Both the position numbers and the translations under genes were made by a program. DNA of 63,412 nucleotides, counting the filler, from Octopus bimaculoides (lineage: Eukaryota), in NCBI RefSeq assembly GCF_001194135.2. It is 10 parts of 7 records of this genome, joined end to end, with 100 filler letters (N's around TTAATTAATTAA, not from the genome) between each part and the next. Parts side by side here need not be neighbours in the genome. Positions count along the whole stretch, not along the records: positions 57,677 to 60,505 come from NC_068992.1; 9 more parts are not named here. One strand, given 5' to 3'. The notes beneath the pieces were generated by a model, which ran no database searches, had not been told where the DNA came from, and worked only from the letters and a program-made list of their open reading frames with translations. Shown here piece after piece: positions 1 through 63,412 of this stretch. Within the stretch, counting starts at the first letter, position 1. The number at the start of each line of letters is the position of its first letter.

Positions 1-516
1 TATATATTAGAAGAACAGATTGTATATTGACATGCATATATATCAAATATATCACTCTCAAAGATTCCAAGAACTGAATTAGGTTCTAGGTTGTCGCTTT
101 TCATTAATATGTTGAAACAAACTCATTCTTTTAACCGGAATCTTTTTCATGTTGCGCCTAATTTACGTGTTGAAGTTTTATTGACGAAGAAAGTAATGGA
201 GCACTTGGTTTTGTAAGTAAGTAGTTAACTATCAGTGAGGATAAGCTAGAATTTTCAGATGAAGAAATCAAGCAACTGTTTCGCACATTATAAATACAAT
301 CTGTAATTGGAACAATAAAACTATGCAAGATTATTCTCGGGTTTAAAACGTGTCATTATTTTTGTTATCTACATTCTACAGATGGAACTTTATATCCGTG
401 TTAGAAGCCAGCTACTTCTTCGGAGGAAACGTTTATATATTGAAAAACAGAAGAGACACACGCACACACATACATACATACATACATACATACACACATA
501 CATACATACACACTTA

Positions 517-831
517 GTGAAGGCAGGTGGCTTAGTGCTTAGGGTATTCGGGTCACGATCATAAAGTCGTGTGATCAATTCCGGGCGACGCGTTGTGTCC
601 TTGAGCAAGACACTTTATTTGCTCCATTCAGCTTGCAAAAATGAGTAGTGCGTGTATTTCGAAGGGCCAGGTTTGTCACACTTTGTGTCACGCTGAATCT
701 CCCTGAGAGCTCTACGTTAAGGGTACTCGTGTCTGTGGAGTGCTCAGCTACTTACACGTTAATTTCACGAGCTTGCTGTTCCGTTGATCGTATCAGCTGG
801 GACCCTTTTTGTCGTAACCGACGGAGTGCTC
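517..831 (+). mobile_element. tRNA-derived SINE with CORE-like segment
   Basis: Head GTGAAGGCAGGTGGCTTAGTG (A-box-like) and degenerate B-box. Then TTGTGTCCTTGAGCAAGACACTTTA, which resembles the CORE-SINE domain. The 3' body (TTCGAAGGGCCAGG...CACGTTAATT) is shared with the SINE at 11210-11519. Confidence 0.7.
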
Positions 832-868
832 TTACTACATACTTACATACAATTCAAACATACATACG

Positions 869-904
<36 letters not shown>

Positions 905-1835
905 NNNNNNNNNNNNNNNNNNNNNNNNNNNNNNNNNNNNNNNNNNNNNNNNNNNNNNNNNNNNNNNNNNNNNNNNNNNNNNNNNNNNNNNNNNNNNNNN
1001 NNNNNNNNNNNNNNNNNNNNNNNNNNNNNNNNNNNNNNNNNNNNNNNNNNNNNNNNNNNNNNNNNNNNNNNNNNNNNNNNNNNNNNNNNNNNNNNNNNNN
1101 NNNNNNNNNNNNNNNNNNNNNNNNNNNNNNNNNNNNNNNNNNNNNNNNNNNNNNNNNNNNNNNNNNNNNNNNNNNNNNNNNNNNNNNNNNNNNNNNNNNN
1201 NNNNNNNNNNNNNNNNNNNNNNNNNNNNNNNNNNNNNNNNNNNNNNNNNNNNNNNNNNNNNNNNNNNNNNNNNNNNNNNNNNNNNNNNNNNNNNNNNNNN
1301 NNNNNNNNNNNNNNNNNNNNNNNNNNNNNNNNNNNNNNNNNNNNNNNNNNNNNNNNNNNNNNNNNNNNNNNNNNNNNNNNNNNNNNNNNNNNNNNNNNNN
1401 NNNNNNNNNNNNNNNNNNNNNNNNNNNNNNNNNNNNNNNNNNNNNNNNNNNNNNNNNNNNNNNNNNNNNNNNNNNNNNNNNNNNNNNNNNNNNNNNNNNN
1501 NNNNNNNNNNNNNNNNNNNNNNNNNNNNNNNNNNNNNNNNNNNNNNNNNNNNNNNNNNNNNNNNNNNNNNNNNNNNNNNNNNNNNNNNNNNNNNNNNNNN
1601 NNNNNNNNNNNNNNNNNNNNNNNNNNNNNNNNNNNNNNNNNNNNNNNNNNNNNNNNNNNNNNNNNNNNNNNNNNNNNNNNNNNNNNNNNNNNNNNNNNNN
1701 NNNNNNNNNNNNNNNNNNNNNNNNNNNNNNNNNNNNNNNNNNNNNNNNNNNNNNNNNNNNNNNNNNNNNNNNNNNNNNNNNNNNNNNNNNNNNNNNNNNN
1801 NNNNNNNNNNNNNNNNNNNNNNNNNNNNNNNNNNN

Positions 1836-1888
<53 letters not shown>

Positions 1889-1960
1889 CACACACGCACA
1901 TATATGGGTTTCTGTGTGTGTATTCATTTAGTACTGCCTCAAGTTATTACGCACACACAT

Positions 1961-2151
1961 AAGGCCCGCTATTTGGTTTTCTTGGCGTATAACTGACCAA
2001 GATAACAACATTCCCTCTGGATGGGACGCAGATTTGTCGCGTGTTCACTCATTAACATCGGAAACCTAACACACCGCCCGATCCTTGAATCGAAACCAGG
2101 ATCTTGCGATCGTGTGTACAATACTCTATCCACTGAGCAAGGCAGCTTCAC
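1961..2151 (-). mobile_element. tRNA-derived SINE (distinct body)
   Basis: Minus strand reads GTGAAGCTGCCTTGCTCAGTGGATAGAG...GGTTTCGATTC (A- and B-box), then a GCGTCCCATCCAGAGGG body. Confidence 0.65.
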
Positions 2152-2399
2152 ACATATACACACGCACCCACACATATATATATGTATGTATGTATGAATA
2201 TTTTTCAGATGTGTGGGAGGTATACATTTCGCTAGAAATGTTGTTATGCGCCAGCGGCTACCATTCAATTTGAAGGTCTGTAAATCAGGTAAAATCATGT
2301 GCACTGAAGTTGTTCCTGATGATTAGCTCTCCCTCTCTGGGGGAAAGAAATATAGAATCAAATTGTTAAATTGGCTTTGACGAGTGACCTAGATGGAAG

Positions 2400-3460
2400 T
2401 GGCATACAAGTAACTAATTTGATCAGAAATGGCTGTGGTAGAGACAAAGCAGTAAGCATATATTTTGTAATGTATTTTTGAGCAATTCACCGGTCTCGTT
2501 TTGTATGTGTTGTTTTATACTGGTCTCAAATTTTGGTACAAGGCAAGAAATTTCGAGGAAGAGGTTAAGTCGATTACATCAGCTCCAGTGCACAACTCGT
2601 ATTTATTTTACCGATCTCGAAATGATGAAAGGTGCAGTCGACCTCGGCGGAATTTGAACTCAGAACTTAAAGACGGACAAATTGCCACCATGCATTTTGC
2701 CCGGCATGCTACCAGGTCGCCAACCAATGTGTTATATAATATTAGCCTAAGCCGCGGCACAACATTTCCGACTGTGAGAATAAACTCTAACATTGACCTT
2801 ACTTGATCAGCAAACTGACCATTGCTGTTATAATTTCCGGCTATGCAAAGTGTTTGTGAGGCATTTTTAACAATTCTACGAATGAGATTTGAGATCTCTA
2901 GGAAAATAATCAGTGTTTAAGAGTCTTATCATATGTAATGAATTTTATACTTTTAATTACCTATTACTCATGACTCAATAGGATGACTTAGAAGATTTTT
3001 GCGGAGGGTAAAGCATTTAAGATTTTGGAAAAGAAAAAAATTAATGAGTGCTTATTTCGTCTTTGATAGAAGGGAGCGATATGGATTGATGGTAGGCAGG
3101 ATCAGAGAACTCAACCTTTTGGGGGAAGATCTAATGCGCTGCAGAATGTTTCTAACGATCGGGTAACTATTGTTAAACATTGTATACTGGAATTTATAAA
3201 TGCTAACACTGAATGTAATTTCAGGATCAAATGCCTTGATTTTAAATCCTCTTCAACCCCTACCCTATATTAACGGGTACAAAAAGATGTTCAATATGTT
3301 ATCTTGAAAAATTATCTCTTGATTGAAAAATTGTGAAATATTGTCTCTTAAAAACTTGAGAATCTCCAGCGAATACATAAAATTCAAGAAAGAATCTTTT
3401 TGTCCGCATTTCAAGAAGTACATCCCATCACAATTTAAAAGTAGATCACCGAGCATTTAG
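2400..3460 (+). mobile_element. Degraded Penelope-like element, C-terminal (GIY-YIG) region, interrupted by a SINE
   Basis: Frameshifted translations give NPYPILTGTKRCSICYLEKL and ...SFCPHFKKY, matching the Penelope C-terminal KRCxLCLxEK...CxH pattern. Weaker upstream matches. Many stops. Confidence 0.5.
2523..2722 (-). mobile_element. SINE family A (most abundant SINE in the window)
   Basis: Reverse complement of the family-A consensus (GAGTTCAAATTCCGCCGAGGTCGAC...GATGTAATCGACTT...CCTTGTACCAAAATTTGA) seen repeatedly in this window. Confidence 0.8.
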
Positions 3461-3816
3461 TAAACTATTAACATTTTGTTTACGTCGGTTTGAAAACAAA
3501 TTATTGCAGCGAAGGTTCTTTCCTTTGTGCTTTTCTTGTTTTATTATTTTCCAAAGTCTCTTCTTTAAACGATATCTGCTCAAAAGACAACTGATAAACG
3601 GTCTTGCTTTACACTTGAAAAACAGCTAAATAAATTATCTATTACGATCAGGAAACCTTGGGTAACTGTATATAACATAACTTTTTTTCTTATAACATTA
3701 TCTTTATTCTCTTAGCTGATCGAGTGCTTTACTATTTGTTAAAGCATTGCCACATTACGTGTGTGTGTGCGTACATGTGTGTATTCATGTATATATGTGT
3801 GTGCGCGTGTGATGCG

Positions 3817-4042
3817 TGTGTCTGCGTTTTTGTGTTTGTCCCCCAGCACCGCTTCACTACCAGCGTTGGTGGGTTTAGGTCCTCGTAACATAGCGATTCG
3901 ACGGCGACTCAACAAAAGAGGCCTATATAATAAGTATTGAGCTTTAAAAAAACTAAATCTTCAGGTCGATTCATACGACTACAATACTTATAGGCGGTGC
4001 CCCACGGCGTACGATGTCTGATGACTGAAACAAGATAACGAC
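3817..4042 (+). mobile_element. SINE family B, 3' half (diverged)
   Basis: TGTGTTTGTCCCCC...GGCGGTGCCCCA...ATGACTGAAACAAG aligns by eye to the conserved copy at 25856-26075. Confidence 0.7.
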
Positions 4043-5112
4043 GATTCCTTATCAAAATATGGATTTTCAAGGTAACATAGCATTATACTCTCCACTGAAC
4101 CAGAAATGTTACTAAGGGTGGTTCATCATAAAACTAACAGAAACGTTTGACACTTGATAATCACTACATATATCTAATATGTTATGCGCTTTATACTAAC
4201 AGAATCAAATTGTGTATCAGTTCCTCTACTGCATCATGAGTCATTAAATATATTTCAAGGTACTTCAAAGATTGCAATTGTTTGTGCATATCGTTTCATA
4301 CATCTCATTAAGCCATCTTCAAAACTCGAATGATTAGAAGCTAATAGACAGGAATTAACAATTTTGATATAATGTTGAGACAATATATATATATATATAT
4401 ATATATATCTTTGATAGGTGTGTTCTGTAAATTGATGTTGATTCTGCTCGGAAACAAACCTGATTCATATGAGGAAACAAGTTATCAGATACTGTAAATA
4501 TATTCTATATATATTGTAAGTGAAACGGTAAATTGTCTGAACCATTTATAGACAGTTGTAGGCTGAATATATCATCAGCATCATATGAATTCCGTTACCA
4601 TATTCAATCTGACTTCAAATGTTCTTATTGAAACTTTGCAAGTATATGTGTTTTAGATCAAGCAAATATGAAGGACATACAAACGCCATAACACTACCCT
4701 CCTTCCAGAGGTTAATGAATCTCTCATAGATACAAAGTGTGAATAATGATATATTAGTTTAAACATGATGCGTATTTTACATAGATTTAGAAACACTCAT
4801 ATCTAAACAACGTGCACAATATATTGACAAACGATATATTGTACAAATGTGTGAAATAATCGCACATGAAACAATTAATAATTATGAGTAAACAACCATG
4901 TATATACATTCATGGATGCAAGCATTTATAAAGCTATAGGAGAGGGTTCTGAAACGTTCTTGGCTTTAAGGTTATGACGGAAAGCCTGGTTCGAAGCTTA
5001 AACTTTCGAATTCTTTTACAGGGGTTATAAAAACTGAAGGACAGCTGAAATAAGTGTGCGAAGTTGAGAGGGGAATATGTTGTATAAAATCATAATTAAC
5101 TGATCCTCTTAT

Positions 5113-5288
5113 AAAGTTAAAGAAGTGATTTTCAATTCTCAAACGCAGGATAATGCTAATAATATAGCCTGACAGGATACACTAGCCCTACTTTGCAGAA
5201 AGAAGTGACGGCGGCCAGCTATGAGACACGAACTCACAACTCCGTGATTATGCGTTGCGGTGCTCTAACCGATTAAGCTAAACTACCC
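5113..5288 (-). mobile_element. Short element with a decayed tRNA(CAT)-like head (5213-5288) and a ~100-bp body
   Basis: Minus strand has a D-arm (GCT..AGC), T-arm GTGAG-TTCGTGT-CTCAT and anticodon loop CGCATAA. Acceptor and anticodon stems are broken, so this is not a functional tRNA. Confidence 0.5.
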
Positions 5289-5422
5289 ACTACAAATTCT
5301 TCTGCAAATTTAAGATGTATAGAAATCTCGCTTTATGAGACGCCATCATATGTTAAATTCAAATTACGATAAACGTAAACAAACAAACGAAGTTTGCTTT
5401 TAGAAGCGTTAAGATGTCTTGG

Positions 5423-5528
5423 AAAGTTAAAGAAGTGATTTTAAATTGTCAAACGCAGGATAATGCTAATAATATAGCCTGAACAGGATAAGCTACCCCT
5501 ATTTTGCAGAAAAAAGTGTAGACGGCCA
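5423..5528 (-). repeat. Second, headless copy of the 5113-5217 body (direct repeat, 310-bp spacing)
   Basis: AAAGTTAAAGAAGTGATTTT...AAACGCAGGATAATGCTAATAATATAGCCTGA...GACGG occurs at 5113 and at 5423. Confidence 0.85.
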
Positions 5529-5639
5529 CAAAGCCAGGAACTTTTCAGCTTCCCCTCGTATACATGCAAACAGCCATAGATATAAGGGAAAATGTGTGTA
5601 AACAACATTTCTTTTTAAAATCACAATTACGTATAGAAC

Positions 5640-6200
5640 ACAATAATTCATGTAACATGACTTGTACATTTAATGCTTCCTCTCATGTGCCTTACTTAAA
5701 TAAAACTTTCCTTAAAACCCTCGCTGTACGAAGAACTGCTGTCTTCTGCATGACCCGTAACTTTTCATCAATTCCGATTCCATTTACGTAGTCTTCGAAG
5801 CTGTCCGTTATGCATCCCAATGCTCCAATCACCACAGGAATCCCTAAAACCTTCTTAAACCCCCCACAACTCTCCAACCATTTTCTTCCGGGACTCATAC
5901 TTCTCCAAATTTTTCAGGCTCTTTATCTCTCATCTACTATATCCTGGGATGGAGATGTCGATAATTTAGGTCCCTTTTCCTTTCTTGTTGACAACTATAC
6001 TCTCTGGCCTTGCTGCTCAATCATTCTATCACACCGAATGTCGAAATACCACAAAAGCTTAAATCTGTCATCCACTTGTCCCTCCTTTCGTTTCTGCTTT
6101 CGTTTCAGCTGCTGTGACAAACTTATATTTCTTGACTATCATCCGGCGGATAAATCTGGCAATATTATCATTTTGTACTCTACATGTGCCAAGTAAGCAC
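5640..6200 (-). mobile_element. Dong/R4-clade non-LTR retrotransposon 3' end (restriction-like endonuclease), 5'-truncated
   Basis: KLLWYFDIRCDRMIE..., IIDISIPG and GIPVVIGALG...MQKTAVLRTARVLRKVL* match the RLE-domain C-terminus. Frameshifted. The 5' end abuts an (ATC/ATT)n repeat. Confidence 0.85.
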
Positions 6201-6230
6201 ATTATTATCATTATGATCATCAACGTCATT

Positions 6231-6284
<54 letters not shown>

Positions 6285-6298
6285 GTCATCATTATTAT

Positions 6299-6509
6299 CG
6301 GCGATCAGGCAGGATGGTTACCGCGCCGAGCAAAATGCTTTGCCGCATTTCGTCCGCCTTTACGTTATGAATTCAAATTCCGCCGAGGTCGACTTTACTT
6401 TTCATTCTCTCGGGGTCGATAAAATAAGTACCAGTTGAACACTGAGGTTGATGTAATCGACTTACTCCGTCCCCCGAAATTGCTGGCCGTCTGCTAAAAT
6501 GTGAAACCA
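6299..6509 (+). mobile_element. SINE family A, full length, embedded in (ATC)n
   Basis: GGCAGGATGGTTACCGCGCCGAGCAAAATGC...GAATTCAAATTCCGCCGAGGTCGAC...CCCCCGAAATTGCTGGCC...GTGAAACC, with (ATC)n on both sides. Confidence 0.9.
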
Positions 6510-6536
6510 TCATTGTTGCTGCTTTTGTTGTCGTCG

Positions 6537-6599
<63 letters not shown>

Positions 6600-7159
6600 C
6601 CATCACCACCATCATCATCGTTGATGCCATTACATCTTCTATTATTACTGAGTTACTATATTTGTATTGATCATTGTGTCTCAACTTTTTTTTATTGTTG
6701 TGTAATCAAATACTGCAATGTATGCCTTGGGTAAGTGCAACGTCTGTCATTGTATTTTACTATTTTAATGCATTAGAATAGTCAACATTAATGTATGACA
6801 ATGTTGTATAAGTGTATTAGTGTGGGTGTTCTGCATATATATTTATATGCGTTTTGTTTTCATCATTCCTAAATTCTCTGATGCTTATTGATTCTGTTTT
6901 CCATTAACACATTCTAGATATCTTTATTTCAAGGTCTTTGTATTTGGAATGCTTTTTCCTGTCTATTACTAGTACGTATTCGTTAAAACTATCACCCCAA
7001 CTATCACAACCACCAGAACCACCACTACCACTACTATCAGTAAAAATAATAGGAAGAAAAAGAACAACATCAACAACAACAATAATAACAAGAACAACAA
7101 CAATAATAATAACAACAATAGTAATGATAATAATAACAACAACAACAATAATAAGTAAT

Positions 7160-7710
7160 GCCCTGGTGCAATACCAGGCAGTGGCTCTCATGGCTTTTGA
7201 TCTTAACTTATTGGAATTGTTATGTTTTGTTTTGGTATAAAAGATGAGCTACATCAAATATTCTAGTCAGTACCACAGAGCTGCTTGTCAGTTGCTTGAC
7301 CTTAACTAGTTGAGCATGTACCTTAGTGGCTGACAATATGTGCATCTCTGATCACGACCAGGAGTAGTGGGGAAGCATAATAGCTATGTGTTAAGAGGAA
7401 TTCTTTGGGGTTTGGATAATTCACCTCTGGAAACAAGGGTGTTTCATTCATTATCCTTAAACAACCCTCATTCGCAGACCTTTTGAGTGGGATGGGCTAC
7501 TCGAGCTGAAGTGAAGAAAATTCTTACAGGTTTCCCACCTGCAAGCTCATGTGTTGTCTACCTTGATATGAAATCTCCATGCTGCACACCTATGGTTCTG
7601 GCGCATATGCTTGGTATACGCTTATCAGGCAGGTAGTGATGATAGGTATACTGGGCTTTGTGTATTTGTACCCCAGTATCACTTTGATGGCATGCGCTAC
7701 TCTCTCACTC
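7160..7710 (+). mobile_element. Orphan ~555-bp element 'C', copy 1, (AAT)n-flanked
   Basis: Colinear end-to-end with 33016-33570 (GCCC..ATGCAATACCAGGCAG at the 5' end, CTCTCTCACTC-AATAAT at the 3' end). No ORF and no tRNA head recognised. Confidence 0.8.
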
Positions 7711-7726
7711 AATAATGATAATAATA

Positions 7727-8478
7727 TGTTTTTGAGAAGCGACTGAGGATGAATGTGGAACATAATCACGAGCTTGGTTGAAAAAAGGGTAGTTGAAATC
7801 AGAAGCAGAGAACGTTATTTACAACAGCTAAAAATAAAGCGCTGGAAACAACTAGAGAAGGTTGTGGCTAAATGTAGATTATGTGGAATTTGGGATGAAA
7901 CAATAATACCTATCGTTGCAAAATGCCCGAGGTTAATCCACGGAGAATATAAGGAATGGATGTATGATCAAGTTGAGAAAGTTTTACACTGGATGCTTTG
8001 CCAGAAATGAGGGTTTCAAGCCCGGGTAGAAAATGTACTTACTTAGCAAACATACAAGATTTTGAGGGAATTTACATTTTAAACGGATTGAATATAACAA
8101 ACCTGACATTACAATAATAGACAAAGAAAAGGATATTTGCTTTCTGCATGATCTGTCATGTAAAATTGATTCCAGGATTGTAAAAAAAAATATTAAAAAA
8201 AATAAAAGTTTCAGGTTGTAAGGATTTGGAATATGAAATGTGTAAAGATTATACCTGTGATAATTGGTGCATTAAGGACTGTGAGTGGTGACATAGACAA
8301 TAATGAAGATTGGAATGTAATGTCCTGTAGAATTTCTAAAGACGATTTGCCTCTTAGGAACAAGAAAGATGATCAGTTTTGAACACTTTATGACTTAGTG
8401 AAATCATAGAGACGTCTAAGGTAGAAAGTACAACCGATGTGAATTCTATCAGGAATAAGAGAAACCCTGACTCAAGTC
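7727..8478 (+). mobile_element. Dong/R4-clade LINE C-terminus (zinc knuckle + RLE) with 3' UTR and (TAA)n tail
   Basis: AKCRLCGIWDETIIPIVAKCPRL...VLHWMLC, EYNKPDITIIDKEKDICFLHDLS and VKIIPVIIGAL. Followed by (TAA)n at 8479-8513. Confidence 0.88.
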
Positions 8479-8513
8479 TAATAATAATAATGATAATAAT
8501 AATAATAATAATA

Positions 8514-9720
8514 CCACCATAGAAACCATCAAGCTAAAGGTATGTGCTAAAGCTGCCTGCATAGCAAGGTATGAAAAGCGCGTTAGATTCTTTAAGTACA
8601 ACAACATGTTCAAAAATAACGCCCAAATGTTTTTACAGGAAGATAGGGAAGGGACTAGTTAAGCCTGTCCCATCAAAAGAAGAAGTGCAGGGATTTTGGA
8701 ATAAAATTTGGGCAGAAGTAAAAACACACAATGAAAATCGATAGAATATCTACAGACTTAGACTACTTAGAGGAGCAAAAGTGGGAGGGTGTCAAGGTAG
8801 AAGATATAAGATCTGCTCTCAGGAGGTCAAGTAAATGGATGTCTCCAGTAAAGGATAAAATTCCTAACTTCTGGTTGAATGCCTTCCCAGGGAGCCATGA
8901 ACTGCTAACAAAACTTTACAACAATGTTTTGCAACATCCTAATATGATACCATCTTGGCTAGTTTAACATTTCAACTTCCAAAATATGAAAAACAAATGA
9001 ACAAAGAAATTATCGACCCATAACCTGCTTAACAACAATGTATAGAACGCTAACATCTGTCCTGACTGAATATACCTATAGTTTTTTTAATAGAAAGTAT
9101 CAAATTCCCTAATGAGCAAAAAAGGATGTAAACGTGGATCTTATGGTTGTAAAGATCAGCTACTCATCAATAAGATGATCTTAGAAGATTGTCACAAACG
9201 CCGCAAAAGTTGGTCAATAGCCTGGATNNNNNNNNNNGATGATCTTAGAAGATTGTCACAAACGCCGCAAAAGTTGGTCAATAGCCTGGATAGACTATAA
9301 AAAGGCCTTCGATAGCCTACCACATAGCTGGATTATGAAATGTCTGGAAATGTATAAAATAGTCTATAAGTATGAGATTATAGAGAACCGCACTGACTTT
9401 GAACAGTGACAATGAATCTCTAAATGCTGAAGATGTAAGAATTTCATGTAGCATTTTCCAGGGTGACTCACTATCACTACTTCTCTTTTGTCTAGCCTTA
9501 ATACCTCTCTCAAAATTGCTCAATGATGCACAGTACGGTTTGATGAAAATATAAATTATCTCATTTACATGGATGATTTAAAGCTATTTGCAAAAATATG
9601 ACCTACAACTCAAAGGCCTACTAGCGATTGTTAAACAATTAAGTGATGACATCAGAATGCAATTTTGCCTCGATAAATGTGCAGAAGCTACCTTTATCAA
9701 AGGAAAATTGACAGAAACCT
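8514..9720 (+). mobile_element. Dong/R4-clade LINE reverse-transcriptase fragment (degraded)
   Basis: ARYEKR, KDKIPNFWL, NYRPITCL, KGCKRGSYGCKDQLLINKMILED, WIDYKKAFDSLPHSWI, IFQGDSLS, YMDDLKLF and FCLDKC, with several frameshifts. Confidence 0.92.
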
Positions 9721-9941
9721 TTGAGCGAGATGATCTACTCGACCTGGAGAAAATTTTAACTAGGCCCCACCTGCAAGGTCATGCGTTATTCATCTTGATA
9801 TGAGATCACTATGTCGCGCACATGTGGTTGTGATACATGTGCCCGGTGTACCCTTATCAGACGTGTAGTCATGATGGATATGCTGGGCTTCGCATACTTT
9901 GCCCCAGTGTCACTTTGATCACATAAACCGCTCTCTCCCTC
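9717..9941 (+). mobile_element. Element 'C', 3' ~225 bp only, fused to the Dong RT fragment
   Basis: TTGAGCGAGATGATCTACTCGACC...GGCCCCACCTGCAAGGTCATGCG...CCCCAGTGTCACTTTGAT...CTCTCTCCCTC-AATAAT matches the 3' part of copies 1 and 2. Confidence 0.85.
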
Positions 9942-9954
9942 AATAATAATGATG

Positions 9955-10074
9955 ATGAAGAAGAAGAAGAAGAAGAAGAAGAAGAAGAAGAAGAAGAAGA
10001 AGAAGAAGAAGAAGAAGAAGAAGAAGAAGAAGAAGAAGAAGAAGAAGAAGAAGAAGAAGAAGAAGAAGAAGAAG
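9955..10074. repeat. (GAA)n microsatellite, ~40 units
   Basis: Read directly. Source of the poly-K and poly-F ORFs. Confidence 0.97.
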
Positions 10075-11209
10075 GGCAACAACAATAACAACAGTTTGGA
10101 AGGGAAGGGATCCTGGAACATAATTAATATTATAACTATTAACTGATACAGAACAGTCATGAATTACTCGTTTTCCTGATTAGGTTGGCCCTTCTCTAAG
10201 AAGGATATCAATTTATTCGATAACAATTAGGGCTTTGTAAATGAAAGATCATGTTCTCTTTTAGGTTCAGAATAGTTTTCTTTTCTTTTTTTTTTTTCAA
10301 ATCAATTCGGGGAAGAGGTCTCAAGTGTTGACAACCAGTATAATTTGCGACTGGAACTTCATAATTACCAAAGTAGCAAACAGTTCTATTGCAATCATTA
10401 ATGTTATAATTACTTCCTTTAGCTTTAGGCAATTCTGGGTGCGACTCAGAATTAACATATGGAAGACAAATGAGTACATATAGCTATTAGTAATTATTCA
10501 AACTTATTCACATGGATAATCAAGAAAAGTGTATTAATTAATGAAGGTGATGAAATGTGATTAATTAACAGAATATTACAACTGAAGGCATTACTTGTTT
10601 TTGTTTTTGTTTTTGTTTTCCTTTTAATGGGTGTTACTACTTTTATTATTTTTTTCTACTTTTTATACGATTTATGTAATCTTGTTGGCCTAAACGCATC
10701 AGTGCTTTTTGTGAAGATAACACATACTTTTATGCGGTATATGAAACCTTTAACGTGTTTTTTTATTAATGCATTGATTTCCAGGTTTGTTTGCATATGT
10801 GAAAGTGCGTACGTATTTTCTATCATCTATACCCGCTTGTCTTTACATATTTCCTTTTACAGAAGTATGCTTGTAGTTATGTACATCAATTACGGTGTTT
10901 CCACATACAAGTATTTACTATGGATTTGTTTCAATGACTGTCTTTATTCTGAATATACTCACATTGATTAGAAGTTACGGGGAAGACTGCACAGTGAGAA
11001 AGTTTCCTTTGAAGGACATTTCAAAAGATTTTTGACTATTCGATCGCGGGAAATTTCGAAGTGTTGTAATTGTTACCTCGAGGACACATAAACACCATAT
11101 ATCTTCGCAGCCAAAAGTCTACTTTTAGAGAATTTTTTTAAAAAATACATCAAATTTTGTTTGAATTTTTATTAAGATGTTGTTATTGTTGTTTAGTTAT
11201 ACACTACGT

Positions 11210-11519
11210 GGAGGTGCAATGGCCCAGTGGTTAGGGAAGCGGACTCGCGGTCATAGGATCGCGGTTTCGATTCCCAGACCGGGCGTTGTGAGTGTTTATT
11301 GAGCGAAAACACCTAAAGCTCTACGAGGCTCCGGCAGGGGATGGCGGCGAACCCTACTGTACTCTTCCACCACAACTTTCTCTCACTCTTACTTCCTGTT
11401 TCTGTTGTGCCTGTAATTCAAAGGGTCAGCCTTGTCACACTGTGTCACGCTGAATATCCCCGAGAAGTACGTTAAGAGTACACGTGTCTGTGGAGAGCTC
11501 AGACACTTACATGTTAATT
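11210..11519 (+). mobile_element. tRNA-derived SINE (well preserved; 3' end lost in gap)
   Basis: GGAGGTGCAATGGCCCAGTGGTTAGGG (A-box) and GGTTTCGATTCCC (B-box). The 3' domain is shared with 517-831. Confidence 0.85.
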
Positions 11520-12628
11520 NNNNNNNNNNNNNNNNNNNNNNNNNNNNNNNNNNNNNNNNNNNNNNNNNNNNNNNNNNNNNNNNNNNNNNNNNNNNNNNNN
11601 NNNNNNNNNNNNNNNNNNNNNNNNNNNNNNNNNNNNNNNNNNNNNNNNNNNNNNNNNNNNNNNNNNNNNNNNNNNNNNNNNNNNNNNNNNNNNNNNNNNN
11701 NNNNNNNNNNNNNNNNNNNNNNNNNNNNNNNNNNNNNNNNNNNNNNNNNNNNNNNNNNNNNNNNNNNNNNNNNNNNNNNNNNNNNNNNNNNNNNNNNNNN
11801 NNNNNNNNNNNNNNNNNNNNNNNNNNNNNNNNNNNNNNNNNNNNNNNNNNNNNNNNNNNNNNNNNNNNNNNNNNNNNNNNNNNNNNNNNNNNNNNNNNNN
11901 NNNNNNNNNNCGGCGTGGTGTAGGTGAGGTTTTCAAGATTGCACTGACAGTGGTGGTTTAGGTGTTGTGACTAGTTGGCGAAATATTTGCGACCCCGTTG
12001 TGCCTTCAGATAAAAAATTGGATGTTGCAGTTCTTGGTCTTTCTTTTGTCTTCTATACACCGTAAATAAAAGACCCCTAGAATCTTCTTATTTCATTACA
12101 CGATGCAGTTGACGAATTGGAAAGGCCTGTGGCATAGGGGAAAGTGTACGTATGCGTTCGCCAATTTCTGTTTCAGGAAGCTGTGTAGCAGGACAAGTTT
12201 TCAGTATAGTGGTTGTGTCAACTCTTCTGATCTCTGGTTTCTGCTGATGTTACTGCCGCTACTGTTGGTTTTCATGATGAATATTATTATAGTGAGTGTA
12301 GTTAGTGCAAAAGCCGTCCCAGTCTCTCGTCCATCAAACTTTTATTGGTCTGGTGCAACAAGTGGCACAAACCCAGTAATGATCAGGATGCAGAATTTGT
12401 CTCGAGTTACCTTCTCTTTGATGAACAGCTAAAGAGTCGAAGGGCTCCAGCACCAACACTTTTTTCTTTCTATCCTATTGGCAATAGAGAAGCATGCGAT
12501 GGGGACAGGAAGACGAATCTGCCGGTAGTTTTCAGCTTTGACCCTGCACACAGGAGGCTATACGGCGGGATGATCGTTATGAAACTGTATCTTATTGAAC
12601 CCATATATATATACTTATAAACATGCGT

Positions 12629-12669
<41 letters not shown>

Positions 12670-14457
12670 CATTCATATATACATATATTTACACACACAC
12701 ACATACTTATGTATACGTATTACCGTTCTGCTACTGTTACATTCATCACTGAAATGGAGAATATGCCATGGTTTCCTTAATTGCTTTGGCTGTTTATGTC
12801 AACTCAAGTAGATATAAAGCTTTACTCAAAAGGACATCTAAGATGTGACATCTACAGAGAAAAAGAGGCAGCGAGAGAGAGAGGGGGGAGGGAGAGAGTA
12901 AGAGAGAGAGAAAGAGAGAGAGAGGGAGAGAGAGAGAGAGAGGGAAAGGGAGAGAGAGAGAGAGGGAGAGGGAGAGAGAGAGAGAGATGACAGCACTAGA
13001 ACTAGCTTTGTAATAATTTCTGTTGATACATATTTCCCGAAATACTGTCCAAGTACAAGGACATTTAAATGGAAAGAAGCGGTATTTTCTTGAGTCGAGC
13101 GTCCTATAGTGTCTCTGCATAGCTGCCAGACCTGATATAATCCCTCGGCAAAGGCCGGATCCTACATATCAATGATTGACTACCACAATTAATATCTTAC
13201 TAAGGAAATCAAAGCTCAAGCTTGCCAATGAATCCATGTTAAAGACATGTCCAAAATAATTGCAAACCTGAAGGAGATATACTAGTTCCAAATTTTCTCT
13301 GAGCAGAGTTCATATCGATGTATAAATCTCAGGACTCTAAGTTAGCTTTATCTGACTCGGTGAATCAAACAATAGGGTTTTTAGCTTCACTGAACCCTCC
13401 TGAATTGCTACCATAGTGGGTGAGTGGCAAATGTACATCAAAGATGTTGCCCTCATTGTTTTTTCATATATATACATACATACATGCATACATACATACA
13501 TATATGCATGCATATATATATATATATAAATATATATNNNNNNNNNNACATGCATACATACATACATATATGCATGCATGTCTTTGGCGATAAAAAGAGA
13601 CACATCTGATGATGAAAAAATGTTTTCGTGCCTCATAGAAGCCACAATTACAACGGTTTAACGGTTTGTGACAAACATCATAATTTCATTTGAAGAATTC
13701 CTTGATCAATTTAACATCATATTTTATTTCGCCTAGTCTATTGTATACTATATTATAATATTCCTGAGCTGGTAACAACAGAAATGTGTTGTTCTGAGCT
13801 TGTAACATAAAACGTGTTTTGTACGAATTTAACGTATACTGTATGCGAAAAATTGTTGCAATGAAAATTGTGAAAAGTTACTAATTAGAAATATAATTCG
13901 TTTATAGTAATTATATCAATTAGTACAATATTTCTTTTAAAAATTTCCCAAGAAATGTCAAAGAGTGTACGAGAATTTTTTTTTTTTATTCGATAATTTA
14001 TGTTCTGTGTAAGTTTTACGTCATATTTTTTTAATAGTTTTTCCGATCGTTGATATTTTTTGTTCATTCTGATGAAAATCCAAGATATTTCAATTTGCTA
14101 CGATGCAAAAGGAAATAAAGAGAATCTATTTACATTCTGGGTCAAAATTTTTTTTTAAATGTTTTCTTTTGGAAGAAATAAATTTAAAATATTGTGATTT
14201 TGTCTAGTATATACACATGTGTGTGTATATGTGTATACGCACAAAGATACATGTATGAATACATATGCGTGAGAATGTATGTATATATGTATACATGCAA
14301 GATAGAGTCATGAACACGTACTATAATAATTACTATATACAAAATGCGATATCATAACCAGATAAATTCAGATTCAAAACGAGTTTACGTGCAAATATAC
14401 GTGTGAATATGTCTGTGTGTAGGTGTGAGTATACTTGTATGTGGGTGGGTGATCGTA

Positions 14458-14541
<84 letters not shown>

Positions 14542-14837
14542 TTTATGTGTTTTGTGTGTGGGTGTGTACTCGTATGTGTATGCCAGGGATTGTGTAGTAA
14601 CTTTTGGTGGAAAAATTTTACGGTGAAATTTAGAAGGTCGTAGATAAAATACATACTTAGGAAAAACTGCAGATTCTAGCATTCAAACACTACACATGCA
14701 TTTAGTAAGTTGTATTGATAATTTTGTTTTCATTATATAGCTGCTTACCTTGCGAACTTAGAATTTATTTTAGTTATGTGGTACTATTGCAAATTAGCTG
14801 ATAGTTCATACACTATCTCAATACACTTCATATTTAC

Positions 14838-15207
14838 TACGCCTGGCGAAATGCTTAGCGGTATTTCGTCTGCCACTGCGTTCTGAGTTCAAATTCCGCC
14901 GAGGTCGACTTTGCCTTTCATCCTTTTGGGGGTCGATAAATTAAGTACCAGTTACGTACTGGGGTCGATATAATCGACTTGATCCGTTTGTCTGTCCTTG
15001 TTTGTCCCCTCTGTGTGTAGCCCCTTGTGGGCAGTAAAGAAATAGGTATTTCGTCTGCCGTTACGTTCTGAGTTCAAATTCTGCCGAGGTCGACTTTGCC
15101 TTTCATCCTTTTGGGGTCGATAAATTGAGTACGAGTTACGCATCGGGGTCGATCTAATCGACTGGCCTCATTCCCTCCACAAAAATTTCGAGCTTTGTGC
15201 CTAGAGT
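14838..15207 (+). mobile_element. Two head-to-tail SINE family A copies with different 3' tails
   Basis: GGTATTTCGTCTGCC...GAGTTCAAATTC.GCCGAGGTCGACTTTGCCTTTCATCC occurs twice. Tail 1 is GATCCGTTTGTCTGTCC...GGGCAGTAAAGAAA; tail 2 is AAATTTCGAGCTTTGTGCCTAGAGTAGAGAGGA. Confidence 0.9.
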
Positions 15208-17340
15208 AGAGAGGAATATTTATATATTACCTGAGCAAACAGAACTACATCTCATAATGCAAGGAAACGGTTGTTTGATTAAGTACCTGCAAGTCTGGAT
15301 AACTACGTTGCGTGTAGTGATTGAAGATTAATGTCAACACGTTCTCCTTATTGACTCCAATTTTTTTTCATTTTTCTATTCACATATGACCGAAGCCTAA
15401 GAAAAGACCTGGAAGTACGTATATTTCTACTACTGGATAGTACAAGGTGAAATTTGAAGGTAGACTAGCTTTATACTGTACTATGTACTTAACAGAGTAT
15501 TATATATATTTACTTCGAGAAAAAAGCTGTACACGACATGTCTTTTACTATGGTAATTAAAGAGGTCTTTTGAATAAAAACCAAAAACTCTCTAACACCT
15601 AGAGTTGGTTACTGAGTTTGGATGTTGGGAATATATGCATTCTTTGGAGGCATATAATTAATCAATGCGTTAGACTTGTACACTAATCTACGTGTTAATC
15701 ATATGCAGAAACACAATTATATATTTTTCTTCTTTATTTTTGTACACTTTCTTTCTCCTTGTCACTATTTACTAACAGTCTCTACCACAGCTTCTTCCCA
15801 CGAATATGTGTAACTGTATTTATTGTGTTAACCTTCAAGTAGAAATGAATATTTATGAAGATGTATATGATAAGAGCATTAATATGTCATCTTAAAATTT
15901 CTTCTAGTTTGATTTATTTGCTCATAAATTTCAAAGGTGAACGTCTTATGCTAATTTGTATGATTACCAATTTTGAATGACTGCGAATAATTCTTAAGCT
16001 AAGATAAAGATTTTAATCTTTTATACTATTAAGGTGGCATTTTTAATTGTTCGTTTTCATCTATTTCTTCTGTGAACAATGAAATAATACAAATAAAGGG
16101 AAAATACTTCACCTGTAACAGTGATTAAATTAAATCAGAATCGAAATGCGTGGGTGAATCTATAAAGTTAGAGAGACTAGCTCCAAGTCTTTGGTTGAAT
16201 CATTCTACGTTCTGAATCCAAATTCTGCTAGGGGTGGTATTACCGTTGATACTTCCACGATCGATAATATAAGCGCTTGCCAAATATTAGCATCGATTTA
16301 ATCGACTATACTTTACTTTCCTAAAAAAAAAAAACGCATAAACTTGTGTTTCTAAGAGATCACAGTATAGAATCACGTATTTTACTTCTACCATAAAAAT
16401 TTTAATCATTTGAATTTAAGTCAACAGAAGCTGATGAATTCAATTTAAATACGTGTGTGTATGTGTACGTACTTGTGTGTGTGTGTGCGTGAGTGTGTGG
16501 AGGTGTGTGTATCAGTGTGTTATATGTTCTTTAGTTGTCATGAAAGAGTGGGATTGCAGAACAACAGAATAGAAAGATGGGCGGTACCAATAGCTCATTA
16601 CTTTAAGAAACGATAGCAAGATTTTTTGTCTTTTTTTTTTTTTTTGTACATTTGCTGAATATTCGAGTTTAGAAAGAGCAATGTTCAGTTTCTATGGATA
16701 TAACTTGAATAAAATTATATCTCATTGACGAAGAACAAAAAAACAAATCTACACATATCCAGAGATTCTTTTCGTCTTTCACGGAAAGTGAAAAAACAAT
16801 ATTAGTCAATTATTGATATTGTTCCCTATGGAAATTTTTATTTTTCATTAGTATTTCACTGTTCTCTGTATCAAATATGTTGTCCCTCTCTTACCTATGG
16901 TAATAAATGATAGTAATAATTCAGCATGCACAAACGTAGAAAACCCAGCACAAAGCAAAGCTAACGTCAGAAATAAAGCACACACAATCTAACGTGAAAT
17001 ATTGCCTGTGCTTACGTACAAGTGAGTGACTGTGTATATCAGCGTGTTAGTTCGTTTGCGTGAGGTACAATGTTTCATATGGTAGATTGTACACAAAGGT
17101 TGATAATACACAGATGTGGTAAATGTTTTAATGTACATAGGTGCACATTTACACTTGAATGTGAAACACTGACAGAGTTAATATTCAATTACGTTTCTGC
17201 ACAGTTTATGGTCAAATCCCACATTCGAGGCTGTCATCAATTTACTTCTCCGTAGAACGCTATATTCAATTAAAGCCAATTAGAGGAGAGGATTAATTCG
17301 ACTAATATGTATATATATATAAATTTATATAAATAAATAT

Positions 17341-17376
<36 letters not shown>

Positions 17377-17828
17377 NNNNNNNNNNNNNNNNNNNNNNNN
17401 NNNNNNNTATATATACACATACATGCATATATACGCACACTCACACACCCTCACACACACACACTCACACACACACACTCACACACACACTCACACACAC
17501 ACTCACACACACACTCACCCACACACGCACGCACACTCACACGCATATACATATATATATAAGGGTACATCAGTCTTTTGGGTCATTTGTATGTAAAAAT
17601 AAAAAGAAAAGTTATATGAAAACAAATTGCTACGAATAATTTTAAAATATTGAGTCAGTTTATTACTCCTATTGAATGAATCCGCCATTTGCATCAATGG
17701 CTGTTTCAATGCAGAGTGGGCAGTGTTGACATGCCCGAATCACATGATCTTCAATTTTGGACATAGTGTAGGTTATGGCGGACTTGAGGAATTGTACCTT
17801 GCTATGGGGGTGTTGATCTATCTATCTA

Positions 17829-17920
<92 letters not shown>

Positions 17921-18559
17921 ACTCATCCTTGCTTGGGTTGTGCTAGCCTTAAGACACACACAGGGGTGTACAAATCAGTAGTCTTCATCATATAAATTGA
18001 TTTAACGTTCCCGGTTTTGATTGCCGAGATATATTAAATTACTACAAGCATTCGTGATTTACCGTTCATTGAAAATCATGTAAGGTATGAACCCCGCCAA
18101 GATAACTTGTCATTGAATCACAACATCAAGACTTATTGATCATTAATGTCAGATAATTCAATAACTCTGAGGGAATTTCTTCTCAACCAGATAAATAACA
18201 CACATTGACAAATACACTGTTAAACTCATCGACTGGATCGGTGATCCAGAGACTGTTTGTCATATCAAACGCATACCTGAAAGTCCCACAGAATTTTTCC
18301 AAGGACTATGGAATAAGCAAGCGTTCATTGATTTGTAATTCTTTCATTGAAAAATCATTGCTAAATGAGAACTTGGACGAATGATGGTTATTATAGAGCA
18401 GAAATAGAGGATTGTTTGAGTAGATAAAGGTATACCAAATTCTCTTTGTTCGATTTGTACTTTTTTGTATAGAAAGGAAAGGAAAACATAATATTCCATC
18501 CAAAAATAAAAGTATTTTAATAAATCAAAAAATATCAAGTAGATTATGTCTGGGAGATA

Positions 18560-18830
18560 ACACTTTACTGAAAGTATTCACCCTAACTTCTTCCACGACG
18601 TCAAGGTGGTTCTGGAATCTGGCGCATGTGTTCCTTACAAAGTCCCCGGTAACGTCTTCTAACACCTCCTCGATTTTGGCCGCCAACTGTGCCCCACATT
18701 TAGTAATCCATAGGATTACATACTGGGGAATAAGGGGACTAGAAACCGGGGCTGTGAAAGTTATAACAATTCTCCCAACTAAGAGCTTTTGTGTTCAGTC
18801 TGGCTGCATGGCGCCTTGAGGGAATATATA
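18560..18830 (-). mobile_element. Tc1/mariner (maT/DD37D-like) transposase C-terminal relic
   Basis: Frameshifted ...SPYSPVCNPMDY*MWG...LAAKIEEVLED...VRNTCARFQNHLDVVEE resembles the maT SPDCNPMDY motif and C-terminus. Confidence 0.7.
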
Positions 18831-18989
18831 TCTGCTAACAAAAGGCACCACGTAGTGTCTTGTTGAAATTTTTACGTAATTCTTTTGGTACGTAATTATT
18901 AGACAGACATACAGACAGACAGATAGATAGAAAAGTATGTTGTACATATGCAGAAATATATGTATGTATACATTCATGTGGTGTGGTGT

Positions 18990-19085
<96 letters not shown>

Positions 19086-22000
19086 TGTCTGTCTGTCTTT
19101 CTGTCTGTTTGTGTGCCTGAGTGTATGTGTCTGAGTGTATGTGTATGTGTATGTGTGTGTATGCGAGCTGAAGACGTTTAAATTCGTGGCTGAAATTTGT
19201 AAGAGTATGAACGTTGGTAATGGTTATGTTGTTTCCATCCTACATAAGAGAATGTGTGCAACGTACTTTAATATTATTTGACTGAACTATGATGTGCAGT
19301 AACATTTGTTTAGCTACTTCATTAAGTGAAGTGATTGATTGTTTGTATGCCTAGTGGAGCCATAAAATCCAATATTTTAAATTAAGTCAATACTTTTACA
19401 ATGTAAATATTTTAACTGAGGCGGTGGTTTGAAAGATCTCTTAGAGAGAGGCAAAATAGCATGCAATCCTTTACTTTTCAATTGAAATCTTATCAGCGGC
19501 AATTTTCATTTTGATCCTTTTTGTATCAGTCAAGTTTCGGAGATAATATAACCAGTCAGCTAAGTCCACCGAATAACTTACGCGTTAATGTGTTTAATAT
19601 GGTAAGCATATTATAAGTAAGTCACCGCAAGATATATTTCTTTCGGGCTCCCTCACATTTTCGATGTTACGCAAAAGAGTTTAATTGGAGTATTGGCCAG
19701 TTCAATACCTACAATGACTACTTGTTTCATCGCAGGCTGAAGTTTAATGATTTCCATCCATAACAGAACACGTAGTCAGTGTCAGATTTTCAGTTTTATC
19801 AATAGCCAGTGTAATGTATGTGTGTTTGCGTGTTAACATGTATATATATATATATATATATATATNNNNNNNNNNNNNNNNNNNNNNNNNNNNNNNNNNN
19901 NNNNNNNNNNNNNNNNNNNNNNNNNNNNNNNNNNNNNNNNNNNNNNNNNNNNNNNNNNNNNNNNNNNNNNNNNNNNNNNNNNNNNNNNNNNNNNNNNNNN
20001 NNNNNNNNNNNNNNNNNNNNNNNNNNNNNNNNNNNNNNNNNNNNNNNNNNNNNNNNNNNNNNNNNNNNNNNNNNNNNNNNNNNNNNNNNNNNNNNNNNNN
20101 NNNNNNNNNNNNNNNNNNNNNNNNNNNNNNNNNNNNNNNNNNNNNNNNNNNNNNNNNNNNNNNNNNNNNNNNNNNNNNNNNNNNNNNNNNNNNNNNNNNN
20201 NNNNNNNNNNNNNNNNNNNNNNNNNNNNNNNNNNNNNNNNNNNNNNNNNNNNNNNNNNNNNNNNNNNNNNNNNNNNNNNNNNNNNNNNNNNNNNNNNNNN
20301 NNNNNNNNNNNNNNNNNNNNNNNNNNNNNNNNNNNNNATATATATGTATACATATATGTGTGTATATATATGTGTATATTTAATAAACCTACAAGACTTG
20401 GTGAAAGCGCTAATTTATAATTTTGCTTTTGTTGAAATATGTGAACGGGATATACAATGAAAATGTGTGTTACTGAAAGTTCTTGATCTCCTAAAATAAT
20501 TTGAATTTATAAAAGAGATAAATATTTTCTATAAAAAAATGAATTGAAAATATCATAAAGGTGTTCCTGTACATTTCTGTAATTGCACGTCAGCTATATT
20601 CTTGTTTATATAAATATTTTTTGTATAAAAATTGTGACTTTTCACAATTAGATCTGAGCAGTAATGGCAGAAAATAATGATTACATCTAATTAAGCAGTT
20701 TTGGGTTGCATCAGTATATTCGATTTGAAAATTTAATATAATTTGCTCTAAAAGACATAATTAGTTGAGCTAAAAGTAACGGAAAAAGATCAATATGTTT
20801 AGAAAAAGTAGCAAGTTTTCATTGTTTTAAATTGACTTTTCGTATATTCCTTATATTGAAATTGTAATTAAAAATAACCAAGTAAAATGAAACCAGGGAG
20901 ATATATTTTTCTTAAGCTGCATTGTTTTACAGAAGAAATGTATTTGTGGTACAGCAAATAGAAATTGTCAGGTGACGGAGTTTCAGTTTTTACTCACTGA
21001 AATATAATACATAAAGCTATTATAATCATGAGCAGTGTTTTTCCCACATTAGAAATAAATACATAATCATCAGTCATGAAAAATAACTCAGTCTAATGAG
21101 AGGAGGTGGGTTCCATAAAAAAAAAAGTAAACACTTTCCAAACGTTTTGCAGAAAGGTGTGGATGGCAAACATTTGATTTTTTCTTTCGTTAAAAGGCAT
21201 TAAATTTGTAAATAATCAAATATAATGCATGCTGCTAAAGAATCATGAGGTCAAAGCTTATGACAACTGCACTGGAGATCACAAATTGCAATGGTCGAAT
21301 ACAAAATTACAAAGATGAAAACGATTAGTTGAGGTAAATGCTCAACTACTGAAATAGTGGAAAATAGTTGAGAATATTGATGAAAGAATAACTTCTAGTA
21401 AGATAAGTTTCCGCATAATTCTGAAATGTTTGAAGTAAATTTATCTTTCAATCATAAAGAATACCGCTTTACGTTTCATCTTTTAATGCCTAAATCTATG
21501 TCATAGGTTCGCAGTAGATGCTTAGTCATGATGAACATGACTATTGAAGGAAACAAAATAAGATATTAAGTATATTTCAACTCAAAGATCTTTAAAACCC
21601 ACCCCAATAGCGATGCTAATTTTCTTGAACATCACCAAAAACAAAAGGAATATATACATATCACAGAAACACTAAAGAACACCGAATCTTTACTCCTGGA
21701 TAACTAAACTGTAACTTGTACGTATGTTGCAAATGATACATGACAAATAAATCACGGTCAGCATACATTTATTATAACCAAATCTGCATATAAACATCTA
21801 GCAAAACGGCATGACGCTTTACGGGGTAATTTTCATTCAATAAACACATTAATTCCGATGACATTGGCAAAATATATCTCTCTGTTGTCACTTACACCGT
21901 TAATAATTGGTTTCGTCTTCATGTTTTCCAGTGAGCCTGTTGAAGCCCGTGTTGCAAGTTTACTACATTGTCTATACCGATGCTGTATTGCTTGTAAAAT

Positions 22001-22395
22001 CAATGATATTTCCTATCCTCTCCAAATTGAAATGTAAAACAAATTGTGATAAAAACACTCCAATTATGTCTCTAGCGCAACATGGGTTCTGGTTAAAGCT
22101 ATGAAATTTAATCACTTTGGTTAAGAGATAAGCACGCATATGAATAGATTACACTACTGTAACATTGAATTAGTAATCGGATTACCGAGCAACTGAATGA
22201 GCTACGGCTGTATGAGTGTGTTGTGTGTGTATGTATGTTTATATAAACAGGTATTATAAGGATAACAAATATCAGCATAGATATTATACTCCTGTTATTA
22301 TTAATCTGGAGAAGAGAAACATAGGGATAAGTGAGTGTTTTGATTTAATGACACAGTTCTGACTTTGACTAACTTTCTTACTAAAGCTAAATATC

Positions 22396-22600
22396 AGTTT
22401 CAAATTCGGCACAAGGCAAGCAATTTTATAGGAGGGGTAAGTCGATTACATCGACCCAAACGTTCAACTGGCTCCTATTTTATCAACCGCAAAATGTTAA
22501 AAGCAGTCCTCAGCGGAATTTGAACTCAGGGCATAAAAACGGACGAAATGCCGCTAAGCATTTGCCCGGCGTGCTAACAATTCTGCCTGCTTATCGCCTT
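22396..22600 (-). mobile_element. SINE family A
   Basis: TTTCAAATTCGGCACAAGG...GTCGATTACATCGACCC...GGAATTTGAACTCAG...CCCGGCGTGCTAAC. Confidence 0.85.
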
Positions 22601-23253
22601 ATTACATGAAAATATTAATATTTATCTCTTTCATAGCAGAACATTTTAAATTGCTATTTATGCATAGGTATCAACTACGAGTATATATCTCTATTTAAGT
22701 GAATTTCCGAATAGCAATGAGGAAGATCAACATGGCGAATTAAGGTGGATACATAATTAAAGATTTAAGTGTATATTTTCTTTTGATATGCATTTTATAT
22801 TCTATATATTTCTATTAGATGTGTAATTTGCGTAAATGTTATCATTTATACGTCTGTGCTTCTTTTCTTCTTCTTCATGCTTGTTAGTATATATTTTTGC
22901 CCGTATGAACCTTTAGAGAAGATTATAGTGTATTAACATAGTGATTAGAAATTATATTTTATAGTTACTCGAGATATGCAGTTTTTTCCAGTGCTATATA
23001 TTTGCATTTTAAGTATATTGATATATAACATTGTAATTGATAAATATCACTATGTCTTACATTGTTAAATATGGACGACAATATGTTATAATATTAGTAA
23101 ACTATTTTGCTCCCGTTCAATTTAGGCCACAAGAAAGAAAATGAAGCAGCAGTATATACAAGTATGCTCTTCTCGCAAAGTCCTCTATATACTTTTATTC
23201 AATATATATGAGTGAGCGTGTGAGAGAGAAAGTGAATGAGAGAAAGTGTGTGT

Positions 23254-23366
<113 letters not shown>

Positions 23367-24718
23367 TGTGTGCGCGACTGTGTGTAGGTTAGCGTGTGTC
23401 TGTGAGAAGGACATGGCAAAATCATTCGTGTCGGCAACAATGCTTTGAGTTATTTCGTTGTGGCTGACTGTGTTTCCAGACGGTCGCGTTCAACTATGGC
23501 AATTCCTCCTTCCTAAGTCGATAAAATATTTCCTAGATGAGTATTATGTTCATTCTCAGACCAATCAGTGAAGCTTACTACTCTTTGAGGGATAATTCTG
23601 ATTACCGAAAAGCCTATCAGTTCAACTTATTTCTCCGCACTAGCACGTGCATACACAGAAACGCGCGCGCACACACACAGGGAGAGAGCGAGAGAGAGAG
23701 TGGAAAAATCTACTGTCTACTTTACAACAATCAACAATACAACAAAGCATTATTATTTTAAAATTCATTGGACTTTATGTTGGATTAAAACCACGGTAAT
23801 ATATGTTTGAACCTATATGTCATTATCTGTTCTGTAAACGTCTGCATTCCACCGATTAATAATTAAATTTATAACATATCATTTCCTCAATTATTAACTA
23901 TTAACATGTCTTTATCAACACGGCATAGTTCATTCAAAACGCTCCGAGTGACTGCTTTTGTAATATTTGATTTCCAGCATGTGCACAAATGTACAAATTT
24001 CAGAGAAAGCACACTGCCGATTATATTTATCCTAGTGGTTCACTAGCTTGTATTTGTACTGGAAGCATGTACCCAAATCGAATAGTCTTCATGTGAATTA
24101 AATGTACAGAAAAAGTAACTAAACATTCGTAGCATTTAATCTTCCACACTATATAAATCCACGTGCTTCAATGTTTGAAATATTAAAAAATGAACACAGC
24201 CTTAGCCTAAAGTCTTACATAGAAACAATATCCAACAGATTACTCATATCCGAACCAAGTTAATCTCTTTAGATCAATATTCCCCAAATCTTTAATAAAA
24301 GTTAAAAGCGTTTGGGCTAATGTGCACAAATTGTTATACCCATCCTACCATTTTCTGGAGTTTAATCACTTTTTTTGTTATGCCTTGTTGAAATAATCTG
24401 ATCTCTTATAAGTTAATGCTATTCTTTCTTTTCTAGCTCTGGATATATGTTGCTAAATAAAGATTCGTTTAACGTGTATTTCTCATAATTACCCATCCAG
24501 AAATGGTATTATTTTTGGATGATTAATCCTAATTTATATCCTCGATTATTCACGCAGCCAATCGTATTTCAAACACTTTGTCAATGTTTCTTCTTCACGA
24601 CAGTACGAGTTCGTCTTCTTATTACAAATTAGACGTTCAGACGTTCTTCGCAAATAATTGCTCATGAAATATTTCCTTCGTATTGAAATTATTCTCACAC
24701 TGGTGACTGCCATGTTTC

Positions 24719-24754
<36 letters not shown>

Positions 24755-25095
24755 CGGGGAGAGCGTGACAGCAGGTTGTCCTCAGAGAAGAACACCCCTT
24801 TAGGCAAGTGTTTCGGCCCTTAACTCCTGACACTCTAGGGAAGGGGGGCGGGCCACATACAAGTCAGTCATGATTCCTGGATGTCCACCTGCTGTCCGTT
24901 TTAGTACGCCTTAGGTAGGATTGGTTTCCCAGGTTTCTAGCACTGCTGTGACGTATGCTGCAGCCCTGAGAAGAGCTAACTACCCGTTTCCAGCTGGGCA
25001 CAATGGCGAGCGCTTGGATGACCCAGGTGTGCGGGTTCTACTTTCTCACGGTACCAGAGGGATTCGAACCCGGATAGCCTATACGACTACGCCAA
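24755..25095 (-). mobile_element. Unclassified GC-rich repeat with a B-box (SINE-like, or 3' UTR of the adjacent LINE)
   Basis: GGGTTCGAATCCC on the minus strand at 25059-25071. GC-rich relative to its flanks. Internal 10-bp inverted repeat at 24767-24776/24887-24896. Confidence 0.4.
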
Positions 25096-25108
25096 TCTGG
25101 CACACATT

Positions 25109-25256
25109 TTAAGTTTGGGCATAATAAGCCTTATGAAGTTGGCCCTTGTTCCTCCTAGACCAGATGCAACTTGATGCCTTCTCCGCCGCTTTTCCCATGG
25201 CCTTCAAGGTTCTAGTCCGGCTTCTTCCAGAGATAGATAGCTGTTTCATGATGTTG
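25109..25256 (-). mobile_element. Hero-like (RLE-type) non-LTR retrotransposon C-terminus
   Basis: [35 protein letters not shown]...* resembles the AAEKASxWIWxRR end of Hero/NeSL-group ORFs. Confidence 0.7.
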
Positions 25257-25725
25257 TATGTATATACACACATATATATACCCACATATATATACCCACA
25301 TATATATGTGCACACACACACACACACATATATATATATACACACACACATATATATATACACACATATATATATATACTCATATATATATATATATACA
25401 TATATATGTACATATTCATATATATATACATATATATATACATCATAAATATAAGGGATTAGCAATTGAGTTGCTTCTCCAACATACTGAAAATTCAGAA
25501 ATAGCAGTCAAAGAACTACTGATTCTAAACTACAAATTTTTCTCTAAAACGGATGGCGATATTTATGGCACACATAGAACAAAAACCGGAGGGAAAAGCA
25601 CAAACAAAACAAGCCCTTAGTTAATTGGGTACGAATCGTTTCATGGTTAAGTGAATGAAAATTTCACTATTCCAATCTTCAGCGAACTCGCTAGCCGATG
25701 AATTCGTAAGTGCCTTTCTTATCGT

Positions 25726-25825
25726 NNNNNNNNNNNNNNNNNNNNNNNNNNNNNNNNNNNNNNNNNNNNTTAATTAATTAANNNNNNNNNNNNNNNNNNN
25801 NNNNNNNNNNNNNNNNNNNNNNNNN
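25726..25825. other. Assembly spacer N44-TTAATTAATTAA-N44 (first of 9)
   Basis: The identical 12-mer sits in the middle of ~100-nt gaps at 25770, 35208, 41321, 48742, 50183, 56377, 57621, 60550 and 62238. Confidence 0.95.
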
Positions 25826-25855
25826 ATATATATATATATATATATATATACGTGC

Positions 25856-26075
25856 GTATATGTTTGTGTGTCTGTGTTTGTCCCCCCAACTTCGCTTGAC
25901 AACCGTGGCTGGTGTGTTTATGTCCCCGTAACTTAGCGGTTCGGCAAAAAGAGACCGATAGAATAAGTACTAGGCTTACAAAGAATAAGTGCTGGGGTCG
26001 ATTTGCTCGACTAAAAGGCGGTGCCCCAGCATGGCCGCAGTCAAATGACTGAAACAAGTAAATGAGTAAAAGAGA
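25856..26075 (+). mobile_element. SINE family B, 3' half (young copy; 5' half in gap)
   Basis: TGTTTGTCCCCCAAC..GCTTGACAACCG...CCCCGTAACTTAGCGGTTCGGC...GGGGTCGATTTGCTCGACTAA...CCAGCATGGCCGCAGTCAAATGACTGAAACAAG. Confidence 0.85.
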
Positions 26076-26314
26076 GATATATATATGCGCGTGTGTGTAT
26101 ATGTATATATATTCATATGTATATGTGTGTGTACATATTCATCCACACATACATTCATATACGTATATAGTAACATACAAAAACATATATCTATATGCAT
26201 AATCATCAGTCTAAAGGATTCTGATTTAACGGATTTGGCTTTTAACGAAATTCACAAATAATAATGGATATTGATATTTGAAAACTCAATAATTAAAAAG
26301 TTTGGTACTTTTTA

Positions 26315-26373
26315 ACCGTTAAGTTAGGAGGATATAAACGAACCAGCATCGGTAGTCAAGCAGTGTATGTGTA

Positions 26374-26422
<49 letters not shown>

Positions 26423-26620
26423 CCACAAACACACACATACAAACACATAACTATATAAGACGAGCTTCCACATAACTTTCGTCTTTCAAATTAATTCAGA
26501 AAGCATTGCTCAGCGTTGGGCTATAGTAGAAGACACTTACCAAGGGTGCCGTGCCGTGGGAATGAACCCAAAACCATGTGGCTGCATAGCGAGCTTCCCA
26601 ATAATACGACCATGTCTACA
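26315..26620 (-). mobile_element. SINE family B (5' half plus part of 3' half)
   Basis: Reverse complement has the head ...CCACATGGTTTTGGGTTCATTCCCACGGCACGGCACCCTTGGTAAGTGTCTTCTACTATAGCCC, a microsatellite spacer and the start of the 3' half. Confidence 0.75.
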
Positions 26621-26876
26621 CCTTATTTCTATACCGCATAAAATGCGTGTATATGTGTTAGAGTGAGTGTGCGTGTGTCTATGTATGTATTTGTATGTAT
26701 GCGCGTATGAATACGGACAGTCGTGCGCATTTCATATCGTTTTGTTTTGAGTGACGTGGACTGGCTTTGACTCTCAGCCTGCTTCAAAATATGCAGCTGC
26801 TTATATAAAGAATACTCTATTTTTGTGGTTATTTTCAATTTTGATTTTCTAAAATTTTGCAATCCTTGTAATTCAA

Positions 26877-27800
26877 AATGGCTTCAAGTGACTGAAAGTT
26901 AAAAGAGAATGTGTGAACTTAAATGTGACAGAGAAATTAGAGGTAAATGATAAATTAGAAGAAGATGTCTCAACAGCACGCGTCTATAAAATTTATAGCG
27001 TAAAAAAGACACACACACAAACAAAGACAAAAACAGAGCAAATAGTAAAATCAAACAAACTATTTCTGATATCAAAACCAAATTGAAACAATTTTCTGCA
27101 AACTGTGGCTCTTCAAAGAAGAGTAGAAAACACTTGAAAGTTGGACAAGATTAAAGCATAGAAGTTGTGTATTAGTGATGTGTCCAAGAAAAATGTGACT
27201 CAGGTAAAATACGAAACCTTGTGTTGAAACCTGCATGTAGAGCTCTAAGAAAACATGTGAGGGTCATTGTTAAAGTACATGAACAGGAACCTCTATGGTG
27301 AATCTTTAAGAAAAGAGGGCAAACTCTTCAAAGGCTGAATGAACTATTTACAAGATTTATAAATGAACTTTTTAGATCTGAAGACTTTATTTTCCTACAG
27401 GTCTACAATACTAATGAAACAAGAACATTAATTTCAGGGCCGCTATAACGTGATCTATCAAAGTGTTCCTGAAAATACGCTGGTTTACAAACATGAATAC
27501 AATACCCACTAATTGCAAAGTGCAAATTTCTGTTTCGTTACTTGCTAATAACGATAGCTTGCATCCACTGAATCCCATGATTGTAGGAAAATCAAAGAAA
27601 GTATGCACTACAAAAATATTAAGCATTTGTTGCATTTAACACCTGTTATATAGACCAGTTTAAAAAAATGCGTTGTTAATTTAGAAATTTTTATGATTGG
27701 TCTTTCTAATCACTTTGTCTCATGTAAAAGAATTCCAAAGAAACAGACTGAAGCTGTTACCTCAATAATGTAAAGGCACTGTTGCTTTTTGGAGCGTTAA
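26877..27800 (+). mobile_element. Tigger/pogo (CENP-B/Jerky-like) transposase relic
   Basis: Frameshifted KRECVNLNVTEKLEVNDKLE...QTISDIK (psq/CENP-B HTH), VYNTNET (YNADETG), HPLNPMIVGKSKK and KALLLF. Confidence 0.8.
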
Positions 27801-28011
27801 CTTTACCCTAATGTCAGAATGTCAGGATATAGAATTAATCTCTTTTCTCTTCTCTTAACACATTTTCAGCTGTCAAACCAATGGTCTGGGAATAAATGTA
27901 GTCTGAAAGAGGATGGATAAAAATACATTTGGGAAAAAGTAATGGTTATATTGGAGGATTAAGAAGGTGAAGAAGAAGAAACGAGCGGGGTGAAGGACAC
28001 TGAAGAAATTA

Positions 28012-28287
28012 TCTATACTATATATAAAACAGAGATGTGTGTGTAATCGCTTTTCACGTGAAATCGACTTCACCAAATGCTTCCATACTTGCGATGCGTG
28101 AATAACTTGACCTCGGATAAATCTTAGGCTTTTCATTTGATTTTTTTGATTAAAAATAAATAATATTGCTTTATATTTAAGATTCACTTCTTTAAAAAGG
28201 TTCCTCAATGTCAACTTCCGGTATTGACGTAACAACTGCAAAAAAGCTTCACTCTCTATTTTGTGTGTGAGTGTGTGTGTTCGTGTG

Positions 28288-28325
<38 letters not shown>

Positions 28326-29207
28326 NNNNNNNNNNNNNNNNNNNNNNNNNNNNNNNNNNNNNNNNNNNNNNNNNNNNNNNNNNNNNNNNNNNNNNNNNNN
28401 NNNNNNNNNNNNNNNNNNNNNNNNNNNNNNNNNNNNNNNNNNNNNNNNNNNNNNNNNNNNNNNNNNNNNNNNNNNNNNNNNNNNNNNNNNNNNNNNNNNN
28501 NNNNNNNNNNNNNNNNNNNNNNNNNNNNNNNNNNNNNNNNNNNNNNNNNNNNNNNNNNNNNNNNNNNNNNNNNNNNNNNNNNNNNNNNNNNNNNNNNNNN
28601 NNNNNNNNNNNNNNNNNNNNNNNNNNNNNNNNNNNNNNNNNNNNNNNNNNNNNNNNNNNNNNNNNNNNNNNNNNNNNNNNNNNNNNNNNNNNNNNNNNNN
28701 NNNNNNNNNNNNNNNNNNNNNNNNNNNNNNNNNNNNNNNNNNNNNNNNNNNNNNNNNNNNNNNNNNNNNNNNNNNNNNNNNNNNNNNNNNNNNNNNNNNN
28801 NNNNNNNNNNNNNNNNNNNNNNNNNNNNNNNNNNNNNNNNNNNNNNNNNNNNNNNNNNNNNNNGTATACAAACATATTTACAAAGACACACGTGTGTATG
28901 CGCGCGTGTGCGTGTGTGGGGGGGTTCCACAATCGCCATTTATTTCAATTACTCTTGTGAGGATATTCACGTAAATCATTTTTTTCATTTAATCCCCATT
29001 TCAATTTTCGTAAAAGTTTCCAAGTACCAATAAGGCTTTTTGGCACATCTTCAATTTCCCCATTCATGATAGGCGCCCAGCCATCATTCATCTGAGAGTC
29101 CATCTACAGAATGTCCTCTCAAATTTCTATACAGCATATTTTGCCTTTTTTCTTCAAGTATATAAGCAACAATTTCATTCCCGAGCAACGCCGGGTGCCT
29201 CTGCTAG
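28012..29207 (+). mobile_element. Non-autonomous Helitron-like element with both termini (contains a 538-N gap)
   Basis: 5' A|TCTATACTATATATAAAA. 3' hairpin CCCG-AGCAACGC-CGGG (29180-29195), then CTAG|T at 29204-29208. Insertion between A and T fits Helitron rules. Confidence 0.65.
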
Positions 29208-29570
29208 TAAGTTTATAAAATTAAGTCTGCATTTTTAAAACTTGGCAGATGCTTGGAAGGAAGTGAATACTGTGGCCAGATGACGTTTTATAACATCGAA
29301 CCTGATTTGGAGTTTGAAACGATTTGAGACAAACTACTTTCCGTTCGTCTTTGTAAATGTTGGTAACTGGTAATAATTGAAAATGATGAAGATGATCTTG
29401 ACTGTCACATTCTTACTGATGAAGAAATTGTATAAAGTAAGACTAGAGAAAAGCAAGACATTGAGGACCGGAAGGTTAAACCAGAACAACCAACAACGGC
29501 TGAAATAAGAAATCTTAAGGAAGCTTAAGGACATCTGACTCTGATATCGTGCAAATTTATGAACATTTTA

Positions 29571-29975
29571 GGCGCAGGCGTTGGTTGTGTGGTAAAAAGC
29601 TTGCTTTGCAACAACAGAATTTCGGGTTCAATCCTACTGCGTGATACTTTGGGTATGTATCTTCTATGATACATCTGGGCCGACTAATAGCTTGTGAGTG
29701 AATATGATAAACGGAAACTGTGTAGAAACCTGTCGTATATATGTGTATGTGTATCAATGTTGTCTTCGTGTTTGTGTTTGTCCCCGCTACCACCGCTTCA
29801 CAATCGGTGTTGGTTTGTTTACGTCCTTGTAAATTAACAGTTTGACAAAAGAAACATATAGAATGAGTGCAAGCCTTAAGTACAAAAGTACAATTATTGA
29901 AGCAACCTATTCGACTAACCCTTCAAGACAGTGTTCCAGTATGACCGCAGTCCAATGACTGAAATATCGGAAAGA
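29571..29975 (+). mobile_element. SINE family B, full length (diverged)
   Basis: GGCGCAGGCGTTGGTTGTGTGGTAA head, GGGTTCAATCC B-box, CORE-like body, (TATG)n spacer, and 3' half ending CAATGACTGAAA. Confidence 0.8.
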
Positions 29976-30412
29976 TTTTATAGAATTCAGAGCAGTTATA
30001 ATACATAAAAAACTGCATTGTGGGAAATAACTTAACCTGAATTCTTCCTTAAAAACTAACTTCTCTTACTCCCACTTCTATTTTCATCTCTAACAGCCTG
30101 CATAATACAACCGTACACAGGCGTTTGCACTCATTTCAGAAGAGTCTGCAATTCAAGATTTCTCCCTTCATCTCTTCATTCAAATACTGAACAAATATAA
30201 CTGTACTGCCATTATAATAACAGCAAAATACACTTCAGCTACAATGTCAAAAAGGTAAGTAAAATTACATATTCTTGACTATAATTTCATAATTTTATAT
30301 TGAGCAGTAAACATTCACAGTGAATTCTAACTAACAGGGAGGTGTAGCTGTTAATGCCAAAAATATCATTGGCAGCACTCAAGGCAGCATTTATTGTTTT
30401 TGATGTAAAAAA

Positions 30413-30459
<47 letters not shown>

Positions 30460-30679
30460 TGTTGTATGTGTGTGTGTATATATGCATACGTATATGTATA
30501 CATATACATATATGTGTGTGTATGTATGTATATGTACACATACACGCAAATACACACGAGCATACGCATTATAGACTTGGTATTTGAGCACGTATACACA
30601 CAAAACACACATATGTGCGTGTGTGGGTGTCTGTATATATATATATTTATGTATATATCCCGAAAGACCTGCTGTATGC

Positions 30680-30900
30680 GCAGCTGGCCATTAGCAAAAG
30701 AGCATAAAGGCAAGAATAGTCTTCGTTTTATAGATACCTACAAGCAAGACATGAAGTCTCTTAGCATGAACGCTGAAAGGAGATTGCAAGCGATCGCGCC
30801 ATTTTCTTCTTTTAAAGAAACTAAAATGAGAGGAGCGACTGAGATCTTCTTTCAAAGAAAAGCGTGTCCGACGATAAATCAAAATTTGAACCAGGACAAC
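30680..30900 (+). mobile_element. RTE-clade LINE 3' fragment
   Basis: LRFIDTYKQDMKSLSMNAERR resembles the RTE C-terminal GRPxLRYxDxxKxDMK motif. Confidence 0.6.
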
Positions 30901-30929
30901 ACTAGTCGATGGGAGTGGGGGCTTCAAGT

Positions 30930-32240
30930 GCAGTCAATGTTAGCAATACACAGCATGGCTTCCGTCCAGGAAGAAGCTGCCTCACACAGCTCCTACAGCA
31001 CTATGACTGGCTTTTGAAACAGCTGCTTGACCTTTCAGATGTTAGTGTGATATACCTTGACTTCGCAAAGGCATTTGATAATATAGATAATGGCGTGGTA
31101 AGTCACAAGCTACAAGACCTTGGCATCGCTGGTAAACTGGGAGATTGGTTGCATGACTTCATTAAGAACAGAAGTCAGGTGGTTGCAGCCAATGGCGCCC
31201 TTTCTGAGAAAACTCTGATCTTAAGTGGTGTCTCTCAGGGAACTGTTCTGAGGCCATTACTGTTCATAATAGTCTCCTTAGACATGCCTACGGTCATTCG
31301 GACAGCCACTGTCACTAGCTATGCCGATGATACAAAACGATCACAGGCAATAAAAAACCAAGATGACATCACAACCTTAGAGCGGGACCTAAATTCAATA
31401 TACAAGTGGTCCGAAATAAACAACATGCAGTTTAATGCTGGAAAATTTCGAGCACTGCTTGAATACAGTATAATCTACTCACGAATACAGTATAATCTAC
31501 GTATACAGGACCCGAAGGCACTACGATCTCAGAGTCACAGACAGTGAAAGACTTGGGGATGAGTATGTGCAATGACGCATCATTTTATATGCACATTAGC
31601 AAGATGGCAGCGAAGTACAGACAACTGACAGGATGGATACTGAGGTCGTTCAAGACAAGAGACTAAGAAACTATGTTGAGCCTGTGGAGAAACTTTGTTC
31701 TCTGCCGCCTGAAGTCATGGTCACCACATAGTGCCAAACTGACAGCGAAGTTTGAAGCAGTCCAACGCCATTACACTAAAATGATTGAAGCAGTGCAGCG
31801 GATGAGCTACAGGGATAGGCTGAAGAAACTAAAGTTTTACTCTCTGGAGCGAAGGCGTGAGAGACAGGCAATAGTATACATATGGAAAATCCTAGAAGGG
31901 CTAGTACCTAACTTTGGCATTTAGTGTTAGACAAATGCCAGAACTGGCTGCCATTGTATTGTACCAAAAGTACCATCCACTGCATCTAAATCCAGATACC
32001 AGATATTGCAATAGTCTAGCGTTCAAAAGCCCACAGCTCTTCAATGCCCTGCCACAAAAAATTAAGAAATCTGCATTAGGTGGAAGTAGATGTCTTCAAA
32101 AAAGAAACTAGACATCCTCCTCTCCACAATACCAGATGATCCAACAGTCCGACATGAGGTACAGACGAGGGCAACGAAATCAAACTCCCTTATACACCAA
32201 ATGTACCAACAGATGGGACAAGGACACATACAGGAGTGGT
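30930..32240 (+). mobile_element. CR1-group LINE, 5'-truncated (RT and C-terminus)
   Basis: QHGFRPGRSCLTQLL, YLDFAKAFD, SGVSQGTVLRPLLF, YADDTK, MQFNAGKF and YSLERRRER. Frameshifts. An 18-bp tandem duplication at 31461-31500. Confidence 0.93.
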
Positions 32241-32349
32241 GTTGCGAAGCACCCAGATTTAGGAAGACAGAAAGACCATGGTTGTTCTCCAGCATGACCA
32301 CGGCCGCATGGCTGAAACGAGTAAAAAGGTAAGAGAGTATATAAAAGAG

Positions 32350-32381
<32 letters not shown>

Positions 32382-32891
32382 TATGAATGTATGNNNNNNN
32401 NNNNNNNNNNNNNNNNNNNNNNNNNNNNNNNNNNNNNNNNNNNNNNNTATATATATATATATGTACATGAATACATATCTATACGCCCATATATACATCC
32501 ATCCAACCATCCATCCATCCATCCATCCATCCATCCATACATGTGTGTGTGTTGACAAGTTTTCGAGATCATATTTTCTATCATTAAGCATAGCATGCCA
32601 TAGGTGAATGAAACAAAACGATGCTAATTATTTTAAAACCCGAGAAATAACTCATCTTAACAAAAAGACAGCCAAAACCAAAAAGAAAAATAATATGAAA
32701 GGGTTGTCACATTAAAGATAAAGAAACTGATTAGTTAACAGGATGTAAACAATTAGATCTGCCAGAAGCTGAAGACCAGCCGAAGGTTTTCTGTCAGCCG
32801 AAATTTTACAACTTGCTCTATCGGAATCAAATTAAAAAGCCATTTGTGTTGAAAATATTCCTCTGATTGTCGTTGAACAGTAGTCAACTCG

Positions 32892-33015
<124 letters not shown>

Positions 33016-33570
33016 GCCCGGATGCAATACCAGGCAGCGGCTCTCAAGGCTTCTGATCTTAATTGATTGGAAGTGTTATCATGTACATTGTTTTGTCTTG
33101 GTATAAAAGATGGGTTACAGCAATTATTCAGCTTAATACCACAGATTTGCTTGTCAGTTGTTTGACAATAATCAGTTGAGCATGTCCCTTGGTGGCTGAC
33201 GAATATGTGCATCTCTGATCATGAGCAGAAGTAGTGGGGGAGCATCATAGCCATGTGTTGAGAGGAATTCTTTGGGGTTTGAATAATTCATCTTTGGAAA
33301 CATGGATGTTTTGCTCAACATTCTTAAACAAACCTTATTCAGGTACCTTTTGAGCGGGATGGGCTACTCGACCCGAAGAAAATTCTAACTGGGCCCCACC
33401 TGCAAGGTCATGCGCTGTTTGTCTTGATGTGAGATCACCATGTCGCACACATATGGTTGTGATGCATGTGCCTGGTGTACCCTTATCAGAAGGGTAGTCA
33501 TGATGGGTATAATGGACTTCGTATATTTTACCCCAGTGTCACTTTGATGGCATACACTGCTCTCTCACTC
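33016..33570 (+). mobile_element. Orphan element 'C', copy 2, inside long (AAT)n
   Basis: Colinear with 7160-7710. (AAT)n at 32892-33015 and 33571-33613. Confidence 0.8.
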
Positions 33571-33614
33571 AATAATAATAATAATAATAATAATAATGAT
33601 AATAATAATAATAA

Positions 33615-33800
33615 TTTTTGCACAAGCCAGATTTTTTAGGAGAAGGGGTAAGTGGATATCATCGATCCCAGTGTTCGACTGGTACTTATTTTATGAATCA
33701 CGAAAGAATGAAAGACAAAGTCGACTTCGCCGGTATTTGAACTCAGAATGTAAAGAGTCGGAAGAAACGTTGCTAACCGTTCTGCTAAAATGTTTCGAAT
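33615..33800 (-). mobile_element. SINE family A (diverged)
   Basis: GATCCCAGTGTTCGACTGGTACTTATTTTATG...AAAGTCGACTTCGCCGGTATTTGAACTCAG. Confidence 0.75.
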
Positions 33801-34172
33801 TTTGGTTCCAGGCCATCAGTTTTGAGGCTGGAAATGAACTGGGAATGCAAAGAGACGGGGAAAAGTCTTAACGCTCTGACGATTCTGTTAATCTAACACC
33901 GGGCCAATCCTGTCATAATAATAACTAATAAGGAACATTAACAGGAGCCGCAGAAGTACACGTTTTATAAATGTTTTTATTCCTGTATACACATATATAT
34001 GTGTATATATATATATATATATATCCATACATATATACACACTTTTATATATATATATATATATATATATAAATTTATTGATCTTCTTAACACTATCACT
34101 ATGTTAAATATTTCTACTACGTTTTCGATTTGGTCTCATTGTTAAGATTGCTAAAAAGACGTAACACTTGAA

Positions 34173-34421
34173 CACATATCGTAACAAACTGAATAATTAC
34201 TATAGATTCGTCTTGACGTATTTTGCGTAATCTTTAGTTTGTTCATAATATTACTTTGTTTGTAATACAATTTCTAGAAATACTGCCGCATCTCCAATCA
34301 CATATCATAACACGCAGAATAATTATTATAGATTCGTTTTGACGTATATTGAGTAATCTTTACTTGGCTGATAATATCATTTTGTTTGTAATGCAATTTC
34401 TAGAAATAGAGCCGCATCTCC
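34173..34421. repeat. Tandem duplication, period 126 bp, 2 copies
   Basis: CACATATC..AAC...GAATAATTA.TATAGATTCGT.TTGACGTA...TTTCTAGAAATA..GCCGCATCTCC occurs twice (GAATAATTA at 34191 and 34317). Confidence 0.85.
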
Positions 34422-34484
34422 CTCCAGCCGCACCCTTCTATCTTTAAATAGCGATGGACACACTGGATATTATCGCTAATATTT

Positions 34485-35130
34485 GTTTCAAATTTTCGGA
34501 CAAAGTCAGCAATTTCGAGGGAGGCAGGGCATATCGATTATATCAACTCCAATACTCAGCTGATACTTATTTTATCGATTTCGAAAGGATGAAAGGCAAA
34601 GTCGACCTCGGCGAAATTTGAACTCAGAACGTAAAGACGGACGAAATGCCGCTAAGCATTTTGTCTAGCGCGGTCAGCTCGTTGTCTTTATTATCCCTGA
34701 TAGTGGTTTCAAATTTTGGCACATGGCCAGCAATTTCGGGGAAGGGATAAGTTGATTACATTGACCCCAGTGCGTAACTGGTACTTATTTTATCGACTTT
34801 GAAAGGATGGAAGGCAAAGTCAGCCTCTGCGGAATTTAACTCAGAGCGTAAAGACAGACGAAATTCCGCTAAGCGTTTTGCTCAGCTAACGTTTCTTATT
34901 TCTTTACTGCCCACAAGGAGCTACACACAGAGGAGACAAACAAGGACAGAAAAACGGATTAAGTCGATTATATTGACCCCAGTGCGTAACTGGTACTTGA
35001 TTTATCGATCCCGAAAGGATGAAAGGCAAAGTCGACCTCAGCGGAATTTGATCTCAGAAGGTGAAAACAGATGAAATACCGCTAAGCGTTTCACCCGGCG
35101 TACTAACGATTCTGCCAGCTCGCTGTCTTT
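34485..35130 (-). mobile_element. Three head-to-tail SINE family A copies
   Basis: GAAAGGATG.AAGGCAAAGTC occurs three times. The rightmost copy carries alternative tail 1, also seen at ~14980-15042. Confidence 0.9.
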
Positions 35131-35263
35131 ACACACACACACACACACTCATACACACACTCANNNNNNNNNNNNNNNNNNNNNNNNNNNNNNNNNNNNN
35201 NNNNNNNTTAATTAATTAANNNNNNNNNNNNNNNNNNNNNNNNNNNNNNNNNNNNNNNNNNNN

Positions 35264-35435
35264 GTAACAAATCCACTGACTTTTCCGGGTTAATTTTTGC
35301 TCCTGTCACCGTTTCGTATTCTTTAAGTGTCTCGCCTAGCATCTCGACGTGCTTTTCGCTCGACACTATGACGGTGACATCGTCCGCATATGCAGACACG
35401 CTCGTCCCGCAAACCAGCTCTCGTGGGATACCCCT
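35264..35435 (-). mobile_element. L1/Tx1-clade LINE RT fragment
   Basis: VSAYADDVTVIVSS...YETVTGAKINPEKS is typical of Tx1-type RT domains 5-6. Cut by a gap. Confidence 0.8.
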
Positions 35436-35468
35436 CCATAAAGATAGATAGATAGATATATAGATAGA

Positions 35469-35511
<43 letters not shown>

Positions 35512-35543
35512 CTAACCAGACAGACAGCTAGCTAGCTCACTAG

Positions 35544-35574
<31 letters not shown>

Positions 35575-36201
35575 GATAGATAGATAGATAGACAGATAGA
35601 TATGTTTTTAAGAAGGATAAATTGATAGAGAGAGATAAAATACTTGTACGTACGTTTACGTATATTGTGTACGTAAATAAATAAATACATACTGACTAGG
35701 ACATACAGTAACGAACTGGAAGAATATTTAACTTTTCGGCACCCATGATAGATAATTTTTGCCTGTTACGATCTGTGTTTGTGCTTTTATGCACCAAGAG
35801 CATTTGAGAGGATTTCTCAAACATAATAACGCAGTATCCGACATTCTAAAAAGACATCTATATTGAGTTGAATATAAATAGCTTTTGGTATTAATACAAC
35901 TTCCGTTGCAAATAATAATTTCTAATGATTCTGCTGGCCATTTGCGACATAAGTGTCTGAAAATATGCTTATATTCCATATAACTTGCAACGAGATTTAG
36001 CTGACAGGCGGTGACCAGACGCCTCCCACCGATGACTTCCAATTGAATGAAATCACTTGATATAGAAGTTTCTGCGTCCATCACAGACCGTTCTCGTTGC
36101 TACAATGTATGTGCATTTTTTACACTAAGCGCCTATATAAGATCTCTGAATGTTAATAACGCAATATTCGATGCTCTAACAAGACATCCATGATAAGTTA
36201 T

Positions 36202-36285
<84 letters not shown>

Positions 36286-36519
36286 TAAAAGAGTTCCAGC
36301 TCTGTCTGTTTTTTATGTTTTATTTATATTCTTATAAAATTAATGTGGGATATAGAATATGGAATATATAATATAAATAGTAAAATGAAATGAAGTATTG
36401 AATGTCTTATTGAATATATGAAATACTGAGTATTAAATATAGAGTATTAAATATATAAGAACTAGTATACTTTCCTGCCTCATGTCAGAAGATGGTGCGC
36501 GCGCGCAAGCGTACATGTC

Positions 36520-36727
36520 TTTGTGTCTGCGATTGCAACTTCACCCCACGCACCGCCTGGTGTTGGTTTGTTTCAGTCCCTCTGATAAAGAGGTTCCGCA
36601 AAAGTGGTCGATGAAGTGAGCACTAGACTTTAAATAATAAGTACTAGGGTCGATTTGTTCCACTAAATCCTTGAAGGCATTACCCCAGCAAGACTGCAGT
36701 CCAGTGAATGAAACAAGTAACAGATAA
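36520..36727 (+). mobile_element. SINE family B, 3' half (diverged)
   Basis: GGTGTTGGTTTGTTT...GGGTCGATTTGTTCCACTAA...CCCCAGCAAGACTGCAGTCCAGTGAATGAAACAAG. Confidence 0.65.
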
Positions 36728-36899
36728 CATACACATCCAAACATACATATATACAAACAAACATAAAAGCAAAATTAAAAGATATTAAATACTCAACTAG
36801 AAAAGACGCGATTTAACAAATGGAAAAATGAAGTATCTTAAAGTTTCGAAAGTTAATCCTTCACCGGATGTAAAAAGACATGCAAAAGGCAGTTAAAGT

Positions 36900-37690
36900 A
36901 CATATCAAAGTAACCTTGGCCATATATGTTTTTGTATGTTTAAATATCTCGTACGCTGGATTCACTGTAGGAGAATGCTTATTGGCGCAAAATACCAAAA
37001 AATATCCAGGGTACTGGCCGTCAATTCAATTATATATACATGTTGCTGTTCATCATAGAAACCATGTTCCGAAATATCAGCGAGGATCATGCCCTTGTAT
37101 TTCCCAAACCAGTCAACACGACTTTCTGTGCCGAGAGCTGGCTCTATAATTTCTTAGGCCTTGGAGAATAGATATGATACCATTCTATAGACTGAGACTT
37201 CGTTCCTGGATTAGAAAATTACTATCATCTTTTATCTTGTCATTCTGAATCGTGGAAAATCTATCTTCATTAGCTTGAAACGCTTACAATTAATCAAAAT
37301 AAACTTACACGTTCTCTTCTTCAAAATCAGATTTCAACGGCCACCATAAACCTTAGCCGTCTTCTATAATGCATTGTGACCATAAACTATTCGTACAGCA
37401 AACTCACGGATTGCAACTCACCTGTTCCTGCCGATCAGTTCGTCCACTCATTGACGATTCGTACAAGAAGTCACATTTTATGGTCACTACAATGCCAGTC
37501 TTCCCTCTTTTAAATTTCTTCATCCATTGTGCATGTTGCTAGTATCATCTGTGCTGTTAACAACCAGTGGCGTTTTGTGAATATCGGAGATCTCCTATTC
37601 CGCCTTCGTCAAAATGTTAATGAAGGCAAGATATTTCTCCTTGAAGCCTACAATTTTCATGCAATTAAGAAGAACCGAAGGAAGGGTTAA
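36900..37690 (-). mobile_element. Degraded mariner transposase
   Basis: WMKKFKRGKT, VDELIGRNR*VAIREFA and SAQKVVLT (SAGKVMLTVFWD-like), with many stops and frameshifts. Confidence 0.65.
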
Positions 37691-37909
37691 AACAGAGTGA
37701 AACTTACTCTAACCAAGATTTATAGTTTAAATGACTTATATCAGTTGATAAAAGCATTATACCCACTTTTGAATTACAGTACCATCTTCGAATATGGCTG
37801 CGTTTGTAGAAGTGTATATACGTATGCATAAAGGTAGATAGGTAGGTAATATATCAATACATCTTCAATGTGAAGAGATTCTTTTTAATGTCTTTATCGT
37901 TTTTCCTTT

Positions 37910-38262
37910 CACCTTTTATCTTTTTCAGTCATTAGATTGTGGCCATGCTGGGGCACCGCCTTGGGAAGAACTTTTAGTCGAATGAATCGACTTCAGTGTT
38001 TCTCTTTAAGCCTGCTACTTTTTCTATCGGTCTCTTTTTGCCCAACCCCTAAGTAACTGGATCGTAAACAAACCAACACCGGTTGTCAAGCAGTGGTGGG
38101 GGACAAACACAGACACAATTACATAGGCACAGACACACAGACACACATACACACACACACAGAGGTTATAGCAGAAGACACTTGTTCAAGGTATCACGAC
38201 TAAGCCCAGAACCATGTGGCTAGGAAGCAAGCTTCTTACCAGACAGCCACGATGTGCCTGTT
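37910..38262 (-). mobile_element. SINE family B, near full length
   Basis: Reverse complements of both halves of family B, with a (CA)n spacer. Confidence 0.8.
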
Positions 38263-38381
38263 AATGTATAGGTTTATTTGACTCAGAATCGACACACTTG
38301 TCCAACAGGGAAATATTAAAGTTTCCTATCTATCATAAATGTTTTACATTCCTGTGTCTAGTATTTACTGCTGTTAATGCA

Positions 38382-38542
38382 GTGATCTGGCAAAATCGTT
38401 ACGACACCGGGCAGCAATTCGTCCGTCTTTACATTCTGAGTTCAAATGCATCTGAGGTCGACTTTGACTTTTATCCTTTACGGCTCGATAACGACTTACA
38501 CCCTCCCATTAAACTGCTGGCCTCATGACAAAGTCTGAAACC
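38382..38542 (+). mobile_element. SINE family A with internal deletion
   Basis: CTGGCAAAATCGTTA...GAGTTCAAATGCATCTGAGGTCGACTTTG...CTCGATAA|CGACTTA; about 30 bp missing versus the other copies. Confidence 0.75.
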
Positions 38543-39048
38543 AATATCTACTGCTGGTGTGATAGTTACATGCGTAGTTAAGCAATTCCCTTCCTAACTA
38601 GATGCTTCTGCGTTCGATTTTACTGTGCAGCGAGCTGGATATCTCTTTTATCACAGCACCAAAGACCTGTGATTTAAACTTAGTAAACTAAATCTATGTG
38701 GGTATCGTTGGTGGAAAGCCCTCCGTTGCAATGACTTAGGCTAGGTCTCCAATTTTCTTGGTAGTTATGAATGTCATAGGCATTGTATTTTCTGATCTAT
38801 ACCATGCAAAAATATTATGTATTATTCGTCTTCTACTTTCATCTATTTATTTCAGAACTTGCTGATTCAAGACTTTCTTTCTCCGTATCTTGTGCACTAT
38901 GAATTTTATGGACCTCGTAAGGCTGAATCACGAACACAAAATAGGCATAAGGTTATATATGATGGATTCTCTCTTAGAGAACGACGTATGAGTGTTCAGC
39001 ATTGCCGAACGACCTGCACAAGTAATTTGTTTATAGTGATCAAATGTA

Positions 39049-39218
39049 CGTACTGTACATTAGCTCACTGCCTCCATACAATCGGTGTTGCCTGAACAGG
39101 TGCACAGTGTACCATGCGTCAGGTGCCAAAGTCATCGCAGATCAACGTGGGATGAAGTGTTTTTCTCAATATCACAAGCACCACCCGGTATAGGAATTGA
39201 AACCATGATCGTGGGAGC
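39049..39218 (-). mobile_element. tRNA-derived SINE fragment (another family)
   Basis: Minus strand GATCATGGTTTCAATTCCTATACCGGG (B-box), then CORE-like GATATTGAGAAAAACACTTCATCCCACG. Confidence 0.55.
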
Positions 39219-39928
39219 AATTTCATCACAAAATATATATATACATATATAAATATTTGTATATACATTTTACACATTGGTTAATTGAGCAACTGCTTCA
39301 ACATGATAGAACAAATGTATCAATTCAATGGACCAGTTTATGAAAATTGCAGAAGGAATTACACCCTAACTGATTAAAGGAATATGTTTCTTAGTTGAGT
39401 TTTAAGTCGTCATTGTACAGTGAAAAAGTACTATCAATTTTATTTACATTGGGTGACAACTGCAAGAGAAATTCTTTGCTGGGGTAAACTTCTTTACGTC
39501 TATTATTTGGTAAAGCAAAACTTGAGACACAGTTGACCCAATTGAAAAACTTAAGATAAAAAACAAAACTGAGCAGGAATCAGACAGGACGAAGTTGAGA
39601 TGCGACTATGCAGGGCACTATGTTGTAGTAATATACTATTACTGGCCTGTATATGTTTGTTTCGTTCCATATTACTTCTGTCTTCCTCACAAATATTTTA
39701 AACTTACCGTTTCGTCCACAGGTCTAATTTCTTTTTTTTTTTTTCCTTTTTCTTGTACGGTCTTGTCCTTGTATCAGTTTTTTTCTGTCCTTGTTTTTCT
39801 ATCCTGTCTGCTCGTTTATACCCCAGTAGCTACGTTTGCTTAAAGCGCCAAATTGAAAATTATTATGGGGTGGTGTGATGATATTTCCTCGACTGAAAGT
39901 GTCTGCGTGTCTATGCATGTATGCATTA

Positions 39929-39978
<50 letters not shown>

Positions 39979-40138
39979 NNNNNNNNNNNNNNNNNNNNNN
40001 NNNNNNNNNNNNNNNNNNNNNNNNNNNNNNNNNNNNNNNNNNNNNNNNNNNNNNNNNNNNNNNNNNNNNNNNNNNNNNNNNNNNNNNNNNNNNNNNNNNN
40101 NNNNNNNNNNNNNNNNNNNNNNNNNNNNNNNNNNNNNN

Positions 40139-40169
<31 letters not shown>

Positions 40170-41376
40170 AACACACATATTTATGTACGTACAGAGAAAT
40201 GATGTATAAACAATGAAAAATAAATCCACGGTTATTACATAGCAGTAAATCCAGTGGGATGTTGGATGTATTTACATAAGCGGCAAAATCGATTTTTCAG
40301 TGTAAGATTATTGCGAAACTTAATTGATCTAAAAAGTTAAATCAAGTAAATAAATTTAAAAACGCAATTCTTCAACAATATTATGTTAATCAGAAACCGT
40401 TACTGATTTAGATACAAGAGAAATATTTAAACCAGTAAAGGTTTTTTTGATTTGCAAACTTTCCTGAAAATTTGTGTTAACGCAGCTTTTTAATTAATTT
40501 AACTATAACTTAATTTAATGTAATTATGTATCACAGCTATGTAATTATACATTTGGTGATGTTTATCTTAATGAAACAGATGTTGATCACAACTAAAGTG
40601 TGCACTATTTCTGAACGTCATGGTTTTCTGCTCTTACGACAATTAGTTAACTAGTTAAACCTTTCGATTTCTATAAAGCATTAGCCAACCACGACTTTTC
40701 TACACTGATCTATTTTTTGGTGCTCTTCTTCCAGCGAATCTCTACGTCCTGCAGTATCATTCTTCTCTTAGGTTTTGTTGGTTCATATCAGGTCTTGTTG
40801 ATTCATATTGAACCGTCCAGCGTTGGTAGCCCTATCAGGAGGTGGCACTCCACATTCAATGCTATCAGAGGCATTCAGGCGCATGAGCTGTCAAATCGCG
40901 ACAATGACTGGACCTTGTAGCGGGCTTCTATGATACACACGCACACATTCACACAAACACACACACACACCGTTCTGGTCTGACGACCCTCCATGTTTAT
41001 TTTCATTCGGTTTCCTTATATGTCTCCAGTGTCATGTTTTTGTTCCCAACTTTGACCTTCTTTAAATCCAAAATATTATTTTAAGATTTATGGAAGCTAT
41101 TGTATTTGAAGACTCCTATTGTCGTTCAATGCTCGAAATAAGGAGTAGATAGACAGCCGACTACTGATGAAGGGTCCTTTCTTTGTGTTTACTTGTCCTG
41201 TTCTCCATCTGTATCTCGTTCTTTACGTATTTCATGTTTGAACCGTTGGTGACGTCCTGTACCCATATATATATATNNNNNNNNNNNNNNNNNNNNNNNN
41301 NNNNNNNNNNNNNNNNNNNNTTAATTAATTAANNNNNNNNNNNNNNNNNNNNNNNNNNNNNNNNNNNNNNNNNNNN

Positions 41377-41665
41377 GCGCACTACGATGGCACTTGGGTG
41401 TTGGGTGGAGTTGAATTGGACAATCCCACCAATTGCTTCTTATCTATATGCTCGGATAATAGCCGGTCCATGGATTCCTTGGAATCCATTATCCGGCAAC
41501 ATGTCCGTCCAGGGAGCATCATTTCCACAGATGAATGGGCACGTTATCATAATTTGCAGCAGCAAGGGTTCCTGCATTTAACGGTAAACCACTCAGTTTC
41601 ATTTGTTGATGAAGCCACAGGTGTACACACAAATCATGTAGAAGGAATGTGGGCAACATTTTAAT
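41377..41665 (+). mobile_element. Merlin (IS1595/ISXO2-like) DDE transposase fragment
   Basis: LGGVE...[20 protein letters not shown]...[23 protein letters not shown] is the characteristic Merlin/ISXO2 motif set. 5' end in a gap. Confidence 0.88.
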
Positions 41666-41784
41666 TTCATCGTCTTTTGAATTATGAACATATTTACATC
41701 ATAAAGGTTTTTTCATTGCAATGCTTTCTTTTTTAGTTGATTTTCACCTAGCAAGACTTATCGTAGCTGGTGTAATAAGTCACA

Positions 41785-41812
41785 CCCAGACAACGTCGGG
41801 TTATACTGCTAG
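41785..41812 (+). mobile_element. Helitron-like 3' terminus
   Basis: CCCAGACAACGTCGGG, then CTAG|T. Homologous to 29180-29208. Confidence 0.6.
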
Positions 41813-41825
41813 TATATATATATAG

Positions 41826-41990
41826 ACAACAGGCTTCTTTCAGTTTCTGTCTATCAAATCCACTCACAAGGTTTTGATTAGCCAAAGCTATAGTAGAAGA
41901 TACTTGTCCAAGGTGTCATCCAGTGGGAGTGTAACCAGAACCATGTAGCTGGGAAGCATGCTTCTTACCACACAGCCATGCCTGTGCCTA
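41826..41990 (-). mobile_element. SINE family B, 5' half
   Basis: Reverse complement: GGCATGGCTGTGTGGTAAGAAGCATGCTTCCC...CCTTGGACAAGTATCTTCTACTATAGC...GAAACTGAAAGAAGCC. Confidence 0.8.
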
Positions 41991-42188
41991 TATGTATATT
42001 TTACAAGAACACATGACAGTACACACACAGACACAGACATACATATAAGCACATGCACATACACATGTATATGCAGAGGCACACATGCACCACATACATA
42101 CACAGGCAGGTATAGGTACATATGCACACATTCATGCACAAGCAAATGCATGCAACCACACACAATATATGCACAGTCACACACACAC

Positions 42189-42230
<42 letters not shown>

Positions 42231-43373
42231 CACACACCTGCCCTATTCTCATCCACCTCCCCACTGGAAAGAACTACACCTACACCCTAAACCTCACACC
42301 CCACACCATAAACCTACAACAGAAACTTTTTTATTTCAATAAAGTCAATGTCCACCCAATTTCTCCTTACCCTTGTTACATTTTAATCATTATGCTTCCT
42401 AAATATGTTCATGCACATTGGACTTTAATAACCTACAAAGTAATATTCATTGTATAATATCATTTTTATTGACTAAAATAGACTAATTCTTGAAATTTCA
42501 CTTTAATTCAACTATCTATTGAGGACACTTGGAAGTCCAAAATAGGGTAGTTGGTAATACTTGAATGTGGAAAACTTCTCACACTCCAAATGACTCAAAC
42601 TGTGAAATCAGTGATAAAAGACCTTTGCATTTGAATTTTTCAATGGAAAAAACTTTTATGCACAGTATGTAGCAGTAATTGAAATCAATATTCATTCAGG
42701 ATTTTCATTGTTCGAAGGTGTACTTGATATTCATTATATGCACAGCATTCAATCATTGTGTAAGATGGCTGTCGAATGTGAATAGTTATTATGATGGTGT
42801 GTATGAGGTCGTCAGTTTTTGTGGTGGCTCAATCAGGGTCAATGGCTTTTGTTTCAAGATCTAGGGTCTCCCTTGGTTTTACTAAAGAGTGCTGTAAGTT
42901 ACCATCTCTACACATATATACACGCTCCCTGTTTATAGAAGTCACTCACAAACTAATCAAACACCGATCACACAGTATTTAAATTACTTAAATTAAATTA
43001 ATAATAACAATATTGATGTTGACAATGATGATGATTATTCCCCATTGCTGCCCTCAGTCATTTACAAAATCCACAATGGTTAGCTTAAATCCCAAGGTGA
43101 GAGCTGCAAGCACAGAGGTTGCAGTCAAAGTAAGAAACAGTTTAAAAAAGAACTGATGTGATGCTTATGAATGTCAGTGCTTAAACATTGCTTTTGTATT
43201 CTATAATTTTTGTAATTTTATTGCTTTTCCTTCTTTCCCCCTTTTTTACTTTTTCTCCTCTCTATTTTGCAACTTTTGTAATTTTCCTCTGTTCCTTTTT
43301 GTGTTATAATGGGAGGCAAGTTTCTGGATATCAGTTGAATATCGCCTTTCTCCCATTAATTTCTTATTCTTCA

Positions 43374-44301
43374 TGTTGCTAAGGCTCCAACACAGGTTCT
43401 CCATTAATTTTATTTACAATATATACAAAGGTGTGGTATGTTGCTCTTTTGCAACCATCTCATGCATTATAAATGTGTCATTCTCCGTTGTGCGGGTCAT
43501 AGCCCCAGGAGATGCGACAAGCATAGCCTAGAGGCTCAGCCAGTGAAGTGTGCTTTGCGAGCAGTCGCGGGTAAAAGAGGAAAAAAGATCAAACCTTGTG
43601 GCTTCTTCCTTTTATAGAGTTTGCCATCGCGAGCCTCGTTGTGAGCTTGCACATGACAAATGGATGCAGGTGAGGTCTTGCTCCAGTCTCGGAGATGGCA
43701 ATGGCTGCTGCGAGATCTCACCCAATATGGTGCTGACTGCTTGTGCCGCTACAAGGGCTCCCCACCGAGTGCGGCAGTGTGAAAACAGAATAATTGGAGC
43801 AGGCACAAGAAAGAGAAGGATGGCAACTGATTGCAACCAACAAGATATGGTACTACAATGTGACAAGTCAAATAGAAAAATAATTGCAAGAAATATAAAT
43901 TGGCATGCACAAAATATGACAAAATGTTCAATGGCAGAGTATTGGAACTGTCCAGTAACACAAGAAAGCAATTGTCTGTCACAGAAAACACAAAAGAGAT
44001 TGTCAGATATGAATAGTTTTTAGTGAGTTTTTGGGGTCAATGCACAGTGCGGCCTGTCCTGGTGACATAGGGTTTGCTTATATTAGGTAGTGGCAATGAA
44101 GGTGGAGGTGTAGGTGTTGGTGTGGTCAAAGGTGCATGTGAGGGTGGTTGTAAAGGATCAAAGGTGGGCATGTTTGGGGGTGTCATCGAAGGGTGTGGAC
44201 ACCTCAAAATGTGCCCTTTTAGATCTTGCTCCAGTCTCGGAGATGGCAATGACTGTTGCGAGATCTCACCCAATATAGTGCTGACTGCTCGTGTCACTAC
44301 A
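43374..44301 (-). mobile_element. Internally deleted Gypsy-like LTR retrotransposon
   Basis: On the minus strand: LTR start TGTAGTGACAC (44301), ~79 bp of LTR, integrase tail ...KPYVTRTGRTVH, PPT-like GGTGGGGAGCCC, then a second LTR start TGTAGCGGCAC (43753). Left boundary is a guess. Confidence 0.7.
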
Positions 44302-45429
44302 GTGTCTTTGTGTTTACTTATTTCTTTACTTTTTTTGCTGTTTATTTTTGGTACACCTCAAATTCTTCAGTTTCATTTTCCCTCTTCAATGTTTTAATGC
44401 CCCTACTTTTCTATTATTGCACTTCTGCTACACAATTGCCTGGCTGGACTTTGCATTGGTGGTCTGTTGAAGGGGAGTAAAATTTTAAAGTTTTGAGCCA
44501 TGTGACGAGAAACCAGGAGACCAGCATGGTTAAATGATTTTGTCACACCATACGAGTCTTCCTCCTCTTGCTCCCCACCTCCTCCATTATATTCTAGGGA
44601 AATTAACTTGTATCCCCCTATCTCTCCAACCTCTTCCACCATCAGATTCAGCCAGTATTAGTCCTGCTCATCCCTTTATTAACCCCACAACTCCCATAAT
44701 AGCCAGCCTACCACCATCACCTCCTCTCCACCCAGCTGAACCCTACCACCAGTATTAATGCTCTTCATCCAGCTCCCCTTTCTACCTCCATTGCTAACCT
44801 TCTTCCACCTTCCCTTATTCACCTCACCAATCCTGTTACACACACACACGCACACACACACAAACATGGGGCTATTTGGTGTCACACAGTGGTGCTAAAC
44901 CCAGAACCATATAGCTAAGAAACGGGCTTCTTGTTGCACAGACAGGACTGTATTTTCTACAACAGAGGTTATAGAAAAAAATTCTAATTATTAATTTGCA
45001 TTTTATGTATATCTCTTTTAGCGCAACATCATGCAACAGATAAAAATTTCTTTGAGAGCTTGTTAAGTTTCCAATTTTTCCCAGAATATTTTTAAAAAGC
45101 ATAGTTTAATGTAGTTTCACTAACTGATGGTGAAAATTTTTGGTAAAGTTTTAGTTTAACACCCAACTCGATTTCAGGAACTAGAGAAATAATGTTTTTT
45201 CTTGTTTTTTTTTCTTTTTTTATGTGCTATCAACTAATCTCATCTCCAAATATGCCACAGATGATTTTTCCCCACAGAAATTGGAGTGGAGTGGGGTAGA
45301 GTGGACCTTCGGGAATTCCTCCCTCATCTCACCCAATTGGACCCCGCATCTCCTCAGGCCAGCCCTTCATGAAAGATTTCCCCTGACCCACTTCCCAAGG
45401 ACTGGGTTAAACAAAACTTGGCATAATTA

Positions 45430-45944
45430 TTAGTCCTTCTCTACATAGCTACCACCAATGGTGACACACTTCTCTCATTGCTTTATGCAGCTGTGAAGAC
45501 CTCATCTTTAGAAGTTGGTAAGTTGCATCTGGAGCCAAGACTTTAAATTGGAAATAAATTCATCTTCATCTGAAAAGTGCTTCCCCTTCAAAAAAGACTT
45601 GACGGTTGGAAAGAGGTGGAAGTCAGATGGTGCGAGGTTGGGAGAGTAAGGGGCATGAGGAAGGATTTCATAGCCGCGGAAGTGTGCTTTCATCTGGGCA
45701 ACACATACATTGTGAACTGGGGTATTGTCTTGGAGGAGGTGGACTCCTTTTGGTCAGCATGCCATGCCTCTCTGCTTTGATGGTGTCCCACAATTTCTGC
45801 AGCAGAGAAGCATAATATGCCTCGTTAATTGTGGTGCCTTTTGCCAGAAATTCTATCATGACTACTCCGCGCTAGTCCCAAAAGACTGATCATCACCTTG
45901 CCTGCTGAGGGTTGGACACAAGCCTTCTTTGGAGCTGGTGAGTT
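45430..45944 (-). mobile_element. Mariner (DD34D) transposase C-terminal half
   Basis: TTINEAYYASLL, LLQDNTPVH, ILPHAPYSPNLAPSDFHLF and EKCVTIGGSYVEKD*. Frameshifted. 5' part in a gap. Confidence 0.92.
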
Positions 45945-46283
45945 NNNNNNNNNNNNNNNNNNNNNNNNNNNNNNNNNNNNNNNNNNNNNNNNNNNNNNNN
46001 NNNNNNNNNNNNNNNNNNNNNNNNNNNNNNNNNNNNNNNNNNNNNNNNNNNNNNNNNNNNNNNNNNNNNNNNNNNNNNNNNNNNNNNNNNNNNNNNNNNN
46101 NNNNNNNNNNNNNNNNNNNNNNNNNNNNNNNNNNNNNNNNNNNNNNNNNNNNNNNNNNNNNNNNNNNNNNNNNNNNNNNNNNNNNNNNNNNNNNNNNNNN
46201 NNNNNNNNNNNNNNNNNNNNNNNNNNNNNNNNNNNNNNNNNNNNNNNNNNNNNNNNNNNNNNNNNNNNNNNNNNNNNNNNNNN

Positions 46284-46426
46284 GACTACATAAACAAACG
46301 ATTCTTCGTTTTATTTGCTTTTTTCATTTTAAATTTGCTTTAACCCTAACCCTAACCCTAACCATAGGGTTAGGGTTAGGGTTAGGGTTAGGGTTAATTG
46401 TTTCAGAATCGTTTGTTTATGTAGTC
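46284..46426. repeat. Fold-back element with inverted telomere-type repeats
   Basis: Perfect 22-bp inverted repeat 46284-46305/46405-46426, enclosing (TAACCC)3-4 followed by (TAGGGT)5. Confidence 0.9.
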
Positions 46427-46675
46427 GGCGCTTAATGTATATCGGCTGAATGGACGTCAGTGATTGGTTGAAATTACAGAAATACGACAACTTTAACATG
46501 GAATAATTTATGGATTTCTTTTTTTTTTAAGAAGACTAAGAGAAAAAGATGTTTTATATGACACATTCTACCAGTGTTCCAAGTTTCAAAGTGTTTCGTT
46601 AATGAAAAATGTGGCCCCCGTTTTAAAAAAGATCCAAGCAAATATTGGTATCTCAAGTATATTATTCTGATTAAT

Positions 46676-46934
46676 GAAAACTATGAATAACCATTTACTG
46701 TATCTGTACACAATATAGCAACTTTATTTTATACACTTTTGACCTAGGTGCTTTATGACCTAGGAAAACTATGAATAACTATTTACTGTGTCTGTATACA
46801 ATATAGCAACTTTATTTTATACACTTTTAACCTAGGTGCCTTATGACCTAGGAAAACTATGAATAACCATTTACTGTATCTGTACACAATATAGCAACTT
46901 TATTTTATACACTTTTGACCTAGGTGCCTTATGA
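46676..46934. repeat. 88-bp minisatellite, ~3 copies
   Basis: GAAAACTATGAATAAC starts at 46676, 46764 and 46852. Confidence 0.95.
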
Positions 46935-47454
46935 TAATATTCCCCTGCTCCATTATAAACTGGTCTGCTAGTAGAGAACCCCCCCACACTATAGTAGTTT
47001 GTCACTATATCCTATGAAATGTTATAACTATATCATCCATGTTTACTGTCTATACTGTTTACCCCTTTCCCTTTCCCTACAAAGAAAATGCTAGTGCCCT
47101 CTTAAGCTTTGAATCACTAGGTCTGATAAGATGATCCATAAATCAGAAACAAAAAAAAACAAATAAAATCAGTGACAGTTAAAAATCTGCTTAGAATTAT
47201 TCACTAGCCTGTATGGTCTGACTAAGTCAAAATGGTTTTTTGTATTCTTCCTTTCTACTTGGAGAGTTTCAATGTAGTTATAAAAATATATCCTGTTGAA
47301 ATATAATTTCAGTAAATTTCTATATCTTTGTGCATTTTATATTCGATGTAAAATTCACATTGGTTAATCAAATGGAGTCACATGAAACAATCATACTGCA
47401 TTAACTTTGGATATCCTTGTTGTATATATATATATATATATATATAATAATATA

Positions 47455-47850
47455 GATTTAATCAAAAGATTAAAAGATTAAATGTGGTACTTAAAATGTT
47501 TGAGGCACCAGAATTTGGTAGGATAAAAAGCAAAAACAAAATCAAGAGATTTGGTGAATAAAATTTGAAGCTAAGCAACAAAAATTCAACACGTTATAGC
47601 AGTACGTTACGTTTCGTACAAGCTCCATTTATTCATGTAGTGAGAACACCATATAGAATGTACAATGAAAATGTACTCCTCAGCTGCATAATGGAATTTC
47701 ATTTTAGAAAGTCATTTTGAAGATGTTTGCAAAAAACAAGAGTAAGAGAAGAAAACATACCATCTTGACTATGCTGCTGTTCAACAGACTAGTGAATCAA
47801 ACAAGAATTTAAAATCTAATTGGATGGATAGTAGTAATTTCAAATTTAGA
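47455..47850 (-). mobile_element. Penelope-like 3' end / pseudo-LTR, inverted relative to the ORF fragments on its right
   Basis: Minus strand ends ...TLVFCKHLQNDFLK* (stop 47699-47701), resembling the Penelope C-terminal CxH motif, and is followed by a hammerhead. Boundaries approximate. Confidence 0.5.
47594..47691 (-). ncRNA. Type I hammerhead ribozyme with a 53-nt stem-II insert
   Basis: Minus strand: TTATGCAG (stem I) CTGAGGA, GTAC..53 nt..GTAC (stem II), GAAA, CG-TAA-CG (stem III), TA (GUA cleavage triplet), CTGCTATAA (stem I, 8 bp with one bulge). Confidence 0.8.
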
Positions 47851-48439
47851 GGAAGATAGAATAAGTATTGATGGACAGCAGGTTAGGGGTAAATCGAGTA
47901 TGAGGGGGAAAAAAAAAGGAAATGGAAGGAGTGGTAAGAATTTGGAAAAAATTTAAGGTAAGGGAATTAAGGTCAAGGTATTAAAGAAATATATCTATTC
48001 TACAGTATAATTAGAATAATACAATGAAACACTAATTACTAAGTTTAAAACTATAGGGAACAATAATAATTAGAACAAGATAAACATATCTAGCTAAAAT
48101 AAGATATACATTAATGTGGGGTAGTATTAGTTATGAGTAAAATCATATTAATGGCCAAAACCCGAACAGAAAGAAAGGGGGGAAGAAGGAAGAGGAAAAA
48201 AGGGAGAGGAATAAAGTTAGAAAAACAGGACTAAATTAAGAGAATTAAAGCTAAGGTTTTCGAAAAAGTAATAGGTAGAAGAGACTCAGAATTCCCTAGA
48301 GAAAATGTAGGAATACTATCAGTGGGTTGGGAAAGGTTTAAATGTATTCTAAGTTTATATTAAAAGTTATAACTCAAATAAAATAGTTATTAGTCAGGGA
48401 AATGAGAGAAACTAAATTAAAAATTAGCAAGATTTACTT

Positions 48440-48697
48440 TTTTAAAATTTCGACCCTAACCATAGATATTATAAAATCTCTCAACACACAATCCATATCT
48501 CATACTCTACTCTCCCCAATATAGGATCTATTATCAATCAGTTAAATAGAAAGAACATTGAACTAGCTAGGACCCTTGAAAATAAAAATTGTCTTATTAT
48601 TGATAACAATACAAATAACTACCAAACAATTAATAACACCAACGCAACCAATAATCATGCACATGTTAATGAACATATTAATACTTCAACTATTAAC
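48440..48697 (+). mobile_element. Penelope-like element fragment (linker before GIY-YIG)
   Basis: NFDPNHRYYKI...IHISYSTLPNIGSIINQLNRK matches the PLE HFPxxHxLHKIFN...SYSCxPNxxSIIxxHN region. Confidence 0.75.
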
Positions 48698-48920
48698 NNN
48701 NNNNNNNNNNNNNNNNNNNNNNNNNNNNNNNNNNNNNNNNNTTAATTAATTAANNNNNNNNNNNNNNNNNNNNNNNNNNNNNNNNNNNNNNNNNNNNAGA
48801 TAGATAGATAGATAGATAGGTAGGTAGATAGATAGGTAGGTAGGTAGAGAGTGAAAGAGAGAGAAAATTAGAGGGATAGCTAGATCACATACAGAGGCAT
48901 AATACATCGCAGGTATATAA

Positions 48921-49522
48921 ATGCTTTATAAATGTCTTTTCACCCAGGGTGAACATGTGGTACAAAACCGACAAATATCAAGGAGTGATGTTTGTAGAGG
49001 CCACAGCCCANNNNNNNNNNNNNNNNNNNNNNNNNNNNNNNNNNNNNNNNNNNNNNNNNNNNNNNNNNNNNNNNNNNNNNNNNNNNNNNNNNNNNNNNNN
49101 NNNNNNNNNNNNNNNNNNNNNNNNNNNNNNNNNNNNNNNNNNGAGAATACCATATGCACCAATGATAACTGCATGGTATGTAGGATTAACCCAGTCATTA
49201 ACTGTAGAACTAGAAATGTAGTCTACAATATAACGTGCATACAAAATGCTTGTAAAGACAAGAACATGACATATATATAGGAGAGACATCTAGAAGCATT
49301 GTGGAAAGACTAAATGATCATTTGAGACAATATGACGAATAAAAACAGTCCTCCATACTCTACCAACATGCCAAAGACCAACATGGACACAACCTGGGTC
49401 AACTTGACATCCGCATTTTATACAAACACCCAAAGGACCCAACACTCAGACAAATACAGGAGTACGTCCTCATAAANNNNNNNNNNGAAACATCCCCAGT
49501 ACTAAATAGGAAATATACGTAG
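48921..49522 (+). mobile_element. Penelope-like GIY-YIG endonuclease fragment
   Basis: CxxDNCMVC...NCRTRNVVYNITC...TYI/GETSRSIVERLNDH...RQIQEYVLI. A 2-bp frameshift at ~49277, with internal gaps. Confidence 0.85.
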
Positions 49523-50700
49523 TAGATATCATACCCCCATACCCACAGCTTATATATGTATATAGGTAGAATAGTTAGTGGGCTGTTATGTAGATGTATG
49601 TATGTGTGTNNNNNNNNNNTATAGGTAGAATAGTTAGTGGGCTGTTATGTAGATGTATGTATGTGTGTGTATGTATGCGTGTATGTATACGTATATGTAT
49701 ATCTATGTGTATTTAAGTAAATGGATATGAATGTAAACAGATAGACATACAGACGGATANNNNNNNNNNATTTAAGTAAATGGATATGAATGTAAACAGA
49801 TAGACATACAGACGGATAGGTATATAGGTAATATGAACAGACAAGCACTCATACACACGCAAATGAAGACTGTAATACATGACCATACCCACACACACAC
49901 ACACACACTTCATTTCACACAAGGACACATATGGAGACANNNNNNNNNNACACACACACACACACACTTCATTTCACACAAGGACACATATGGAGACACG
50001 CATCCATCCATCCATACATACATACATACATACATACACGCACAGTACATAGTCACAAAAACCCATACACAGAAACACTCAGACATACACATACAAGGAG
50101 ATAAGAGGTATACACCCCCACACATGCAAACACACACANNNNNNNNNNNNNNNNNNNNNNNNNNNNNNNNNNNNNNNNNNNNTTAATTAATTAANNNNNN
50201 NNNNNNNNNNNNNNNNNNNNNNNNNNNNNNNNNNNNNNATTTTTCTGTCTTTCTTTCTCTCTCTCACTCTCACTCTCTCTCTCACCCACTCTCTCTCTTC
50301 CTCTCTCTCCCTCTCTCTATTCCTCTCTCTCTCTCTCTCTCTCTCTCTTTTTCACACAATTTCGTTTTCCCGAATACGTTGCTATCGTCACGTCAAACAC
50401 ACTTTTTAAAACTAGCGTTGCTTCTACAACGCCAAAAGTGTCGGCCGACATGTTGATTGGCGCGAAAAAAAAAAGAAAAAAGCAACAACAACAACAACAA
50501 CAGCAGCAGCAGCACCAGCATTAGCAACAACAACAACAACAACGGCAACAGTACTAATAGCAACGATATCAACCGAAGCAAGAGTAACAACATAAAGACA
50601 TATATGTATATATATATGTGTATGTATATGCATTTATGCAAATGAAGACGACGTGACACATGCATACTTAAACACACACATAGACCATGCACTCACACAT

Positions 50701-50773
<73 letters not shown>

Positions 50774-51047
50774 AACTGAGGCAGAGAGAGAAAAAAGGTG
50801 AAAGACTGACATACGTACCAACACACACCTACATGCACACATGCACACAGCAATATATATACACACACATATAAAGGATACATATGTATATATAAGCACA
50901 TCTATACACATATACATGCAGGAGGACGAAGTCAGAAAGAGAGAGAGATTATAAGACAGAGAGATCCCGATACATACACCTACACATACAAACGCACGTA
51001 TACTTATATACACACACGACGACAGATCACGTATGTACACTTAAAAT

Positions 51048-51110
<63 letters not shown>

Positions 51111-52627
51111 GAGAGGGAGAGGTAGGGAGCTGGAGGGATAAAGAGGGGCAGATGCAAGCACCAATACACGATCACACAANNNNNNNNNNNNNNNNNNNNN
51201 NNNNNNNNNNNNNNNNNNNNNNNNNNNNNNNNNNNNNNNNNNNNNNNNNNNNNNNNNNNNNNNNNNNNNNNNNNNNNNNNNNNNNNNNNNNNNNNNNNNN
51301 NNNNNNNNNNNNNNNNNNNNNNNNNNNNNNNNNNNNNNNNNNNNNNNNNNNNNNNNNNNNNNNNNNNNNNNNNNNNNNNNNNNNNNNNNNNNNNNNNNNN
51401 NNNNNNNNNNNNNNNNNNNNNNNNNNNNNNNNNNNNNNNNNNNNNNNNNNNNNNNNNNNNNNNNNNNNNNNNNNNNNNNNNNNNNNNNNNNNNNNNNNNN
51501 NNNNNNNNNNNNNNNNNNNNNNNNNNNNNNNNNNNNNNNNNNNNNNNNNNNNNNNNNNNNNNNNNNNNNNNNNNNNNNNNNNNNNNNNNNNNNNNNNNNN
51601 NNNNNNNNNNNNNNNNNNNNNNNNNNNNNNNNNNNNNNNNNNNNNNNNNNNNNNNNNNNNNNNNNNNNNNNNNNNNNNNNNNNNNNNNNNNNNNNNNNNN
51701 NNNNNNNNNNNNNNNNNNNNNNNNNNNNNNNNNNNNNNNNNNNNNNNNNNNNNNNNNNNNNNNNNNNNNNNNNNNNNNNNNNNNNNNNNNNNNNNNNNNN
51801 NNNNNNNNNNNNNNNNNNNNNNNNNNNNNNNNNNNNNNNNNNNNNNNNNNNNNNNNNNNNNNNNNNNNNNNNNNNNNNNNNNNNNNNNNNNNNNNNNNNN
51901 NNNNNNNNNNNNNNNNNNNNNNNNNNNNNNNNNNNNNNNNNNNNNNNNNNNNNNNNNNNNNNNNNNNNNNNNNNNNNNNNNNNNNNNNNNNNNNNNNNNN
52001 NNNNNNNNNNNNNNNNNNNNNNNNNNNNNNNNNNNNNNNNNNNNNNNNNNNNATATATATATATATATACATATATATGTGTCTGTGTTTGTGAGCGCAT
52101 TTATAACAAGACTTTATGGCTAAAAGCCGCCATCTTTTAACATGGCCGTCCGCTTTACGTTCGAGAGCTATCGATTCTGTGTTTACCGCGTATTTTTTTT
52201 TAGTCTTTTTCTCTATTTTTTTAAAACTCTATTTGCTGCAGTCTTTTTTTCTTACTTTCATTTTCATTTTCACTCTCTTCCTTTCTCTGTCTCTGTCTGT
52301 CTCTGTCTCTCTCTCTCTCTGTTCTTCTTTCTTTTGTTTTTTGTTTCTTGCTCGCTTGCTTTCTTTCTGCCTTGCCTTTCGTCACTTTGAGCTCGTTACT
52401 GTTTGTTCATATTGTCGATGATCTTATTTTCATTCGTTAATATATTCAGTGGCTTTTGTTTGCCATCTATCTATCTATCTATCTATCTATCTATTTCCCT
52501 ATGTATCTATATATCTATATATCCATCTGTCTGTCTGTCTGTCTATATATCTATATATCTATCGATGTATCTATCGATCGATGTATCTATCGATCGATCG
52601 ATCTATCTATCTATCTATCTATCCATA

Positions 52628-52660
<33 letters not shown>

Positions 52661-52781
52661 GTATGTTTGTCTGTTGGTTTGTCTATCGATCAGTTTGTCT
52701 GTCAATCTATCAGTTTGTCTAAATATACAGCTCTCTCTCTCTCTCTCACTCTCTCTCTCTCACTCTCTCTCTATTTATGTA

Positions 52782-52876
<95 letters not shown>

Positions 52877-53254
52877 TTTATTTAAAAGCAGCAGAAATAT
52901 AACAAAAGACTGTTACTCTGAGTTTCACGTGTTCCTGTTCATCGGACATTTTCTCATCCGCCTTTGTTCACAACAAAACATTATAATAGACGCCATTTTA
53001 CAGATATTAAAATTGTAACAAAAGATATCCCGAACATTCGGCATTTATTAACAGAAATGTCAAATACATACATACATCATACACATTACAGCTCACACAT
53101 TATACACACATACTATACGCACATACTATACGCATACGAGTCCGAACGGCGTTTAAAATGTGTCGAACACGTGCATACATGCGAACGCGCATACGTAACT
53201 TGTTTTTGCGCGAAGATTAAGAGAGAACGGCACAAACAGAAAAAGGAAATAATT

Positions 53255-53266
53255 ACAAAATAAGAC

Positions 53267-53318
<52 letters not shown>

Positions 53319-53932
53319 TAACAACAACAATAAAAATAAACGTTTCAAATTTTGGAGCAAGGCCAGCAATTTCGGGGGAGAGGGTAAGTCATTTTCATCG
53401 ACCCCCCCCTCCCAGTTCTTTACTGGTACTTATGCTGTCGACCCCCGAAAGGATGAAAGGCAAAGCCGAGTTCGATGGACGTAGAGACGGACGAAATGCC
53501 CTTAAGCGTTTTGCCCGGCGCGCTAACGATTCTACCAGCTCACCACCGTAAAGACAATGATGATGATGATGATCATGATAATAATAATAACAACAACAAC
53601 AACAGCAACAATATGCTGCAACATCTCTTATCCGACACTCGCCGTAGGACGCTGGGTGTGTCTCGGTGAGTGATTGTAACCAACATGCAGATTGGAAGAA
53701 GAAGAAGAAGAAGAAGATGTGATATTTTCGACGTTTATGATTTATAAATATGGAATAAGGTTTGATGGCGATGACGATGTTCATGATGATGATGATGATG
53801 ATGAGGAGGAGGAGGAGGAGGAGGAGGAGGAGGGGAGAAAGGGGAGGAGGTGGTGGAACTATAAGAGAAAGTAGAGTGTAACAATGATCATCGTATTAAA
53901 AATATTAATATTAAGACTAAGAAGAACGTCTA

Positions 53933-53977
<45 letters not shown>

Positions 53978-54118
53978 AAAATGTAATAACAATAATAACA
54001 ATAATAATTGCCGTTTTTATTGGCATAAAATTCTAAAGACGGTGCCACAGAAAGGAAATTCATAGTCACACTGGCACACACCAACATAACAGCAGATATT
54101 ACACGAACAACAACATTG

Positions 54119-54191
<73 letters not shown>

Positions 54192-54266
54192 CAACAACAA
54201 CAACAAGAGTAATTGTAATAATAATTATAAACACACGAACGATGACGACGAACGAAGTTGGTTACG

Positions 54267-54313
<47 letters not shown>

Positions 54314-54365
54314 TCCATCATTAAGAACAAGAGTTAGAATAAAGATTATGATGATAATGATGGTC

Positions 54366-54408
<43 letters not shown>

Positions 54409-54571
54409 CTACGATGACGGCGATGAGGAGGAGGAGGAGGAGGGGAAAATAATGATTATTATGTTGAGTACGTTGATGATGATAATTAGCAGAAAGTGGA
54501 AGAAGAAGAAGAAGAAGAAGAAGAAGAAGAAGAAGAAGAAGAAGAAGAAGAAGAAGAAGAAGAAGAAGAAG
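53255..54571. repeat. Mosaic of trinucleotide microsatellites (AAT, AAC, GAT, GAG, CTA, GAA) interrupted by one SINE
   Basis: Read directly. Source of the homopolymeric ORFs in the track. Confidence 0.95.
53341..53548 (-). mobile_element. SINE family A
   Basis: CGTTTCAAATTTTGGAGCAAGGCCAGCAATTTCGGGGG...GAAAGGATGAAAGGCAAAG...CCCGGCGCGCTAACGATTCTACCAGCTC. Confidence 0.88.
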
Positions 54572-56289
54572 AATGGTGTTTGCCAATTTTTATTTGTAAG
54601 AAAATCTAAAGATGGCGAGAAGAAAGGAAATTGTCAAAAGTCACACGGAAACATGGAGATGAGAACGGCGAATAAGACAAAGGGAAAAAGATGAAGACAA
54701 AATGAAGAAAAAAACAGATGGAGGTGGGAAAGAGGGGGGGAAGAAAATATGCAGAACAACGTCATCGACGGTAAATACTACAGAATTAATCCTCATGACA
54801 ATACTTGCCTCTGTGTGTGTGTGTGTGTGTGTGTGTNNNNNNNNNNNNNNNNNNNNNNNNNNNNNNNNNNNNNNNNNNNNNNNNNNNNNNNNNNNNNNNN
54901 NNNNNNNNNNNNNNNNNNNNNNNNNNNNNNNNNNNNNNNNNNNNNNNNNNNNNNNNNNNNNNNNNNNNNNNNNNNNNNNNNNNNNNNNNNNNNNNNNNNN
55001 NNNNNNNNNNNNNNNNNNNNNNNNNNNNNNNNNNNNNNNNNNNNNNNNNNNNNNNNNNNNNNNNNNNNNNNNNNNNNNNNNNNNNNNNNNNNNNNNNNNN
55101 NNNNNNNNNNNNNNNNNNNNNNNNNNNNNNNNNNNNNNNNNNNNNNNNNNNNNNNNNNNNNNNNNNNNNNNNNNNNNNNNNNNNNNNNNNNNNNNNNNNN
55201 NNNNNNNNNNNNNNNNNNNNNNNNNNNNNNNNNNNNNNNNNNNNNNNNNNNNNNNNNNNNNNNNNNNNNNNNNNNNNNNNNNNNNNNNNNNNNNNNNNNN
55301 NNNNNNNNNNNNNNNNNNNNNNNNNNNNNNNNNNNNNNNNNNNNNNNNNNNNNNNNNNNNNNNNNNNNNNNNNNNNNNNNNNNNNNNNNNNNNNNNNNNN
55401 NNNNNNNNNNNNNNNNNNNNNNNNNNNNNNNNNNNNNNNNNNNNNNNNNNNNNNNNNNNNNNNNNNNNNNNNNNNNNNNNNNNNNNNNNNNNNNNNNNNN
55501 NNNNNNNNNNNNNNNNNNNNNNNNNNNNNNNNNNNNNNNNNNNNNNNNNNNNNNNNNNNNNNNNNNNNNNNNNNNNNNNNNNNNNNNNNNNNNNNNNNNN
55601 NNNNNNNNNNNNNNNNNNNNNNNNNNNNNNNNNNNNNNNNNNNNNNNNNNNNNNNNNNNNNNNNNNNNNNNNNNNNNNNNNNNNNNNNNNNNNNNNNNNN
55701 NNNNNNNNNNNNNNNNNNNNNNNNNNNNNNNNNTATATATATATATATATATATATATATGCAATAAGACGTGCATGATGGAACGATAAAAAAATATACG
55801 TGCTACCGAAATGATGCATATATGCGATGAGATACATAGATAATATATATATCATAGTTACAAGGACGCAATGTTCCCTATAGAAATATGTCGTCCTAGT
55901 AAGTTTTATTAGCAGTATATATCTATATGTATATATGTATGATCATGTACGTATATGTACATATATGTTTATGCATGTATATGCATGTTCGTGTACGGAT
56001 ATGCATATATATATATATGTGGTTGTGTGTGTATATGTAAATATGTATATATATATATATGATATATAAAATGTAATATATATATATATGTATGTATATG
56101 CATATGCATGTAGAAATATAATTAGAAATAACTGTTTGTGCATAATTGCATGTGTAGATATGCATGGAAATATAAATGGTTGCAAATATATATGAACGTG
56201 TATATGTTCATGTGGCTATCAGATGCGCTCTGTATTCATATTGCAATGAATATTTATCAAACTACATATATGCATACACAGGCAGATAG

Positions 56290-56332
<43 letters not shown>

Positions 56333-56432
56333 NNNNNNNNNNNNNNNNNNNNNNNNNNNNNNNNNNNNNNNNNNNNTTAATTAATTAANNNNNNNNNNNN
56401 NNNNNNNNNNNNNNNNNNNNNNNNNNNNNNNN

Positions 56433-57576
56433 GGTTCCGTTGTGAAATATGTTGCAAATGTTTTACCACTAATGGTCATTTACAGACACATAAAAGATTA
56501 CACACAGGGGAAAAACCCTTCCACTGTGAAATATGTGGGAAATGTTTTATCGATAATGGTCATTTAAAGAGACACAAAAGAATACATACAGGAGAAAAAC
56601 GGTTCCACTGTGAAATATGTGGGAAACGTTTTACCTCTAATGCTAATTTAAAGCGACATAAAAGAATACATACAGGAGAAAAACCCTTCCACTGTGAAAC
56701 ATGTGGGAAATGTTTTACTGCTAATTATCTTTTACAGATGCATAAACGAATACATACAGGAGAAAAACCCTTCCACTGTGAAATATGTGGGAAATGTTTT
56801 ACAGCTAGTAGTGCTTTACAGACACATATAAGAATACATACAGGAGAAAACCCCTTCCACTGTGAAATATGTGGGAAATCATTTGGTTGTAGTAGTTCAT
56901 TAAGAAAACACAAACTTGTGCACACTGGGGAAAAACGTTTCCATTGTGAAATATGTAGAAAATGTTTTGCCACTATTACTATTTTAAAGGTACATAAAAG
57001 AATACATACAGGAGAAAAACCCTTCCACTGTGAAATATGTGGGAAATGTTTTACCACTAATAGTCATTTAAAGGAACATAAAAGAACACATACAGGAGAA
57101 AAACCCTTCAGCTGTGAAATATGTGGGGAATCATTTGGTTCTAGTAGTACATTAACAAAACACAAAATTCTGCACACTGGGGAAGGACGTTATCATTGTG
57201 AAATATGTGGGAAATGTTTTATCTGGAATAGTCAGTTAAAGAAACATGAAAGAATTCATACAGGAGAAAAACCCTTCCACTGTGACATTTGTGGGAAATG
57301 TTTTACCTCTAATGGTATTTTAAAGGGACATAAAAGAATACATACAGGAGAAAAACCTTTCCACTGTGACATTTGTGGGAAATGTTTTACCTCTAAAGGT
57401 ATTTTAAAGGGACATAAAAGAATTCATACAGGAGAAAAACCCTTCCACTGTGACATTTGTGGGAAATGTTTTACCTCTAAAGGTATTTTAAAGAGACATA
57501 AAAGAATACACACAGGAGAAAAAACGTTTCCACTGTGAAATATGTGGGAAATGTTTTTCCCGGAGTAGTCATTTAA
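56433..57576 (+). CDS. Tandem C2H2 zinc-finger exon (13 complete fingers + 1 partial), two frameshifts, both ends in gaps; gene or pseudogene
   Basis: Repeated FHCEICGKCFxxxxxLxxHKRIHTGEKP with 84-bp period. 1-bp deletion at ~56726-56730 and an extra A in the run at 57519-57524. Large C2H2-ZNF expansions are established in octopus. Confidence 0.95.
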
Positions 57577-57728
57577 NNNNNNNNNNNNNNNNNNNNNNNN
57601 NNNNNNNNNNNNNNNNNNNNTTAATTAATTAANNNNNNNNNNNNNNNNNNNNNNNNNNNNNNNNNNNNNNNNNNNNTATATATATATAATCAAGGTGGCT
57701 AGTAGTAATTTAAATGCAGCAAGCAAAT

Positions 57729-58146
57729 AATTCACCGTCACTAAAATTGACAAAGGTGACGTGAGCACCAGCATTTCTAGAAATAAAAGCCGTAGACTTC
57801 TCAGTCACAAAAAGCAAATGGCCTCTTTGTATTACTGCTAGCTACCTTGATTATTTTATCATTTTTACATTGCCATTTTGTGAATTTAGTCACTCATTCC
57901 TACGGCATTCTTCATAATATTGAGAGGAGTGAGTTGGCCTCTACCAGTCGTGATGGAGTGAGTATTACTGATGAGTATTAAATTCCTATACGAAATTAGC
58001 ATACTAATCTAATGCATCTCTCTCACAGTGGGGAGGGTTTTCTCCCCTGTCAATACAAAGAGAACATGTGCTAATAAGTCTACAACTTCTATTTTTAGCA
58101 ATGCTGGTACTCCCGGCACCCTTGTCATTGTTAGTGACGGTGAATT
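57729..58146. repeat. ~100-bp imperfect inverted repeat (57729-57833 / 58052-58146) enclosing the hammerhead
   Basis: Terminal 16 bp are perfect (AATTCACCGTCACTAA / TTAGTGACGGTGAATT). About 14 mismatches over ~92 aligned bp by manual count, plus one 13-vs-3 nt internal loop. Confidence 0.9.
57962..58015 (+). ncRNA. Canonical type I hammerhead ribozyme
   Basis: GTATTA (I) CTGATGA, GTAT-TAAATTCCT-ATAC (II), GAAA, TTAG-CATA-CTAA (III), TC (AUC triplet), TAATGC (I). All core residues are present and all helices pair (one G.U). Confidence 0.9.
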
Positions 58147-58509
58147 TCAGAAACTAGCCTGGGGTAGTTAAATGGAGAGTAAGCATCAATATCAATTTCA
58201 TAGCAAGAAAGGTAGTTGTAAGATATATTTAGCAAGGAGAGATGCACACGTTAAGATATTCACACATACGCTCCGATGCGAGGCAACCTAGAATTCACTG
58301 GATAGAGGGATAAAATAGCGACGTTCAATTAATGATATCACACGAGAGAGTAAACGAACAACGATCTGAGTAGTGTAGATGTGTCCTGTATCTTGTATTT
58401 ATTTATAGCAGAGGACGTTTTCATTAATCTTGTCATTTTATTCATTTTATACGAACTTTAATATGTGTATATACATACAAACATACATAAATACATACAT
58501 ATATATCAT

Positions 58510-58815
58510 CATCATCATCGTCATCGCGATCATCATTATCCAGTGTTTTAAATCCGGGTTGTCCCCGTTAACAGGAGTGGCCGGTTCTACCTCAATGCCA
58601 TAGCAACTGAGGTAAGCAGGTGCAGCCCATTCTCCTTTGCTATCATGAGGCTTTTTTGGAGCTGGATTATCTACGGGGAGCATGCCCTTGCTAACCCCAA
58701 CCTCAGTTTCTTGGCATGAGGGGTCCCGAGAGCAAGGCCTCTACGACGTCTTTTGAGGAACGCGGTAGAAAACTAGCTCAGGAAAGCAGGGACGCTACTA
58801 CCTGAGAGGTGTACC
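58510..58815 (-). mobile_element. RTE-related SINE/non-autonomous element with (GAT)n tail
   Basis: Minus strand has GGTTGGGGTTAGCAAGGGCATGC..CCGTAGA and ends AACGGGGACAACCCGGATTTAAAACACTGGATAATGATGAT. Assignment is from remembered motif similarity only. Confidence 0.5.
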
Positions 58816-59546
58816 TAAATACATACATATACATATATATATATATATANNNNNNNNNNNNNNNNNNNNNNNNNNNNNNNNNNNNNNNNNNNNNNNNNNN
58901 NNNNNNNNNNNNNNNNNNNNNNNNNNNNNNNNNNNNNNNNNNNNNNNNNNNNNNNNNNNNNNNNNNNNNNNNNNNNNNNNNNNNNNNNNNNNNNNNNNNN
59001 NNNNNNNNNNNNNNNNNNNNNNNNNNNNNNNNNNNNNNNNNNNNNNNNNNNNNNNNNNNNNNNNNNNNNNNNNNNNNNNNNNNNNNNNNNNNNNNNNNNN
59101 NNNNNNNNNNNNNNNNNNNNNNNNNNNNNNNNNNNNNNNNNNNNNNNNNNNNNNNNNNNNNNNNNNNNNNNNNNNNNNNNNNNNNNNNNNNNNNNNNNNN
59201 NNNNNNNNNNNNNNNNNNNNNNNNNNNNNNNNNNNNNNNNNNNNNNNNNNNNNNNNNNNNNNNNNNNNNNNNNNNNNNNNNNNNNNNNNNNNNNNNNNNN
59301 NNNNNNNNNNNNNNNNNNNNNNNNNNNNNNNNNNNNNNNNNNNNNNNNNNNNNNNNNNNNNNNNNNNNNNNNNNNNNNNNNNNNNNNNNNNNNNNNNNNN
59401 NNNNNNNNNNNNNNNNNNNNNNNNNNNNNNNNNNNNNNNNNNNNNNNNNNNNNNNNNNNNNNNNNNNNNNNNNNNNNNNNNNNNNNNNNNNNNNNNNNNN
59501 NNNNNNNNNNNNNNNNNNNNNNNNATATATATATATATATATGTGA

Positions 59547-59582
<36 letters not shown>

Positions 59583-60699
59583 GTATAGTATAACATAGTC
59601 TTTGTGTACAGTCAGATATATGATGCTATCTGTGAGTTTAGGCCTCCGCGTAGATAATCCTCATCTTGTCTGCTTCCAGTATAATTGTGTTGTTATATAT
59701 AAATAACCACAATGTGGAAACATACGTTAGAAGGAAGTGATATAAAATTTTGCTAATCGTAATTTTTCCTTTTATATCTATACACAGAGATTCACACACA
59801 AACTCACAAACACGCAAACACACGCACATACTCACACACAAACTCACAAACGCGCAAACACACACTCAAGCACATGTTTACAGTTGTCTGTTTATAATCG
59901 TGCTTGCACTGTTCAAGCTGATCTAGCAATTTTATCGACACAAATTCAATGTTTAGATTTTACATTTTTTTTTTTTTTATATTTCCTGTTTTGCTTCTGT
60001 CCTTTTATGAAACTGAAAGAACGACAGATTGATAATGTCGTCATAGATAAAATATTTCTGGTTAAAACACGAATTAATCATAACAGACTGTTGGGTAAAC
60101 AGCAATATCGATAACTACGACGACGTCGACGAACCAACAACAAATTATAATACATTGGTACGGTGAAATTTTAGTTTTCATGCTGTGTATGGCTCTAATG
60201 AGAATTTGAACAGGATTCATTCAAACGTCAGTATTGATATAAGACTTTTCATTCGCAATCTCAGCTACAGATGTTATGTAGCTTCAGGCAACAATTTCCC
60301 TGAAAAACAGCAATTGCTATTTTACCCGGAGCCTAACAACTGCGAAGGTTAAAGAAACAGTGATCTCTTCAACATTTTTGTCATTTTCACAAGAACTTTC
60401 TTTCTATTACACACAGTAATTATTAGCCTAATTTCTATATATTTTCAACAAATACGCCTTTCGTATAATATTTATATTTAATAAGTGATGTGTGTGTGTG
60501 TGTGTNNNNNNNNNNNNNNNNNNNNNNNNNNNNNNNNNNNNNNNNNNNNTTAATTAATTAANNNNNNNNNNNNNNNNNNNNNNNNNNNNNNNNNNNNNNN
60601 NNNNNGCAACTCGAGGGGCTTCCGGTGGTGAAGTCCCCTGCGCATGCGCAGAATAGTACTTTCTCAATGGCGGCTATAATTTCGCACCACTACATGTAT

Positions 60700-61480
60700 C
60701 TGGCAAGGGAGCCAGTCAGGGGTCACTCTCTCCTTAATTAGTTGGGCTATGACCCTCTCCCTGACTTTCATTACCTGATCCAACAACTTGATACCTCTGT
60801 AATTATTTGTATCTAAAGCCTCACCTTTACCTTTGTAACAGTTGACTATGGTGCTGCTACACCAGTCATTGGGTATGACTTTTTCATGTATCACCTGGTT
60901 AACTATACGGATGATTAGGATATGGCCAACACTGCCAGATATTTTGAGCATCCTGATGGGCCAGGGGCTTTCCCTGTCTTCATACTCTTAATTACTTTAT
61001 CTACCATGGTACTGTCAATTAGGATAGCTGGTCCCTCTGTTGGGTCGACATTCAGCAGACTCTCTTTCTCCCATTCATTCTCTTTATTGAGCAACCTTTC
61101 ATAGTGGCGTCTCCAAACCTCTTTCTTTTCAGCCTCGTTTAGTGCAAGTGAACCATCATCTATGCGGTCACATTTCTCTCCTACGACATCACGATTCTCT
61201 CTCACACAAGAAATACCTCAAGTCTTTGGTCCTCATTGGCAAATTTTTTCTTATCTGCTTCCCTTCTTGCTAAATAAACCTGTCTCCTAGCTTCCCTTCT
61301 GGCAGTCTGATACAATTCCCTGCTACCTCTGTTCTTTTAGTCCTTCCAAGTCTGTTTTTTTCTCTAATTGCCCTGTCAATATCATTGTTCCACCACCACG
61401 ATACCTTGGGTCAAGAGGGGACTTTGCACCATCCACAGATCTGGTCAGTGCCTCTCGGCAGGTTGTCCCATAGAAACCTC
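60700..61480 (-). mobile_element. RTE-clade LINE fragment (pre-RT linker and RT N-terminus)
   Basis: WWWNND, KEVWRRHYERLLN, MKTGKAPGPSG, IPNDWCSSTIVNCYKGKG and NYRGIKLL. Confidence 0.92.
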
Positions 61481-61544
61481 AGGTTTATGCATTTGTGTAC
61501 GTTTAAACTAATTAAATATTATTTTGATTAAAACCCTTTCTATC

Positions 61545-62193
61545 ATGGCAGTATCCAAAGAGCATTTGAGGCATATAATGCTTTATGAGTACAAAAAAGG
61601 TAACTCTGCAGCTGAAGCAACTCAAAACATACACTCAGTTTATGGGAAAGAATGCTTGAATGAAAGAAGTTGCAGAAGATGGTTTGCAAAATTCAGAGGT
61701 GGAGATTTCAGCCTTGAAGATGAAGATCGAACAGGACGTCCAGTTGAGTTTGATGATAAGCTCCTTGAGAAAATCCTACATTATCAGTTGAAGAATTGGC
61801 TCAGTTCAAACCATACAACTATTCATCGTCATCTTCAACAACTTGGAAAGGTTCCTAAACTTGGAAAATGGGTGCCTCATGAATTGTCCAAAAGCAACCA
61901 CAAATCCCAAGTTGACATCTACTCTTCTTTCCATTCTTGCAAACTCATTTCACCTTTTTTGGATAGACTTGTGACTGGTAACGAAAAATGGACCTTCTAT
62001 CAGAATTTGAAATGTCGCAAACAGTGGCTTGGTAAAAGAGAAAAAGCTCAACCACAACTGAGAAGGGAACTTCATAGGAAAAACGTTCTTCTCTCTATCT
62101 GGTGGGATTGCAAAGGAGTAATTCACTTTGAATCGTTACCACGTAATGCCACAATTAATGCTCAAGTCTACTGTCAGCAATTAAAGCATTTGA
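61545..62193 (+). mobile_element. Mariner transposase N-terminal two-thirds (defective), cut by a gap
   Basis: HLRHIMLYEYKKG, RWFAKFRGGDFSLEDEDRTGRP, WVPHEL and LVTGNEKW (catalytic D changed to N), LSIWWD. Confidence 0.95.
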
Positions 62194-62311
62194 NNNNNNN
62201 NNNNNNNNNNNNNNNNNNNNNNNNNNNNNNNNNNNNNTTAATTAATTAANNNNNNNNNNNNNNNNNNNNNNNNNNNNNNNNNNNNNNNNNNNNAATAATA
62301 ATAATAATAAT

Positions 62312-62723
62312 AATCCTTTCTATTAGAGGCACAAGGCCTGAAAGGGGGATAATCGATTAGAACGACCCCAGTGCTCAATTGGTACTTTAATTTATCGTCC
62401 CCGAAAGGATGAAAGATAAAGTCAACCTCGGCGGAATTTGAACTCAGAACATAGCGACGGGCGAAACACCGCTAATTATTTCGCCCAGCGTGTTAACGAT
62501 TCTACCAGCTCAGCGCCTTAATAATCCTTTCTACTATAGGCACAAGGCCTGAAATTTAGATACGATCGATCCAGTAGGCAACTGGTACTTATTTAATCGA
62601 CGCCGAAAGGATGAAAGGCAAAGTCGGCCTCGGTGGAATTTGAACTCAGAACGTAACGGCAGACGAAATACCGCTAAGCATACCGCTAAGCATCTCGCCG
62701 CCTTCGCCGTCTTCGCCGTCTTT
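62312..62723 (-). mobile_element. Two head-to-tail SINE family A copies (tail 2)
   Basis: AATCCTTTCTA.TA.AGGCACAAGGCCTGAAA occurs twice, each followed by the family-A body. The copies are joined by AATAAT. Confidence 0.9.
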
Positions 62724-63412
62724 AATAATATTGAGATAATAATGTTCTCATAAAAAAACAGTATGGTCTCTGTTTAAACGCCTTTGATCGTAGATCTTCT
62801 CGATCCGGGCTTGATCTGGGGGCGAGGCATCAACAACAACGACACTTGACAAATATTATTTTTTAAAAAAATATATAGTATTATGGCTAATGGACATGCG
62901 GTTGAAGCTCAAGCGTCAATCAATGAGACAATCAGATACAAATGGACAATCATCCATCCGTCCACCCAGCCATCCCTCCACTCATCCACCCACCCATCCA
63001 TCCATCCATCCATCCATCCATCCATCCAGACAAACAAACAGACAGACAGACAGACGGTTGGCCAGACGCCCAGACGGTGAGCTGGCCGACTAACTAGTCA
63101 ACCAGGCAAGTCAACCAGGCAGCCAGATAGACGGGCAGACAGACACGCAGATACGAATACGGACAGATGGATGGATACACAGACAAATTTTACATACCTT
63201 TCGCTTTCTGGTGATCTGATTAAGAAAATTCTAGATGCGAAACAGCAGGTTTCCCGCTGACAATGGAGCAATCGTTGACCTCTCACTGTGAACCCCTGAC
63301 ACGATCATCGGCCATTGCCTCTTTAACAAGCGTCGAAACACTCGATCCACGCATCCATCCAGCCATCCATCCAGCCATCCATCCACCACCACCACCACCA
63401 CCACCACCAACA

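What the first reader, a model, noticed from the sequence alone, without database searches (positions are those of the whole stretch)
57955..58015. Intact type I hammerhead ribozyme with a possible loop II pseudoknot, beside the C2H2-ZNF exon
Seen: every conserved hammerhead residue is present: CUGAUGA 57968-57974, G10.1-C11.1, GAAA 57992-57995, U16.1 and C17. Stem I has 6 bp, stem II 4 bp and stem III 4 bp; predicted cleavage is 3' of C58009 (AUC). Loop II AUUCC (57982-57986) can pair with GGAGU (57955-57959) just upstream of stem I. Known: loop II/stem I tertiary contacts give natural hammerheads activity at physiological Mg2+, and metazoan type I hammerheads are mostly tied to Penelope-like elements and retrozymes. 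Inference: the ribozyme is intact while its flanking inverted repeat has drifted by ~15%, which hints at selection or a young/active family. It is on the ZNF strand and could cut a ZNF-locus transcript, but a synthetic 100-nt scaffold join separates them, so distance and orientation are unproven.
Basis: partly seen in the sequence, partly recalled or inferred. Interest (0 to 1): 0.88.

Follow-up and report, generated by a model that had tools for sequence, protein, structure and literature searches.

The report
Hammerhead-like motif on a palindrome tip
The sequence does spell out a complete hammerhead-ribozyme consensus, but it lies exactly on the tip of a long inverted repeat. The repeat's own hairpin is predicted to out-compete the ribozyme fold by far, so this is an untested and probably weak or silent candidate.

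Summary
All conserved hammerhead core residues are at the stated coordinates. They are flanked by helix I (6 bp), helix II (4 bp) and helix III (4-5 bp) in type I order, with C17 at 58009. On a random-sequence model this is rare: about 3-5e-12 per site, or 4-6e-7 per 60-kb window.

The support stops there:
- **Weak helices.** Twelve of the 14 pairs are A-U or G-U.
- **No Rfam support.** Hammerhead_1 scores 10.6 bits against a threshold of 34, and that alignment is out of register.
- **Poor predicted folding.** The hammerhead fold is -1 to -2 kcal/mol against an MFE of -7.3 to -9.5. About 5e-5 of the ensemble holds all three helices, against 0.70 for a Schistosoma control.
- **A competing hairpin.** The motif sits on the apex of a ~420-bp imperfect palindrome (57729-58146, centre 57988/57989). 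That hairpin pairs the CUGAUGA box with the helix III 3' strand and C17.
- **The pseudoknot is not evidence.** A match that good arises by chance in 53-64% of trials.
- **The selection argument fails.** The apex has drifted as much as the arms.
- **No family context.** There is no tandem repeat, no Penelope-like ORF, and no relatives could be retrieved.
- **The ZNF link cannot be tested** within this piece.

Verdict: a plausible but unproven, probably weak or inactive, hammerhead candidate.

The parts
57962..57967 (+). Helix I, 5' strand (GUAUUA)
   Evidence: Pairs with 58010-58015: 6 bp, one of them G-U. It is also the innermost continuous part of the long palindrome stem.
57968..57974 (+). 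CUGAUGA box (C3-A9)
   Evidence: Exact match, and the only CTGANGA in the piece on either strand. In the competing rod hairpin G5, A6, U7 and A9 pair with 58009-58005, while C3-U4 are a 2-nt bulge.
57975..57991 (+). Helix II hairpin: GUAU / AUAC with 9-nt loop UAAAUUCCU (G10.1-C11.1 closing pair)
   Evidence: 4 bp, 3 of them A-U. The isolated hairpin has +0.9 kcal/mol. Equilibrium probability in context is below 1%.
57992..57995 (+). G12 A13 A14 A15.1 (GAAA box)
   Evidence: Exact match.
57995..58008 (+). Helix III hairpin: AUUA(G) / (C)UAAU, 4-5 bp, loop GCAUAC or CAUA
   Evidence: The 4-bp version has +2.1 kcal/mol and the 5-bp version appears. Equilibrium probability in context is 2e-4 to 2e-3. 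It is longer than the 1-2 bp helix III described for canonical metazoan type I motifs (PMC4209133).
58009..58009 (+). C17; predicted cleavage 3' of this base (triplet AUC 58007-58009)
   Evidence: The position follows from hammerhead numbering. Cleavage was not tested.
58010..58015 (+). Helix I, 3' strand (UAAUGC)
57955..57959 (+).
   Evidence: Complementarity is real, but matches this good occur in 53-64% of random or shuffled flanks. G57956-G57958 also pair with 58020-58022 in the helix I extension, where U57959 faces U58019 and G57955 is bulged. In the co-transcriptional snapshots the same AUUCC/GGAGU pairing is part of a nested hairpin that sequesters C11.1 and G12.
57900..57961 (.). Inner left arm of the palindrome
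   Evidence: Aligns with the reverse complement of 58016-58070. Together with the apex, 56 of 84 columns are identical, local score 21.5 against 9.0 +/- 1.9 in shuffles, with 0 of 2000 shuffles reaching it.
58016..58070 (.). Inner right arm of the palindrome
   Evidence: It holds a local G+C-rich hairpin, GGGGAG...CUCCCC, at 58030-58047.
57729..57809 (.). Outer left arm of the palindrome
   Evidence: Arms of 76-80 nt, 83-84% complementary to 58067-58146.
58067..58146 (.). Outer right arm of the palindrome
57834..57899 (.). Extra sequence in the left arm with no counterpart in the right arm (boundaries approximate)
   Evidence: In the global palindrome alignment these columns are gaps. It contains 57826-57854, which is complementary to 57686-57714 (29 nt, 86%).

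Best explanation
The locus is a ~420-bp imperfect DNA palindrome: a foldback-type inverted repeat at 57729-58146, centred at 57988/57989, with a 65-85 nt insertion in the left arm. It lies in A+T-rich, non-coding, repeat-rich DNA.

The 54 nt at its apex (57962-58015, + strand) match the complete type I hammerhead consensus. "Helix I" is simply the last stretch of the palindrome stem. The two halves of the catalytic core lie on opposite arms.

If the + strand is transcribed, the RNA is predicted to fold into the long rod hairpin. In that hairpin G5, A6, U7 and A9 pair with C17, U16.1 and the helix III 3' strand. G10.1 and the helix II 5' strand pair with AUAC at 58001-58004. The three-way hammerhead junction therefore has to be built from two marginal A-U helices against a much more stable competitor.

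I infer that self-cleavage 3' of C58009 is absent, or at best slow and partial, perhaps only transiently during transcription. I also infer that the motif is not a dedicated regulator of a neighbouring gene.

Shown:
- the motif
- the palindrome
- the energetic competition
- the lack of model or family support

Inferred:
- inactivity
- origin, which is either drift within the palindrome or a decayed solo copy of a hammerhead-bearing repeat
For: - The motif sits on the palindrome apex. Outer arms are 83-84% complementary. The inner arms plus apex are significant, with 0 of 2000 shuffles reaching the score.
- MFE structures of 66-, 101-, 171- and 418-nt contexts all show the rod, not the hammerhead (-9.5, -25.4, -48.1 and -152.2 kcal/mol).
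- The hammerhead fold is -1.0 to -2.0 kcal/mol. The fraction of the ensemble holding all three helices is 4e-5 to 3e-7. A Schistosoma type I control, written from memory, gives 0.70.
- In context, helix II has a probability below 1% and helix III 0.02-0.2%.
- Rfam gives no hit at E <= 10 on the whole piece. On 101 nt alone, Hammerhead_1 scores 10.6 bits against a gathering score of 34, in the wrong register. RAGATH-1-hammerhead scores 12.2 bits against 56.3.
- No archetypal internal loop follows the 6 bp of helix I. There is only a bulged A58016 and a U-U mismatch.
- There is no 150-450 bp tandem repeat and no second core box. There is no ORF with a Pfam match.
- Transition-type mismatches in the arms are A-C on the + strand 8 times and G-U 3 times. 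The minus strand folds better (-167.9 against -152.2 kcal/mol). So nothing suggests RNA-level maintenance of the + strand structure.
Against: - The full descriptor is very improbable in random sequence: 3-5e-12 per site and 4-6e-7 per window. The palindrome gives only helix I and U16.1-C17 for free. A purely fortuitous origin therefore needs a very large hidden search space.
- Helix I of 6 bp and helix II of 4 bp are exactly the canonical metazoan type I sizes (PMC4209133).
- Loop II begins UAAAU, which resembles my recollection of the Schistosoma loop CAAAUA.
- Metazoan genomes can carry thousands of real type I hammerheads in low-GC, highly self-paired repeats, some without archetypal tertiary contacts and with slow cleavage (mussel, PMC7229834).
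- Viroid-like RNAs are known to cleave from folds that are not their most stable ones.
- Nearest-neighbour energies ignore stabilisation of the hammerhead core by tertiary contacts and Mg2+.
Confidence: 0.55

Rival explanations
1. It is a genuine self-cleaving type I hammerhead belonging to a repeat family of the host: a solo unit related to non-LTR retrozymes or to the pseudo-LTRs of Penelope-like elements. The long imperfect hairpin would be the element's self-paired RNA. The ribozyme would cut 3' of C58009 during transcription, before the rod forms, as in viroid-like RNAs.
For: - All 15 core positions and three helices are in the correct order, with a random expectation of 4-6e-7 per window.
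- Helix sizes of 6 bp and 4 bp are canonical (PMC4209133).
- The 418-nt unit has 38.8% G+C and is highly self-paired, as described for metazoan retrozyme RNAs of about 170-400 nt (PMC7229834).
- Penelope-like elements often show inverted-repeat insertion structures and a bias for (TA)n targets (PMC8557442). The piece starts with (TA)5 at 57677-57686.
- A bulge and a mismatch 7-9 bp up helix I could serve as a docking site for loop II.
Against: - There is no tandem copy within 278 nt upstream or 840 nt downstream.
- There is no reverse transcriptase or GIY-YIG signal.
- It falls below every Rfam hammerhead threshold.
- Helix III is not the short palindromic type of canonical metazoan motifs.
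- The hammerhead fold is strongly disfavoured.
- The wobble asymmetry favours the opposite strand.
- No related sequence could be retrieved.
Confidence: 0.3
2. The functional unit, if any, is the long hairpin itself read from the minus strand: a hairpin-RNA or small-RNA source, or simply a foldback or MITE-like transposon. On this view the + strand hammerhead motif is irrelevant.
For: - The minus strand of 57729-58146 folds to -167.9 kcal/mol against -152.2 for the + strand.
- Six of the 7 transition-type mismatches in the outer arms are A-C on the + strand, which are G-U on the minus strand.
- The palindrome is highly significant.
Against: - The asymmetry rests on 11 sites (8 against 3) and is not significant.
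- No terminal target-site duplication was recognised by eye.
- No Rfam microRNA or other RNA family matches here. The mir-297 hits lie in microsatellites elsewhere in the piece.
- No expression data are available.
Confidence: 0.1

Closest known systems
Canonical metazoan type I hammerhead ribozymes (Schistosoma Sm-alpha, newt satellite 2, retrozyme hammerheads; Rfam RF00163)
   Same: - The same 15 core nucleotides, with C17.
- Type I topology.
- Helix I of 6 bp and helix II of 4 bp.
- A low-GC repeat context.
   Different: - Helix III is 4-5 bp with a non-palindromic loop, not 1-2 bp with a small palindromic loop.
- Loop II is 9 nt.
- There is no archetypal internal loop in helix I.
- Helices are almost all A-U.
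- Hammerhead_1 scores 10.6 bits against a gathering score of 34.
- The hammerhead fold is not the predicted stable fold, unlike the Schistosoma control.
Non-LTR retrozymes of animals (PMC7229834; bioRxiv 10.64898/2026.07.22.740005)
   Same: - A type I motif.
- A unit of about 400 nt.
- G+C below 45%.
- A highly self-paired predicted RNA.
   Different: - It is a single copy, not a tandem array of 150-450 bp units.
- The self-pairing is a DNA-level palindrome centred on the ribozyme.
- No circular RNA evidence is available.
Minimal hammerheads in pseudo-LTRs of Penelope-like elements (PMC4209133, PMC8557442)
   Same: - Type I.
- Low in vitro activity is common.
- These elements form inverted-repeat insertion structures and prefer microsatellite targets.
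   Different: - Those motifs lack or nearly lack helix III, have a long helix II (6-8 bp) and a short helix I, and come in pairs flanking an RT/EN ORF.
- None of this is seen here.
Hammerhead domains of viroids and viroid-like satellite RNAs (Avsunviroidae)
   Same: Core boxes that are base-paired in a more stable alternative structure, so that the ribozyme fold is transient. This comparison rests on established knowledge.
   Different: Those are replicating circular RNAs, often with ribozymes of both polarities. Here the sequence is genomic DNA, only the + strand carries the motif, and there is no evidence of circular RNA.

Membership tests
Hammerhead ribozyme (any type) | Conserved core: C3 U4 G5 A6 N7 G8 A9, G12 A13 A14, A15.1-U16.1, H17, and the usual G10.1-C11.1 pair | tested here: met
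   All positions are present at 57968-57975, 57991-57995 and 58008-58009.
Hammerhead ribozyme (any type) | Three helices around the core, here in type I order with helix I open | tested here: met
   Helix I has 6 bp, helix II 4 bp and helix III 4-5 bp. Twelve of the 14 pairs are A-U or G-U.
Hammerhead ribozyme (any type) | The hammerhead fold is attainable, i.e. stable or competitive among alternative folds | tested here: not met
   The hammerhead fold is -1.0 to -2.0 kcal/mol against an MFE of -7.3 to -9.5. The ensemble fraction is 5e-5 or less, against 0.70 for the Schistosoma control. This is prediction only. Tertiary and kinetic effects are not modelled.
Hammerhead ribozyme (any type) | Site-specific self-cleavage 3' of H17 | not testable with these tools
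   Needs in vitro transcription or RNA end mapping.
Rfam hammerhead families (RF00163 Hammerhead_1 and its clan CL00010; RAGATH-1-hammerhead) | Covariance-model score at or above the gathering threshold | tested here: not met
   No hit at E <= 10 on the 2.8-kb piece. On 101 nt, Hammerhead_1 scores 10.6 bits against 34, out of register, and RAGATH-1-hammerhead 12.2 against 56.3. No other hammerhead family was listed; only the best match per clan is kept.
Canonical metazoan type I hammerhead | Helix I of 6 bp and helix II of 4 bp (PMC4209133) | tested here: met
Canonical metazoan type I hammerhead | Helix III of 1-2 bp capped by a small palindromic loop (PMC4209133) | tested here: not met
   Helix III is 4-5 bp with loop GCAUAC or CAUA, which is not palindromic.
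Canonical metazoan type I hammerhead | Conserved loop 1 / loop 2 nucleotides for the tertiary contact | tested here: inconclusive
   No internal loop follows the 6 bp of helix I, only a bulged A58016 and a U57959-U58019 mismatch. Loop II is 9 nt. The proposed Watson-Crick pseudoknot is at chance level. The consensus loop nucleotides are shown only in figures that are not held.
Non-LTR retrozyme | Type I hammerhead inside tandem repeats of 150-450 bp (PMC7229834) | tested here: not met
   No direct or tandem repeat of that size, and no second core box, in 57677-58849. Only 278 nt upstream are available.
Non-LTR retrozyme | Low G+C (below 45-50%) and a highly self-paired RNA | tested here: met
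   G+C is 38.8% over 57729-58146. The MFE is -152.2 kcal/mol for 418 nt.
Penelope-like element pseudo-LTR hammerhead | Location in repeats flanking an RT / GIY-YIG ORF, usually as paired motifs | tested here: not met
   No ORF is longer than 78 aa and no Pfam family reaches its threshold. There is a single motif. Only 2.15 kb of real sequence is available.
Any repeat family carrying this motif | Other copies with conserved core and covarying helices | not testable with these tools
   No animal genome collection is on hand. Protein-level and DNA-pattern searches found nothing related.

The most novel reading that the evidence does not exclude
A bona fide self-cleaving type I hammerhead placed at the very tip of a long foldback RNA. 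A rod-to-hammerhead conformational switch, as in viroids, would gate cleavage. This would represent a so far undescribed hammerhead-bearing repeat family.
Probability: 0.15. Interest if true: 0.55.

Novelty: new member of a known kind. Interest (0 to 1): 0.3.

Why it matters
If active, it would add a lineage to the known spread of type I hammerheads in animals. In the held literature I found no report of a cephalopod hammerhead. It would also show a hammerhead arranged on a palindrome apex instead of in tandem repeats, which bears on how these ribozymes move and how their cleavage is held in check.

If inactive, it is a useful caution. A perfect core plus three nominal helices can look intact and still be out-competed by the local hairpin. 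Descriptor matches need folding, family and assay evidence.

Tried and rejected
Finding relatives (nothing useful):
1. Protein searches with the 61-aa stop-free frame across the left arm and motif, and with the 78-aa ORF of the neighbouring SINE-like insert, found no homologue.
2. Exact-product look-ups of the two longest ORFs found nothing on record.
3. DNA patterns of the conserved arm block and of the motif were scanned in metagenome and viral contigs. Only 10 metagenome hits came back, all limited to the 23-24 nt pattern itself, several of them from human-gut metagenome assemblies. I take them as chance.

As a result I could confirm neither copy number, nor conservation, nor even the source organism.

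Other checks that led nowhere:
- Rfam on the whole piece and on 101 nt gave nothing near threshold.
- The weak mir-297 and mir-3149 hits lie in microsatellites and were dismissed.
- Pfam on ten translated frames gave nothing, so there is no ZNF, RT or endonuclease in the piece.
- ARAGORN found no tRNA.
- One literature query was badly designed and uninformative.

Ideas considered and rejected:
- An assembly artefact as the source of the palindrome. The arms differ by 16-26% and by indels, which chimeric reads would not produce.
- The palindrome making a chance hammerhead likely. It supplies only helix I and U16.1-C17 for free, so it does not.

Full report
**Material.** Only 57677-60505 is real sequence, and it is broken by a 675-N gap at 58850-59524. 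That leaves 1173 + 981 bases at 36% G+C. No ORF exceeds 78 aa and none matches a Pfam family above threshold. The piece therefore holds no ZNF exon and no transposon protein. The source organism could not be verified.

The base-by-base check gave:
- CUGAUGA at 57968-57974
- G10.1 (57975) paired with C11.1 (57991)
- helix II GUAU/AUAC, with the 9-nt loop UAAAUUCCU
- GAAA at 57992-57995
- helix III AUUA/UAAU, extendable to 5 bp with tetraloop CAUA
- U16.1 at 58008 and C17 at 58009
- helix I at 57962-67 / 58010-15, 6 bp with one G-U

It is the only CUGANGA box on either strand of the piece, and GAAA follows at the right distance. Helix I of 6 bp and helix II of 4 bp are the sizes described as canonical for metazoan type I hammerheads. 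Helix III is not: the canonical form is 1-2 bp with a small palindromic loop (PMC4209133).

**Is it more than chance?** On a random-sequence model, yes.
- A descriptor no stricter than the candidate itself found nothing in 2 x 20 Mb of first- and second-order Markov sequence.
- The analytic value, checked stage by stage by Monte Carlo, is 3-5e-12 per site. That is 4-6e-7 per 60.5-kb window and 0.02-0.03 per 2.7-Gb genome.
- Even a very lenient descriptor gives only 1-2e-3 per window.
- I do not know how many windows the first stage read, and real repeat-rich DNA is not Markovian. These numbers are therefore a lower bound on the false-positive rate. They still mean the motif cannot be waved away as trivial.

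**What the databases say.**
- Rfam reports no hammerhead at E <= 10 on the piece.
- RAGATH-1-hammerhead reaches 12.2 bits against 56.3, in the right register.
- Per family, such scores are expected about once per 100 kb.
- The held literature has no report of a cephalopod hammerhead.

**What is really there: a palindrome.**
- The motif lies exactly on the apex of a long imperfect inverted repeat.
- The outer arms, 57729-57809 and 58067-58146, are 83-84% complementary.
- The inner arms plus apex, 57900-57988 and 57989-58070, share 56 of 84 columns. Their score is 21.5 against 9.0 +/- 1.9 in shuffles, and 0 of 2000 shuffles reach it.
- The left arm carries 65-85 extra bases (about 57834-57899) that include a second small inverted repeat with 57686-57714.
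- The symmetry centre is 57988/57989, inside helix II.
- "Helix I" is the last stretch of the palindrome stem.
- In the rod form G5-C17, A6-U16.1, U7-A, A9-U, G10.1-C58004 and the helix II 5' strand are all paired across the axis. C3-U4 is a bulge.

**Folding.**
- Every context tested (54, 66, 101, 171 and 418 nt) has the rod as its MFE. The energies are -7.3, -9.5, -25.4, -48.1 and -152.2 kcal/mol.
- The hammerhead fold scores -1.0 kcal/mol, or -2.0 with the 5-bp helix III.
- Helices II and III alone are +0.9 and +2.1 kcal/mol.
- Their equilibrium probabilities in context are below 1% and 0.02-0.2%.
- The fraction of the ensemble holding all three helices is 5e-5 for 54 nt and 3e-7 for 73 nt with the extended helix I.
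- The MFE of the 66-nt segment is no better than shuffles (z = -0.49).
- Nearest-neighbour energies ignore core tertiary structure, Mg2+ and kinetics. A weak or transient activity therefore cannot be excluded.

**The pseudoknot.**
- AUUCC/GGAGU is complementary, but a match of 5 or more pairs between this loop and 22 nt on either side of helix I appears in 53% of random flanks and 64% of shuffled flanks. There is also one in the downstream flank.
- Most of GGAGU (G57956-G57958) also pairs with 58020-58022 in the helix I extension. There U57959 faces U58019 and G57955 is bulged.
- In co-transcriptional snapshots the same AUUCC/GGAGU pairing appears in a nested hairpin, not a pseudoknot. That hairpin ties up C11.1 and G12 before the 3' half is made.
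- It is not evidence for a tertiary contact.
- After the 6 bp of helix I there is only a bulged A58016 and a U-U mismatch, not the internal loop of canonical type I motifs.

**The selection argument.**
- The apex is 21/25 complementary (84%), the outer arms 67/80 (84%) and the inner arms 39/53 (74%). The "ribozyme" has therefore drifted from palindromic symmetry as much as its flanks.
- Three of its four mismatches (G8-A58006, A57982-A15.1, C57986-C11.1), plus the CT indel (C3-U4), are exactly the asymmetries a hammerhead needs. That is true by construction and says nothing about selection without a second copy.
- Transition-type mismatches are A-C on the + strand 8 times and G-U 3 times. The minus strand folds better, at -167.9 against -152.2 kcal/mol.
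- If any RNA-level constraint exists, it points weakly to the strand without the motif.

**Family context.**
- There is no tandem or direct repeat of 150-450 bp, no second core box and no tRNA.
- The tandem criterion for non-LTR retrozymes is therefore not met in the 1.17 kb available.
- Low G+C (38.8%) and strong self-pairing do fit that family (PMC7229834).
- Penelope-like elements form inverted-repeat insertions and favour (TA)n targets (PMC8557442), and the piece starts with (TA)5. But their minimal hammerheads look different, and no RT/EN is present.
- Attempts to fetch relatives all failed.

**Weighing.** Two improbable readings compete.
- *Pure chance* is about 1e-6 per window, more if many windows were screened or if repeat structure helps.
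- *A real hammerhead lineage* has a high prior, because animal genomes hold thousands of such motifs. It must, however, absorb several oddities: failure of the covariance models, marginal helices, an atypical helix III, no tandem partner, placement on the symmetry centre of a DNA palindrome, and wobble asymmetry on the wrong strand.

I put about 0.55 on [quoted passage not shown]. I put 0.30 on "a genuine, at least weakly active, repeat-borne hammerhead". I put 0.10 on the hairpin itself, read from the minus strand, being the relevant feature.

The ZNF-regulation idea has no support inside this piece and cannot be tested here.

Noticed in passing
58504-58815 (- strand), flanks 58488-58503 and 58816-58831: A ~312-bp insert flanked by an exact 16-bp direct repeat, TAAATACATACATATA, which looks like a target-site duplication. 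Read on the minus strand it starts GGTACACCTCTCAGG... and ends in a (GAT)n tail (58505-58540). This resembles a SINE-type retroposon inserted in an (ATAC)n microsatellite. ARAGORN and Rfam found no tRNA or other RNA match, and the protein search found no homologue.
   Followed up: partly
57729-58146, both strands: The minus strand of the long palindrome is predicted to fold more stably than the plus strand (-167.9 against -152.2 kcal/mol). Six of the 7 transition-type mismatches in the outer arms are A-C on the + strand, which are G-U on the minus strand. The numbers are too small to be significant.
   Followed up: partly
57686-57714 and 57826-57854: A second inverted repeat (29 nt, 86%) encloses the outer left arm. 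Its right copy lies in the 65-85 nt that the left arm has in excess of the right arm. This could be a nested small MITE-like unit or a template-switch product.
   Followed up: no
58850-59524: An assembly gap of 675 N flanked by (AT)n/(ATAC)n on the left and (AT)n(TG)n on the right, so the gap falls in a microsatellite.
   Followed up: no
59792-59869 and 59542-59584: An imperfect CA-rich array (periods 8, 12 and 28; ACACACAA-like) is complementary to the (TG)n tract 250 nt upstream (39 nt, 79%). The Rfam mir-297 and mir-3149 matches in the piece lie in microsatellites of this kind and are far below threshold.
   Followed up: no
58030-58047: A local G+C-rich hairpin, GGGGAG-GGUUUU-CUCCCC, in the right inner arm. 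The left inner arm has a weaker counterpart (AGAGG...CCUCU, 57923-57942).
   Followed up: no
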